The position numbers and the translations under genes are program-made. 64,000 bases of DNA from an uncultured delta proteobacterium (GTDB lineage Bacteria > Desulfobacterota > Binatia > UBA9968), in contig CAWDPO010000046.1 of the NCBI GenBank assembly GCA_963804165.1, positions 160,001 to 224,000 on the forward strand. The letters run 5' to 3'. Shown here piece by piece: positions 1-64,000 of the stretch (position 1 is its first letter; each line of letters starts with the position of its first letter). The notes below the pieces were generated by a model. That model saw nothing but the letters and a program-made list of their open reading frames with translations, searched no databases and was not told the origin of the DNA.

Positions 1-113
1 AGAAACGGCTCCTCGTCGGCGATGAGAAACTGATTGAACTGGATGCCAAATTCGGGATGAAACGTGGAAATACGATAAACATTGGCGGCAATTTCCGTCA
101 CATGAGGTTCCAT
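1..113 (-). CDS. N-terminal part of an MBL-fold/flavodiiron-like protein, running off the window edge
   Basis: Manual translation [37 protein letters not shown]; AAGGAG RBS upstream. Confidence 0.6.
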
Positions 114-295
114 GGGATGCTCCTTCTTAATGTTGACCGCGATCGAGCCAAGACATGTTAACACCCTTTTATTCTACCCTTTGAATAGCGCAATGCACGA
201 ATCTTTCAATACGATAAAAATAATCCAACCGAGTGACGCTAGACATTCTCCCAGGGACTGATTTAAGTTCCACGTCAGTGCAGATGAGCTGGTCC

Positions 296-1297
296 ATGAC
301 GAAGAAAAAGATGATCTTCGGCTTTATTTTGAGTTTGCTTATTGCCGACTGGGAGAGCGCCGGCGGGCAAATGACCAAGCTCGTGGTTGCCTATGCCTCG
401 CCCGCGGCGACTTTTTGTCCGGGATGGATCGCTAAACGGGAAGGAATTTTTGCCAAGTACGGCCTCGACGTCGAAATGGTGCTGATGCAAGGGGCATCGA
501 CGTATATGCCCGCGTTGGCCAGCGGCAATATTCAAGTGCTCTACGGCGGCGGCACGGCGGTGTCGCGCGCGATTGCGACGGGAGGTTTCGACGTTGTCGT
601 AATCGCCACCGAGACGCGTTACGTGCCGTTGCGGATGATGGTCAATGCATCGATTCAAACCCCCGCTCAGCTGAAGGGCAAAAGGCTCGGCGCCGGGCAA
701 GCCGGGCTCGACGAGTATGCCACGATTCTGTATTTGGAAAAAATTGGCTTGACTCCGAACAAGGACGTTCAGCTCGTCTATCTCGCGGGCGGCGTGCCGA
801 GCCGGGCAGCGGCAATGAAGCAAGGATTGATCGACGGTGTGGCGGTGAATCCACCCAACGAATACGAACTCGAAAAGGCCGGCTATCGTGAGCTGGCCAA
901 TTTCCTCGATTTCAAAATGCCCTATGCCGGCGTGCCGCACACGGTGAGTCGCGCTTTTCGCGACAAAAACCGTAAAGTCGTTGAGGATTACATGACCGCG
1001 GTGATTGAGGGCATGCAGATCTTTCGCACCAATCGGGAAAAGGCGTACAAAGCGATCTTCGAATTAACCCGGCAAAAAGATCCGGCGCTGCTCGAGCGCA
1101 CTTACGATTCCTATATGAAACAATACGACGCCATCGGCGGCGTGCCGCTACCGTGGGAGGCCGGCATTGAAAGCATGATCACCGGTTTTCACGAACGCTT
1201 TAACCCCCAGGGAATAAAAAATCGCGACGCCAAGCCCTATCTCGACCCATCGTTTGTGCAGCGCGCGGTGGAACGCTTAAAACTGCTCAAAAAATAG
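296..1297 (+). CDS. ABC transporter substrate-binding protein, NitT/TauT (NMT1/SsuA-like) family
   Basis: Signal-like N-terminus; WIAKREGIFAKYGLDVE and LKGKRLG motifs; ATG at 296 preferred over 233. Confidence 0.85.
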   Translation: MTKKKMIFGFILSLLIADWESAGGQMTKLVVAYASPAATFCPGWIAKREGIFAKYGLDVEMVLMQGASTYMPALASGNIQVLYGGGTAVSRAIATGGFDVVVIATETRYVPLRMMVNASIQTPAQLKGKRLGAGQAGLDEYATILYLEKIGLTPNKDVQLVYLAGGVPSRAAAMKQGLIDGVAVNPPNEYELEKAGYRELANFLDFKMPYAGVPHTVSRAFRDKNRKVVEDYMTAVIEGMQIFRTNREKAYKAIFELTRQKDPALLERTYDSYMKQYDAIGGVPLPWEAGIESMITGFHERFNPQGIKNRDAKPYLDPSFVQRAVERLKLLKK

Positions 1298-1515
1298 CGC
1301 ATGACGCCTTGCCCAAGCTCAGTGTGTTCGTGTCACGTGCTTGGGTGTCCGCCGCGATGTCAACCGAAGGAGGGCGGTTGCGGGTCACCCGCGCCGACGT
1401 CCCAAGACAGCCAACCTTGACGCTTTTTGCAGAGCGGTATAATAATCCACGGCGACCGGATTAGAGTAGTCGCGCCTGCAGTACACACCCCATGGCGTGA
1501 ACGCCACGCGCACAG

Positions 1516-2862
1516 CTAGTACTACTGTGTCATTAACGTTGATTCACTATGCAGCACGGACATCGATCCAGTTTTCTGACGATGTTGCAAGCGAGCACGA
1601 AGCGCAGGGTGGCGAGGGAATCGGGCACGTGGCGTTGCGCGCGCTGGGCTGCCGCGCGGGATGTAATCTTGGGGTAGGGAAGGTATTTTTGATCGAGTAG
1701 AATTTTTTTTAGAGCCGTCATGTTTAAGACGTTCCGCCAACAAGAAACCGTAGGCTGCAATGCACAAGGTGGCGTGATGATGAAAGCCACGCCAGCCCCG
1801 TCCCTCGTAGTGGCTCAGGCCCAATTCCTGTTTAAGCTCCTGATAGTCCCGTTCAATGCGCCAGCGCATCTTGGCGGTATTGACCAAATCTACCAGCGCG
1901 GTATCCGCGGGCAACGTCGACAGCCAATACTTGGTCGGTTGTGCTTGATCTACAGGCCATTCGATCAACAACCATTGTTGTGCGCGGGGGGCGCGAAGCC
2001 CCTCCTTATCCCGATGCGCAGCCCGCACTCGCACCGCGGCAAAGCGCGACGACAATTTCTCGTTAGTTCCCTCGCGCCAGACCACCGTGTGCCATCGGCG
2101 TGCGGTCAACGTTTCGCTCACCCCCTTCACACTGAGCGGTGTGGCGCCGGCCATACGCTGCCAGCGTGTCCGGGACGCCCGATTTTGTTCTTGCGCTTGG
2201 GGGGCAGCGGCCCCGTGCCTGCTGCCCATACCGTGGTGACCGATTGCACCCCCACACAATACTCTAACTCCATCTCACCCAGCGCTTCACGCCACGCTGT
2301 TTCATTGCCATAGCCCGCATCCGCCAGCACAATGCCGATGGCACTGCCCGCGGCTCTGGCCGCTCGGATCTGCTCGAGCGCAATTTGGGGCTTGGTCAGA
2401 AACTTCACTGCCAGAGGAACTCCCGACTTTTTGCGACGCCGCCGATCCTTAGCCCATTTCTCCGGCAAGTACAGCCGCCAGTCAATTGGCACGCTGCCAC
2501 GCTCGCTTGCCAACGACAGACTCACCGCCACCTGACCATTGTCCTGTTTGCCCAGTTGCCCGCAGTATTGCCGCGCTACTCCTACCGAGTGCTCGCCTTT
2601 CTTCGGAAATCCGGTATCATCCACGATCCAATAAAACTTGCTCTTGCCCCTAAGCATGGGCATCACCCAATCGCGCACACACGCCAAAACCGCTCTGTCC
2701 GACCACTCCGACTGCGCCACCAAGTGATGCAGCGATTGATGTTTCGCGCTCACGTGCAACGCATTGGTATGCGCCGCCAGGGGTTCCACGCTCTTACGTT
2801 CCAGGGGCAGAATCAACCCTCGGCTGTAATCGGCAAAACTGCCGCGGCGGTCGCGGTGGGCG
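1516..2862 (-). mobile_element. IS701-family insertion sequence remnant (frameshifted transposase, 5' end deleted)
   Basis: DDTGFPKKGEHSVGVARQYCGQLGK, LADAGYG and RWRIERDYQELKQELGL..YEGRGWRGFHHH motifs in ORFs 2127-2816 and 1522-2259; CTAG at 1516 next to the transposase stop. Confidence 0.9.
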
Positions 2863-5407
2863 GCGTATTATATCGTCCATCGCAGCGCTCGCCGCCGGCG
2901 CCAAGGCCCTAGGCTCGGGCGAGACCGTGCCGATCGCGCGCTCGCCGGTGTTCGAAATCGATGAAGTCAGGCGTGAACTCGAAGCGGCTTCAGCGAAGCG
3001 CAATGAAATGGAAGCGAGCTTGCGCCAAAACGAGGCACGGCTGCGCGCGATTATCGACGCTGAACCCGAGTGCGTCAAAGTCATGGCGCCGGACGGCAAG
3101 CTTCTGGATATGAACGCGGCGGGTTTACGCATGCTCCAGGCCGAGTCGCTGGAGTCGATCGCGGATAAAAGCCTTCTCGATTTCGTGCTCCCGGGACACC
3201 GCGAAGCCTTCAGCCACTTACACCAAAGGGTGATGAGCGGGGGAAGCGGCAGGTTGGAGTTTGAAATCGCCGGGCTCAAAGGCCGACGGCGCTGGCTCGA
3301 AACCTACGCGGTGCCTTTGCGCGACGGTGGCGGGGAAGTCACCGCTTTGCTCGGTGCGACTCGAGACATCACGGAGCGCCGGCGCGCCGAAGAGCAACTG
3401 CGCTATGAGCTTCAACTAATTAAAGGCATTACGGATAGCGCGACCGAGTGTGTCTTCGTCGCGGACGCCAGCGGCAAGCTTACATTTGCCAGTCCGGAAG
3501 CGGTTAGAACCTTCGGTTTCAGCCTGGACGAGCTGCTCGGTCAATCCATGCACGAGATGCTGCATCACAGTTACCCGGATGGACGCCCGTTCCCGAGGAA
3601 CGAATGCGGGATGGCCCGAACCCGGACCGCGGGCGTCTCAATAAAGAACCATGAGGACGTTTTCTTTCGTAAGGATGGCTCCCAAGTGATCGTCGAGTGC
3701 AGCAACGCGCCGGTGGAGATCGACGGACAACAGGTCGGCGCGGTGGCGATCGTACGCGACATCACCGAGCGCAAACGGACTGAAGAGGCGCTGCGCCGCG
3801 CCCACGGCGAGCTGGAGCAGCGCGTGCGCGAGCGCACGGCCGAGTTGACCCTGTCCAATACGTTGTTGCGCGAAAGCGAGGAACTGTTGCGCGCCATCCT
3901 CAACAATAGTCCAACGCCGGTTTTCATCAAGGATCCCGCGGGTAAATACCTACATGTGAACTCCCGATTTACAGAGGCGTTCGGGTTGGAATCAGAAAAA
4001 GTCGATGGCAAAACCGACAAAGAAATATTTTCCGCGCCGCAAGCCGAGGCTTTCACGGCGAGTGACCATAAAGTTCTGGAGGCGGGCCACGCCATGCAAT
4101 TCGAAGAAGTTGCCCTATACCGGGACGGCGCGCACACCAACATCGTGAATAAATTCCCGCTGCGGGATCGGGAAGGCAATATTTACGCGCTGTGCGGCAT
4201 CGCCACGGACATCACCGAGCGCAAACATGCCGAAGAAGCGCGCCGACAACTCACGGCGGAGCTGGATCAACGGGTCGCCGAACGGACTCGGGAGTTGGCC
4301 GACTCGCAGGCGCGCTTGCGCGCTTTAGTGGCCGAGCTCACTCGTGCCGAGGAGCGCGAGCGGCGACGGCTGGCCGTCGAGCTGCACGATTACCTGGCTC
4401 AAATGCTGTTGGTGAGCCGGCTGCAAATCGATCGCGCCGGCAGCCTAGCGGTAAGCGACGATCTAAAGGAGCTGTTGGCCGAGACGCAAAACTCCCTCAA
4501 CGATTCGATCCATTACACGCGCACGCTGATGGCCGAGCTCAGCCCCAGAGTGCTTTATGATTTTGGTTTCCCGCCGGCGCTGCGTTGGCTCGCCACACGC
4601 ATGGGCCGTCACGGATTGAGCGTGGAAATCGACGGCAGCGACGAACTTTCGCTCGCGGAAGATCAGGCGGTCTTCATATTTCAGTGCGTCCGGGAGTTAC
4701 TCTGGAACGTCGTCAAGCACGCGGCAACCAATAAAGCGACGGTGTCGTACCATGTGGAACGGGAAGAACTCACGGTGGTCGTCGCCGATTATGGCAAGGG
4801 TTTTGATCCCACGATTTTATACAACACCGATAACGAGTCGGGTCAATTCGGCCTCTTTAGCGTACAGTCGCGGGTAGAGATGGTGGGCGGACGATTTGCG
4901 GTGCGCTCGTCCCCGGGTCAGGGGACTCACGTGACATTGACGTTGCCGCGGGTTTCATCGGCATATGAAAAGCCGGCCACGGCGTCACCCGAGCCACAGC
5001 CCACGTCGCACGAAGCCGGCAAACCTATCCGGATTGTGCTGGTCGACGATCATCAGATGATGCGCCAGGGGCTGCGCTCAGCTCTAGAGGGACACCCGGA
5101 GATTGTCATCGTCGGCGAGGCCGCGGATGGGCTTGCAGCCATCGCGGCGACGGAGCGCTTCGGGCCCGATGTGGTGTTGATGGATATCAATCTGCCGGAA
5201 ATGGATGGCATCGAAGCAACGCGGCGGATTTTGCAAACCCTGCCCTCGACGATCGTCATCGGGCTGTCATTTGATACCGACGAGTATGTGATTCATCAGC
5301 TAAAGACAGCGGGAGCCGTTGCTTGCGTCCCTAAAGAGCGCGCAATCGAAGATGTCTACCGAGCGATCATAGACGCGGTTCAGGGACGCCGACCGCGTTT
5401 CAACTGA
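2858..5407 (+). CDS. N-terminally truncated hybrid sensor kinase (partial HAMP, 3 PAS, HisKA_3, HATPase, REC)
   Basis: Three PAS repeats ending (R/T)DITER; ERRRLAVELHD H-box; NVVKHA, DYGKGF, GQFGL boxes; C-terminal receiver (VDDH, LMDINLP). The frame extends upstream of 2927 to the IS junction. Confidence 0.85.
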   Translation, partial: GRRIISSIAALAAGAKALGSGETVPIARSPVFEIDEVRRELEAASAKRNEMEASLRQNEARLRAIIDAEPECVKVMAPDGKLLDMNAAGLRMLQAESLESIADKSLLDFVLPGHREAFSHLHQRVMSGGSGRLEFEIAGLKGRRRWLETYAVPLRDGGGEVTALLGATRDITERRRAEEQLRYELQLIKGITDSATECVFVADASGKLTFASPEAVRTFGFSLDELLGQSMHEMLHHSYPDGRPFPRNECGMARTRTAGVSIKNHEDVFFRKDGSQVIVECSNAPVEIDGQQVGAVAIVRDITERKRTEEALRRAHGELEQRVRERTAELTLSNTLLRESEELLRAILNNSPTPVFIKDPAGKYLHVNSRFTEAFGLESEKVDGKTDKEIFSAPQAEAFTASDHKVLEAGHAMQFEEVALYRDGAHTNIVNKFPLRDREGNIYALCGIATDITERKHAEEARRQLTAELDQRVAERTRELADSQARLRALVAELTRAEERERRRLAVELHDYLAQMLLVSRLQIDRAGSLAVSDDLKELLAETQNSLNDSIHYTRTLMAELSPRVLYDFGFPPALRWLATRMGRHGLSVEIDGSDELSLAEDQAVFIFQCVRELLWNVVKHAATNKATVSYHVEREELTVVVADYGKGFDPTILYNTDNESGQFGLFSVQSRVEMVGGRFAVRSSPGQGTHVTLTLPRVSSAYEKPATASPEPQPTSHEAGKPIRIVLVDDHQMMRQGLRSALEGHPEIVIVGEAADGLAAIAATERFGPDVVLMDINLPEMDGIEATRRILQTLPSTIVIGLSFDTDEYVIHQLKTAGAVACVPKERAIEDVYRAIIDAVQGRRPRFN

Positions 5408-5459
5408 GAGCCGTTAGCGCTGCGTCCGTGCCGATCATGTCCGGCGCCATAGCTCGTGA

Positions 5460-6458
5460 TCAGCGCTTTTTGTATAACCCGTCGATATAGCCGCTTTGAT
5501 CCAGCTCTCGGATGAAACTCGAATCGACGAAGTCCTCGGGTTTGCCGGGTTTGCCTTTCGCCTCGGTCGCGAGAATTGTCTTGATCCCTTCGAGAGAGGG
5601 ATATTGCTTTCTGGCAGCACCGATTCGCTCAGTAGATTTTCCCAGGTTTTTTCCAGCACGTCGCGATCGACGGTCCGGCCGATAAACCGCGCCAGCGCTT
5701 TGATGGAGGCTTCTTTGTCGGTATAGATGCGATGCACGGCCTCCACTTGCGATTTGACATAGCGTCTGACGATGTCCGGATGCTCTCGTATATATTTCTT
5801 TGTGGTTGCCGCGGCGGTGTGTTGGTAAACCAGCCCGAGCTTGGGAAGGTCAGCCAAGATATTCATACCGCGCTTTTGCGCGATGATACTGGCCGGCGGC
5901 TGGACCACCGTCGCTTGAACTCTCCCCGTAAGTGCGGCATCCACGCGCGCCGTGGTGCTGCCGATCTGCACGATCGTGACATCTTTCCCCGGAACCAAAC
6001 CGATCTTGGACAGTGCATAGCGCGCGATGAAATCGGACGACGACCCGAAGCGGCTGATCGCCACCGTGCCTCCCTTGAGTTGTTCCGGCGTTTTAATTTC
6101 AGAGCGGGACAGCAAGTAATAATTGAGAGACGTGACGCCGCCAAGAATAAGGGTGGCGTCCGAGCCGGCCATGACTGAGTTCACGACGGCGGGGCCGGCC
6201 AATTGAGCGATCGGCGTATCCGCCGACACCAGCGCCATCACCGCCGTGGTTCCACCGGTGAAGAAGACCAGCTGGACGTCAAGCCCGTTTTTTTCAAAAA
6301 TGCCGGCATCCTTGGCGACCCAAGCAGGGAGCGCGTCGCCGCTGATGGCGCTATAGCCGACGTTGATCCTGGTCGTCTGGGCTTGCGCCAAAGCGCTGGA
6401 AAGAACGACCAGGCACAGAACCGATGAGTGCAGTTTTTACGAGAACGGTTTTTTTCAT
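5460..6458 (-). CDS. ABC transporter substrate-binding protein, NitT/TauT family (two apparent frameshifts)
   Basis: WVAKDAGIFEKNGLDV motif; signal peptide MKKTVLVK.. and C-terminus QYPSLEGIKTI..FVDSSFIRELDQSGYIDGLYKKR lie in other frames (shifts near 6420 and 5610). Confidence 0.8.
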
Positions 6459-6672
6459 CTGGGGGATTCCTTTCCTCTAGAGAGGATTCTTTGCGAGTTG
6501 CTTTACGTCCGTGGGCATTGCTTGGAGAAGAGCTATTTAGCAACGTCACGGATTGCCGCGTCATACGTCGCATCGTGTAAAATTCTTCAATGGGTTCGCT
6601 CTGTTGCTTTATCGGCCTAGGCTAGCTACAAAATAGGCAACCTTCCTATACCCTTATTACAAGGAGCACTCA

Positions 6673-9367
6673 ATGGCACAGAAGTACGTGGACAGTTTCG
6701 GCGCTCGTCAAGCGCTTAAGGTTGACGGCGAGAGCTACGATATTTTTCGGCTCGATCAATTGGAAAAGGCCGGGTTCAAAAACATCTCGCGTTTACCGGT
6801 CTCCCTAAAAGTTCTGCTGGAAAATTTGCTCCGCCAGGAAGATAATCATCACGTCGACAAAGCCGATATCGCGGCGCTAGCCAACTGGGATCCGCAGGCG
6901 AAGCCGCACAAAGAGATCGCCTTCATGCCGGCGCGCGTGCTGATGCAAGACTTGACGGGCGTCCCTGCGGTGGTTGACTTGGCGGCGATGCGCGAAGCGA
7001 TGAAACAGCTTGGCGGTGATCCCAAGAAAATCAATCCGCTTGCGCCGGTGGACCTGGTGATCGACCACTCCGTGCAGGTCGATTTCTTCGGTTCCGCGGA
7101 CGCGTTCTCCAAGAATTCCGAGATCGAATTCGAGCGTAACATCGAGCGTTACGCTTTTTTGCGGTGGGGACAGACCGCCTTCGATAATTTCCGGCTCATT
7201 CCACCGGACACCGGGATCTGCCATCAGGTCAATCTCGAGTATCTCGCGCCGGTGGTTTTTCGCGCGAAAAAAGACGGCGCCCATTTCGCTTATCCCGACA
7301 CGGTGGTCGGCACCGATTCGCATACGACAATGATCAACGGTCTGGGCGTCGTCGGCTGGGGCGTCGGCGGGATCGAAGCGGAAGCGGCGCTGCTCGGGCA
7401 ACCGATCATCATGCTGGCGCCGGAAGTCATCGGCTTTAGACTCCATGGCAGGTTGCCTGAGGGAGCGACGGCGACAGATCTCGTGCTCACCGTGGTGCAG
7501 ATGTTGCGGAAGAAAGGCGTCGTGGAAAAATTCGTCGAGTTCTACGGCCCGGGACTTTCCAGCTTGAGCCTGGCCGACCGCGCGACGATCGGCAACATGG
7601 GCCCCGAGTACGGCGCGACCGTCGGTTACTTTCCGGTGGACGCCGAGACCTTGCGCTACTTGGACCTCACCGGTCGCGACCCGCACCTGATCCAACTCGT
7701 CGAGGCCTATGCCAAAGAGCAAGGAATGTTTCGCACCGATGCGTCGCCCGATCCGATGTTCAGCGACACGCTGGAACTCGATCTCGGGAGCGTGGTGCCC
7801 AGCTTGGCCGGACCGCGACGGCCCCAGGATCGCGTGCCGCTCACAGAAAGCAAGAAAGCATTCAAAGAAGCTCTGCCGTCCTTAATAAAGAGCGGCGACG
7901 TAAACAAAAGCGTCGCTGTGCAAATGAACGGCGATAAGTTCAACTTAACGCACGGGTCGGTCGTGATCTCCGCCATTACAAGCTGCACGAATACGTCAAA
8001 TCCGTCCGTGCTGATCGGCGCCGGCCTTTTGGCTAAGAAAGCCGTCGAGAAGGGATTGACAAGTAAACGTTGGGTGAAAACCAGCTTGGCGCCGGGATCG
8101 AAAGTCGTCACGGAATATTTAAAAGATAGCGGTCTGCTGCCCTACTTGGAAAAAATCGGGTTTCACCTCGTCGGTTACGGCTGCACGACCTGTATCGGCA
8201 ACAGCGGGCCGCTGCCCGAGCCGGTGGTTGCCGCTATCCAAGAAGGCGATCTCGTCGCCGCCGCCGTGCTCTCAGGCAATCGCAATTTCGAAGGGCGCAT
8301 TCACGCCAACGTGCGCGCCAATTATTTAGCTTCGCCACCGCTGGTTGTCGCATACGCGCTGGCGGGCAGCATGGACGTCGACCTGTATAACGACCCGCTC
8401 GGGCACGATCCCGCGGGGAAGCCGGTGTATCTTAAAGATATCTGGCCGTCGCCGCAGGAGGTCAATGAGACCATGCGCAAATCGGTGCGCCAGGAGATGT
8501 TTAAGAAAGAATATGCCCAAGCCACCGAAGGCGACGCGCAATGGAAAAAAATGCCGGTGCCCCAAGGCGAACTGTTCAAATGGGACATGCAGTCGACGTA
8601 CGTGCGCCAGGCGCCGTATTTTGAGGGCATGTCAAAAACTCCCAGCGAGCCCAAACCCATTCATCGGCGCGCGGGTACTGGCGCTGCTCGGCGACTCGGT
8701 GACGACGGATCATATTTCGCCGGCGGGCGCCATCGAGAAAAACGGTCCAGCCGCGCGCTACCTGACCAACAATGACGTGCTGCCCAAAGATTACAACCAG
8801 TACGGCGCGCGCCGCGGCAATCATGAAGTCATGATGCGCGGCACGTTCGCCAATATTCGTCTCAAGAATATGCTGGCTCCGGGGACAGAGGGCGGGGTCA
8901 CCATCCATCTGCCCGACAAGAAGCAAATGTCGATCTACGACGCGGCGATGCAATACCAAAAGGAAGGCACGCCGCTGGTGGTTATCGCGGGCAAAGAGTA
9001 CGGCACCGGTTCGTCGCGCGACTGGGCGGCGAAGGGTCCGCGGCTGCTCGGTATCAAAGCCGCGATTGCCGAAAGCTTCGAGCGAATTCACCGCAGCAAC
9101 TTGATCGGCATGGGCATCGTGCCGCTGGTGTTCAAGCCGGGAGAAAATCTCAAGACACATAATCTGACAGGGTTTGAGAAGTTCGATATTCTCGGCATCG
9201 GTCCGGGGTTGAAGCTGCGCCAAGAACTGACGGTTAAAGCGACGGCCGACGACGGCAAGGTCGCCGAGTTCAAAGTGATTTGCCGCATCGACACACCAGC
9301 GGAGCTGGATTACTATCGGCACGGTGGGATTCTGGAATACGTGTTGCGACAGTTGTTGCAAAACTGA
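6673..9367 (+). CDS. acnA: Aconitate hydratase A (one frameshift near 8660)
   Basis: [46 protein letters not shown]; second frame continues [26 protein letters not shown]. Confidence 0.95.
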
Positions 9368-9447
9368 TTGCAACTAAGGTTTCGGTTCCTAGTTTCGAAT
9401 TCCTAGTTGATTAGAAACCAGAAAGACGGCACTAGAATCTTACTGTA

Positions 9448-10362
9448 ATGACGAGAAGAGAAGCGCTGGCGAAATTGGGGAAAACCTCGCTGGCGCTTTT
9501 TTTTGCCGATTCAATTGCCTGCGGCGATGGAACTGCCGCTGAAAGGACCGCAATGGCGACACCGGATTTCATTGGGAAGTTCACGGCTAATAATCCCGGC
9601 ATTATGACGCTGCAAGGAACCAATCAATACATTGTCGGCAAGGAGACCGGCTTGGTCATCGACGTCGCTTTGAGCGAGGATTCCAATATGGACGGTATCA
9701 TCGAGCAAGCCGAGGCGATGGGTGTGAAAAAGATCGAGAAGATCTTACTCACGCATATTCATAACGACCACTGTGGCGGCGCGCTGGCTCTGCGGAAACG
9801 CTGCGGCGCCAAGCTCGGCATTCATCGCTCGCGCAAAGGCTATCTCGGCGGCGAGGACTTTCAATACGACGACAACGACCGGATCTCATTTGGCGAAGGG
9901 GAATTAAACGTCCTGCACACCCCTGGTCACGAATCGGGACATTGCTGCTTCTATGAGTCAAGCGACAAAGTGCTGTTTAGTGGCGATAACATTCTTGGTT
10001 ACGGCACGGCGGTGATTCATCCGCCCGACGGCAATATGACGGATTATCTTAAATCGCTCGAGCGCCTGTTAGGGTTCGACATCAGCTTAATTCTGCCAGG
10101 CCATGGGCCGCTGATCGGCAAGGCCGAAGCGAAGATCCGCGAGTACATCAAGCATCGTCTGGAAAGAGAGCAACAGGTGATCGCTGCGCTACGGAGCGGG
10201 CAAAGCACCATCGGCGATATAACGCAGAAGATCTACGCCGACGTGTCCGCCGCGCTGCAACGGGTGGCGGAATTTTCCGTTCAAGCGCATCTTGAAAAAC
10301 TCATGCGCGAAGGCCGAGTGAAGAAAGAAGACGCGCGCTACCTGCTCGTCAGTGAAAATTAA
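9448..10362 (+). CDS. MBL-fold metallo-hydrolase, LACTB2-like (alternative start 9553)
   Basis: NPGIMTLQGTN, THIHNDH, HTPGH, SGD, PGHG motifs; C-terminal winged-helix-like tail. Confidence 0.85.
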   Translation: MTRREALAKLGKTSLALFFADSIACGDGTAAERTAMATPDFIGKFTANNPGIMTLQGTNQYIVGKETGLVIDVALSEDSNMDGIIEQAEAMGVKKIEKILLTHIHNDHCGGALALRKRCGAKLGIHRSRKGYLGGEDFQYDDNDRISFGEGELNVLHTPGHESGHCCFYESSDKVLFSGDNILGYGTAVIHPPDGNMTDYLKSLERLLGFDISLILPGHGPLIGKAEAKIREYIKHRLEREQQVIAALRSGQSTIGDITQKIYADVSAALQRVAEFSVQAHLEKLMREGRVKKEDARYLLVSEN

Positions 10363-11740
10363 CCTGCCGTCGAGCAGACTCGAACCGAACGGCTGGCGCC
10401 TCGGGTTCGATTTCGAGATCCCGCCACGCCTCTTCAGCGAGCTCGGTGAGACGGTCTCCTGACGGGGCTTGCAGCGCCAACACGTTAGAACCGCGCGCTT
10501 GCAGCAGCCACACGCGACCGTCCCGCTGGGTCGCGATTCGGGTGCGGAGTTGTACTTGCCCCAGGGTATCGAAACGCACGCCCTGGCGGCTTTCGAGAAC
10601 CTTGCAGTAAGCCTCGAGAAACTCTTCTGCGCTGGTTTCGTTGCGCCACGAGCTGAACCAGAAAATATAGAACAAGTCATCATTCCGAAACGAGAAAAGC
10701 TGGTCGCCACGCCACGCGCTTGCCGTTTCGGCGGCGGACTTCGGAGCGTATTTGCTTCGCAGCAGCGCGCCGATCAACGATTCGCCGAAGCTTTGCTCGA
10801 CGATCGGCCGATTGTTGAATCGACGGAGCAACGCTGCGGGGAAAAAACGCAGCGGCTGTTCGCGCTGAACAAAATATTTCTCCGGGTGGAGAACTTGCGC
10901 GGTCGTGCTTGGAGGATTGGCATAGAGGCCGTTGACCCCTGGCCAGCCTTTCGCCGCAAACGCCCAATAAACATATTGGCTCCCGTCGCGATACGGGAAG
11001 CTGACTTGCTCACGCAAAAAATCCGGCAGGCGCGCGGCCAACTTGTCAATTTCCGCTGCGACTTGAAGCATGACCCCAAGCTGCGGATCCGAGAGTTTGC
11101 GGTTGTCTGGTCGAGCGGCGCGGCTCACTGCCGTAAGCAGGGCGTCGCCGTCGCCGACCGCGCGGAGCGCCGCGCGACGATCCTCGAACACAGTGGAGTC
11201 GACTCTGTCGCGCCAACTGAACCGTTGTTCTTGCAGCGCCCGCGCAATGGCGACGACGACGGGCAACTCGCGAGCGGTGGCCGGATTGATTTTCTCATAC
11301 GGTGCGCCGAGGCGGTTTGCGTCGGAGGATACGCTGATCGTGCCTTTCGCGTGGTCGTACCTGATCAAGTGAAGTATTTTTTCATATTCCGCCAAAGCGT
11401 TGGTTAGATCGACGTCGTTAGACAACAGGCCGATGCTCTTATACACCCATTCAATTTCCGGGATTGACACCGAGCCGTAATGCTCAGTTGGAGCCATCTG
11501 CGCTGTAATTTTGCTCGCTTGAGCGGCTCCGATTTCGAGTTGCAGTGTCCGATTGAGCGGCAGTTCGCGCCATTCCGCCACGCTCTTGGTCAATTCACCA
11601 AACGCGTCTGGCGAGGGATAAGTTACTGGCTCCGGCGACAAGCAGCCGGCGAGCGCGGCAAAAACAAGCAGCAGTTGGCTCCGTAATTTGATCAAGCGAC
11701 GAAACGTTATTAGGTTTTTTAGCGGATTCCGTTCATCCAC
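10349..11740 (-). CDS. Putative lipoprotein, zincin-like with degenerate metal site
   Basis: Lipobox LAGC; ALQEQ, AVGDGDA, FPYRDG, NPPSTTAQVLHPEKY, WRGD motifs. Confidence 0.6.
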   Translation of the reverse strand: MDERNPLKNLITFRRLIKLRSQLLLVFAALAGCLSPEPVTYPSPDAFGELTKSVAEWRELPLNRTLQLEIGAAQASKITAQMAPTEHYGSVSIPEIEWVYKSIGLLSNDVDLTNALAEYEKILHLIRYDHAKGTISVSSDANRLGAPYEKINPATARELPVVVAIARALQEQRFSWRDRVDSTVFEDRRAALRAVGDGDALLTAVSRAARPDNRKLSDPQLGVMLQVAAEIDKLAARLPDFLREQVSFPYRDGSQYVYWAFAAKGWPGVNGLYANPPSTTAQVLHPEKYFVQREQPLRFFPAALLRRFNNRPIVEQSFGESLIGALLRSKYAPKSAAETASAWRGDQLFSFRNDDLFYIFWFSSWRNETSAEEFLEAYCKVLESRQGVRFDTLGQVQLRTRIATQRDGRVWLLQARGSNVLALQAPSGDRLTELAEEAWRDLEIEPEAPAVRFESARRQVNFH

Positions 11741-12472
11741 CTATTTCTCCATGATGATGACCGAGTATCCGGCCTGGGTGAGTTGGCGGGCGCGCTCTTC
11801 GGCGTCGGCCCGGCTTGTAAAAGTTCCCAGGCTCACCCGGTAATAGGTGGTATCTTTGGATTGGAGCGGCGTGATGGTCACCTCACTAAATGATTTGGCA
11901 ACACGGTCACGCAGCTGCCGAGCGTTTTCCAACTGGGAAAACGAGCCAAGTTGCAAGGTATAATCAAGCGAAGCGCGCACCGTCTGTATCGGTATTGGGC
12001 TGTCGAGGACATCGACGCGAACCAGCGCCGTGCCGGGCCCCACCATGTTGAGCGCCTGGGCGGCGGCGTAAGAGAGATCGATAATCCGGCCCTTGGCGAA
12101 CGGCCCGCGATCGTTGATCGTGACTTCGGTGGCGCTGCCGGTTTCCGTGTTGGTGACCATGACGCGCGCGCCGAGGGGCAGGGTTTGGTGCGCGGCAGTG
12201 AATTCGTTCTGGTTGTAGATGGTGCCGCTCGCCGTGGCCTTGCCGTGGAATCCAGGACCGTACCACGACGCGATGCCGACTTGACTGACTGGACTTTCGG
12301 GGAGCGGCGGCAGACGTACCTTGCTTGGCGGTATCGAGCAACCAATGACGAATGCGAAGAGCGGAAGTAGATTAATGGCTCTGGCGCGACGGAACTTCGA
12401 GGTAGAGCCGATCAATCTGGACATGAGCGCGGCCCGATACGTCATTGCCGCCGAATATATCGGAAAGTGCAA
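11741..12472 (-). CDS. rlpA: Septal ring lytic transglycosylase RlpA family lipoprotein (DPBB + SPOR)
   Basis: GIASWYGPGFHG, TAAHQTLP, INDRGPF..GRIIDLS; C-terminal SPOR (LQLGSF); start uncertain. Confidence 0.9.
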   Translation of the reverse strand: MHFPIYSAAMTYRAALMSRLIGSTSKFRRARAINLLPLFAFVIGCSIPPSKVRLPPLPESPVSQVGIASWYGPGFHGKATASGTIYNQNEFTAAHQTLPLGARVMVTNTETGSATEVTINDRGPFAKGRIIDLSYAAAQALNMVGPGTALVRVDVLDSPIPIQTVRASLDYTLQLGSFSQLENARQLRDRVAKSFSEVTITPLQSKDTTYYRVSLGTFTSRADAEERARQLTQAGYSVIIMEK

Positions 12473-12679
12473 CGAGAAAAAAGCAATCGTTGCAGAATAG
12501 CTTAGCGCATGACCAATTTATCAACTTGTAAGTGTAATGTTGGCCTTCAACCCCAAGGATGAACGTGACCAGGGGTGAAATCGGACGATCGCGTCGCAGC
12601 TTATCCTTCGGCCCAGCGTGGTTTACGCAGCGTAGGGTTTATGATAGTTTACCAACGATTTTAAAGGGAAGGTTCTTTT

Positions 12680-13426
12680 ATGTCCGGTCATTCTAAGTGG
12701 AGCACGATCAAGCATAAAAAAGCGGCCAAGGATGCTAAGAAGGGCAAGCTTTTCACCAAGTTCATCAAAGAGATCACGGTCGCTGCACGCATGGGTGGCG
12801 GGGATTTGAATTCCAACCCGCGTTTGCGCACCGCGGTGCTGACCGCCCGCGCGCAGAGCATGCCCAACGAAAACATTGAGCGGGCGATCAAGAAGGGAAC
12901 CGGCGAGCTCGAAGGTGTGACCTACGAAGAAATTCAGTACGAAGGTTACGGCCCCGGCGGCGTGGCGATCATCGCGCAGGTTTTGACCGACAACAAAAAT
13001 CGCACGGTCTCCGAGATTCGCCGGATGTTCACCAAGCATGGCGGCAACATGGGTGAGACCGGCTGCGTTTCCTGGATGTTCGACAAGAAGGGATTGATCA
13101 CCGTAGAAAAATCACAAGTCGATGAAGATCGTCTGATGGATGTCGTGCTCGATGCGGGCGCCGAAGACGTGCGCGACGAAGGCGAGATCTTTGAAGTGGT
13201 CACCCGGCCGGAAGATTTCGAAAAGGTGAAAGATCGCCTGGATCAGGAAAAGATCGCCGTTTCGAGCGCGCAGGTGACTCTGGTGCCGAAGAACTCCGTC
13301 GACGTCGATGCCAAAAATGTGGAACAGGTTTTAAAACTCAGCGAAGAATTGGAAGATCACGACGACGTGCAAAGCGTCGCCGCAAACTTTAATATTCCCG
13401 CCGAATTGATGGACAAGGCGAGCTGA
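12680..13426 (+). CDS. yebC: YebC/PmpR family protein
   Basis: [29 protein letters not shown]. Confidence 0.97.
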
Positions 13427-13430
13427 ACCG

Positions 13431-14021
13431 GTGGCGCCGATGCCAAAGAGCAGCGCCAAACCGCCCAGCGAAATCATCCTCGGCATCGATCCCGGCTCGC
13501 TGGTGACGGGCTGGGGGCTCGTCGAGGTCACAGGCAACCAACTTCATCACATTTCCCACGGAACGATTGTGACCACCACGGCCGTCGGATTGCCGTTGCG
13601 CTTGAATCAGATTCACCGCGGATTGCGCGAAGTCATCGAGCGCTACCGACCTTCGGCCGTGAGCTTGGAGAAGGTATTTTTTTCGCGCAACGTCCAGAGC
13701 GCGCTAAAGCTCGGCCAAGCGCGCGGAGTGGCGTTGCTTGCGACGGCGGAGCGTGAGCTTGGCGTCGCTGAATATTCCGCCGCGGAAGTCAAAGTGGCCG
13801 TGGTGGGTTATGGCCAGGCGACCAAAGAGCAGGTGCAGCGGATGGTAAGTGTGCTGCTCGGTTTGCGTGGCGCGATCCGTGCCGACGCGGCCGATGCGCT
13901 GGCCAGCGCTATTTGCCATGCGCATCGGCGGACGTTCCAAAACCTGGTGATTCGATCGATGAATGGGCGGGTTAAAGCCACCAGCTGGCGTGACTATCTC
14001 GAAACGGCTTCGCGGCGCTGA
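13431..14021 (+). CDS. ruvC: Holliday junction resolvase RuvC
   Basis: ILGIDPGS, LGQARG, DAADALA; synteny. Confidence 0.95.
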   Translation: MAPMPKSSAKPPSEIILGIDPGSLVTGWGLVEVTGNQLHHISHGTIVTTTAVGLPLRLNQIHRGLREVIERYRPSAVSLEKVFFSRNVQSALKLGQARGVALLATAERELGVAEYSAAEVKVAVVGYGQATKEQVQRMVSVLLGLRGAIRADAADALASAICHAHRRTFQNLVIRSMNGRVKATSWRDYLETASRR

Positions 14022-14065
14022 GGGCCACGGCGAAGGTCGCTTCCTCATCGCATGCAAATCTTGAC

Positions 14066-14659
14066 GTGATCGCCCAACTTCATGGAACGTTAGCCCAAAA
14101 GATTCCCGGCGAAATCATCGTTGACGTCGGCGGCGTGGGCTATCAGATATTTATCCCCCTCAACGTGTTTTACCAGTTGCCGGAAATCAACGCGCCGGTG
14201 AGCTTGCAGATACACACCCATGTCCGTGAAGATGCGTTGCAGCTTTTTGGTTTTCGCGATTTTACCGAGAAGCAAGTCTTTCTGCTGCTCATCGGTGTCT
14301 CGGGAATCGGTCCGAAACTGGCCATCAATATCTTGTCCGGCATCCCAGCAGAGGAACTGGCTCGCGCGCTACGAGAAGGCGATCAACCGCGGTTGATCGC
14401 TATTCCCGGTGTGGGCCGGAAACTCGCCGAGCGCATGATGGTTGAGCTGAAGGACAAGTTCGCAACCTTAACGCCGATCGGAGCCGAGAGCGTGAAAGCC
14501 GAAGGCACTTCGCAAATGCTGCTGGACGCGGTTTCGGCGCTGGTCAATCTGGGTTATAAAAGACCTGACGCGGAAAAGGTGGTGCGAGAGGTTCTCAAAA
14601 AAGGCGACCATTCATTGGAAAGCGCGTTGAAAGAGAGCCTGAGGCTGCTGAGCCGGTAA
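14066..14659 (+). CDS. ruvA: Holliday junction branch migration protein RuvA
   Basis: VGGVGY, HVREDA, VSGIGPKLA, IPGVGRKLAER. Confidence 0.97.
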   Translation: MIAQLHGTLAQKIPGEIIVDVGGVGYQIFIPLNVFYQLPEINAPVSLQIHTHVREDALQLFGFRDFTEKQVFLLLIGVSGIGPKLAINILSGIPAEELARALREGDQPRLIAIPGVGRKLAERMMVELKDKFATLTPIGAESVKAEGTSQMLLDAVSALVNLGYKRPDAEKVVREVLKKGDHSLESALKESLRLLSR

Positions 14660-14689
14660 GTTCCGGCGGGCGCGGCGCTGATTTGAATC

Positions 14690-15715
14690 ATGCTCAACGG
14701 AATCAAAATCGACGAAGACTTAACTTTCGAAGTTAACTTGCGGCCGCGCGGGTTCGACGAATACGTCGGCCAAGAACATGTCAAAGAGAATCTCAAGGTC
14801 GCGATCACCGCGGCTCAAGCGCGCCAGGATGTGCTCGATCATATTCTCTTCCACGGCCCGCCGGGATTGGGCAAAACCTCTTTAGCCTATATCATCGCAC
14901 GCGAGATGGGGGTCAACATTAAAGCCACTTCCGGGCCGGTGGTCGAGCGTCCCGGCGACCTCGCCGCGCTCCTGACCAATCTCGAAGAGGGCGATGTTCT
15001 GTTCATCGACGAGATTCATCGTCTGAATCACGTGGTCGAGGAGGTGCTCTATCCGGCGATGGAAGATTATCAGATCGACATCATGGTCGGTCAGGGGCCG
15101 GCTGCACGCTCGATCAAACTGCCGCTCAAGCACTTCACCCTGATCGGCGCGACCACCCGCTCCGGCCTTTTGACTTCGCCGCTGCGCGATCGCTTCGGCC
15201 ATATTCATCGGCTCGACTTCTATGACACCGACGCGCTCTCTAAAATTCTTAAGCGCTCGGCCGCCATTCTTGCCGTTCGGGAGGAGAACGACGGCATCGC
15301 GGAAATCGCATGCCGTTCGCGCGGCACGCCACGCATCGCCAATCGGCTGCTGCGCCGGGTGCGCGACTACGCGCAAGTGAAAGGCGACGGTACGATCACC
15401 AAGCGGCTAACGGATGAAGCGCTCCACATGCTGGAGGTCGACCGGATAGGGCTGGACAAGATGGACACGATGCTGCTCGTGACCTTGATCGATAAATTTG
15501 CCGGCGGTCCGGTCGGCGTGGAGACCTTGGCCGCCGCCATCGGCGAAGAGAAGGATACCATCGAGGACGTTTACGAGCCATTTCTGATTCAGGCTGGTTT
15601 CATTCAAAGAACGCCGCGCGGGCGAGTAGCGACCGCGCTGGCATTTGATCATTTCGGCAGAACACAAAAAAGCTCCGCGGCGAATCATCCGCGAAAACAA
15701 CCGAGTCTGTTTTGA
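14690..15715 (+). CDS. ruvB: Holliday junction helicase RuvB
   Basis: [33 protein letters not shown]. Confidence 0.98.
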
Positions 15716-15762
15716 CCGGGCCGGGTTGCCGGCGCATGATTTCGAGCTGACAGGCGTAGAGA

Positions 15763-15975
15763 ATGGGGGAATTTGGCAAGACGCTGATCTATCTTGGCAT
15801 TCTCTTGGTGATTGTCGGAGTGATTTTTTCGCTGGCGGGCAAGTTGCCCGGGCTGGGAAATTTGCCGGGGGATATTACCATCCAACGGGAGCGCTTCACG
15901 TTCTATTTTCCGCTTACGACATGCATTCTCATCAGCGTGATCATTTCTCTTGTCCTTTATTTTTTTAGAAGGTAG
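15763..15975 (+). CDS. DUF2905 small membrane protein
   Basis: LGNLPGDI..FYFPLTTCILIS motif; typical position after ruvB. Confidence 0.85.
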   Translation: MGEFGKTLIYLGILLVIVGVIFSLAGKLPGLGNLPGDITIQRERFTFYFPLTTCILISVIISLVLYFFRR

Positions 15976-15997
15976 AATTTTTCAACCGTATTAGCCC

Positions 15998-18244
15998 TTG
16001 TTCAGGGCGCTTATGGAAGCAGCCAATCCCGCCAACTACGTCGAGCAAAGCCTCAAAATCGAGGAAAACAAACGCCGCAAGCGCGAGGGCATCGTGATCC
16101 TCGTCACCGCGCTGATGGTTGCGGCGCTGATTTTTTTCGAAGTGCAGCTGCCTGATGTTGCCCCGGAGTATTCGCTCGGCAGCAATATTGTTTTTTTCCT
16201 ACTGATCAATGTCAATATTATCCTGCTGGGTTTGCTCGTCTTTCTGGTCGTTCGCAACTTGGTCAAGCTGGTCGTCGAGCATAAGCGGCGCATGCTCGGT
16301 TCTCGCCTGCAGGCGCGCTTGGTTGTGGCCTTTGTCGCCATGGTACTGGTTCCCAGCGTATTAATGTTCGTGATCGCGGGAGGTTTGTTGCGGCGGTCGT
16401 TTGACCGTTGGTTTGATTCCAAAGTCGAAAGCGCGCTGCAAGGGTCGTTGGAAATCGGCCAAACCTACTACCAAAACTCCGCTAACAATGCGCTTTTTTA
16501 CGCGCGTCAACTCAGTCAGCGGATCACGGCGGAAGGGCTCGTCGACCAGCCACGCTTGGCCGAGCTGAAAAAGTTCGTCGAGACCAAGCAGCGCGAGTAT
16601 AATCTCGGCACGGTGGAGCTGTTTTCGCCCGACGGTCAGCCGTTCGTAGTGGCCTTCAATCAGCAGGTGCCGACCGGGGTCACGATCAAGCCGGAAAGCG
16701 AATTTCTAAATCGGGCTTTGCGCGGTCTCGAAGTGACGCGCACTCAAGCGTTCGGCGACGGTGATGTGATTCGCGGCGGAGTGCCGATTTACGCTCGCGA
16801 TAAGCGGATCATCGGCGTGGTGGTGGTCGACTATTATGTGCCCAAAAGCATTTCCAAGCGGGCGATCCAAATTTCTCAGTCCTATGAACAGTACAAGTAT
16901 CTGACGTTTCTCAAGGCGCCGGTCAAAAATAGTTATCTACTGACCATGCTGTTGATTACGTTGGTGATCATTTTCGCGGCGACGTGGTGCGGTATCTATT
17001 TGTCCAAAGGGATCACCGTGCCGATCCAAAAACTCGCTGAGGGCACGCATCAGGTGGCGCAGGGAAACTGGGATTATAAAATTGAGGCCGGGGGGGATGA
17101 TGAGATCGGCGTATTGGTCAATTCGTTCAATCAGATGACCGCTGATTTGAAACGGATTAAGCTCGAGCTCGAGCGGCGCGGCAACGTGGTGCAGACCCTG
17201 TTGGCGAACATCGCTGCCGGCGTCGTATCCGTCGACCCGTCCGGTAAGATCACCACTTGGAACAAGGCTGCCGAGCAGATTTTAGGAGTGGCGGTGGATC
17301 GCGCGTTGGGAAAACACTACCAAGAGGTGTTTCGCGCCGAGCCCTTGCGCGGGATTCGCGAGATCGTGGACAGCGTCAACGGAGGCGAGAGCGTCGAACG
17401 AGAGATCAAGCTGTCGTTGCACGAGCAGTTGCGCAACGTGGTGGTCAGCGCGGCGACGCTGCACGACGACGACGGTTCAATCCTAGGCATGATGCTCTTT
17501 CTCGAGGACATCACGCAAATTCAAAAAGTTCAAAGGATGGAGGCCTGGCGCGAGGTGGCGCGGCGTATCGCGCACGAAATCAAAAATCCGCTCACGCCGA
17601 TCCAGTTATCCGCGGAGCGGCTGCGCAAGCGCTATGCGAAGATCTTGGCGGAGGACGGCGAGATTTTCGACAAGTGCACCACGACGATCATCCAGCAGGT
17701 GGACGATCTTAAAAAACTCGTGAATGAATTTTCCCAGTTTGCCCGCCTGCCGTCCGCTCAGCTTATGTCGCACGATCTCAACGAAATCGTCGGTGAAGCT
17801 TTGGTGCTCTTCAAGGAAGGGCATTCCGGTATTCAATTTCAATTTCGCCCCGGCGCGATCCCTCCGGTGGAGCTTGATCGGGACCAGATGAAACGAGTGC
17901 TGATGAACCTCTTGGACAACGCGGTCGCCGCCGTACAAAGCAGCGGAGAAATCAAGCTGGCGACGAACCACGAAAGCGCGCGCGGCAAGGTGACTCTGGA
18001 AGTCGCGGACAACGGCTGCGGACTAGCGCCTGAGATTAGAGCTAAGATTTTCGAGCCCTATTTTTCCACTAAGGAAAACGGCACGGGCCTGGGTCTAACC
18101 ATCGTAAGCCAGATTGTTGAAGATCATCGTGGCTATATTCGCGCATGGCCCAACGATCCCCAGGGGACGCGTATTATCATCGAATTGCCGGCGGGGCAGG
18201 ATACGGTTATTCCGGTTACGGTGAAAAATGCGCTACACTCTTAA
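15998..18244 (+). CDS. ntrY: NtrY-like membrane sensor histidine kinase (TMs, HAMP, PAS, HisKA, HATPase)
   Basis: AWREVARRIAHEIKNPLTPIQLSAERL H-box; LVNEFSQFARLP; FEPYFSTK..GTGLGL. Confidence 0.9.
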   Translation: MFRALMEAANPANYVEQSLKIEENKRRKREGIVILVTALMVAALIFFEVQLPDVAPEYSLGSNIVFFLLINVNIILLGLLVFLVVRNLVKLVVEHKRRMLGSRLQARLVVAFVAMVLVPSVLMFVIAGGLLRRSFDRWFDSKVESALQGSLEIGQTYYQNSANNALFYARQLSQRITAEGLVDQPRLAELKKFVETKQREYNLGTVELFSPDGQPFVVAFNQQVPTGVTIKPESEFLNRALRGLEVTRTQAFGDGDVIRGGVPIYARDKRIIGVVVVDYYVPKSISKRAIQISQSYEQYKYLTFLKAPVKNSYLLTMLLITLVIIFAATWCGIYLSKGITVPIQKLAEGTHQVAQGNWDYKIEAGGDDEIGVLVNSFNQMTADLKRIKLELERRGNVVQTLLANIAAGVVSVDPSGKITTWNKAAEQILGVAVDRALGKHYQEVFRAEPLRGIREIVDSVNGGESVEREIKLSLHEQLRNVVVSAATLHDDDGSILGMMLFLEDITQIQKVQRMEAWREVARRIAHEIKNPLTPIQLSAERLRKRYAKILAEDGEIFDKCTTTIIQQVDDLKKLVNEFSQFARLPSAQLMSHDLNEIVGEALVLFKEGHSGIQFQFRPGAIPPVELDRDQMKRVLMNLLDNAVAAVQSSGEIKLATNHESARGKVTLEVADNGCGLAPEIRAKIFEPYFSTKENGTGLGLTIVSQIVEDHRGYIRAWPNDPQGTRIIIELPAGQDTVIPVTVKNALHS

Positions 18245-18263
18245 GAGAAAATCAGGAGGATCT

Positions 18264-19565
18264 GTGGAAGAACCGGCGGCGCCAAAGACGATTTTAGTTG
18301 TGGATGATGAGGACGGAGTGCGCGAGTCTGTGCGCGAAGTCCTAAGCGACGAAGGTTATCGGGTCGTGGACACCGCCGATTGCACCCAGGTGCTGCGGAT
18401 CATTAAGGAACAGAAACCCGAGCTGGTTTTGCTCGACATCTGGATGCCGCAGATGGACGGGATCGGTTTACTCAAAGAGATCAAGACCCAGGAACCGGAC
18501 ATTAACGTCGTCATGGTTTCCGGCCACGGCAATATCCACACGGCGGTTACCGCGACCAAGTTTGGTGCCTTTGATTTTATCGAGAAGCCAGTGTCCCTGG
18601 ACGGGCTTTTGTCAACTGTGCAGCGTGCTTTGGGGGAAATGCCCGGAGCAAGCGAGCCTAAGCACGCCGACAGTCGGGCGAGAAGATTGCGCAGTGCGAG
18701 GGGCATGTCCACATCGAGAAACGTACCCCTGAACCAGAGCATTAAGCAGCGGACTTTGAAGAAGAGCGTGGTGCTTTCCGGACAGGGTCTACACTCCGGC
18801 GTGAAAACCGGACTCATTTTGCATCCATTGCCGCCGCATAACGGAATCCTTTTCACCGGCATCTCAGGTGATGTTACCGTACCCGCCCACCTGGACTATG
18901 TGGGCTCGACGGGTTACGCGACTTCGCTGCGCTCTAAAGATTACGCGGTCGGCACCGTCGAGCATTTGCTCGCGGTGTTACATAGCTACAGCATCACCAA
19001 CCTTCTGGTCAAGGTGCAGGGCGAAATCCCGATCTTGGATGGTTCTGCGGTGGAGTTTTGTCAGGCCATCGAAGAGGCCGGGATCCAGGAGGAAGACGAG
19101 GAATGTGCGGCGATCGTCATCGAACGGCTATACCGGGTAGGTGCCGAAGGCGGCGAATCGATCAGCATCGAGCCCGCGGAAGGGTTTTCCGTGCGCTACG
19201 TTTTGCGCTATCCGAAGCCGGTCGGCGAACAGGAACATACCTACGTGTTTCAGGGAGCCGAATATTTCAAAACCGAGATTGCCCCTGCGCGCACGTTCGG
19301 ATTTCTCAAGGACATCGCGCAGCTGCAGAACATGGGATTGGCGAACGGCGGCCGGCTCAGTAATTTCATACTGATCGACGATGAGAAAATCGTCAACACC
19401 GAATTGCGTTACCCCAATGAGTTCGCGCGCCACAAGATCCTCGATATTCTCGGCGATCTATATCTGCTCGGCAGACCGATTCGCGGCGCGGTGACGGCCG
19501 TGATGACCGGACACTCGGACAATATTGCTTTGCTGCGCCAGGTTCGCGAGGGCATGAAACTCTAG
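18264..19565 (+). CDS. lpxC: Response-regulator receiver domain fused to UDP-3-O-acyl-GlcNAc deacetylase (REC-LpxC)
   Basis: REC: VVDDE, LLDIWMP, SGHG, FIEKP. LpxC: QRTL..GLHSG, TVEHLL, EIPILDGS, APARTFGF, HKILD..GDL, GH. GTG at 18264 follows AGGAGG. Confidence 0.93.
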   Translation: MEEPAAPKTILVVDDEDGVRESVREVLSDEGYRVVDTADCTQVLRIIKEQKPELVLLDIWMPQMDGIGLLKEIKTQEPDINVVMVSGHGNIHTAVTATKFGAFDFIEKPVSLDGLLSTVQRALGEMPGASEPKHADSRARRLRSARGMSTSRNVPLNQSIKQRTLKKSVVLSGQGLHSGVKTGLILHPLPPHNGILFTGISGDVTVPAHLDYVGSTGYATSLRSKDYAVGTVEHLLAVLHSYSITNLLVKVQGEIPILDGSAVEFCQAIEEAGIQEEDEECAAIVIERLYRVGAEGGESISIEPAEGFSVRYVLRYPKPVGEQEHTYVFQGAEYFKTEIAPARTFGFLKDIAQLQNMGLANGGRLSNFILIDDEKIVNTELRYPNEFARHKILDILGDLYLLGRPIRGAVTAVMTGHSDNIALLRQVREGMKL

Positions 19566-19615
19566 GGGAGAAAGAATCAGGTCGACTCAAAGTTGGCCCG
19601 GCAAGAAGATTTTTT

Positions 19616-20065
19616 ATGGATTCCCAAGGCAATTTTCCGCGACTTTTTACTATTGACGAAGCTAACGGTTTGCTGCCTACACTGCGACCGCTGGTGGAGC
19701 AGATTCTGGAGAACATCCGGCGCCTGAAGGGCGCCAGTGAAACCGTGATTCGCCGAGAAGCGCTCGACCCCGAGGCGCCCAATCTCATGAATCGGCTGCG
19801 CGACGACGCCGAGGTTGCGCGGTTGGTTGGGCAGGTAAAGGGTTGGGTCGACGAAATCAATAGTTATGGCTGCGTGTGTAAGGGGGTGGAGCAGGGGTTG
19901 ATCGATTTTCCCTGCCTGTTCGGCGCGGAAGTCGTTTTTCTTTGCTGGCAGATTGGTGAGTCGAACGTAGGTTTCTGGCATCGCATCGAAGACGGTTTTG
20001 CGGGCCGCAAACCCTTACTCGACGGTGAAACCGCCGATCCCGAAACCAAAGTCTCCTATCACTGA
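19616..20065 (+). CDS. DUF2203 family protein
   Basis: FTIDEAN..LP; GLIDFP..LCWQIGE..WH....GFAGRKP. Confidence 0.85.
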   Translation: MDSQGNFPRLFTIDEANGLLPTLRPLVEQILENIRRLKGASETVIRREALDPEAPNLMNRLRDDAEVARLVGQVKGWVDEINSYGCVCKGVEQGLIDFPCLFGAEVVFLCWQIGESNVGFWHRIEDGFAGRKPLLDGETADPETKVSYH

Positions 20066-20143
20066 CCGGCCATGGCGAAAAGTTAACCAAGTTTCACCGC
20101 CCTTCAAGCGATAGCCTCGCCGTTAGGCGTATCCGGGTTTGCC

Positions 20144-21316
20144 ATGAAGCATCCGCTACAGCGTGCCGAAGCTCCCTTATCGCTTCAGGTCAAGGAAAAA
20201 GCTCAAACTTTGGGTTTCGAGCTCGTCGGAATCTCAGCGGTGAGGCCGCCGCCCCACGAACAATCATTCGCGCAATGGCTGCGTCAGGGCTTGGCCGGCA
20301 AGCTGGCCTACATGGAACGCACGGAGTGGCTGCGGCGCGATCCACACCAGCTGGTGCCGTGGGCGGTCTCTGTGATCTCCGTGGGGATGAACTATCACAC
20401 CGGATACTCGCGTCCGGCTTCAACGCGTACCCGTGGATGGATCTCGCGCTACGCTTGGGGGGACGACTATCACGACGTGATGTCGAGCAGGTTGGAGGCG
20501 CTGCTCGCGAGTGTCAAGGAGCTCCACGACGGTCACGTCCAGGGGAAAGCCTTTGTCGATTCGGGTCCCGTGATGGAACGAGACTTCGCCGGCATCGCCG
20601 GGCTCGGTTGGATCGGCAAAAATACTCACCTCATTTCGCCCCGCAAGGGCTCGTGGTTTTTTCTGGGAGAATTGTTTCTCGATTTGCCGCTCGCTTACGA
20701 TCGGCCGATTCGCGATCGCTGCGGTGCCTGCGAATTGTGCCTTCATGCTTGCCCCACGGGCGCCTTTGTCGGTCCCTACGTGCTCGACGCGCGGCGCTGT
20801 ATCTCCTATCTGACCATCGAGCTGAAAGATTGGATGCCCCGATCGTTACGTCCGCTCGTTGGCAATCATATTTTCGGCTGCGACATCTGCCAGGAGATTT
20901 GTCCCTATAACATCAAGGCGGGCGCGACCGAGGAGCCTGCGTATCAGCCAAGAGCCGGACTGCATGCGCCGGAACTGATCCCGCTGCTGTCCCTGACTGA
21001 AGATGAGTTTCGCCAACGCTTCCGCGGCAGTCCGATTCTGCGCGCCAAACGGCGTGGGTTTTTGCGCAACGTTGCGGTCGCTCTCGGAAATCTTAAGAGT
21101 GTCGAAGCCGTGCCGGCATTGATGCGCGCCATCGAGGATGAGGAGTCTTTGGTGCGCGGTCACGCCGCATGGGCGCTGGGCCAAATCGGCTCTCGGATCG
21201 CAATCGATGCTCTACAGCTTCGCATGCAAACTGAGTTGGACGCCGACGTTCGGAGCGAAATAAAAGACGCACTCAAGACCCTTGGGGCGGAAGACGATCT
21301 CGCCACGCGCGTCTAA
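20144..21316 (+). CDS. queG: tRNA epoxyqueuosine reductase QueG with C-terminal HEAT repeats
   Basis: ISRYAWGDDYH, CGACELCLHACPTGA, CISYLTIE, GCDICQEICP. Confidence 0.95.
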   Translation: MKHPLQRAEAPLSLQVKEKAQTLGFELVGISAVRPPPHEQSFAQWLRQGLAGKLAYMERTEWLRRDPHQLVPWAVSVISVGMNYHTGYSRPASTRTRGWISRYAWGDDYHDVMSSRLEALLASVKELHDGHVQGKAFVDSGPVMERDFAGIAGLGWIGKNTHLISPRKGSWFFLGELFLDLPLAYDRPIRDRCGACELCLHACPTGAFVGPYVLDARRCISYLTIELKDWMPRSLRPLVGNHIFGCDICQEICPYNIKAGATEEPAYQPRAGLHAPELIPLLSLTEDEFRQRFRGSPILRAKRRGFLRNVAVALGNLKSVEAVPALMRAIEDEESLVRGHAAWALGQIGSRIAIDALQLRMQTELDADVRSEIKDALKTLGAEDDLATRV

Positions 21317-21738
21317 CGGGGAGCGGCCTTTAGTGCGTCTTCGAAAATTTTCGGGATTCGAGTGACATGACCCGCGTGATCGATACATGCGTGCTTCGTC
21401 GAGCCGGTTGCGAGCAAACATGTGTCCGGTTCGCGTGAGATTCGATAGTTGAAAGAAAGCGAGGCTCGGCCCATCGCCGCCAGTTCGGTCTCGATCTGAA
21501 TGACTTCGTCGAAACGGGCCGACTGGCTATAGTGACAGTTCACATCCGCCACTGGAAAGTGGAAGCCCGCCCGTTCGATGGTGGAGTAGGGGAGGCCGAT
21601 TTGTCGCAGAAACTCCGATCGGCCGCGTTCGAACCAACGCAGATAATTGGCGTAGTAAACCACTCCCATCTGGTCGGTATCGCCGTAAATTACCCGGTAT
21701 GAAGTGACGTTGGTAATCTTCGCGGGTGATTTTTTCAT
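21313..21738 (-). CDS. YbgC/4HBT family acyl-CoA thioesterase
   Basis: YGDTDQMGVVYYANYLRWFERGR. Confidence 0.9.
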   Translation of the reverse strand: MKKSPAKITNVTSYRVIYGDTDQMGVVYYANYLRWFERGRSEFLRQIGLPYSTIERAGFHFPVADVNCHYSQSARFDEVIQIETELAAMGRASLSFNYRISREPDTCLLATGSTKHACIDHAGHVTRIPKIFEDALKAAPR

Positions 21739-22298
21739 TAAACATTTTTAGTCCGTTTCCGTCCCGATCTCAACGCAAAGCGCAAGTTCCAGAACTGCGC
21801 GCTTTTTAACTCGCAGAATTAATTCACTGTCACAGGCGTACTCGACGAATGGGATTTACCGTCTCCCAAGTGCGAGCGTTGGAAAGCCGCGAGGTCGTCG
21901 TCGGGGTATCCGAATTTTCAATCACGAGACCGCGGAGAAGCGACAGAAACTCTAGCCCAGCGCCAAGAACGCATTTCTTTGGAGTCGACGATGTAGCTTT
22001 GGTCCACTACCTCGGGTCCTTCGAGCGGGATAGGAAGCGGACTTTAGCGATGACCCTACCCCTAGGCTTTGGTCGGTATCGCAGCGAAAAATGCGGCATG
22101 AACCGATGTGGGTGAATTTGACGGGCGCCCATTTTTTTAAGACATGTCCAGTTGTTCGTGATGACTCTGCCGCAGGCGTCGCGCAGGCGGCTGCTTGCCT
22201 TGACAAGCTAAACTGAAGTGTGGTTTAAGCTGAGAAAAATATTTTTGTCAGAACGACTTAACGTCGGTGAACGACGTGATTTTCGAGGAGGTTAGCGA

Positions 22299-22763
22299 AT
22301 GAAAATTCTATTTAGAAACGCGACTTGGCCGATCGGCATGACACTGGCGACGGTGCTAGCGATGGCGTGCAGCTCGGTGGATGAAAAGCCAGCACCGCCG
22401 CCGGCGGCAGCGGCGAAACCGGCGCCCGCGCCCGCTCCGGCTGCGCCACCGGCTTCTGCGCCGGCGAAATCAGAATCGGCAAAGGCGTCGAAGACCAAGG
22501 CCGTCGACGTGGAAGGCGTAATCAGCGCGGTGGGGCAAAGAACGATTACATTTCAAATGGAACGGAAAGGCAAAGTTCGGGAAGAAGTTGTCGGGGTAGA
22601 CGACAAGACCAAAATTGAAAAGGGCGGCGCGAATGTGAAGCTGGGGGACTTGCAGGAAGCTGACAAGGCGATGATCAATTACGAACCGGAAGCTTACACA
22701 CCGGCGCTCGCGATTAAAGTCGTAGGTAAGGGCGAGATAAAGAAAGTAGGGGGCGACGACTAG
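22299..22763 (+). CDS. Pro/Ala-rich lipoprotein with a small beta-rich C-terminal domain
   Basis: Lipobox LAMAC; PAPPPAAAAKPAPAP linker; GGAGG RBS. Confidence 0.75.
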   Translation: MKILFRNATWPIGMTLATVLAMACSSVDEKPAPPPAAAAKPAPAPAPAAPPASAPAKSESAKASKTKAVDVEGVISAVGQRTITFQMERKGKVREEVVGVDDKTKIEKGGANVKLGDLQEADKAMINYEPEAYTPALAIKVVGKGEIKKVGGDD

Positions 22764-23662
22764 GATCGGTAGCGGTCGGCTCGATCGCCGCCGACAACCT
22801 CGAGATCGAACGACTGATCGTCCCTGAGAATCCTGAAAGCGATCCGTTCGCCCGGAAGCTTTTTCCACATTTCCTGGTAAAGCTCCTGACGCGAACGGAT
22901 CTCTTTTTTTTCGACGGCCAGAATAATGTCGCCCTGCTGCAGCCCGAACTTGGCAGCCGGTCCATTCGACACCAGCCCGCCAACCACGACATGACCCGCC
23001 ATGACTTGCGGATAAATGCCCAGCCACGGTCGCCGCGGGCGGCTGCGAACCTGTCCGTGTTGCTTCAACTCCTGCTCGTAGACGCGATAATAATCAATGG
23101 GAATCGCCATCGTGAATTTGCCGACTTCGGTTAAGTTGAGCGAGACGACGCCCACCAACTCGCCGCGAAAATTAGCCAGCGTCCCGCCGCCGAAGCCTGG
23201 ATTGGCGGCGGTTACCCGAATCGATTTGTCGATCATGTATTCCCACTGGCCGTCGTAACCTTCCAGCGACGTGACATAACCGCCACTGACGCGCCGCGCG
23301 GTTTCTCCGCTGCTGGCGATCATGACCACGGCTTGGCCGAGGGCAACCGAATCGGCGGGCGCAAGTTTGAGGCAAGGCAAATTTCTGCCGGAGATTTTCA
23401 CTAGCGATAGGCCGGTTTCTTGATCCTGGGCTGCTACTTGGGCCGGATACTGCTCGCCATCCGGCAATGTCGCAGTAATCGAGGTCGCGCCCACGGTCAC
23501 ATAATGAACCGTCAGAATGTAACCGTCAGGATCGACGATCGTACCGGAACCGACGCGTTCAGAACCGAGATTACGCGCGGATGGGTGGCTGTCCGGAATG
23601 CTGACGTGAAGATCCACTGTCGCCGGCAGGATCGAATGAATCAAACCGAGATGTCCGTTCAA
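22760..23662 (-). CDS. HtrA/S1C-like trypsin-PDZ protein with degenerate catalytic triad
   Basis: GSGTIVDPDGYILT, NPGFGGG, RPWLG, PDZ GPAA..GDII. Confidence 0.8.
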   Translation of the reverse strand: MNGHLGLIHSILPATVDLHVSIPDSHPSARNLGSERVGSGTIVDPDGYILTVHYVTVGATSITATLPDGEQYPAQVAAQDQETGLSLVKISGRNLPCLKLAPADSVALGQAVVMIASSGETARRVSGGYVTSLEGYDGQWEYMIDKSIRVTAANPGFGGGTLANFRGELVGVVSLNLTEVGKFTMAIPIDYYRVYEQELKQHGQVRSRPRRPWLGIYPQVMAGHVVVGGLVSNGPAAKFGLQQGDIILAVEKKEIRSRQELYQEMWKKLPGERIAFRILRDDQSFDLEVVGGDRADRYRS

Positions 23663-24663
23663 AGTCCAACTCCTTCGGCACCGTAGGAAACCGTTTGGAC
23701 TGGCGCGTTCGTTTGGTCGATTGAAAATATTCTACTCTGCCAAGTGCCTCGACCTTCGAGGCTCTTGAAGATCGCATTGTGGACGCCGATCTTGTCGATG
23801 GACCAATGCGGGGCGACGGTAATGGCGCGGTAAGTTTCCCCGGACAACCGATGCACGACAATATCCGGGCCCAACCGCTCAAGAAAATCGACAACCAATT
23901 CCACGTATTCGTCACGGCTGAATAGCGGGACTTGCCCCTGTTGGTAGAGCCTTTCGAGAGGTGTGTTCTTAATCACGTGCAGATTGTGCAATTTGACGCC
24001 GTCGATCCCGAGCTGGTTGAGTAAGCCCGACGTTGCTAAAATCTCATCCCGGCTTTCACCCGGGAAACCAAGGATAAGATGGGTGCAGATACGCAGCTGA
24101 CGTTTTTTGGCGCGTTTCACGGCATCGACAAAGTCACTCAAGCCATGGCCGCGATTTACCCACGCGAGTGTGCGATCATACATGGACTCGAGGCCGAGTT
24201 CGAGCCATAGGTACGTTTGTTTCGATAATTCGCCGAGGAGATCGAGCGTGTCCTCAGGCAGGCAATCCGGTCGCGTTGCGATAGACAGTCCGACGACACC
24301 GGGAAATTGAAGGGCCTCGCGATAAAGGTTTTCGAGCTTCGCTGAAGCATCGTAAGTGTTTGTGTAGCTCTGAAAATAGGCGATGAATTTTTCAGCCCTG
24401 TGGCGTTTTTGGATGGCCACGGCGCCTTGTTCGAGTTGCCGGGTAACTGACGTGCGCGGCCGATAGTCACCGGGAGTATGGCTTGCGTTGTTACAGTAGA
24501 TACAGCCGCCGACCGCTACCTTGCCGTCGCGGTTGGGACAGGTGAAATCCACGCGCAGGCCGATCTTGTAGACGCGCGCGTCGAAACGGTCACGCAACAC
24601 TCGGTTGAACGAGTTGTAGCGTTTACCGCGCCAGCGTCTTTCAAAGGACTCTGGAAAATTCAT
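23659..24663 (-). CDS. yhcC: Radical SAM protein, TIGR01212/YhcC family
   Basis: FTCPNRDG..GGCIYC, YFQSYTNTY, ATRPDC, GVKLHNL. Confidence 0.9.
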   Translation of the reverse strand: MNFPESFERRWRGKRYNSFNRVLRDRFDARVYKIGLRVDFTCPNRDGKVAVGGCIYCNNASHTPGDYRPRTSVTRQLEQGAVAIQKRHRAEKFIAYFQSYTNTYDASAKLENLYREALQFPGVVGLSIATRPDCLPEDTLDLLGELSKQTYLWLELGLESMYDRTLAWVNRGHGLSDFVDAVKRAKKRQLRICTHLILGFPGESRDEILATSGLLNQLGIDGVKLHNLHVIKNTPLERLYQQGQVPLFSRDEYVELVVDFLERLGPDIVVHRLSGETYRAITVAPHWSIDKIGVHNAIFKSLEGRGTWQSRIFSIDQTNAPVQTVSYGAEGVGL

Positions 24664-24841
24664 GAGCCAAACAGAAACAGGGTTAACAAAAAGCCCATGA
24701 ATACTCAAGGTGATTAAATAAGTTGATGAAAGAACAATGGAGCAAAATTTCGGTTATCTCAAGGCCTTGATGCCCATCATCGGTTGCGCCGGAAGTCGCG
24801 AATATTTCATGATCTTTTTGCAATGAGGGGAATGGGTTTGC

Positions 24842-24869
24842 TTGACAATGGAGGGGAATTGTCTATATT
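24842..24869 (+). promoter_or_regulatory. Sigma70-like promoter for the yceD-rpmF-plsX operon
   Basis: TTGACA (24842-47), 16 bp spacer, TATATT (24864-69). Confidence 0.55.
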
Positions 24870-24901
24870 CACTTAACACTGGACGGCCCGCACGACCGCT
24901 A

Positions 24902-25438
24902 ATGAAGATCTCTGTCGACGAGATTCCTCAATTCCCCAAAGAGATAAAATTCTCCGAAAGCATTGAGGAACTTAACGAGATCTACCGCCGGAGCAACAAC
25001 CGGGATTTTGGTTTTCCATCCACTCTGGACGTAGATCTGACCTATTACCGCTCGGGGCCGGAGATTTTTTTCAGCGGGCGATTCCAGGGATTGTTTCGGG
25101 GTTGTTGCGGGCGGTGCTTAGAGACTTACAATTTTACTTTGAATCGCCATTTTGATTTCGTCCTGACTCCCGATCCAGCCAAGGCTGCGCGCCGCGCTGA
25201 AGAATTGCGTAGAGACGAACTCGGTTTGAGTTATTATTCATCGGATGAAATCAATCTGGCGCCGTTGATTGCCGAACAAGTGATGCTGGCATTGCCGACA
25301 CGGCCGCTCTGCTTGGACAAGTGCCGCGGGCTGTGCGCCAGTTGCGGCGCGAATCTCAATAAGGACAATTGCGGCTGTTCCGCCGCCCAGGGCGATCCTC
25401 GAATGGCGATTTTCCGTACGCTCAAAGTCGGTCGCTAA
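24902..25438 (+). CDS. yceD: YceD/DUF177 family protein
   Basis: CGRCL, PLCLDKCRGLCASCGANLN, DPR; directly before rpmF. Confidence 0.9.
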   Translation: MKISVDEIPQFPKEIKFSESIEELNEIYRRSNNRDFGFPSTLDVDLTYYRSGPEIFFSGRFQGLFRGCCGRCLETYNFTLNRHFDFVLTPDPAKAARRAEELRRDELGLSYYSSDEINLAPLIAEQVMLALPTRPLCLDKCRGLCASCGANLNKDNCGCSAAQGDPRMAIFRTLKVGR

Positions 25439-25499
25439 TTCACGCTTAAATCTTAAATACTGCCGCCCCGCGTACGCGGAGAAAGACGGGACTGAACCG

Positions 25500-25682
25500 A
25501 TGCCGGTACCCAAACGAAGAACTTCGAAACGTGTGAAAAACCAGCGCCGCGCGCACGATGGCCTGACCAAGCCGCAATGGAGCACGTGCTCGAATTGCGG
25601 TGAAACGGTCATGCCGCATCGCGCCTGCGCTCACTGTGGCTTTTATCGAGGCCGCGCAGTTCTGCCGGTCGAACAAAGCTAA
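25500..25682 (+). CDS. rpmF: 50S ribosomal protein L32
   Basis: MPVPKRRTSK..CSNCGE..PHRACAHCGFY. Confidence 0.97.
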   Translation: MPVPKRRTSKRVKNQRRAHDGLTKPQWSTCSNCGETVMPHRACAHCGFYRGRAVLPVEQS

Positions 25683-25699
25683 CTCGCCTCCTACCCCAT

Positions 25700-26818
25700 A
25701 TGCCGAAAATCGCCATCGACGCGATGGGTGGAGATCACGCCCCGCAAGCGGTCGTCGAGGGTGCCTTACTTGCTGCCCAAGAACTCGGCGTCGAAATGGT
25801 TTTGGTCGGGGACAAAGAGTCCATCGAACGGGAGCTTGCTAGACACAAAGGCGCCCTGAAATTCAGTATTGTCGCGGCTTCGCAAGTCGTGCCGATGCAC
25901 GAATCGCCGAGCATCGCGCTCCGCAAAAAAGATTCCTCCATGAGGGTCGGATTCGAATTGATGAAGCGCGGTGAGGTCGATGCCGTTATCAGCGCGGGAA
26001 ACTCGGGCGCCATGATGGCTGTCGGCATGTTCGTCATGGGAACGTTGCCGCAGGTTGCCCGTCCCGCCATTTTGGTGGTCGTTCCCAGCCTGGGTAAAGG
26101 GACGGTGATCGTCGATGCGGGCGCGAATGTCGACTGCAAGCCGCGCCACTTGGTTCAGTTCGGTCTTATGGGATCGATTTACGCCGAACGGATCTTGGGT
26201 ATCGCGAAACCACGCGTCGGAGTGTTGAGCAACGGCGAAGAGGAAGGCAAGGGCAACGAACTCACCCGAGCGGCAAGCGAACAGTTAGCCGCGATGTCCC
26301 TCAATTTTATCGGTTACGTCGAGGGTCGGGATATTTTTGCCGATCATGTGGATGTCGTCGTCTGCGACGGTTTTACGGGGAACATCGCGCTCAAAACCAT
26401 GGAAGGTGTCGCGAGTTTCGCCAGCGCCGTATTAAAAAGCGCTTTCCAAAAAAATCTTTCGAGTCGTTTGGGGTACTTGCTGAGCCGTAATTCCCTTGCC
26501 GAAGCCTATCGCCGGTTAGATTATGCCGAGTACGGCGGCGCTCCGTTGATCGGCTTGGATGGCGTGGCGATCATTGCTCACGGCGGCTCCAGCCCGCTGG
26601 CGATTAAGAATGCCATTCGGGCAGCGCGTGACGCCGTGGATCAGCGGATTAATCGCCATATCGCCGATGCTCTAGGGGACACGGATGGCGTGGGGGACAA
26701 CAAGAAGGAAGGTTTACCGAGAAAACTTTGGGAGCGCTTTAAATCGAAAATTGAGTCCTTGGGCGAGAAGACGGAACCTGACGCCGAGCCGAACGAACGG
26801 AGGGGAGGTGGCGAGTAG
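25700..26818 (+). CDS. plsX: Phosphate acyltransferase PlsX
   Basis: IAIDAMGGDHAP, SAGNSGA, CDGFTGN, YGGAPLIG. Confidence 0.97.
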   Translation: MPKIAIDAMGGDHAPQAVVEGALLAAQELGVEMVLVGDKESIERELARHKGALKFSIVAASQVVPMHESPSIALRKKDSSMRVGFELMKRGEVDAVISAGNSGAMMAVGMFVMGTLPQVARPAILVVVPSLGKGTVIVDAGANVDCKPRHLVQFGLMGSIYAERILGIAKPRVGVLSNGEEEGKGNELTRAASEQLAAMSLNFIGYVEGRDIFADHVDVVVCDGFTGNIALKTMEGVASFASAVLKSAFQKNLSSRLGYLLSRNSLAEAYRRLDYAEYGGAPLIGLDGVAIIAHGGSSPLAIKNAIRAARDAVDQRINRHIADALGDTDGVGDNKKEGLPRKLWERFKSKIESLGEKTEPDAEPNERRGGGE

Positions 26819-27752
26819 TCCTCTGGCATTTGTTTTTCCCGGGCAAGGATCACAGTACGTCGGTATGGGCAAGGAATTCAACGCCGAGTTCCCGGTCGCC
26901 CAAGAGATTTTTGCTGAGGCCGACGACGCGCTCGAATGTTCTCTCAGCGCCCTTTGCTTTTACGGTCCGGAAACTGACCTCAAGTTGACCGAGAACACCC
27001 AGCCAGCGATTCTCACCGCCTCGATCGCCGCTTTGCGGGTACTCGAGACAGAGACTCCGCTGCGGCCATCATTCGTCGCGGGCCACAGCCTGGGCGAATA
27101 TAGCGCGCTGGTCGCCGTGGGAGCGCTGCAATTCCGGGACGCGGTGAAAATAGTACGCGAACGTGGACGCCTAATGCAGCAGGCCGTGCCCTCGGGTCGA
27201 GGCGCGATGGCGGTGGTACTCGGGTTGGAGATGGAGGCGGTGCGCGATCTGTGCGTGGATGCTAGTCGCGGCGAAGTCGTCTCGCCCGCCAATTTCAATG
27301 GCGCCGGACAGGTTGTCATTGCTGGCGACCATGGCGCCGTTGAACGGGCTATGAAACTAGCAAAGGAACGCGGCGCGAAGAGAGTGCTGGACCTGCCGGT
27401 GAGCGCGCCGTTTCATTGCCGGCTCATGCAGCCTGCCGCTGACGGCCTGAAGCAAATATTGAGTGACGTCACGGTTCGCCCCTTCGTTACAGGTGTGGTA
27501 TCAAACGTTGAAGCTGAAGTTAATCTCAGTGCTGAGCGAGTGAAATCGTTACTGGTCGATCAAGCCGTGTGTCCGGTGCGTTGGGAAGAAACGGTGCGAA
27601 AGTTCCACGAATTAGGCTGTGATCGAGCGCTCGAGATCGGTCCGGGCAAGGTCCTCAAAGGACTTATGAAGCGAATCGTTCCGACGATGGAAATTGAAAA
27701 CTTCGCAGTTCCGCAGGATCTATCGCGGCTCGCTTCGGCGTGGACTCAATGA
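26808..27752 (+). CDS. fabD: Malonyl-CoA:ACP transacylase
   Basis: FPGQGSQ, GHSLGEY, VSAPFH, EIGPG. Confidence 0.97.
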   Translation: MASSPLAFVFPGQGSQYVGMGKEFNAEFPVAQEIFAEADDALECSLSALCFYGPETDLKLTENTQPAILTASIAALRVLETETPLRPSFVAGHSLGEYSALVAVGALQFRDAVKIVRERGRLMQQAVPSGRGAMAVVLGLEMEAVRDLCVDASRGEVVSPANFNGAGQVVIAGDHGAVERAMKLAKERGAKRVLDLPVSAPFHCRLMQPAADGLKQILSDVTVRPFVTGVVSNVEAEVNLSAERVKSLLVDQAVCPVRWEETVRKFHELGCDRALEIGPGKVLKGLMKRIVPTMEIENFAVPQDLSRLASAWTQ

Positions 27753-28492
27753 TTCTCAACGGTCAGGTCGCGCTCGTCACCGGCGCTAGTCGCGGCATCG
27801 GACGCGCGGTCGCATTGGCGCTTGCGCGTTTGGGTTCCCATGTAGTTGTCAATTACCGGGGTAACCACTCGGCGGCCGAGGAGTCTTTGGCCAAGGTCGT
27901 GGCCGAAGGAGGCCAGGGCGAGCTTTGCCCGTTCGATGTCGCCGACGAGAATCAGGTCGAAGCCGCAATCAAGGGAATCGTTGACCATCACAAGAAAATT
28001 GATATTCTCGTTAACAATGCCGGTATAACCTCTGATAATCTTTTGATGCGCGTCAAGCCGGCGGATTGGGACCAGGTTGTCGGCACTAATCTCAAGGGTA
28101 CCGTTCTCTGCACAAAGATCGTATCGCGTTATATGATCCGACAACATCATGGGCGGATCATCAATTTATCGTCGGTGGTGGGGCAAACGGGTAACGTCGG
28201 ACAGTCGCTCTACGCTGCTTCCAAGGCGGGGATCATCGGCTTCACCAAAGCGGTGGCTCGCGAGGTGGCGTCCAGAAGTGTGACGGTGAATGTCGTTGCG
28301 CCGGGGTTTATCGAAACGGATATGACGGCGAAGCTGCCGGAAAAGATGCGCGAGGACTTTCTCCATGCGATCCCGCTCGGCCGTTTTGGTACTTGCGAGG
28401 AAGTCGCTGAAATGATTGTATTTCTCGCGGGGGAGAAATCTGGATATATTACCGGGCAGGTGTTTAGTATTAACGGCGGACTGTACATGTAA
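27749..28492 (+). CDS. fabG: 3-oxoacyl-ACP reductase
   Basis: [19 protein letters not shown]; synteny. Confidence 0.95.
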
Positions 28493-28520
28493 CGAATCTG
28501 TATGCAGGAGGTATGTGAAG

Positions 28521-28757
28521 ATGGCGGCGTCTGTTCAGGCTAGAGTGAAGGAAATTGTATGCGAGCAACTCGGAGTGAGCGCAGAAGAGGTAACCCCGGA
28601 AGCCTCATTTATTGAGGATTTAGGGGCAGATTCCCTGGATATCGTCGAGTTGGTGATGGCGCTCGAAGAAGAGTACGAGATGGAGATCTCCGATGAGGAC
28701 GCGGAAAAGATCAAGACCGTCCAGGATGTCATCACCTATATCGAAGCCCATCGTTAG
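28521..28757 (+). CDS. acpP: Acyl carrier protein
   Basis: [19 protein letters not shown]. Confidence 0.97.
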
Positions 28758-28826
28758 GATCTCCGGGGTCGCGTAGAGCGTATTAGGGCTAATTGATCGC
28801 CCAACCAGTTACTCAAGAAGCAAAGC

Positions 28827-28879
28827 AAATCGCAGGCGAGTGGGATCCAATGTCCATGCTCCTGCGATTTTCTTTATTT
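28827..28879 (+). terminator. Hairpin/possible terminator after acpP
   Basis: AAATCGCAGG (28827-36) pairs with CCTGCGATTT (28861-70), followed by T-rich TCTTTATTT. Confidence 0.45.
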
Positions 28880-28904
28880 CGATAGCGCGGGTCAAGTTCG
28901 AGTT

Positions 28905-29378
28905 ATGATCGTATTCGGTTGCGACCACGGTGGCTTGGAGCTCAAAAACTTTCTCGTCGATCGTCTGCGCTCCAAGGGCCTTGACGTTTATGATCACGGC
29001 ACTCACAGCAGGGACTCCGTGGATTATCCAGATTATGCGCGCGAAGTGTGCCGATGCGTCGTTGCGTGTGACGCAGACCGTGGCGTGCTCGTTTGCACGA
29101 CCGGCATCGGCATGTCGATCATCGCCAACAAATTTCCCGGCGTGCGCGCTGCGCTGGTGCAGGACCTCGACGGCGCGCGCTCGAGCCGCGAGCACAACGA
29201 TGCGAACATTTTGGTCCTGAGCGGCGCGAAGACCGTCCCATCATTGGCGCAACAAATCGTCGACGTTTGGCTAACCACGCCGTTTGCCGGTGGTCGGCAC
29301 CAGAGACGCGTCGACAAAATTACTCAGACCGAAAAAGAGCTGGGTCTCCGGCCCGCTCCTGAAACAGAGAAGAAGTAG
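28905..29378 (+). CDS. rpiB: Ribose-5-phosphate isomerase B
   Basis: GCDHGG, VDYPDY, CTTGIGMSI, HNDANIL, GGRHQRR. Confidence 0.96.
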   Translation: MIVFGCDHGGLELKNFLVDRLRSKGLDVYDHGTHSRDSVDYPDYAREVCRCVVACDADRGVLVCTTGIGMSIIANKFPGVRAALVQDLDGARSSREHNDANILVLSGAKTVPSLAQQIVDVWLTTPFAGGRHQRRVDKITQTEKELGLRPAPETEKK

Positions 29379-29393
29379 CGCGAAGGTATTCAT

Positions 29394-30647
29394 ATGTCAT
29401 TTTTAGAACAAGCCGATCCAGCCGTGTTCTCGGCAATTCAGAAAGAAACCCAGAGGCTGGAAGGTAACCTGGAGCTGATCGCATCTGAAAACGTCGTGAG
29501 CGAGGCGGTGTTGGAGGCGCAGGGGTGCGTGATGACCAACAAGTACGCCGAAGGCTATCCGGGCAAGCGGTATTATGGCGGCTGCGAGTTTGTCGATGAA
29601 GTTGAATCGTTGGCGATCGCGCGGGCCAAAGAGCTATTCAGTGCCGATCACGCGAACGTGCAGCCGCATTCGGGCTCGCAGGCCAACATGACGGTTTATC
29701 TCGCGGTGTTAAAGCCAGGCGACACCTATTTGGGAATGAACCTGGCCCACGGTGGGCATCTGTCGATGGGCAGCCCGGTTAATTTTTCTGGATTTATCTA
29801 CAAAGTGATTCCCTACGGCGTTTCGGAAAAAACCGAAACCATCGACTATGACGAAGTTGAACGGTTGGCTAAGGAACATCGTCCCAAACTGATCGTCGCC
29901 GGCGCCAGCGCCTACCCGCGCGTCATCGATTATCCTCGGTTTCGCAAAATCGCCGATGAAGTCGGCGCGTTGCTGATGGTCGACATGGCGCACGTCGCCG
30001 GATTGATCGCGGCGGGCTTACACCCGAGTCCGGTGCCTTACGCGGACTTCGTTACCACGACGACGCATAAAACCTTACGCGGGCCGCGCGGCGGTCTAGT
30101 GCTCTGCAAAGCCGAGCACGCCAAGATCGTCGACAGCCGGGTTTTTCCGGGTATGCAGGGCGGGCCGCTGATGCACGTGATCGCCGCCAAGGCGGTGGCA
30201 TTGAAGGAAGCTTTGTGTCCGGAATTTAAAATCTATCAGCAGCAGATCGTCAAGAATGCGCAGGTGCTCGCCCAGGCGTTGATGCGCGCCGGATTTCGCC
30301 TCACGTCGGACGGCACCGACAATCATTTGATGCTGGTCGATTTGCGCAAATCGGAGCTCACCGGCAAAGTGGCGCAAGAGACTTTGGATAAAGCGCGCAT
30401 TACCGTGAATCGCAACGCCGTGCCGTTCGACACGCGCTCGCCGTTCGTTACCAGCGGCGTGCGCATCGGCACGCCGGCCGTGACCACGCGCGGCATGAAA
30501 GAAACGGAGATGGACTTGATCGGTGATTTCATTTCCAGAGCGCTGAAACGTGTGGGAGATGACGCCGCGCTCCAAGGGATTGCCGGTGAAGTCGGCAGTC
30601 TGTGCAGGAAGTTTCCGGTCTATCCGCATCGGTTGGAGAAAGCTTAG
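29394..30647 (+). CDS. glyA: Serine hydroxymethyltransferase
   Basis: [29 protein letters not shown]. Confidence 0.98.
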
Positions 30648-30649
30648 CT

Positions 30650-30730
30650 GAAGGGCTAGAAGATCGAGGACTGAAGATCGGGATTTTCCGTAGCAATCTT
30701 CTAACTTCGATCCTCTTTCTTCGATTCTTA
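30650..30730. repeat. Degenerate heptamer inverted-repeat element
   Basis: GAAGATC-GAGGACT-GAAGATC units facing TTCGATCCTC/TTCGATTCTT units. Confidence 0.45.
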
Positions 30731-30732
30731 CT

Positions 30733-31236
30733 ATGAAATGTCCTTTTTGCCACGAGACGGAAAATCGCGTCATCGATTCGCGATTGAGCAAGGATAGCAA
30801 TATGATCCGGCGCCGGCGCGAGTGCGAGCGCTGCAATCGGCGCTTCACGACTTATGAACGCGTCGAAGAAATGATGCCGTTGCTGGTAAAAAAAGACGGC
30901 CGGCGCGAAGCTTACGATCGGGTAAAAATCGTCAACGGTTTGAAACGGGCGTGCGAAAAGCGCCCGGTCAGCATCAACACGATCGAGGCAATCGCCGATC
31001 GCATCGAGCGCACGCTGCAAGAGCGCGGCGAAAAAGAAATCCCCAGTTCCGTGATCGGCGAAGCGCTGATGCGCGAGCTTCACGATACCGATCCCGTGGC
31101 CTACGTCCGTTTCGCATCGGTGTACCGCTCCTTCAAGGATATCGGCGAGTTTATGGTCGAGTTGGAGGAGCTGATCAAAGAACGCAAAGGTTTGCCGCTG
31201 GCCAAAACTGCCGAACCGGGACGCAGAAGGGAATAG
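30733..31236 (+). CDS. nrdR: Transcriptional repressor NrdR
   Basis: MKCPFC..VIDSR..RRRREC..RFTTYE; ATP cone; [10 protein letters not shown]. Confidence 0.97.
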
Positions 31237-31241
31237 CTCCG

Positions 31242-32345
31242 TTGTCCGGCGCCTCGTGGAGCGACTCCGATAAACGATACTTACGCATGGCTTGCCGTTT
31301 GGCGCGCAAGGCGGCGGGCCGGACCAGCCCCAACCCTATTGTTGGCGCCGTGCTGGTGCGCGGTGGCCGAATCGTCGGCGTCGGTTTCCATCGATTCGCC
31401 GGCGGCGATCATGCTGAAATCGTCGCACTCAAGCACGCCGGCGCGCAAGCCCGGGGCGCGACACTCTACATCACACTGGAACCATGCAGCCATTACGGCC
31501 GCACACCGCCGTGCACGCGGGCGTTGATCCGCGCCGGCATCAAAGAAGTGGTATGCGGCACGAGGGACCCCAACCCCCTAATCGCGGGGCAGGGCTTTCG
31601 CCAGCTACGGCGAGCGGGAATTAAAGTCCGCATTGGCGTGTTGGAAAACGACTGCCGCGCGCTCATCGAGAGTTTCGCGAAATTCATAACTCGCCGTTTG
31701 CCGTTCGTAACCCTCAAGCTGGCGGCTACTCTGGATGGCAAAATCGCCGCCGCCAGTGGCGATGCGCGCTGGATCAGCGGTGAAGATTCGCGCCGGAGAG
31801 TTCACCGGATGCGCAATGAAGTCGATGCCGTCATTGTCGGCGTGGAGACTGTAAAAGCCGATGATCCTCAACTGACCTGCCGAATTCCGCGCGGCCGTAA
31901 CCCGTGGCGGATCGTCGTGGATAGCCGTCTGAGTATTCCGCTTTCTGCGCGCGTTCTGCGCCAAGCCGATCCGGCAAAGACGATCGTCGCGACGGGAACT
32001 CAAGTTTCCGCGGTGAAAATGCGCGCGATCGAAGCCCTGGGCGCGCAGGTATGGCCACTGCCGCTTAAGCGCGGCAAGGTGGCATGGCGGCCTTTGCTGC
32101 GAAAGCTCGCAGCTTCAGGAATTGTCAGTGTGATGATCGAAGGAGGGGCGGTTGTCGCCGCGTCGGCTGTCAAAGAAAGGATCATCGATAAGATTATTTT
32201 TTTCTATGCGCCGAAGATTGTCGGTGCAGATGGGCGGGCAATGATCGAACAGTTGGGTATCAAGCGGGTGAAACAATCGATCCCGGTCAAGAACCTGCAC
32301 GTCGTGAATTCCGGCGACGACTTAATGATCACCGGTTATCTATAG
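31242..32345 (+). CDS. ribD: Riboflavin biosynthesis deaminase/reductase RibD
   Basis: TSPNPIVG, HAE, TLEPCSHYGRTPPC, EGG; start inferred at TTG after nrdR. Confidence 0.95.
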   Translation: MSGASWSDSDKRYLRMACRLARKAAGRTSPNPIVGAVLVRGGRIVGVGFHRFAGGDHAEIVALKHAGAQARGATLYITLEPCSHYGRTPPCTRALIRAGIKEVVCGTRDPNPLIAGQGFRQLRRAGIKVRIGVLENDCRALIESFAKFITRRLPFVTLKLAATLDGKIAAASGDARWISGEDSRRRVHRMRNEVDAVIVGVETVKADDPQLTCRIPRGRNPWRIVVDSRLSIPLSARVLRQADPAKTIVATGTQVSAVKMRAIEALGAQVWPLPLKRGKVAWRPLLRKLAASGIVSVMIEGGAVVAASAVKERIIDKIIFFYAPKIVGADGRAMIEQLGIKRVKQSIPVKNLHVVNSGDDLMITGYL

Positions 32346-32388
32346 GCTCGCCCGTGATTGACCAGATCAGTAGTTGGACATTGGCGAT

Positions 32389-32982
32389 ATGTTTACCGGA
32401 CTCATCGAAGACGTAGGAACCCTTGTCGCGCTGCGGCTGCAAAGCAAAGCGGCGGTGTTGACTCTGAATACTAAGCTGCCGGTGCACTCAATGCCGCGCG
32501 GCGCGAGCGTCGCGGTCAATGGCGCCTGCTTGACCGTTGTTAGCAAGAGCAGCAAGACGTTTACCGTGGATGTTTCCCCCGAGACGTTGCAGCGCACCAA
32601 TCTGGAAACTCTGGCGGTCGGTAGTTCCGTCAACCTCGAGCGGCCGATGCGGTTGGCGGATCGGCTCGGCGGACATTTGGTGACCGGCCATGTTGACGGT
32701 GTTGGCCGGATCGAGACGATTGAAAAGCAAGGCGAGTTCACCATCGTTAGCATCGCAGTTCCGGTGCTTCTTGGCGCCTTGCTCGTACCAAAAGGGTCGG
32801 TCGCCGTCGACGGTATTAGCTTGACGGTCAATGTTTGCCGAAAGCAGCGATTTTCGGTGGCGATCATTCCATTTACGATGAATCACACTAATTTGCGCGC
32901 TCGGAAGGTTGGTGATAAAGTTAACATCGAAACCGATTTGATCGGAAAATATGTGCAAAGCTTCATGCGCCAACGCCGCTAG
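32389..32982 (+). CDS. ribE: Riboflavin synthase
   Basis: MFTGLIE, NGACLT, GGHLVTGHVD, DGISLT. Confidence 0.96.
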   Translation: MFTGLIEDVGTLVALRLQSKAAVLTLNTKLPVHSMPRGASVAVNGACLTVVSKSSKTFTVDVSPETLQRTNLETLAVGSSVNLERPMRLADRLGGHLVTGHVDGVGRIETIEKQGEFTIVSIAVPVLLGALLVPKGSVAVDGISLTVNVCRKQRFSVAIIPFTMNHTNLRARKVGDKVNIETDLIGKYVQSFMRQRR

Positions 32983-33020
32983 AAATATGTCACGCATCTC
33001 TGTGCGAAACGAGCAGTCCC

Positions 33021-34247
33021 ATGTCGCTCTCTACGATTGAAGAAGGTATCGAGGAAATCCGCAACGGCCGGATGGTCATTCTGGTCGACGAAGATTCGCC
33101 GGACAGCGACGGTTTTTTCTGTCTCGCGGCCGAAAAGGTAACCGCCCAGAGCCTTAACTATTTACTACAACATGGGCGCGGCATTGTTTATGTGACGCTG
33201 ATCGACGAGCGAATTCGCGAACTGGGAATTCCGATGATTGCGGAAGAGAACAGCCGATTGGCCGGTTTGCTTTGCGGCGCTTCCTTTTCGGTGAGACTGG
33301 AAGGCGTCCACGGAGTTTCAGCTCAGGGACGCGCGCATACAATCCAGGCAGCGATCGCGGATAGCACGAAGCACGAAGATCTCGTTATTCCCGGCCACGT
33401 GCAGCCGCTTCAGGCTCGCAGCGGCGGCGTGCTGGCGCGCTCGGGCCGCACCGATGCGTCGGTGGATTTGGCTCGCATGGCCGGCTTCAAGCCGGCAGGC
33501 GCCATTTGCCAAATTTTGGCCGACGATGGGTCGGTGGCGTTATTGCCGGCGCTCCAACGGCTGGCCCAACAAGAGGGACTTAAAATCGTCTCGGTGGCGG
33601 ACTTGATTGCTTATCGATTGCGCAACGAGAGCTTGGTTAAGCGCGTAGTTGAAGAAGAATTTCCGACGATTCACGGCGGCATGTATCGGGCGATTGTTTT
33701 TCGCAACGAGGTCGACGGCCTCGAACATATGGCGCTCGTTAAAGGCGATATCAGTCACGCCGAGCGGGTCTTAGTTCGGGTCCATTCCGAATGCCTGACC
33801 GGCGATGTGTTCGGCTCGGAACGTTGCGACTGCGGCGACCAGATCCGTCAATCGCTGCGGCTGATCGACGAGCAAGGCCGCGGGGTGCTCATTTATATGC
33901 ATCAGGAAGGCCGCGGTATCGGCCTGACCAACAAGATCAAAGCCTACGCGCTGCAGGACCAGGGGCGTGACACCGTCGAGGCGAATCTGGAGTTGGGATT
34001 CAAAGAAGATTTGCGCGACTACGGTATCGGCGCGCAGATCCTGCGCGAGCTCGGCGTGGAGAAAATTTCTTTGTTGACCAACAACCCGCGCAAAATCACG
34101 GGGCTGGAAGTTTATGGCGTGAAAGTCGTCGAGCGAGTGCCGCTGGAAGTTCAGCCGCGGGACACCAATATCCATTATCTGCGGACGAAACAAATCAAAC
34201 TCGGCCATTTATTGTCGAACCTCGAGGCCAAACCGGCTAAGCGCTAG
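33021..34247 (+). CDS. ribBA: RibBA fusion: degenerate DHBP synthase domain plus intact GTP cyclohydrolase II
   Basis: RVHSECLTGD, RCDC, QEGRGIG, RDYG intact; RibB catalytic motifs substituted. Confidence 0.92.
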   Translation: MSLSTIEEGIEEIRNGRMVILVDEDSPDSDGFFCLAAEKVTAQSLNYLLQHGRGIVYVTLIDERIRELGIPMIAEENSRLAGLLCGASFSVRLEGVHGVSAQGRAHTIQAAIADSTKHEDLVIPGHVQPLQARSGGVLARSGRTDASVDLARMAGFKPAGAICQILADDGSVALLPALQRLAQQEGLKIVSVADLIAYRLRNESLVKRVVEEEFPTIHGGMYRAIVFRNEVDGLEHMALVKGDISHAERVLVRVHSECLTGDVFGSERCDCGDQIRQSLRLIDEQGRGVLIYMHQEGRGIGLTNKIKAYALQDQGRDTVEANLELGFKEDLRDYGIGAQILRELGVEKISLLTNNPRKITGLEVYGVKVVERVPLEVQPRDTNIHYLRTKQIKLGHLLSNLEAKPAKR

Positions 34248-34269
34248 AAACTGTCCCCGGTGACGAGCC

Positions 34270-34737
34270 ATGCCCGAATCGATCGAAGGCAAGAAGAACG
34301 CGCAGGGACTTAAAGTCGGCATCGTGGTAAGCCGTTATAACCATTTCATCACGGAAAAACTTCTTGAGGGCGCTTTGGATGGATTTCAAAGCCACGGCGG
34401 AGAAGATAAAAATCTGACGATCGTGCGGGTCCCCGGCGCTTTTGAGATTCCCCTGGTCGCCGAGAAGATGGCCGCCAGCCGCCGCTACGACGCATTGGTG
34501 TGTTTAGGCGCCGTGATCCGCGGAGACACGCCGCATTTTGACTACGTTTGCGACGCGGTCACGCGGGGGATTGGCGATGCGGTCCGAACTTATAAGATTC
34601 CGATTGGTTTCGGTGTGCTGACCACTAACGACGTGCAACAGGCCATGGAGCGCGCGGGTGCGAAGGATGCCAATAAAGGCTATGAGGCCCTTTTGACCGT
34701 CGTCGAGATGATCGATGTCATTCGGCAGTTGTCGTAG
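34270..34737 (+). CDS. ribH: Lumazine synthase
   Basis: VPGAFEIP, LGAVIRGDTPHFDYV, FGVLT, NKG. Confidence 0.97.
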   Translation: MPESIEGKKNAQGLKVGIVVSRYNHFITEKLLEGALDGFQSHGGEDKNLTIVRVPGAFEIPLVAEKMAASRRYDALVCLGAVIRGDTPHFDYVCDAVTRGIGDAVRTYKIPIGFGVLTTNDVQQAMERAGAKDANKGYEALLTVVEMIDVIRQLS

Positions 34738-34816
34738 CGCTCCTTACGATTTCGCCGCACTTACTTCTGAGTTGCCATTGTCAGAGAATCAAGAAACTAT
34801 TTCGCCTGGCCATGCG

Positions 34817-35236
34817 GTGAAAGGCACGCGACGCAAGGGGCGTGAGCTGGCGCTCCAAGCGCTGTATCAAATCGAAATAACCGCTGATGCTTCGGTTGCA
34901 GCAGTAGAGCTGTTTTTGCAGCACTTTGAGGGCAACGCGCCAGCCAAGGAGTTTGCGCGCCGATTGGTTTCTGGAGTGGTAAGCCAGAGCGCGGAGATCG
35001 ACCGGCTGATAGAAAAATGCACGGAAAATTGGAAGCTCGCGCGCTTGGCGAAAGTGGATCTGGTGGTTTTGCGCATGGCGACCTACGAATTGGTCTTTTG
35101 TCCTGACATCCCTTCGCGCGTCAGCTTGGACGAGGCCATCGAAATCGGTAAACGTTTTGGCAGCGCCGAATCGGCCACATTCATCAACGGGGTTTTAGAT
35201 CACGTGGCGCAAGACAGCGGCGTAAAATCGCCATAA
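34817..35236 (+). CDS. nusB: Transcription antitermination factor NusB
   Basis: [31 protein letters not shown]. Confidence 0.95.
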
Positions 35237-35246
35237 GCGGAAAGTT

Positions 35247-37844
35247 ATGGAAGAGCGCTACCAACCCAAAGCCATAGAAGAAAAATGGCAGTGCCTGTGG
35301 GAAAAAGACCAGGCATTTCATGTTACCCAGAACACAGGGAAGCCGAAATATTACGTCCTGGAGATGTTTCCTTATCCTTCCGGCCGCATTCACATGGGGC
35401 ACGTGCGCAATTACTCGATCGGTGATGTGATCGCGCGCTACAAGCGCATGCGTGGTTTCAACACGCTTCATCCCATGGGCTGGGACGCCTTCGGTTTGCC
35501 GGCGGAAAACGCGGCGATCGAGCGCGGCGTGCATCCCGAAGCATGGACGCGGGAAAATATTCTTTATATGAAGACCCAGCTCAAGCGCATGGGGCTTTCT
35601 TACGACTGGGATCGTGAGATTGCTACCTGCGAGCCTGACTACTATCGCTGGAATCAGTGGATCTTTCTGCAGTTTTTCAAGAAGGGACTGGCGTATAAAA
35701 AAAGTTCTTTTGTCAACTGGTGTCCGTCGTGCGAAACGGTCTTGGCCAACGAGCAGGTGATCGAAGGCGCGTGCTGGCGATGTGATTCGCCGGTCATGCA
35801 AAAGGAGCTCGAACAGTGGTTTCTCCGCATCACCGATTACGCTGAGGAATTGCTCCGCGATTTGGACAAACTGACCGGTTGGCCCGAGAAAGTGCTTACC
35901 ATGCAGCGCAACTGGATTGGTAAGTCGATCGGCGCCGAAATTGATTTTCCATTGGTCGGCCGCGCAGGGGCACTACGAATCTTTACGACACGTCCGGATA
36001 CGATTTACGGCGCGACGTTCGTTTCCCTCGCTGCTGAACATCCGTTGGCGGGCAAACTCTCCGCCGGCACGGCGCAGGAAGACACGGTCAGAGCATTTAT
36101 CGAGCGTTTCACAAGCGTCAGCCAGGCGAAGCGCGGAGCAGAAGAGGGAGAAAAGGAGGGCGTCTTCACGGGCTCCTACTGCCGAAATCCCTTTACCGGT
36201 GAAAACATTCCCATTTACTTGGCTAACTTTGTGCTCATGGAATACGGCACCGGTGCGGTCATGGCGGTGCCTGCGCACGACCAAAGGGATTTTGAATTCG
36301 CAAAAAAATATCAGCTGCCGATTCGCGTCGTGATCCAACCGCGCGATCAGTCGCTGGCCGCAGAGGATTTGACCGAGGCCTATGTCGACGAGGGCATAAT
36401 GGTCAATAGCGCCGGCTTTTCGGGCCTGGCGAATACGGAAGGAAAAGAACAGATCGCGGGTCACGCGGAGGAAAAAGGCTGGGGTAAGAAAGCGATTCGA
36501 TATCGCTTGCGCGATTGGGGTGTATCACGGCAGCGCTACTGGGGGACGCCGATCCCAATTATTTACTGCGATCAATGCAGCACAGTTGCTGTTCCGGAAG
36601 ATCAACTGCCGGTCATGCTTCCGAAGGATGTTCCGTTTACCGGAAAGGGCGGCTCGCCGCTCACCGAAAGCAAGCTTTTTTCACAAGTTGCCTGTCCGAA
36701 GTGCGGCGGCGCGGCGCGCCGCGAAACCGATACCATGGACACGTTTGTAGATTCGTCGTGGTATTTTTTGCGTTATACTTCGGCGAAATTCACCAAGGCG
36801 CCTTTCGACGCTGAAGAGGCGCGCTACTGGATGGCCGTGGATCAGTACATCGGTGGCGTCGAGCACGCCGTGCTGCACCTCCTTTATGCGCGCTTTTTTA
36901 CCAAGGCGTTGCGCGATTTGGGACTCGCGAAAGTCGATGAGCCGTTTACGAATCTATTGACCCAGGGGATGGTCTCCAAGGAGACTTATCGGTGCGTCGA
37001 GCATAACTGGCTGTTTCCCAGTGAACTGATAGGTCCTGAAAAAGATGGCTGGAAGTGCCCGCATTGTAATCGGCTGGTCGAAAAAGGTCGCGTCGAGAAA
37101 ATGTCCAAGTCGAAGAAAAATATAATCGACCCGGAAGATTTGGTCAATCTTTACGGCGCCGATACAGCGCGCTTGTTTACGCTCTTTGCCGCGCCGCCGG
37201 AAAAGGATCTCGAGTGGAGCGATCAGGGAGTCGAGGGCGCTTATCGTTTTCTATCCCGATTGTGGCGATTTGTTTATCAAAATAGGGGAGGTTGGGCGCC
37301 AATCTCGGCCAATGGCGGCGGCGGTGAAATTTCATCGGAGCAGCGCGATCTCCGGCGCATGATCCACCGGACCATTAAGAAGGTCACCGACGACATCGAC
37401 GGACGTTTCCATTTCAATACTGCGATTGCAGCGATCATGGAGTTGTTCAACGCTTTAAGCGCGGCGGCACAGGCCGAGCCCAAATCAGGCGCAGCTACGG
37501 CGCTCGTTAAAGAGGGCGTGAAGACGATGATCGTCTTGCTCGTGCCCTTCGTTCCCCATGTGGCCAACGAGCTGTGGGAAGAGATCGGAGAGGGAGATCG
37601 CTTGGATCAAGCTCCCTGGCCGAGCTATTCCGCGGCAGCGCTCGAGGAGGAAAAATTACTGATTGTCGTTCAAGTCAACGGCAAGGTACGGGGAAAAATC
37701 ACAGTCCCGGCGGATGTGAGTCAGGACTATATCGAAACCAATGCGTTGGCTGATCCCAAAGTAGTCGGTTTTTTGGACGGTAAAAATGTGCGGCGGGTGG
37801 TTTACGTGCCGCGTCGATTGGTTAACATTGTCGTGGAGGGTTAA
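35247..37844 (+). CDS. leuS: Leucine--tRNA ligase
   Basis: [25 protein letters not shown]. Confidence 0.98.
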
Positions 37845-37847
37845 ATC

Positions 37848-38459
37848 GTGCGACAGATTCGCTTGCTTTGGTGTTTTTCGGTTCTATCGATTGGGTTGGC
37901 GACTTTTGCGACGCTCGGCGGCTGCGGCTATCAATTTGTCGGAGAAAGCTCTTTGCTGCCCAAGGATGCCAAAACGATGTACGTGGAACCGTTCATTAAT
38001 CGCAGCCGCGATGTCGGAATTGAAAAGGAACTTACGACCGCGTTGCGGGGAGAATTCTACCGTCGCGGACAACTCAGGGTGGTCGAGGCCTCCGAGCAAG
38101 CCGATCTGATCCTCAGCGGCGTAATTCGCTCGTTGGATAGCAACGTTGCTACGGTGAACCGAGAAGATGAAGTACTCCAGTATGAGTCCGTGCTCATTTT
38201 GGACGTGACCCTGCGGCGCCGGGAGCCCAATGAAATCTTGTGGCGCGGCCAGGGGATGCGCCTCAACCAAGTGTACGGCGGTTCTCGCGCGGCGGTGGTG
38301 ACGACTTCTTCGGCGTTTCGGACAGGGACGTTGAACTCGCTAGACGTCCAGCGCATGACCGACATTCAATTGACCGAGGTTGAACGGAGAGCGATCAGAA
38401 ACCAGCTGATGGAGCAGTTCGCCAAGGAACTCCACCAGAGAGTAATAGAAATGTTTTAG
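37848..38459 (+). CDS. lptE: LPS assembly lipoprotein LptE family
   Basis: Lipobox LGGCGY; typical position after leuS. Confidence 0.8.
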   Translation: MRQIRLLWCFSVLSIGLATFATLGGCGYQFVGESSLLPKDAKTMYVEPFINRSRDVGIEKELTTALRGEFYRRGQLRVVEASEQADLILSGVIRSLDSNVATVNREDEVLQYESVLILDVTLRRREPNEILWRGQGMRLNQVYGGSRAAVVTTSSAFRTGTLNSLDVQRMTDIQLTEVERRAIRNQLMEQFAKELHQRVIEMF

Positions 38460-38496
38460 GCCGCTCTCGAGAAAATTGACCCACGCAGTGCCGGGT

Positions 38497-38769
38497 TTAG
38501 CTGGTGGCGGTCGGGGTTTGCGCCGAGCGGGAGAGGCGAGACAGCCAGCGTGACGCAGTATTTCTTTTTATAATTCCTTTGCTGACGGCTTTGCCGAGAG
38601 CGTGGTTGACGGCGCGGATTTGTGTCTGCGTGTCTTCGCGGTTGTTCGCTTCGATCGCCTGCCGCGTTTTTTTGATCAACGTCCGGAGTTTTGATTTTGT
38701 CTCGATGTTGCGCGCCCGTTTATTCAGGCTTTGACGGTGTCTTTTGATTGCTGACGGGTGAATGGCCAA
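38497..38769 (-). CDS. rpsT: 30S ribosomal protein S20
   Basis: HPSAIKRHRQS..RN..KS; KGIIKRNTASR. Confidence 0.95.
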   Translation of the reverse strand: MAIHPSAIKRHRQSLNKRARNIETKSKLRTLIKKTRQAIEANNREDTQTQIRAVNHALGKAVSKGIIKRNTASRWLSRLSRSAQTPTATS

Positions 38770-39656
38770 CGGTTTCCTCCAAGTAATGAGCTAGCGGACT
38801 TTTTACCATCGACGCTGTAAGGAGTCAACGCGGCGGTTTTGCGCCGATTTCATCACGGCGCCGTACACACTGTAATAGATCCTGGCTTAATTTTGTCGAT
38901 CTGCATTGCAGATTGTCACTGCGTTGATTACGCCCTAGCTCTGTATCGCCGCGCGGGACAAAATAATTCGCGTGGGACAAACGATGTCGTGTTACTTCTC
39001 GGTGAAAAGGCCGGCGATGGACTCCCGTTGATTCGGCGACACAGCGGAGTGGAGTCAGCAAATTCCCCATTTGACGGTTACTCTGCCGCTTTTCGTGTTT
39101 TTCAAGTTCATTTCCAAGTCATGGTAATTGAACGTTTTGATTCGCTTGGAATTTGAGCAATTCGCTAAGCTCCGCGACTTTTAGCCTCGCGCGCCACACT
39201 CCATCGCGGTTATCAACAAGTTATTAACATTTGATGTGCGTGGGTTGATTTATCCGCTTTCGGTGCGATACTTTGCAGATGAATAATATTTCATGAGATC
39301 GTGCGCGATCGAGCGATAAGGACACGGAGCGTGGCGAGAAATGTCCTCGTCTGCAATGCGTTAACCGCCAAGTTAGGCTTCGAATCATTGCTGGAGTAAT
39401 AGAAGAATTCTTCCGCTACGAGCTGGGCCGGTGATAACCTCATGTGCAAAGTTATTCGGTGCCGGTCGTGGTAATAAAATCCTACTCGTCGCGTGGCCCA
39501 TGGAGAATATCCGACCGTTCGTCAGCGGGCGAATACTTCCTCACGGACCCGGCGCTCAAGTGCCTGACATGCTTGAATCTTCAAATGACATGTGCGATAC
39601 AAAATGCTTAAGATGAAAATCTGTATAAGTGTGACGGGAAAGGAGGTGAACCAAGG

Positions 39657-39893
39657 ATGGGAAAAAAACTCGTATCGTTGTCAGCAGTCACCCTCTTCGC
39701 ATTTACTTTAACGTTTGTGGGCTGCGGTAAGAAGGAAGAACCAGCTCCGCCTCCACCTCCGCCAGCCCCAGCAGCGCCAGCAGAACCAGCGGCGCCACCA
39801 GCGGGTGATCAGAAAGCGGCTGAACCTATGAAGGATGCAGCACCGGCTCCTGATAAGGCGCCTGAGAAAAAAGACGAGGCGAAAACCAAGTAA
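39657..39893 (+). CDS. Small Pro/Ala/Lys-rich disordered lipoprotein
   Basis: AGGAGGT RBS; lipobox FVGC followed by GKKEEPAPPPPPPAPAAP. Confidence 0.75.
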   Translation: MGKKLVSLSAVTLFAFTLTFVGCGKKEEPAPPPPPPAPAAPAEPAAPPAGDQKAAEPMKDAAPAPDKAPEKKDEAKTK

Positions 39894-39930
39894 GGTCAGC
39901 TAACCTTCATTGCGGTTTTCGGCAACCGAG

Positions 39931-39964
39931 AAAAGGGGAAGGGATTGAAACCTTCCCCTTTTTT
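39931..39964 (+). terminator. Rho-independent terminator (possibly bidirectional)
   Basis: AAAAGGGGAAGG-loop-CCTTCCCCTTTT followed by T run. Confidence 0.85.
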
Positions 39965-39990
39965 GCAATTTCGGTCTGTGGTAGCGAGTC

Positions 39991-40719
39991 GTGGCGAGCG
40001 ATTCAAATATGACGCTCACGGAGCACTTGGAGGAGCTCCGCTGGAGTTTGCTTAAATCGGTTTTGGCCATCGTACTTGCCTCGGGCGTTTGCTATTTTTT
40101 TTCCGATTCGATTTTTAGTTTTGTCGTCGCGCCGCTTCGGCAAAACCTGAAAGCGGGCCAGAATCTGATCGGCACCAGTGTCACCGAAGCTTTTTTTGTT
40201 GAAATAAAGGTGGCTTTAGCGGCGGGGGTTCTGTTTTCTTGTCCATTTATATTCTATCAGATCTGGCGCTTCGTGGCTCCGGGTCTCACGGGCGGAGAAA
40301 AATCCTGGGTGGTCCCGTTTGTGTTGTGCGCCACTATTTTCTTCATTGGCGGAGTGTCTTTTTGTTACCGACTCGTCCTCCCGGTGGCGTTCAAATACTT
40401 TATCGAACAGTACGAAACCATGGGTGTGAGCCCGGCTATTCGGATCGGCGAATATTTTACTTTTTTCTTTCGCATGGTTTTTGCCTTTGGCGTCACCTTT
40501 GAGTTGCCGGTTTTTACTTTTTTTCTAGTCCGGATCGGCCTCTGGGATTATCGCTTTATGCTCAGATCGTTCCGCTACGCTATCGTAGTGATTTTTATCA
40601 TCGCCGCGATGTTGACGCCGACTCCCGACGTGATAAACCAAAGTCTTTTGGCCGGTCCGATGCTGTTTTTGTATATCCTGAGCATCGGGGTGGCCTATGT
40701 GTGGCGCAAGAAAGAATGA
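39991..40719 (+). CDS. tatC: Twin-arginine translocase subunit TatC
   Basis: MTLTEHLEELR, YQIWRFVAPGL, FELP, LTPTPD. Confidence 0.96.
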   Translation: MASDSNMTLTEHLEELRWSLLKSVLAIVLASGVCYFFSDSIFSFVVAPLRQNLKAGQNLIGTSVTEAFFVEIKVALAAGVLFSCPFIFYQIWRFVAPGLTGGEKSWVVPFVLCATIFFIGGVSFCYRLVLPVAFKYFIEQYETMGVSPAIRIGEYFTFFFRMVFAFGVTFELPVFTFFLVRIGLWDYRFMLRSFRYAIVVIFIIAAMLTPTPDVINQSLLAGPMLFLYILSIGVAYVWRKKE

Positions 40720-40752
40720 ATTTACGACCTGAATCAGGGATGAGGAGGAGTA

Positions 40753-42876
40753 ATGATCTCGTTTGTTATCGCGATTAGCTGTTTGTCGTTGGCCTTCGCG
40801 GTCTATTTGGCTCGCTGGGTGCTTCAGCGGGACATGGGAACGCAAAAGATGCAGGAGATTTCCAACGCGATCAAAGAGGGAGCCGAAGCATTTATGTCGC
40901 GGCAGAACCGAACGATCATTAGTTTGTCGGCAGCCTTGGCCGTGGTGATCTTTCTCCTCTATGCCTTTGTGCGCACGCCGAGCCCAGCCGATCCGGTACC
41001 ACCGGTGTGGATGGCTTTCTGGACGACACTATCGTTTGTCCTGGGCGCGGCCTGTTCAGTGGTCGCCGGCTACGTCGGTATGTGGGTATCCATTCGCTCC
41101 AATATCAGGACTGCGTCCGCGGTTCGTTCCAGTCTCAATGAGGGCCTTCAGATCGCGATGCGCGGCGGCGCGGTGTCCGGTTTGTTCGTCGTCGCCATGA
41201 GTCTATTGGGAGTCGGCGGCCTCTACGCGTTGCTTGAGTCTCTGGGCCACGATCCGCAAAAGATCCCCTTCACCATTGTCGGTTATGGATTCGGAGCTTC
41301 GTTTGTCGCGCTCTTCGCCCAGCTCGGTGGCGGCATTTACACAAAGGCCGCTGACGTCGGCGCCGACCTCGTCGGCAAAGTCGAGGCCGGCATCCCCGAG
41401 GACGATCCGCGTAATCCCGCGGTGATCGCCGACCTGGTCGGCGACAACGTCGGTGACTGCGCCGGCCGTGGCGCCGATTTGTTTGAATCCACCGCCGCCG
41501 AAAACATCGGCGCGATGATTCTCGGCGTCGGACTTTATCCTTACTTCGGAATCAAAGGGATCGTTTTCCCCTTGGTCGCCAGGGCCCTGGGGCTGATTGC
41601 ATCGATCGTCGGTATCATGATTGTCAAGACCGAGGAAAAGGGCGATGCCATGGCGGCTCTCAACCGCGGCTATTACGTGACGAGTATTCTCGCGATTGCC
41701 GGATTTTTCGTGACTTCCAAAATGCTGCTCGCGGTCGATGTGTCGAGGTATCCTGAAGCTGAGTCCGCGTGGATCTATTTCTTCCTCTGCGGCGTTGTCG
41801 GTATCCTGATGGCGCAGGCGTTCGTTTACATCACCCAGTATTATACTGAGTATAAATACCGGCCGGTCAAAGAAATCGCCGAAGCGTCTAAGACCGGCCC
41901 AGCCACTAACATTATTGCCGGCATCGCCGTCGGTCTCGAGTGTACTGCGATTCCGGTCTTGGTGATTTCCGTGGCCATCATCACCTCGTACTATCTAGGC
42001 CTGGCGAGCGGTGTGAAGAATGCCGGCCTGTTCGGCACGGCTGTGGCAACCATGGGTATGTTGGGCACCGCGGCGTATATCTTAGCTATGGATACTTTCG
42101 GTCCGATCACCGACAACGCCGGCGGTATCGTCGAGATGAGCGGCCAGCCGGAAGAGGTTCGTCAAAAAACCGATCGTCTCGATGCCGTCGGCAACACCAC
42201 CAAAGCTCTGACCAAAGGCTACGCCATTGGTTCAGCGGCGCTGGCGGCGTTCTTATTGTTTTCGGCTTACCTCGACGAAGTCGCTCACTACGGCCACCCG
42301 TTAGAAGTTGTCAACATCGCCAAGCCGGAGGTGTTTGTTGGCGGGTTGCTTGGCGCGATGCTGGTTTTTCTGTTCTCGTCTTTCGCGATTCGCGCGGTCG
42401 GTAAAGCCGCTTATTATGTTATCAACGAGGTGCGCAGGCAGTTCAAAGAGAATCCCGGCATTCTCCTAGGTACGGTGAAACCAGATTACCGCCGCTGCGT
42501 CGATATCGTCACTGTCGGTGCGCTCAAGCAGATGATCGTTCCCGGTGTTCTCGCGGTCATCATGCCTGTAGCCGTCGGTCTCGTCTTCCGTATGTTCGGT
42601 ATTGGTGCGGAGGCGGTGGCGGCTTTCCTGATGGTGGGCACGATCGCTGGAATCCTGATGGCGACTTTCTTCAATAACAGTGGCGGTGCCTGGGATAATG
42701 CGAAGAAGTTCATCGAGAGCGGGCAGTACGGCGGCAAGGGTTCCGATGCTCACAAGGCCGCGGTCGTCGGCGATACCTTGGGCGATCCGTTCAAAGACAC
42801 CGCTGGTCCGAGCTTGCACGTCTTGATCAAGCTGTTGGCCACGATCACGCTGGTCCTGGCGCCGTTGTTCGTTTGA
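40753..42876 (+). CDS. hppA: Membrane H+-translocating pyrophosphatase, predicted K+-independent
   Basis: GGGIYTKAADVGADLVGKVE, EDDPRN, DNAGG, GNTTKA, GDPFKDT. Confidence 0.95.
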   Translation: MISFVIAISCLSLAFAVYLARWVLQRDMGTQKMQEISNAIKEGAEAFMSRQNRTIISLSAALAVVIFLLYAFVRTPSPADPVPPVWMAFWTTLSFVLGAACSVVAGYVGMWVSIRSNIRTASAVRSSLNEGLQIAMRGGAVSGLFVVAMSLLGVGGLYALLESLGHDPQKIPFTIVGYGFGASFVALFAQLGGGIYTKAADVGADLVGKVEAGIPEDDPRNPAVIADLVGDNVGDCAGRGADLFESTAAENIGAMILGVGLYPYFGIKGIVFPLVARALGLIASIVGIMIVKTEEKGDAMAALNRGYYVTSILAIAGFFVTSKMLLAVDVSRYPEAESAWIYFFLCGVVGILMAQAFVYITQYYTEYKYRPVKEIAEASKTGPATNIIAGIAVGLECTAIPVLVISVAIITSYYLGLASGVKNAGLFGTAVATMGMLGTAAYILAMDTFGPITDNAGGIVEMSGQPEEVRQKTDRLDAVGNTTKALTKGYAIGSAALAAFLLFSAYLDEVAHYGHPLEVVNIAKPEVFVGGLLGAMLVFLFSSFAIRAVGKAAYYVINEVRRQFKENPGILLGTVKPDYRRCVDIVTVGALKQMIVPGVLAVIMPVAVGLVFRMFGIGAEAVAAFLMVGTIAGILMATFFNNSGGAWDNAKKFIESGQYGGKGSDAHKAAVVGDTLGDPFKDTAGPSLHVLIKLLATITLVLAPLFV

Positions 42877-42976
42877 TTGCGATTCGTCGACTGGGAGGGC
42901 TTCTCCACCCGGAGGGGCCTTCGCATTTTCCCGCAAGAAATTTTGTGCTAAAAAATTAGGCCGCTGCCCCGCTCCC

Positions 42977-43016
42977 CGCCCGGATGGTGGAATAGGTAGA
43001 CACAAGGGACTTAAAA
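42977..43016 (+). repeat. attL: 40-bp direct repeat equal to the 5' half of tRNA-Leu(UAA)
   Basis: CGCCCGGATGGTGGAATAGGTAGACACAAGGGACTTAAAA is identical to 60760-60799. Confidence 0.95.
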
Positions 43017-43051
43017 ACCGAACCTCCGGCAAAAATCAAAATTTCAGTGAG

Positions 43052-43084
43052 ACGGGGAGTTAAGCCAACTCCCCGTTTTTATTT
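43052..43084 (+). terminator. Rho-independent terminator just inside attL
   Basis: ACGGGGAGTT-AAGCC-AACTCCCCGT then TTTTATTT. Confidence 0.85.
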
Positions 43085-43185
43085 GTCCTTTCGGCTTCTG
43101 TTCTAACTGTCTGTTTGTTCACATTGTCCAGAAAGTGCTATAAAGGGCGTCTCCGTATGACGTTGTAACATGGGGAACAGGTGAA

Positions 43186-43338
43186 ATGGCCGAGGCTGAT
43201 CAAAAGGCTGATCTCGACTCGATAAACGCCAAGATGGATAAGAACTCGCGCCGGGAGGAGTTGATCAGAGAGCTATCCGATCTCCATGATCTGGCGGAGG
43301 CGCTGGAAGAAACAGCGGCGAGAATAAAAAAAGGCTGA
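43186..43338 (+). CDS. Small helical hypothetical protein (50 aa)
   Basis: Manual translation MAEADQKADLDSINAKMDKNSRREELIRELSDLHDLAEALEETAARIKKG; AGGTG upstream. Confidence 0.4.
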   Translation: MAEADQKADLDSINAKMDKNSRREELIRELSDLHDLAEALEETAARIKKG

Positions 43339-44522
43339 ACCGTTCGGCCCAGCCAATCGGAGGCTGGGTCATGATTATCGAGGTTGAATACGCGTTTCTA
43401 AAAAGCGCCGTACATGCGCGGGGGGATCTAAAACAATTGAAATTTTTCTGAGTCGAAACCATACCGGACCAGCAGTTAATCGAAACCAAACTCACCGATC
43501 TGGGCTTACCCTTCGACAAGAATACAATTTCAATCTCCGTTTCTGAGCGCTATAAAGACGCGGATTCGATGAGACAGTCCGGGACACGTGTGACGAAATT
43601 ATAGGTGGGACGGATCGCCACAATGAAAAAAAACCGGTTAAGAAGAATAATAAAAGAGCGGCAAAGGTCGGCGACCGCCTCTTTTTAAGAAGTAAAAAAG
43701 TCAGCCGTCTATCTGATCACACGGAACCATCCGCTGAAAAATCCACCCATCACGGGAGATTCGAATTGAAGGGGCGAAGAGACAAGCAACGGTCCCGCGG
43801 CGGCCCGCGCCTTTATCCGAACTGTTCATGCATTCGACATGTTTAATCCGTATCTCCTCAGGTTGACTGAATGCTGCCATTTCAGTGCGAGATAGCGGGC
43901 GCATTGCGTCAGCCGTGTCATATCGCGTCAAGTTTGGCATCGATGTCATAAAAATCCCGCTTGTTTGACAGAGTCGGGCGGCCAAATTGGCGCCTGGGAC
44001 ATGGTTTTTTAGCGAATTCATACGCTTTGTTGTGATGGCCTAAGCATTGCTCTAGGCAAAGACGCAGAACACCCGAAAACAACCGCCGCATAACCCGATG
44101 GAAGGACCAACCTATCTCTTCTGTGACCACAGCATGACCTTTCGCAGGCGACCGCGACACTGTCACTTCTCCTGGAAACGGGTGTTCTGCGCCATCGCCT
44201 TTGCTGCACTGCCAGCCGCTCTGTTTCTCTAATCGACGCGAACGGGCGAGGGTCTTGGCAACTTCGCTCGCGGCTTATCTGTTCATCATCATCGGCCGGC
44301 GGGTGCTGTTACGGCGGAGTTTTTCAGAAAGCACGCTTGATGTGGTGCGCTTTGTTGAGAGGTTTCCTGTTGATTTTGCACTTCTAGGGTTGCGAGTTTT
44401 CCAATACTCTTCTGGAGAAGCCAGGCATATAGTGGTTCGGCGCTATTGACGCGGATCGCGGGTAACGAGCAAAAATGCAATCGCGTGAAAGGCCCAGCCA
44501 ATAACATGGGAAGCGTAGGGAC

Positions 44523-47500
44523 ATGGGAAACCTCATGAGCATCGAAAGAGATCGGCTTCTCTCCCTCATCGAGTTCTCTCAGCAGTCCGCTCGGTTGCGT
44601 GGCAAACCAGCCGCTACTGTCGCCGCACACGGTCTCTTTGCTCTGTACGAGCACGAAATCCAAGGGCTGCCGGGCATCCGCATAAACGTCAACGGCCCCG
44701 ATAGCGAGGACGAAATTTGGCTTGCCGTTGAGCGGCTGCACGAGACGAGGCCGCCCGATGTTGCCAGCGCGGTACTGCGACCCTGGGTACAGATGACGCA
44801 GGCGCCAACGGAAGAGCCGCGGCTGCGCGAGGCTGCGGATGGTGCAAGTCTGATCGCCGCAGGCACGCATTGTTCATCAGTGAAGCCGCCTGAGCAAGGC
44901 AAGCCTGCCATCGACCCAGAGACGACGATCACGCTTTCCGACTACGAAAATGCCCCTCTAGTCCGGGCCCAGTTTGCTACCTATCTCGCCACGAAGTGGC
45001 GTCCCTGGGCCGAGGAAGAAAAGCGTCGCCGCAGGACCATCCGTCTCTATTCCCAGCTCTTCACGCTGAAGCAGCAGCTCGAGGGCAGCATTGTCGAAGC
45101 GCAGCTCGAGCTCGTCTGGGGCGTGGGCCTCGGCATTTGGAACTCTAATGGCGCCATCGTGAGCTATCCGTTGGTAGGACGACTGGTCGAGATGTCGCTC
45201 AACCCAGTGACGGCCGAAGTGGAAATCCGGCCTCGGGATGTCGATGCTCGCATCGAGGTCGACTGGTACGCATCCGTCGATAACCCTGGCGTTGCCGATC
45301 TGGAGAAAGCGGCGAAGGAGTTCTTCGGGAAGGCTACAACAACTTTTTCGCCGTTTGACCGCGGCACTTTCGAGCCGCTGCTTCGTACGGCGGTTACCAA
45401 CCTCGACGCGAACGGCATCTACTGGCCAAACGAAGTGCCAGCGGAGGACCGGACGCTGCCCAAGGCGGACGACAAGCTCAAAGTCACCGACACGTGGGTG
45501 CTCTTTGCGCGTCCGCGCACCAACAACCTGTTTCTGCAGGACCTGGAAAAGCTGAAGAAACAAGCCGAGGAAGCCGAGTCCTACCCGCCCGCGGTGGCTG
45601 CGGTCGTAACCGACCCAGACACGACCAACCCGGTTGTCGAACTGCCACCATTCCGTGGTGTGTCCGCCTCGTACCACTCGGAGCACAGCGCGAGCAGCAT
45701 GAAGGCGCGCGACCTCTATTTCCCCAAGCCCTTCAACGACGAGCAGGTCCGCATCATCCAGCTGTTGGATATTTCCGATGGCGTCGTCGTGCAGGGTCCG
45801 CCTGGTACGGGCAAAACGCACACCATCGCCAACGTCATCTGCCACTATCTCGCCGAGGGCAAGCGGGTGCTCGTGACCTCCATGAAGGACCCGGCATTGG
45901 CGGTGCTGCAGGAGCAGCTTCCCGAGGAAATCCGTCCGCTCGCTATTTCGCTGCTGACGAGCGAACAGGAGGGGATGAAGCAGTTCGAACACGCCATCCA
46001 TAAGATTGCCTCCGAGGTACAGGGCCTCGACCGCGGCAACACGACGAGAGAGATCAGCCATCTTGAGGAGTCCATTGATGCTCTCCACGGCAAACTCGCT
46101 GGCATTGACCGCAAGATTGGCGAATGGGCGAAACGAAACCTCGCCAAAGTCACGCTGGAGACCGAGGAAATCGACCCTCAGGACGCTGCGCGCGAGGTGG
46201 TCCAGAACGTCGGTCAGTTCGAGTGGATTCCCGACTCGCTTGGAATCGCTCCCGAGTTCGCGCCGCAGTTCTCGGACGCTGATGTTGTGCGGCTCCGCGA
46301 GGCAAGGCGTGCTCTAGGTCAAGACATCGACTATCTCAATTCGTCGCTGCCGCAGCTCGTGGAGTTTCCCGACTCCAAGACACTGCTCGAAGTCCACCAG
46401 GATCTGTCCCAGTTCGAAAAGCTGAAACAGGGCATAGAAAACGGGGACGTTCCGGCGCTCGCCGATTCGAGCCAGGAGACGATCGCTCTCGCTCAAAAAC
46501 TCCTCACGCATATCGAAGCTCTTCAGTGCCTACGCGACGAAGTAGTGCGGGCGCATCGTCAATGGACGGTCACCTTGCGCGAACGGCTGCGGACCGGTAG
46601 GAGCGACAACCTCATGCCGATGCTGGATGCCCTCGGCGCCGAGCTTGAGCAAGCTGTCGAACGGCGCAAGGCGTTTCTTGAGCGGCCGGTTACCACGCCC
46701 GTAGGCATCGAGCTTGATCCCGAGCTCGCGGAAGCTGTGCGGAATCTCACTGAGGGCAAGAGCGCCTTTGGTCTGAAAGGGCTGTTCGGCAGGGCAGCGC
46801 AGAAGGAGCAACTGGACAGTATTCGTGTTCTCGGCAATCCCCCTGCCAACGCCGAGAGTTGGAAGCATGTAGCCGAGCATCTGGCGTTGTTGAAATGCCT
46901 GCGCGAACTAGCCTTGCGCTGGAACGCTCTTGCTCACGAACTTCAGCTCGAAGCGGCGTACCGGAGGACGGGCCGGACAAGTGGCTTGACCGCCGCCCAA
47001 GAGTACGCCCTTTACCTCAAGGTGAAGAAAGTAGTGAACGCGGAAGGCGAACTCTGCGCCGCTGCTTCTCACGTGTTCCCCAACTGGGATCATGCTCGCG
47101 AGGTGGCGGATAACACGCAGCGATTGGCTGAGTTGGAGAGGGCCCTGCGGCACCACCTAACCAAGAACCGGCTCGCCAACGTCTGGGTCACCAAAGAGCG
47201 ATTTCAGAAGGTACTGGAAGGCCGCACCGGCCGCGTCATAGAGAACATTCGCCGGTTTCTCTCCGAGACACTGGGCAATCCAGAGATCGAAGACGCCCGG
47301 ATGCAGGCTGAGTGGTCGGCGCTGATGGCGGAGCTATCTCGCGTGCTGGGTCTGGGTACACATCTCGCCACCGTGCGCGACGTTTGCGAAAAGGTCGAGG
47401 CTTCCGGTGCGCCGCAGTACGCCATGTCGCTCAAACATCCGATTGAGGGTACGGTGGATGGCCTTCTGCCAGACAACTGGCGCAACGCTTGGCGTTTGAG

Positions 47501-49231
47501 GCGTCTGGCCACCTACCTTGAATCGATTGACGCGCACGAAGAGCTAAAGCGGCTGGCGAAGGACCGCCATGAAGTGGAGAGCGATTTGTCGCGCGCCTAT
47601 CGCGACATCGTGGTGAAGCGAACGTGGCTGAAACTTGCGGAGAACGCTTCACCCAGCATCCGGGCCGCCCTGCAGGCATATCTCATCGCCATTCAGAAAA
47701 TCGGCAAGGGCACAGGCAAGCGCGCGGTGCGCTATCGGCAGGATGCACGTATGGCAGCATCGCAAGCGAACCCTGCAGTACCGTGCTGGATAATGCCGCA
47801 CTACCGCGTGTCCGAATCGCTGCCCGCAGAACTGGGCTGCTTTCATCTCGTCGTCATAGACGAAGCGTCGCAATCGGACTTAACTGCATTACCTTCCCTG
47901 TTACGGGCGAAGAAAGTGCTAATCGTCGGCGACGACAAGCAAGTTTCTCCTGAAGGCGTGGGCCTTGAGGAGGAGAAGATCCGCAGCCTCATGAGCCGCT
48001 TCCTCGGCAATCAGGTGGAGACCTATCGCCCGCAGATGTCGCCGGAACGCTCCATCTATGACTTGTACAAAGTAGTGTTCGCCAAGAGCGCGGTGATGCT
48101 GAAGGAGCATTTCCGCTGTGTCGGCCCCATCATCGAGTACTCCAAGCGTGAGTTCTACAATCACGAGCTGCGGCCGCTGCGCTTGCCAAAAGCCTCCGAG
48201 CGTCTCGACCCACCGCTCATTGACGTAGTGGTGCAGGACGGCTACCGCAAGGGCGACGTCAATCTGCCCGAGGCGCGGTTCATCGTCGATGAAATCAAGG
48301 CGATTGTGGCTGACCCTAACATGGCCGGCGCTCCATCGGGGTCGTCTCGCTGCTCGCCGACAAGCAGGCTCTGGCGATATGGGAGCGACTAACGGATGAG
48401 ATCGGGCCGGAACTCATGCAACGCCATCACATCGCTTGCGGCGATGCCCGCACGTTTCAGGGCAAGGAACGCGACATCATGTTTCTCTCCATGGTGTCAG
48501 CGCCTAACGAGGTTGGCGCGCCGCTTTCCCGCGATACCTTCGCGCAGCGTTTCAACGTGGCGGCTTCGCGGGCGAGAGACCGAATGTACCTGGTGCGCTC
48601 AGTGGAACTGGAGCATCTGAGTGAGGCGGACCGGTTACGGCGCAGTCTCATCGGACACTTTGCGACACCTTTCGCGCAGGATGAAATGCGCGTGGAGGAT
48701 CTGCGCAAACTTTGTGAGTCGCCTTTCGAACGCGAGATGTACGACGAACTCACGCAGCGTGGCTACTGGGTAACGCCACAAGTGCGTGTCGGCCAGTACC
48801 GCATCGACATGGTGGTAGAGGGACACAACGACGCTCGGCTGGCGGTCGAGTGCGACGGCGACAAGTACCACGGCCCGGACAAGTGGGCCGACGACATGCA
48901 GCGGCAGCGCGATCTGCGGCGCGCGGGCTGGGTGTTCTGGCGGTGTTTCGCCTCCGCCTTCATCCGCCGTCGGAAGGAAATGCTGGAAGACCTCTTGAAG
49001 ACGTTGGCCGAGCGCGGCATCGAACCAATTGGTGCCGAAGGCGCGCCAAGGAGCGTGCATACCGAGCACCGCGTCGTGTCGTTTGTCGTTGAGGCGGTGA
49101 ATCAAGGTGACTTGAAGCCCGTAGTTGCTGGCAGCGCCCACGCGATACCCCCCGCTGTATCGGCGGTACCGTTTAGTTCAACGAGAGAAGACGTACCTCC
49201 CGCAGAAGTTCCGCTGTATCCGTCAAAGTGA
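44523..49231 (+). CDS. Large Upf1/DNA2-like SF1 helicase fused to a C-terminal Vsr/DUF559-like (MTES_1575-type) endonuclease; frameshift near 48330
   Basis: QGPPGTGKT, VIDEASQ, VGDDKQ, EHFRC; shifted frame continues SIGVVSLL..FQGKERD, RFNVAASRARD, SPFE..YRIDMVV..AVECDGDKYH..QRDL..GW. Confidence 0.88.
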
Positions 49232-49817
49232 CGACAATCGCCATGACCCAGAGCAACGATTGTTCCTTTGGTCGGATCGCGCGATGGCAGTCTGTCATTC
49301 AGCGAAGACTCGGAGTATTCCGGATCGCCCGAAAATGATCCTCGGGCGTCAACAGCACACCGAGCCCTGGAAATCCAAAGCGTAAGAATTCAGGGTCATC
49401 GACTCCAAATCGGCAGTCTATAGAACGGAAACCGGGCAATCCAGTCGTTGAAGGACTGGCGGCCCTCGAAGAAGGATTCAGAACCCTCAATGTTCGCATT
49501 GTAGTCGCGTTGCTCGCGTAAACGTCTACACCGCGGGGCCTGTGGTCGTGTGCACTGATCCAGGTTGCAATAAAGTCGAACGTGTTGACGTGCAGACGTT
49601 ACAGCGCCTTGCTGAAAGTCTTCGAGTCACCTGTCGCAAATGCAATAGCACCGGCTTGGCAAGTGTACCGGAAAGGGGCCGCTCGGCAATTATCTAAAAT
49701 GCCGAGACTGCGGCGAGAATACTTCATGGCAGTTCGTGGCGCAGTATGGGCGAAAGGATTTAAAATGAATACTATTGGTCTAATGTAGTAGTGAGTCCTA
49801 CGAATGGACATTGGATA

Positions 49818-50156
49818 TTACCGCTCTTTTGACATAGGGAAGGTGGCGGAGGCTTGGGAGCGATGGTGCTGCAGCAGGTTCAACGAGATCTGCCCTTCGG
49901 AGTCCATGGCGACGATCTCGCCGTCGACGAGCGTGCCCGACGGCAGAGCTTCACAACCTTTGGCGATCGCGGGGAATTGAGACGTGAAGTCGTTTCCTCT
50001 GCGTGACCACAGGCTCACGCCGCCGGCGTCGTTGCCGGCGAGGCACCGATAGCCGTCGAACTTGATCTCGTAGAGCCAGTCCTCGGGGAGCTTACGGACC
50101 GCGAGCGCGTACATGGGTTCGACAAAGGCGATTTTGGCCGGCAGCGCTTTCGCCAT
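49818..50156 (-). pseudogene. Truncated ATP-dependent DNA ligase (LigD ligase-domain fragment)
   Basis: PMYA, YEIKFDGYR, SRRG, VDGEIV; ends before the later ligase motifs. Confidence 0.8.
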
Positions 50157-50207
50157 CCGGCATGGTAACGGCTGGGAAATGGGGTTGCTAGAGGGTCGGC
50201 GCCCGCT

Positions 50208-50405
50208 TCACCTACATACGTTCTCAATCCATTTTTCCCCCAACTCCAATCCATAAGCTTCAGCATCCGCCTCACAGGAGAAATTGGCGGTACAAGACAG
50301 CGACAACACGACTGCTCCGTCGTTCGCCCGGACAACGTTCACCACTGGATTTCCGGTCTCTGTCCGGACGGAAATAATGACTCCATTGTAAGCGCTGGTA
50401 GACAT
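50208..50405 (-). CDS. Small hypothetical protein
   Basis: GGGAGGT RBS; 65-aa ORF co-oriented with the ligase fragment. Confidence 0.5.
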   Translation of the reverse strand: MSTSAYNGVIISVRTETGNPVVNVVRANDGAVVLSLSCTANFSCEADAEAYGLELGEKWIENVCR

Positions 50406-50635
50406 TCGGGATACCTCCCTGTCTTTTTTGTCACGCTTACGACGATCGCCCTATCGCGTTCTGTCTAATATTAGACAAGTCTCAAAGATAATTTACGAGA
50501 GCCGGGGGCTGGTGCGCTGGGGTTTTTATGTGCGCTAGTCCGCGGGGGCCGGTTTTCGGGCTGGCGCCGTAGTTTTCCTAAAAAGTGTCTAATGCTGAAC
50601 GGTACTCTTTGCCAAGATGAGAAATTGTCTACAGT

Positions 50636-51199
50636 ATGAAATACATCTCTTTGTTTCTGATCGGTGTAGCGGCTTCCGGCTGCATCAACCGGGCAACGGC
50701 GACCTTGGCGCCGGGCGCGGGCTTCAGCCACGTAAATACTTTCTACGTCGTGCATCAGCCGCGCGATAAAGAAAAACTCCATCAAATGATCAGCGACAAT
50801 CTCTCCATGAAAGGCTACCGCTCGACCGCCGGGCCGGAGCTCGCCGGAGTCCTACAAGACAGACGCAATTATCACTTACGTGGACAAATGATGTGGGACA
50901 TCACACTGTATCTCCTCGAGCTCACAGTCACGGTGATAGCCCACTGGTCAACCGTTGGCCGTCGGCAACTCCTACCATACGTCCATGACGCGTCTATCAC
51001 CACAAGAAATGATCGACGAGGTTTTGGGAAATATCTTGGGTCTGCGAAGCGCGCCCGTAGGGGCGATGCCGGTCCCCCAGAGATAACGGTTCAACCAGTG
51101 AAGGATAGTTCTAGGCTGCGCCCCAATTTTGCTAACCAAAGGTGCGAAGTGAAATCATGGCCGGCGCGAGAGGAATGCTCAGGATCGGCCTGGTGCTGA
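50636..51199 (+). pseudogene. Frameshifted lipoprotein
   Basis: Lipobox ASGC; alternate frames give YVDK.MWDITLYLLELTVT and AVGNSYHTSMTRLSPQEMIDEVL. Confidence 0.5.
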
Positions 51200-51499
51200 T
51201 CAAACTGACAAGCTTTCAGCAAGTATCCAGACCGACATACTTGACTTATCCCCAGGCCGAAGAACAAACCGGCATTTCGCAGCCGCAAGTTTCCAAGTGG
51301 CGCAAGCGGCTAGTATTAGGCGAAGGATTGAGCGGGACTTCGTCGGTCGCCGGGTTGCCTGCACGTACATTTTAGTCAAGTTTGCTTAAAGATTTCCACC
51401 AAATTTGACGGCTTCTGGCGAGTATTTGTAAGTCCTCAATATATTGGCAATATTTGTCATTATTGATTAGCATTTGACAACCTCCTACAATTGACCTAA

Positions 51500-51852
51500 A
51501 TGATTAAGCCAATCCCAATGCAAGTTACGTTTAACGTGAAACTGCCCGCGCTCGTGAAAAAGGAAAAGCGCGGCCGCAGATATATCTCCTGGTGTCCCGT
51601 TCTCGATGTCTATTCCCAGGGCGAGAGTCGCGACAAGGCTTTAAGTAATCTCTCAGAAGCGCTGCGCCTGTTTTTTGTTTCGTGTTTTGATCGCGGACGC
51701 TAGACCAGGTACTCAAAGAGTGTGGCTTCAAGCCCCTGGAAAAACGTGTTTTTAAGATCCAACGTCGTTTTCCGAAGAAATATGATTCGATCGATTTGCC
51801 TCTGCCGTTTCAAATACCCCCGAAAGCGGATCCCGCCGAGTGGCGCGCTTAA
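51500..51852 (+). CDS. hicB: HicB-like antitoxin (frameshift near 51695)
   Basis: YISWCPVLDVYSQGESRDKALSNLSEAL; continues TLDQVLKECGF in the shifted frame and overlaps hicA. Confidence 0.8.
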
Positions 51853-52070
51853 CGCCCGTCAGTTGGAAAAAGCTCAAGTGCGTTTTTGAAAAAGCCGGTT
51901 TCACCGCCGAGCGAGAAGAAGGAAGCCATATCTCAATGATCAAGCCTGGCGTCCTTCGCCCGGTGATCATCCCAAAATACGATTCTGTCGGTCTCGACAT
52001 CATCAAAAACAATATGCGCACTGCGGGATTGAGTCGCGCGGACTATCTTAAATTCTTGGACCAGTGCTGA
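51840..52070 (+). CDS. hicA: HicA family mRNA interferase toxin
   Basis: FEKAGF..REEGSHISMIKPG..PVIIP; GSH catalytic His. Confidence 0.88.
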   Translation: MARLTPVSWKKLKCVFEKAGFTAEREEGSHISMIKPGVLRPVIIPKYDSVGLDIIKNNMRTAGLSRADYLKFLDQC

Positions 52071-52156
52071 TTTGTGCAAGTCCTCGAAGCCCTGCGCCGG
52101 CAGCTCGACATACTAAGTGCGCCCGGCCGGTTCCGGGCGATAAACGATCACTCGTC

Positions 52157-53042
52157 TTAAAGAGGGACACCAATGGCGTCCCACATTGACTCCTGGACGT
52201 GCGGTTTTATTGTTTTCACGATCGTTGCTTCCGAGGCACCGTTTTTTAACGCATTCTCCCAACGTGCAATTTCCTCCCAAGCCTTGATCGCGCGACCTTG
52301 ACCAATCCGCCGAAGTGAGGCCGAAATTCCATCCAAAGAGCCTGACTTCTTCGCTGCGTTTGCTGCGCTGATGAACCGTTGAAGCCGCCCGGTTCGGGTA
52401 GATTTCCTCTTTTTCTTTTGCTTCGTGCGCCTGTCTCGCATTTTCTTGGCGAAATAACCTGACTCAACTCTACGCTTGTATGTAGAGGCGGCCTCGCATT
52501 CGCTGGAGCAATAAACCGACCGTCGGCCCTCGCGCAGAAAAAGCTTTTCGCAGTGAGAGCACACCTAATTGTGAAAGGGTGTTTTTCTGAATCGCGTTGT
52601 TAATAAGGCGATAACAACCTTTTTGAACCGTTCGATCATCCGTATACTCAAATAGACCAAACTCTCTGCCGGCAATCTCGATCCACTTGCAGTTTAGTGG
52701 TGATCCTTCCTCGAGTTTGATTTCGTTTCGAGCTGTGACGTATCTGCTGCTGCTTAACGACATCCTATCAATCTTTCGTACGAGAGCCTCCAGCTTTGCC
52801 GCAATTTCAGAATCAGAAGAACACTTGAATAGGCTGGCAACATCGCTCTTAACCTCAGCTTGAATATCAATAAGCACTTCCTTTGTTGGTTCCTCTGGAC
52901 CAAGGGAAGTCGCAACGAGAAACCACCTCAAGAACCTTTCCTCACTCGAGTTAGGTGAGGAATTCAACGTTTCTAAATCGAAGTTTAAGAAATGCACCAG
53001 TCCTCGAAGATCATAGTTGGAGTTAACAGTTTTTGAAGCCAT
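52157..53042 (-). CDS. Putative island regulator with CGNR-like Zn finger (frameshift near 52562)
   Basis: GGAGG RBS; joined ORFs give LGVCSHCEKLF..YCSSEC; divergent from the HTH/primase operon. Confidence 0.5.
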
Positions 53043-53153
53043 AAATCCTCCATTCTGTTAACAGCTGTCCCTGTTAACACGCCTCAGGTTTTAGAAGACG
53101 CCCCAAGTCAGTTAACAGTGAAATTTGACAGTAGCTGTTAACGAACTTATATT
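53022..53153 (+). promoter_or_regulatory. Divergent switch region: five GTTAAC operator-like sites and a near-consensus sigma70 promoter
   Basis: GTTAAC at 53022, 53057, 53073, 53111, 53137; TTGACA (53125-30), 17 bp, TATATT (53148-53). Confidence 0.75.
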
Positions 53154-53208
53154 CAAGCACACTCAATGCTGTATGCAGGTCTTACGTAAAAGCAAGCGAG
53201 GTGAAGCG

Positions 53209-53400
53209 ATGAAAGAACAAGATCTTCTATCGACGTACGACGCGTCAAAGGTTCTAGGCGTGTCGCCGGAGACGGTCCGATCCTGGGAACGTTCCGGCCG
53301 GCTAAATGCGACGCGAACGGCTGGTGGTATGCGACTATTCCGGCGCGATGATGTCGAAAAGATCGCAGAGAAGCGATCTCAAGAATCGACAGCTGGATAA
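53209..53400 (+). CDS. MerR/excisionase-type HTH protein (AlpA/Xis-like)
   Basis: LLSTYDASKVLGVSPETVRSWERSG..RTAGGMRLF; GAGGTG RBS. Confidence 0.85.
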   Translation: MKEQDLLSTYDASKVLGVSPETVRSWERSGRLNATRTAGGMRLFRRDDVEKIAEKRSQESTAG

Positions 53401-53539
53401 CAAAAACAACTGGCTCACCGCGGGCAAAGAACGGCCCGCAACGATCGGCAAAATCGCGCGGGCCAAAAAAAAAGGATTGAAGTGTGGGTACTCATAACGC
53501 AGCAAACTCGGAAACACAACTAAGACCGGCGGGCAGCCT

Positions 53540-53860
53540 ATGACCCGCATGCCCTTCGGAAAGCACAAGGGCATGCGAATTGATGATCTGCCCTTTGAAT
53601 ATTTGGAATGGCTGGTGGATCAAGATTTTTTACGTGAGCCGCTCGCGCGGAAGCTCAAGGCCGAATACGAGCGCCGCGCATATTCTCAGGAAAACCGCGA
53701 TATCTGCATCAATCCGACAATCGTCGACGAGCTCGTAGGCGCTGGGCTTAGGTCACTCGCTCTCAAATATCACCCGGATATTGGTGGCGATCATCAAAGA
53801 ATGGTGGCTGTGAACCAGGCGGCCGATTGGCTGTGCGCGCAAGCGAGGGCGCTCGCGTGA
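53540..53860 (+). CDS. DUF3820-like domain fused to a minimal J-domain (HPD)
   Basis: MPFGKHKG..DLP.EYLEW; LALKYHPDIGGDHQRMVAVNQA. Confidence 0.75.
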   Translation: MTRMPFGKHKGMRIDDLPFEYLEWLVDQDFLREPLARKLKAEYERRAYSQENRDICINPTIVDELVGAGLRSLALKYHPDIGGDHQRMVAVNQAADWLCAQARALA

Positions 53861-55957
53861 CGACCTTACTTGACGCTGCGTTGTTCCATCACTCGCAAGG
53901 CTGCGCAGTCGTCGCGGTCAGCAGTAATAAAGCACCTTACCGCGGAGGTTGGGCGGAATACTTTAAACGCCGGCAGACTGAAAACGAAGTCAGAGAACTT
54001 TTCAGCAACGGAGCCTATGGCGTCGCCATGGTACTTTGGCCGGCTTCACCTTATGGCGTCCTAGATGACGATGGGCCGCACGCGGAACAGGCATGGGCAA
54101 TGCTTGGCATCGAACGACCGGAGACAGCGAAGCATAGGACGATGCACGGCGGCACACATCATTTTTTTCTTATGCCAGAAGTAGAGCTGCCGATTAAACG
54201 AAAAATCAGGCTTGCGGAGATTAAATGCGATTGCACAGACGACAAAGGAAAAGCCCACTACTGCGGCGTCGATCTGCTCATAAACGGAATTGCAGTCATA
54301 CCGCCCACACCGGGATACAGTGAGGACGCAGACCACCCCCTTGAATCAGCCGTCACCATTCCGGCAGAGATCATCGCCTTAGTTAAGGCCGAGCCCAAGG
54401 CTAAGCCGCAACCCACCGGAGATGAAAACGGGCGTGTGCATGACGGCCGGCGCAATGATACCGCGTGCAGTCTTGCCGGAACTATGCGAGCTCGCGGCAT
54501 GTCGATTGAAGCTATCCGGGCCGCACTGAAAGCAGACAACGAGGAGCGATTCGACCCACCACTTGACGACGACGAAATTGAAAACGTTTTAAAGAGCGCG
54601 GCAAGGTGGACGCCTGGAAGCGCCATCGAGCCCGAGCACCTAACCGACCTCGGCAATGCGCGCAGGCTAATTGCACAATACGGGCGAGACGTCCGTCATT
54701 CCAATCAACGCGGCTGGTTTACCTGGACCGCGAAGCGCTGGGAGCAAGACGAAAGCGGCGCTGTTGAACGATTAGCCAAGGCAACTGTTAGAAACATCTA
54801 CGGTGAGGCAGCGGCATGCGATGACAAGGACATCCGAGAGAAAATTGCTAGCCATGCTCACCGAAGCGAGTCAGAAGCGCGAATCAAAGCCATGGTTTCT
54901 CTTGCCCGGACTGAGCCCGAGATAGTTCTAAAACATGAAGACTTGGACCGTGACCCATGGTTGCTCAATGTCGCCAACGGCACGTTGAATCTTAAAACCG
55001 GCGTGCTTCAGTCGCACAGCCGAAACGATTTGATCAGTCGCTTAATCCCGATTGACTACAGTGAAGCCGCCGCTTGCCCGCGATGGCTCAGTTTTCTCGA
55101 GCGCGTCACCGAGGGCGATGACGAGCTCATAGGTTTTTTACAAAAGGCGGTAGGCTACTCATTAACCGGTCTGACACTAGAGCAAGTTATTTTCATGTTG
55201 TATGGCGTCGGCTCGAACGGCAAAAGCACTCTTCTAAATATCATCTTGGAGCTGCTAGCAGACTACGGGCGCCAGACAGGCACCGAAACCTTACTCGTAA
55301 AGCGCGGTGATCAAATTCCAAACGACGTGGCCCGGCTTGCCGGCTCGAGGTTTGTTTCAGCGGTTGAAACAGAAAGCGGCCGACGTTTGGCCAAGGATTG
55401 GTCAAGCAAATGACCGGCGGCGATCGCATGACGGCGCGTTTTTTACATCATGAGTTTTTTAGTTTCAACCCACATTCAAATTATGGCTTGCGGTAAATCA
55501 CAAGCCTAGGATCACCGGCAGTGATCACGCGATATGGCGGCGAATCCGGCTCATACCATTCACGCTAACTGTACCGGAGAGCGAGCGAGATCCGGATCTA
55601 ACCGAGAAATTGAAACAAGAATTGCCCAGCGTCTTAGCCTGGGCGGTAGCGGGCTGTCTGGCGTGGCAATCCGAAGGATTGAAGGCGCCAAAGAGAATAA
55701 CCGCGGCAACGGATGAATACCGAGATGAATCAGACATTATCGCGAGCTTCATCATCGAGCGTTGCAAAGTTGGACCGGAATGTGAAGTCAACAAGTCAGG
55801 ACTCTATGAGGCCTACGCCGAATGGTGTCAGAAGAGCGGCGAGCGACCGGTAAGCAAAAAGGAGCTAGGCGCACGGCTCTTCGAGAAAGGTTTTTCGGAT
55901 GATCGCACCATGAAAGGGCGTTTTTGGTGCGGAATTGAACTCGGAAATGACACATGA
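53857..55957 (+). CDS. P4-family primase-helicase (Prim-Pol, PriCT, D5_N, SF3 helicase); frameshifts near 55390-55480
   Basis: LDDDG, GGTHHFF, GRRNDT, LTDLGNA, NVANGTLNL, GVGSNGKST, TGGD, NHKP. Confidence 0.88.
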
Positions 55958-56061
55958 AAGCTGAAAATGACGTTCATGACACGGTTCTCGGGTTTTTTAT
56001 ATATGTAACGCGCGTATGAGAGAAAACCCTAAATCAATGTCATGTCAGTCACACGCGTCAT
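55947..56061. other. Putative replication origin (convergent ATGAC/GTCAT iterons)
   Basis: ATGAC x3 (55947, 55967, 55976); GGGTTTT..AAAACCC around an AT-rich core; GTCA(T) x4 (56039-56061). Confidence 0.6.
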
Positions 56062-56088
56062 GGGCAAGCCGTTTGTTGGGGTGACTGG

Positions 56089-56301
56089 ATGAAGCTCCTA
56101 CGTCCTGAAGAAGTCGCCGACGTCTTGGGCGTGAGCCGATCGAGCGCGAGGCGCTTGATGATTGAAAACGCAATTCCGACGGTCACGATTCGCGCCGGCA
56201 AGCGAAAGAAGATCCTGCGCGTCGATGAACAAACGCTCGAGCGCTGGGTCAAAAGCCAGAGAGAGAAGGCAAAAGAACTACGGGCGCAAGTTCATCCGTG
56301 A
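56089..56301 (+). CDS. Excisionase-like HTH protein
   Basis: LLRPEEVADVLGVSRSSARRL..LRVD..LERWV. Confidence 0.8.
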   Translation: MKLLRPEEVADVLGVSRSSARRLMIENAIPTVTIRAGKRKKILRVDEQTLERWVKSQREKAKELRAQVHP

Positions 56302-56348
56302 TTGAGCAGAACGTAACAGCATGAAGAACCCGAAAGGACTTCAAAACC

Positions 56349-56630
56349 ATGGACGTACGATTTGACGGTCGCCTGGAGTTTCGCACCGAAATTAAAAACT
56401 CCAGAAATCAAAAACTCGCCGAACTCATGGCGCGCGAAGCCTGCCGTGTCTTGGAAATCGAAGTGCCGCGGGTTCGATTCTTTTATCGTACGCGCCTGGA
56501 TCGAACGAATGCATACACTGAATACAACGGAGAGATCTGCATCGCCGATGATCTAAGCGATAAAGATACTTGCTCGGCCGTCCTTCACGAATGCCGTCAT
56601 CTTTGGCAAGCACAGCGGCCGGAATGGTGA
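56349..56630 (+). CDS. Small HExxH metallopeptidase-like protein (3' end probably frameshifted)
   Basis: NAY..GEICI..VLHECRHLWQ. Confidence 0.55.
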   Translation: MDVRFDGRLEFRTEIKNSRNQKLAELMAREACRVLEIEVPRVRFFYRTRLDRTNAYTEYNGEICIADDLSDKDTCSAVLHECRHLWQAQRPEW

Positions 56631-56744
56631 GTTCGCAGCCGTAAATTGAGAGAGCGCGACGCGCGGATGTTTGCGCTGAGTTGGCCGAGATGGTGAAGCC
56701 GTTGCCCAAAAACAAAAGAAAGTCTCACAAGGAGGAGAAAGAAA

Positions 56745-57368
56745 ATGCTCAACAAGGTAGACGAAAAAGATCCGACCGTTAAAGCGCTGCGCGCTGCGGA
56801 GCAAAGGTTAAACGAAGTTGTTGCCGCACTGCCTAGTAAACAAAAAGCGCTCGACGAGACGACACAGCGATTCATGGCGATTCGGAAATCCTCATCTTTA
56901 GAACTCGAAGCGGATGCGTTGCTTGCCAATGCGCAGAGTGAGCCGGCGATCAAGCCTGAAGATCTCGAGAGGCTCCAGCATGAGATTGATGTGTTAAACG
57001 TGGCGATCAAGCGCCAAAGGTCTGTGGTCGAAGGATTGGGCGGACAGGTTTCCGTCAAGAGGTGCGAAATAAACCACGATCGGTATGTGGATATCGAAAA
57101 GCGAATCGCGCGTGCCGTGCAGGAATTGGCAGCAGCCAACGAAGAGGAGTTAGATTTCTTCGAAGAACTTCGCGCCGCCGGGTGTTCGAACATTACCTTC
57201 CGGCCAATGCGCATCGCTGCAATCGGGGTTGCCTCGGATCCGCAGAGCCGCGCGAGCTTTCATCGGCGCGAGGTTGAGGAATTTCTTCCGGAAGCGGCAC
57301 ACCAGGGGCCGTCGCATCTTCGGGTATCTAGCCTTTTGCGAACCAGTGGCAGTCGCGCGCAGAGTTAG
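56745..57368 (+). CDS. Coiled-coil hypothetical protein
   Basis: AAGGAGGAG RBS; helical heptad pattern. Confidence 0.6.
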   Translation: MLNKVDEKDPTVKALRAAEQRLNEVVAALPSKQKALDETTQRFMAIRKSSSLELEADALLANAQSEPAIKPEDLERLQHEIDVLNVAIKRQRSVVEGLGGQVSVKRCEINHDRYVDIEKRIARAVQELAAANEEELDFFEELRAAGCSNITFRPMRIAAIGVASDPQSRASFHRREVEEFLPEAAHQGPSHLRVSSLLRTSGSRAQS

Positions 57369-57411
57369 ATCATAGTCAAAAGAAAGTTATCCCATAGGGT
57401 AGGAGAAAAAA

Positions 57412-57702
57412 ATGCCGTACAAGGCACAGATCCTGAGACCAAGAGGCTGGGTTGATCCGGAAAAAAGGCGCCCGACCGCAGCGCAGAGAGGTTATGGACG
57501 CCGTTGGCAAAAGATTCGGCGTCTAATACTTCTGCGGGATCCAATCTGCACTATTTGCCATCGGGCTCCATCCGACACCGTTGATCACATCCTCACTAAG
57601 CCGCGAGGCGGGACCGATGATGAATCAAATCTCCGCGGCACCTGTCACAGCTGCCATTCTCGCAAAACGGCAACGCATGATGATCGATGGGGGCCGCGAT
57701 GA
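57412..57702 (+). CDS. Phage HNH endonuclease, packaging-associated type
   Basis: AAQRGYGRRWQKIR..RDPICTIC..VDHI..GG..NLRGTCHSCHSRKT. Confidence 0.88.
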   Translation: MPYKAQILRPRGWVDPEKRRPTAAQRGYGRRWQKIRRLILLRDPICTICHRAPSDTVDHILTKPRGGTDDESNLRGTCHSCHSRKTATHDDRWGPR

Positions 57703-58199
57703 CCCAAGGGTATGCAATTCTTCAAAGTCTTTCGACAAGAGTACCAGTTGGCAGGCTTGTGCGCATGGCCGCGAAATTGGGATCCGGGGGTCACCCCCTA
57801 TGTCAAAACCTAGGCTCGCGTGAATATTGAGGGCAACTGGTAAACGTGGCGCAAGGTCTCCAAGAAAATGGAGTAGTTCGTAGCGAAAACGAGTCTATGA
57901 GCCTAGAAATGAGTCTGAGAAAAGTTTTTTCAATCCCAACCGGCGCAGGATGTAGCGTCGTTCTCATGGGGCGTGCTGTCTTCTCTAAGGCCGAAGCGGC
58001 GCGTGTTGGGATTATTCCACCGGGGCGGATGAAATCGGCGTTCCATCCGAGAATGGCGCGCCTTACTCCGGGCGTGCTATTCGCCCCGGACGGTCGCTAA
58101 AAATCGAGCTGACGGCACAGAAAAATGGCGAGAATAGGTAAAACCCTAAGCCAATGCGAAAAACCCCTCTAGCCAAAGCGTTGACGCTTTCGAATCGCT

Positions 58200-58397
58200 A
58201 TGCCTGAAGGCTGCGGGAACCCGCTCTGCAACCGGATGGTTGAGCAACCAATTCAACGCCGCGGCAGTCGGCGCCGATTCTGCGGCCGGCAATGCAGGTT
58301 GACGCATTGGATCCTGAAAAAGGCGGCAACGCGTCTGGCGCCTATTGAGCAGGCGCGAAGCTGGGAAATTCTGTTGAAACTGAGCCGGGAAGGGTAA
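58200..58397 (+). CDS. Small Zn-ribbon hypothetical protein
   Basis: CGNPLC..RRFCGRQCR. Confidence 0.4.
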   Translation: MPEGCGNPLCNRMVEQPIQRRGSRRRFCGRQCRLTHWILKKAATRLAPIEQARSWEILLKLSREG

Positions 58398-58721
58398 CGT
58401 CGACCATCACCGGAGGCAGCGAGCGAATCATTGACCGAGTGTGAGGTTTTTGAAAATGAGCAGAAAGAGGATGATGATTGCCATAGGAAACAAAACCCAA
58501 ATGAGTACCGTCGACCTGATAACGCTGAGGACTGTTTTGAGTGATGCGATCGCCAACGACTTCAAGGCAATTATCCCTCCGATTCTGCAGAGTAGGCAAG
58601 TATTCCTGAGATTTGTTCTGTAGCCATGTGCGGCGGCGAATTTAGCATAAAAGGCCCGCTGTTCAAGGGACTTGATCGGGAAGCGTGAACAATGACCGGG
58701 GCTATGGTATTTACGGAAGGC

Positions 58722-58937
58722 ATGACACCCAGGGTCGACACCGACAAACTCATCACCATGAGCGAAGCAGCCCGACTATTGAAGATAGGACGAACCGGAG
58801 TCCATCAAGCGATCAAACGCGGAAGATTACCGGCCATAAAATTTGGTGGCGTTCTGTTTATAAACCGGTCCGATTTGCCCAAATACCAGCGAAGCAAGTC
58901 CGTAGGCGGACGACCCAGAAAAAAGAATAAACATTAA
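58722..58937 (+). CDS. Excisionase-like HTH protein with C-terminal GRPRK tail
   Basis: LITMSEAARLLKIGRTGVHQAIKRGRLPA..GGRPRKK. Confidence 0.8.
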   Translation: MTPRVDTDKLITMSEAARLLKIGRTGVHQAIKRGRLPAIKFGGVLFINRSDLPKYQRSKSVGGRPRKKNKH

Positions 58938-59568
58938 AACCTGTGGACAATTATCCACTGGTTATAATATAACGAGGGGGTATGTTTCCCCGTGCCCCAC
59001 CCGTGCGTCTTTGTTGCTTGAAGGTCAACGGATCAACGCCTAACCACGGAGGAAAATTCAATGAACGCATATCGACAAGGCGACGTTTCAATCATGGCAG
59101 TCAACTCAGTTTCCAAAGCAGGCGCGCAAGGTAATGGGTTGCGCCCGAGATGCTGGCCAAGTGGCTGGCCCCCGGCGGTTTTAACTGAAAGGGCTCCACG
59201 TCAAAACTCTGCGGACAACTTGAACGATAGAAGTTTTATCCAAAACCGAGGTCAGGCCCAAGAGACCGATGATTAGGAAGCTGACACCGGTGACTAACAA
59301 TACTGGCGCGCGGAATGGCTTTGGAAGAATGGTCTTGAAGATCCAGTTTATGAACCAGGCGAGGATAAAGAGGCTAAGGCCTATAACAAGGCCTAGCAAA
59401 AAAATCTGCCAAACAAGCCACAAATTCTTCTCTATGCTCACCCATATAGTCTCTTCTTCCGGCTTTTGAGTCCAGAGGGCTCTAAACACGGGGAACGTTT
59501 GAAAGTTGTCAGCGGGAGTCCACAAGGACTACAACATACAAGTCACAAGGGGAGGAGGAAAATCGAAA

Positions 59569-60724
59569 ATGGAAGAAACCTTTGAACGAGTAACGGAGCG
59601 CCACGGCAAGACCGAAATACCGATCAAGCACTTCTATCGGCGCCAGTACCAGACGGCCAGCGGCGAGTGGTCGACGCTGTACTATGCACGGTTTAAGGAC
59701 TGGAAAGGGAAGTCTCGCACGTTTCCGGTTGGATCCGATATCAAGACCGCGAAGCAGGAATTGAAAGTTTACGAAGCGCGGAACATTCGCCGGGAAGATT
59801 TCGACGCGGACAAGGAACAGAAAAAGCAGGGGCTCACCTTCTCCGAATGGGCGAGCATCTATTTCCGGGACAAGATCGATCCACAGAAACGTGCTGGCGG
59901 CATTGATCGCGAAGCGTTCTTTTAAGATTCTCGCACGTTTTTTCGGGGCCATGGGACTTTCCCAGATAACGCGCAGCAAGGTGATGGAATACCGGGCAAG
60001 ACGTGGTCAGGATCCGGTCTTAAGGCGGGCAAAGATCGTCCAAGGGAGAAGGGTTTCATTCGTCACGATAAACCGCGAGCTCGCTTTTCTTAGATTCCTT
60101 TTAAACCTAGCTGAAGATGATGGCATTATCGAACGTGCGCCGAAGATCAAGCTTCCTTCTGAGAAGGACCGAAAAAGGGATAGGATCGCCACGACAGAAG
60201 AATACGAAGAGCTTCTAAGTCACATGCAGCGGCCGGCGCAGCGTGTTCTTATCGGCCTTTGCGAGACCGCCATGCGCGTGAATGAACTCTTGAAGCTTAC
60301 CTGGGAGCATATAGACGAGAAAGCAGGTTTTATACGCCTAAAAGCCGAAGAGACGAAGGAAAAGAAGCCGCGGAGTATTCCAATATCGCCAGCGCTCCGA
60401 GCGATCTTAAACGAACTCAAGGCGGAACAGCGCAAGGTGACGACGATCGCGAACAGGGTTTTTACGAGGCAGGGCCAACCAATCAAAAGCATTCGCACTG
60501 CGTTTGAGTTTGCAAGAGAGAAAGCAAAGATCATGGACCTGCGCGGCCCCGACTTCAGACATACCGCGATAACCGCTGGTCGGCGATGGGAATTCCGCGG
60601 GAAATCGTTATGGCGGCTTCAGGCATCACTCGATTCAAGTCCATGATGCGTACTGAACATCAAAGAGAACCACATCAAAGATGCTTTTTCCGTTGCAACG
60701 ACGTTGTTCACGACAATGGGTTGA
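59569..60724 (+). CDS. int: Tyrosine recombinase/integrase with several apparent frameshifts
   Basis: TINRELAFL, ETAMRVNEL, TKEK, DFRHT; SGH and HDAY recoverable in shifted frames; GGAGGAGG RBS; adjacent to attR. Confidence 0.88.
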
Positions 60725-60760
60725 AAACGCCAACGCTGCAAGCTATTGATTTTATTCTGC

Positions 60761-60849
60761 GCCCGGATGGTGGAATAGGTAGACACAAGGGACTTAAAAT
60801 CCCTCGGACCGAAAGGTCTGTGCCGGTTCGAGTCCGGCTCCGGGCACCA
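60761..60849 (+). tRNA. tRNA-Leu (anticodon UAA), contains attR
   Basis: Acceptor GCCCGGA/TCCGGGC-A-CCA; anticodon arm AGGGA-CTTAAAA-TCCCT; long variable arm; GGTTCGAGTCC. Confidence 0.97.
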
Positions 60850-61028
60850 GATGCCAGGCTGCAAACATACTTAACCCAGATTAACGCAATACGAACAGGT
60901 GAACTCGTTGCGCAAGCTGGTCGACGAAGTTTTGGCAAAGGGGAAGCGGAAGTATCGCGACGGCATGTCGAAGTGGAGTGCATTTTTGTAAGAATAATAG
61001 AGCGAATAACTCTAGGAGGAAGGAATTT

Positions 61029-61544
61029 ATGCCAAGAATAACTTTGGACCTAAACAAGGAAGCGGATCGTCAGAAAGTAAAAGGTCAGTGGCGCTTGGGA
61101 CTCGGGTTGGTGCCGGGGGAAGCCAACGAAGGGTTGGTGGCGCAGTTACTGAACACGCCGGCGCGATTGGCCGAGTATGACGACTCGAGGTGGGAGGTGT
61201 GCAGCAACATTCGTCAGAGTGTGTCTAACGGTTTTACCTTTGGCTGGTACCGCATTGCGGTGACCTTGCCGGCAGAAATCGACGGCGTCTCCGTGACCGA
61301 TTCCCGCGTTTATTTCGAGACGAACTTTGATAATTACGGAGAGGTTTGGATCGACGGAAAAATCGACCGCGCGAGCGGAGCGATCATCGGTATCAACGCG
61401 CAGTATCGAGTGGAAGTGGCGAACAAATCGGCGCCAGGTGACAAGCACGTTATTGCTTGCCTGGTTGTCAACGGTCCGCTGGCTGAACCACGAGGCGGTA
61501 TTTATATGCGCTATGCAACCTTGGCGTTCGAATCGCGAAATTAG
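61029..61544 (+). CDS. Hypothetical protein, galactose-binding-like beta-sandwich
   Basis: YDDSRW..GWYR..DNYGEVWIDG pattern; strong RBS. Confidence 0.6.
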   Translation: MPRITLDLNKEADRQKVKGQWRLGLGLVPGEANEGLVAQLLNTPARLAEYDDSRWEVCSNIRQSVSNGFTFGWYRIAVTLPAEIDGVSVTDSRVYFETNFDNYGEVWIDGKIDRASGAIIGINAQYRVEVANKSAPGDKHVIACLVVNGPLAEPRGGIYMRYATLAFESRN

Positions 61545-61616
61545 GCTGTAGAAAATGAAATCAGCGTCGAGCGACGGTTTCCGAGCCAATAAGAATGCCG
61601 AAAGCGCAAAACCACT

Positions 61617-62150
61617 ATGACTCTAAGCACCGAATTTTCTCGATTGCTGACGGATCATTTCGTCGCGTTGATCCTCGACAATGAGGTGACGGTCGGTGAG
61701 TTTGTCGTCGATCCGCCGCTCACCTGGACGCGCTTCGTCCAACAGACCGGCGTTTTTCGAGTGGCTGATGGCTATCCGAACGTCTTGACGGCGGCACAGG
61801 CCAAGTTCGAGATGAGAAATTGGGACGAGGTTTCTTTGTCGAGCATTATGCGCGCGTTGGCCGAGCTGGACGACGGCGTCGATTACGTGCTTGTGGGCAA
61901 CAACGCAGGTCAAGGTCTGCCGATGGCAAAAAGTTTGGCGCCAGGATTAATCGCCAAAAATGCCGCGATCATTTACGCCAAGAGTCTTCCGGAGAAGGCG
62001 GCCTACGAGCAACTGGGCTATCGAGCGTTTTTTCGCAGGAGTGAAGCAGTTTCCCAACTCATTCGATTGGCGAACAATTCGTCACGGCCTTTGGCTCTCT
62101 GCTTCATCAACACGATCCAACACAACGACGACAACTACCATGATCCATAA
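61617..62150 (+). CDS. Hypothetical protein
   Basis: 177-aa ORF with host-like codon usage. Confidence 0.6.
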   Translation: MTLSTEFSRLLTDHFVALILDNEVTVGEFVVDPPLTWTRFVQQTGVFRVADGYPNVLTAAQAKFEMRNWDEVSLSSIMRALAELDDGVDYVLVGNNAGQGLPMAKSLAPGLIAKNAAIIYAKSLPEKAAYEQLGYRAFFRRSEAVSQLIRLANNSSRPLALCFINTIQHNDDNYHDP

Positions 62151-62242
62151 AGCCAGGTTGCGCTGGCTCGGTTAACGGGTCACTAAGCACCATCAACTAA
62201 GCGCGGTGGCTATTCCTATTCTGGAAAAATAACCGTGAGAGG

Positions 62243-62518
62243 TTACGCGGCGCGGTTGGTTGCTTGTGCTAGATCCCCGATTGATTCTTGCATTTTTTGG
62301 GCGGCGTCCCTGTGTACGCGTTGGCGTACGGCATCGGGTTCCAACGACAAGTGGTGACAAATCCAAGTAAAACTTCCGATGGAATCGTCCTTCGAAGTAA
62401 ACCATAATCGCGCCGAGCGTGCGAGAGGATCGCGTCCGCTAAGATCGGCATGGGCTTGAAGCAGCACGTAGGCCCACAACTTTCGTTCGGGATCAGTCAT
62501 CTGTTCAGGCTCTATCAT
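62243..62518 (-). CDS. Hypothetical protein
   Basis: AAGGAG RBS; PERKLW..ARLWF..SFTWIC..L.LEPD. Confidence 0.6.
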   Translation of the reverse strand: MIEPEQMTDPERKLWAYVLLQAHADLSGRDPLARSARLWFTSKDDSIGSFTWICHHLSLEPDAVRQRVHRDAAQKMQESIGDLAQATNRAA

Positions 62519-63039
62519 TGGTCGTCACTCCTTTGACTGTTCACTACTGTTTAGCGGAATGCGCGCAAGAATCATTGAGCTTGATCAAAGACAAGTTTGT
62601 TAGCCAATGATGTCGCATACAAACGTCGAGAACCAAGGTTCTTGCCTACTTGCATTCCGCAACGGGCCTAGATCTTAGCAAGCACGGTGCCCAGACGACC
62701 TTAAATCCTTTTGCCGTCGTTAACTCCAGCATTCACGCTAAGTTGACTGCCCTTGGCGGGCAAAGCCATGTTTATACCGTTCAGAATCCAAACGGAAAAT
62801 CTTGGGCACAATCCGACAATTTTGTACCACGAGCGGCCGGCCTATAGCTCGGTCGAAGCCCCCGGGCGGTTGTTGGTGGGGGCTGCCCCATGCGATCAAA
62901 AAACTACTTCGCCCTATCCGCTGGTGATGGTGTCGTGCGTGAGGAAACTAAATTGGAAGTTTGTATTTCTTGTCTAATCCCTTGCGTGGCAATGATCTGA
63001 GCTGCATGGGCGCGCTATGCAGTCGACCATCCCTAGCGC

Positions 63040-64000
63040 CTACAGTAATTGGCCACCGGGCATGTGTGGGAAGGCGCTCATTTCATGCCCCGGATTTAAC
63101 GGTTCAACTCTATATAAATGGGCGCGGGTGAGTTGATCGAGGCGTGTGATGCCGAGCAGCGCCATGGCGGTAACGATTTCGGTTTCGAGGATTTGGAGAA
63201 CTCGTACCAAGCCCGCCTGACCGGCAGCGGCGAGGCCCCAACCCTGGAGCTTGCCGATGGCCACGGCGCGCGCGCCGTGGGCGACAGCTTTGAGTACGTC
63301 GCTGCCGCGAACGATACCGCCGTCGAGTAGGATCTCGGCCCGACCACCGACTGCGTCAACAATTTCCGGGAGCATGTCGATAGTCGCCCGACCGTGATCG
63401 AGCTGACGTCCGCCGTGATTGGAGATATAAATGGTGCTGACGCCGTGCTCCACCGCCAGGGCCGCGTCTTCGGCGGTGGCAACGCCTTTTAAAATGAACG
63501 GAAGCCCGGCCATCTCTTTGATTGCATCCAAGCTCTCCCACGTAAGGCCGGCGCGGTACTCGTAGCCGATTCCACGCCGGCTGGGCGGTAGCCAGCGATC
63601 CATCATCTGGCGCTCCCGCCGGCCGTAATGCGCGGTATCGACAGTGAGGCAGAGAGCCGAATAACCGGCATATTTAACCCGGGTGAGAAGACTCTCAACC
63701 CATTTTAAATCTCCCTGCACGTAGAGCTGAAAGATTTTCGGATTGCCGCTGGCCGCGGCAATCTCTTCGAGGCTCGGTTGGGTAACTGAGCTGACGAAGT
63801 TGACGGTGCCGAATTCTTCGGCCGCTTTGGCGACGGCAACGCCGCCCTCGGCTGTGATCGACTGCAATGAGCCGATGGGCGCAAGCATGACCGGGATTCT
63901 CAGTTTGTGGCCGAGGAATTGTGTTGAGCTGTCGATCTCTGCCACGGCAGCGAGCACCCGCGGGCGAAACGCAAAACCGTCGAGACCGTAACGATTGCGT
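63040..64000 (-). CDS. FMN-dependent alpha-hydroxy acid dehydrogenase (5' end outside the window)
   Basis: LAPIG, FQLY, LTVD, ILKG, SNHGGRQLD, DGGIVRGSD. Confidence 0.92.
   Translation of the reverse strand, partial: RNRYGLDGFAFRPRVLAAVAEIDSSTQFLGHKLRIPVMLAPIGSLQSITAEGGVAVAKAAEEFGTVNFVSSVTQPSLEEIAAASGNPKIFQLYVQGDLKWVESLLTRVKYAGYSALCLTVDTAHYGRRERQMMDRWLPPSRRGIGYEYRAGLTWESLDAIKEMAGLPFILKGVATAEDAALAVEHGVSTIYISNHGGRQLDHGRATIDMLPEIVDAVGGRAEILLDGGIVRGSDVLKAVAHGARAVAIGKLQGWGLAAAGQAGLVRVLQILETEIVTAMALLGITRLDQLTRAHLYRVEPLNPGHEMSAFPHMPGGQLL

Follow-up and report, generated by a model that had tools for sequence, protein, structure and literature searches.

Does a two-component system act directly on the enzyme that commits the cell to lipid A synthesis? 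The question is raised by a locus in the 64,000-nucleotide stretch of DNA analysed here (the window), from the 81% complete genome of an uncultured soil bacterium. At this locus an LpxC deacetylase is fused to a response-regulator receiver (REC) domain and encoded directly behind a sensor histidine kinase. LpxC regulation outside the enterobacteria is largely an open question, and the sole LpxC of a cell fused to a receiver behind its kinase suggests that signalling acts as a direct, so far unstudied switch on the making of the outer membrane. The initial annotation of this DNA knew of no characterised example, and our search of the literature, which covered the main texts of openly accessible papers, agrees: it yielded no publication on a REC-LpxC fusion or on LpxC as the output of a receiver.

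All features described here lie on the forward strand. The kinase gene (positions 15998–18244, 748 residues) and the uninterrupted open reading frame of the fusion (18228–19565) were found exactly where they had been annotated. Read from the ATG at 18228, the fusion frame encodes 445 residues and overlaps the kinase gene, which is the less likely arrangement. The GTG at 18264 is probably the true start, because an AGGAGG Shine-Dalgarno sequence (18252–18257) lies 6 nt upstream of it, the gap between the kinase TAA and the GTG is 19 nt, and the resulting 433-residue product (18264–19565) is 100% identical to a database gene call of the same length (P0001). A DUF2203 gene (19616–20065; Pfam E = 6.5e-33) lies 50 nt 3′ of the fusion gene. 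It was found in this position in eight of nine same-genus loci fetched and in two further loci (L020 and L026), which makes it a conserved neighbour, and it possibly belongs to the same operon. A sigma-54 site like that of the Desulfovibrio lpxC promoter was not found near the operon within two mismatches, and the count of such sites across the window was below chance; sigma-70-like and terminator-like sites occur at chance frequency. A search of public sequencing runs listed no RNA run carrying the locus, and none of the runs contained half of the sampled sequence words.

The kinase carries NtrY_N followed by HAMP, PAS, HisKA and HATPase_c, all five above their Pfam cut-offs, which is the architecture of an NtrY-type kinase. 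NtrY_N (35.6 bits, cut-off 23.2) marks the N-terminal transmembrane and periplasmic region, and the reading frame and Pfam matches describe a multi-pass membrane protein. We call the kinase ‘NtrY-like’ because of this architecture and its NtrX-like partner; no NtrY-named NCBIfam model is present among the best 25 of its 94 matches, and the best model, AtoS, reaches 274 bits against a cut-off of 646. No second full-length NtrY-like kinase was found in the 81% complete genome, and among the reading frames at the locus no separate regulator stands beside this one. In five closed genomes of the same phylum with a free lpxC, the single full-length kinase homologue is in every case directly followed by a REC-AAA(-HTH) regulator, which bears out the proposal that the fusion occupies the slot of NtrX after ntrY. 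In G304, L078 and L079 lpxC itself adjoins such a kinase and regulator pair.

The receiver domain (18291–18620) matches Response_reg (PF00072) over residues 22–131 of the 445-residue frame with 109.6 bits (cut-off 30.2, E = 1.2e-31). The receiver hallmarks are present, namely the DD pair, the phospho-acceptor D58 (D70 of the 445-residue frame; codon at 18435–18437), S86 and K108. Across an alignment of 28 short forms D15, S86 and K108 never vary, and 27 of the forms retain D58. The best NCBIfam receiver match is NtrX (NF051870; 138.7 bits, residues 21–185 of the 445-residue frame), and among solved structures the receiver comes closest to 4d6x and 5m7n, both of NtrX, in line with the NtrX-like receiver first described. 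The NtrX score lies far below the cut-off of 600 bits and covers model positions 3–169 only, and Pfam found Response_reg and LpxC in the protein with no AAA+ or HTH module. The protein is derived from a regulator of the NtrX kind, whose AAA and HTH modules are still present in its long relatives, and is not itself a member of the NtrX family. The two domains are joined by an Arg-rich linker of about 40 residues (18621–18740; residues 132–171 of the 445-residue frame), slightly longer than the basic linker of about 35 residues originally described. It has no Pfam match, contains no detectable HTH remnant and varies in length and sequence across the family. The linker is predicted to be disordered and is the sole low-confidence stretch of the AlphaFold model, with pLDDT below 50 at residues 127–155 in the 433-residue numbering.

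The rest of the protein (18741–19565) is a complete LpxC, a UDP-3-O-acyl-GlcNAc deacetylase. LpxC (PF03331) matches residues 174–439 of the 445-residue frame with 274.7 bits (cut-off 27, E = 1.1e-81), and for the lpxC model TIGR00325 the score is 245.9 bits (cut-off 187.25); Pfam matches with E-values such as those of the two domains are beyond chance. The catalytic motifs reported as intact are all there: TVEH, ARTFGF, HKILD...GD and GH match the aligned P. aeruginosa LpxC chains at every residue. The corresponding E. coli positions are E78, H79, T191, F192, H238, K239, D242, D246 and H265. Seven of these nine (E, H, H, K, D, D and H) are identical in 84 of 84 fused members; the remaining two vary slightly, with T in 80 and S in four members, and F in 82 and Y in two. 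Five LpxC positions (G183, K250, C266, L189 and P317) are specific to fused members, a pattern that shared ancestry alone may explain, as it may the conservation of G183, K250 and C266 confined to them.

The AlphaFold model of the fusion protein (pLDDT 86.1, pTM 0.82) has the LpxC fold, superposing on solved LpxC chains with TM-scores of 0.83–0.95 by target length and an rmsd of 1.4–2.2 Å over about 275 columns. The LpxC domain alone accounts for a TM of only about 0.6 by query length; because the pTM of the whole model exceeds this, the model hints that the relative placement of the two domains is set with some confidence. A complex prediction of the receiver (residues 1–128) with the LpxC domain (residues 158–433) gave no verdict (score 0.01, mark 0.32) and counts neither for nor against contact between them. 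No second, stand-alone lpxC was found in the 81% complete genome. Because the fusion holds its only LpxC match and LpxK is present, the fusion presumably has to be the cell's working LpxC. The LpxB region of the genome is fragmented.

The architecture is not peculiar to the window. Full-length fusions are carried by 34 of the 41 genomes of the order, and among at least 120 homologues all of the matches listed carry both domains. By record label this large family, with thousands of members, extends over Binatia and Thermodesulfobacteriota-type MAGs, Acidobacteriota, Nitrospinota and Nitrospirota. In the LpxC tree a single clade (SH-aLRT 95) takes in all 84 fused domains, long REC-AAA-HTH-LpxC forms and REC-HTH-LpxC intermediates among them, with short and long forms interleaved. 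An AU test rejects the short forms as a single clade (lnL difference 346, p-AU = 3.8e-49), which argues that the AAA and HTH modules dropped out on several occasions, REC remaining attached to LpxC each time. Repeated loss with retention of the receiver would be expected if the link between REC and LpxC is itself functional. The tree and domain arrangements point clearly to descent from an NtrX-like transcription factor that was fused with the enzyme it had targeted and whose DNA-binding parts were later lost repeatedly, an evolutionary series that serves as a natural experiment on the transfer of control from gene to protein. Purifying selection acts jointly on both halves: the phospho-acceptor Asp is retained in 81 of 83 fused members, and seven of the nine active-site positions are unchanged in all 84. 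Open frames of 996–1423 residues in GC-rich relatives had suggested kinase-REC-LpxC triple fusions; Pfam analysis identified these as spurious N-terminal extensions that overlap the kinase gene in another frame.

The kinase gene is not linked to the fusion to the same extent throughout the family. Within the window's clade, each of the 13 members backed by a locus has a homologue directly 5′ of the fusion, so the expected conservation of ntrY adjacency holds there. It fails among the short forms at large: where at least 2300 nt of upstream DNA was available the kinase is found in 15 of 32 loci, and in the other 17, mainly from an Acidobacteriota clade, there is no NtrY-like kinase within about 4.5 kb. 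Kinase adjacency is therefore lineage-specific.

The reading that best explains these observations is a two-component system in which the response regulator acts through an enzyme in place of the DNA-binding module. The membrane-bound NtrY-like kinase would sense an envelope or periplasmic cue and set the phosphorylation state of Asp58 in the REC-LpxC receiver, and the state of the receiver would in turn alter the cell's LpxC activity by acting on the protein itself, most likely through intramolecular gating across the flexible linker or through receiver-driven dimerisation. Phosphotransfer from the kinase, as well as an effect of phosphorylation on LpxC and the direction of that effect, are what we infer from this arrangement. 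Tuning of LpxC activity or stability by phosphorylation would fit both the joint conservation of the two halves and the repeated loss of the transcription modules, and the Desulfovibrio kinase and regulator pair that controls lpxC alone, described below, offers a precedent for a dedicated functional link. We give phospho-control exerted by the kinase, through the receiver, directly on the LpxC protein roughly an even chance (a probability of about 0.5). The linker counts against it: being disordered and little conserved, it gives no sign of a rigid coupling. So do the short forms with no kinase nearby and the subclade, taken up below, in which LpxC is intact beside a dead receiver. A more ambitious version must be called tentative, with the odds somewhat against it, namely that the kinase is an envelope or LPS sensor that switches LpxC catalysis directly, forming a self-contained lipid A feedback loop that replaces FtsH/LapB/YejM proteolysis and that evolved several times independently as a transcription factor dedicated to lpxC was reduced to a bare phospho-switch on its former target enzyme.

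The receiver might instead govern how much LpxC there is, serving, in the manner of RssB or CpdR, either as a conditional degron or as an adaptor-like handle recognised by FtsH, Lon or ClpXP, so that the kinase would set the half-life of the enzyme. The disordered, Arg-rich linker could be an unfoldase entry site, and the protein stops right after the LpxC fold, without an extra C-terminal tail. According to a 2025 review of LpxC control, proteolysis is the main means by which E. coli regulates the enzyme, and a role of Lon has been suggested for some alphaproteobacteria. We found no convincing LapB in the genome (NF008755, best match 33.9 bits against a cut-off of 430), but this search is a weak one, as the E. 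coli control also scored below the cut-off and the genome is 81% complete. None of our results points specifically to proteolysis, and we consider control of abundance unlikely. A LapB candidate found with PF18073 was identified as RadA.

The receiver could be a leftover of the transcription factor from which the fusion descends: LpxC would be constitutive, and the kinase would have another partner or use the receiver as a phosphate sink. Two members of one small subclade (P0142 and P0149) have lost the phospho-acceptor Asp while LpxC is intact, indicating that the enzyme can work with a dead receiver, and many short forms have no adjacent kinase. A receiver without function should decay, yet 81 of 83 members, which diverge to 33% identity, retain the acidic pocket, the phospho-Asp, the Ser/Thr and the Lys, and the domain survived several independent AAA/HTH deletions. 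The 81% complete genome also shows no other full-length NtrY-like kinase and no regulator beside this one, and we consider an idle receiver quite improbable.

The receiver could also serve localisation or scaffolding, with docking to the kinase or phospho-dependent dimerisation bringing LpxC to the inner membrane and catalysis remaining ungated. NtrX, which provides the closest receiver structures, forms dimers, and the kinase is a multi-pass membrane protein. A LapB homologue of N. meningitidis has been suggested to localise LpxC to the inner membrane, as the 2025 review relates. Short forms without an adjacent kinase would need some other anchor, and we think this role very unlikely.

An origin of the fusion in chimeric assembly or in a frameshift error joining separate ntrX and lpxC genes is refuted: near-identical contigs from the runs of three studies, with one of these runs perhaps the source sample, span the junction (18563–18923, 18597–18844 and 18603–18753), both domains recur throughout the homologues and the order as described above, and one relative, a long-read MAG with receiver and LpxC in different frames (L032), has its kinase and ruvB genes split as well.

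If phospho-control of the LpxC protein is correct, a receiver built into LpxC and paired with a membrane kinase would represent a new, directly testable mode of control over the synthesis of the outer membrane. The arrangement most probably follows the logic of the enzyme-output response regulators, such as CheB (REC-methylesterase), PleD and WspR (REC-GGDEF) and RpfG (REC-HD-GYP). These likewise have an N-terminal receiver, a flexible linker, a C-terminal catalytic domain and a histidine kinase partner. Their outputs are signalling enzymes, whereas the output of the fusion is an essential enzyme of lipid A biosynthesis.

The closest receiver and the same kinase architecture are found in the NtrY/NtrX systems of the alphaproteobacteria Brucella, R. 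sphaeroides and C. crescentus. In published work on alphaproteobacteria, NtrYX influences the envelope and the amount of lpxC transcript, and its loss in R. sphaeroides raises lpxC 8.8-fold, indirectly. NtrX is a DNA-binding protein with a large regulon and an indirect effect on lpxC, in contrast to the fusion protein, which has no AAA+ or HTH module.

A dedicated connection to lpxC has been published for Desulfovibrio, which belongs to the same broad lineage and which the initial annotation did not mention. The sensor kinase DVU2931/Dde_3000 and the sigma-54 regulator DVU2934/Dde_3003, which is of the NtrC/NtrX type, form a two-component system dedicated to lpxC: DVU2934 of D. vulgaris has lpxC as its single target, and a mutant of the kinase Dde_3000 in D. 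alaskensis raises lpxC alone. The Desulfovibrio regulator acts transcriptionally, binding upstream of lpxC at a sigma-54 promoter, whereas the fusion lacks the AAA+ and HTH modules and has its receiver covalently attached to the enzyme.

For the control of LpxC the 2025 review lists proteolysis, the binding of MurA and indirect effects on transcription; the words ‘receiver’, ‘fused’, ‘fusion’ and ‘Desulfovibrio’ do not occur in its main text. The FtsH/LapB/YejM system of E. coli regulates the same committed step, LpxC, presumably for the same purpose, keeping lipid A synthesis in step with the condition of the envelope. E. coli achieves this by regulated proteolysis through separate proteins, whereas the fusion carries a candidate regulatory module within the LpxC polypeptide itself, paired with the gene of a histidine kinase.

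The plus strand of the window reads ruvC, ruvA, ruvB, DUF2905, a histidine kinase, the fusion frame, DUF2203 and queG. The kinase (15998-18244, 748 aa) carries the Pfam domains NtrY_N, HAMP, PAS, HisKA and HATPase_c. It is followed by an open frame of 445 aa (18228-19565) in which Pfam identifies Response_reg (residues 22-131, E 1.2e-31) and LpxC (residues 174-439, E 1.1e-81) and nothing beyond them, bearing out the layout described in the initial annotation. Reading the sequence, we find the kinase stop codon TAA at 18242-18244, an AGGAGG at 18252-18257 and a candidate GTG start at 18264. Because the AGGAGG, the GTG and the 433-aa database call (P0001) agree, the fusion gene most likely spans 18264-19565, 19 nt behind the kinase. 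Kinase and receiver-LpxC genes lie close together as a pair, and each is intact. A 107-aa frame between ruvB and the kinase proved spurious; the true gene there is a 70-codon DUF2905 gene (15763-15975, plus strand, 85.8 bits in Pfam) whose product looks like a small membrane protein.

The fusion protein is derived from an NtrX-type regulator. Its receiver is NtrX-like, as first proposed: NtrX is the best NCBIfam match of the N-terminal part (138.7 bits, far under the full-length cut-off of 600), and among solved structures 4d6x and 5m7n, from Brucella NtrX, have the nearest receiver domains. The C-terminal part scores 245.9 bits with the NCBIfam lpxC equivalog model, above its cut-off of 187.25, and matches the solved LpxC of P. 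aeruginosa, E. coli and A. aeolicus at E ~1e-48 to 1e-52. The catalytic motifs are intact, as had been claimed, with TVEH, ARTFGF, HKILD..GD and GH identical in the alignment to solved LpxC structures. An AlphaFold2 model from a 28-sequence alignment (mean pLDDT 86.1, pTM 0.82) drops below pLDDT 50 only over the linker (127-155 in 433-aa numbering), and its LpxC part compares with solved LpxC at TM 0.83-0.95, by target length. Sequence and fold comparison with solved structures returned no chain spanning receiver and LpxC together. The predicted pTM of 0.82, against a TM of ~0.6 obtainable from the LpxC domain alone, is a hint that receiver and LpxC are positioned in a defined way.

The gene is not a chimera. 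The receiver-linker-LpxC junction is crossed by near-identical soil-run contigs from three different studies (X1, 18563-18923; X4, 18597-18844; X2, 18603-18753), of which one run may be the window's source sample. In addition, the fusion is full length in 34 of 41 genomes of the same order, a set that includes the window's own genome and the unpublished G005, on which none of the conclusions rests. It is cut by a contig end in six, and one, G019 (91% complete), gave receiver matches only. All 120 homologues listed contain both Pfam domains. In a long-read MAG (locus L032, 2258-5759) a change of frame separates receiver from LpxC, and the upstream kinase and ruvB are split too; these are probably assembly indels, not a genuinely unfused state.

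The fusion is the only LpxC found in the cell. It is the single LpxC match in the window's genome (7.5 Mb in 46 contigs; 81% complete), where LpxK was also found; a search for a second, stand-alone lpxC matched none in this 81%-complete assembly. Genome G074 carries both a short fusion (C11:39470-40762, confirmed as locus L019) and a free-standing LpxC of ~330 aa (C33:20144-20962), and therefore the fusion is not always the sole copy outside the window's order. Elsewhere in the window's genome, on contig C2, an LpxB match has internal stops (about 109,400-112,900; L110 3958-7410), and short frames of 100-190 aa are all that covers the region between kdtA-like/lpxK and beyond. This is likely indel error, or else a pseudogene, and the same kind of error may explain 81% completeness despite 46 contigs.

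Adjacency of the kinase across genomes, also suggested initially, held in part. The window's clade comprises 14 rows, all short (support 96), and an NtrY-like kinase lies directly upstream on the same strand in all 13 DNA-backed members, often preceded by ruvB. Among retrieved loci whose upstream sequence reaches 2300 nt or more, a kinase precedes 15/32 short fusions, 4/9 long fusions and 0/34 true free-standing lpxC genes, the kinase-less short forms belonging mainly to an Acidobacteriota clade. Each of five closed genomes of the same phylum with free lpxC has one clear full-length kinase homologue (39-43% identity), directly followed in all five by a REC-AAA(-HTH) regulator, and in one of the five, G304, lpxC and the kinase frame share a strand, with lpxC ~630 nt upstream. 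The unfused order lpxC, NtrY-like kinase, REC-AAA regulator occurs on one strand in two Acidobacteriota MAGs (L078, 293-5273; L079, 1304-6365) and a closed genome of the window's phylum (L111, 2864-8246). Neither a second full-length NtrY-like kinase nor an NtrX above the model cut-off was found in the window's genome, and the fusion therefore occupies the regulator's place.

Searched exhaustively, a set of 1.84 billion cluster representatives yielded 1746 proteins at E <= 1e-30, free-standing LpxCs included. Domain checks of the best 150 of these gave 18 short full-length fusions (412-461 aa) and 15 long ones (650-736 aa), with four more of intermediate length. Long forms run REC, sigma-54-type AAA+, lid, Fis-type HTH, then LpxC; the three sequences inspected by eye lack the Walker B Asp-Glu and the GAFTGA loop. 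From their sequences P0127 and P0131 look like REC-HTH_8-LpxC proteins, P0131 passing the Pfam cut-off of 22 bits at 25.7 and P0127 falling under it at 20.9. Among 301 genomes drawn from the phylum, 41 have the short fusion; in 25 LpxC ends an open frame of 554-837 aa, three being confirmed long fusions; about 10 have putative frames of ~465 aa; and most of the remainder have free LpxC. Genomes G119, G186, G217, G247, G277, G305 and G333 (family f48, genus g79 of this phylum, 99-100% complete) gave no match to fusion or LpxC at E <= 1e-30; possible explanations are an absence of lipid A synthesis and a highly divergent LpxC. Public records of the fusion, whose MAG taxon labels depend on depositors' binning, are labelled Syntrophobacter(aceae) (77% and 73% identity), Binatia/Binataceae, 'Deltaproteobacteria', Thermoanaerobaculia, Holophagae, Aminicenantes, Terriglobia, Thermodesulfovibrionia, Desulfocapsaceae and one 'Pseudomonadota' MAG, with long forms under Nitrospinota, Desulfomonile and Thermodesulfobacteriota.

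A maximum-likelihood tree of the LpxC domain was built by quick search with SH-aLRT as sole support measure (120 rows: 56 short, 26 long, two intermediate, 36 free-standing). Left out were eight near-duplicate same-genus loci (L003-L006, L008-L011), the frameshifted L032, L100 (split LpxC), L042 (near-copy of L037), the partial L057 and 26 of 43 free-standing loci. A single clade (support 95) contains all 84 fused rows, together with two 'alone' representatives, P0196 and P0209, that may be truncated; the remaining free LpxCs lie outside. Short and long forms are interleaved within it: the intermediate P0131 is sister to the long P0135, and the short P0142 is nested within a long pair (support 100 for each). 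An AU test rejected a single clade of all short forms (lnL difference 346, p-AU 3.8e-49). The simplest reading of these sequences is that a complete NtrX-like regulator fused with LpxC once, long ago, and that AAA+ and HTH were then lost repeatedly; domain-architecture parsimony, not the tree root, points to loss rather than repeated gain.

We infer phospho-control of LpxC output via Asp58: the kinase would set the phosphorylation state of Asp58 and in this way, acting on the protein, alter LpxC output. Evolution supplies the best indirect argument for phospho-control: the DNA-binding and AAA+ parts were shed on several occasions, but the receiver with its phospho-acceptor residues stayed on LpxC. 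The phospho-switch first proposed gains partial support from the tight pair, the intact residues and their conservation. Control of LpxC stability by the receiver is the foremost alternative, though an unlikely one. Residues 183, 189, 250, 266 and 317 (433-aa numbering; window about 18810-19214) are near-fixed in fused LpxCs and different in free ones (Gly183, 99% versus 3%; Lys250, 98% versus 0%, free LpxCs having mostly Glu; Cys266, 92% versus 6%); they are candidate receiver contacts, or mere clade markers. That the receiver is a decorative remnant seems improbable. In a set of 28 short forms (33-92% identity) the receiver never varies at its acidic Asp, Ser86 or Lys108, nor LpxC at its catalytic residues, and the phospho-Asp is kept in 81 of the 83 fused members with an extractable receiver. 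The two others, the short P0142 (Asn) and the long P0149 (Ser, also without acidic pocket and Lys), are sisters in the LpxC tree and retain all LpxC catalytic residues; judged by these residues, their subclade has a putative pseudo-receiver fused to a working enzyme. Across all 84 fused members seven of nine counted active-site positions are identical, the other two varying only T/S (80/4) and F/Y (82/2). A role of the receiver in localisation is less probable still.

According to Rajeev et al. 2011 (PMC3333781), lpxC is the single target of D. vulgaris regulator DVU2934, encoded with kinase DVU2931, and adjoins the orthologous operon in S. fumaroxidans, an arrangement echoed by the lpxC-kinase-regulator order of L078, L079 and L111. 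Kuehl et al. [quoted passage not shown] Both knock-outs (Dde_3000; NtrYX) raise lpxC expression, which would fit a restraining role of such systems in lipid A synthesis during growth in the laboratory. A 2025 review in JBC on how lipid A is regulated (PMC12444477) covers the alphaproteobacterial cases, and its main text has zero occurrences of 'receiver', 'fused', 'fusion' or 'Desulfovibrio'. Word searches, whose scope excluded most subscription journals and supplements, found no paper describing a receiver-LpxC fusion, which is apparently undescribed in print. The fusion occurs widely among uncultured lineages of soil and sediment and lends itself to direct testing. It is a response regulator with enzymatic output, derived from a dedicated lpxC regulator, and of the same kind as known enzyme-output response regulators; here the output is the committed enzyme of lipid A synthesis.
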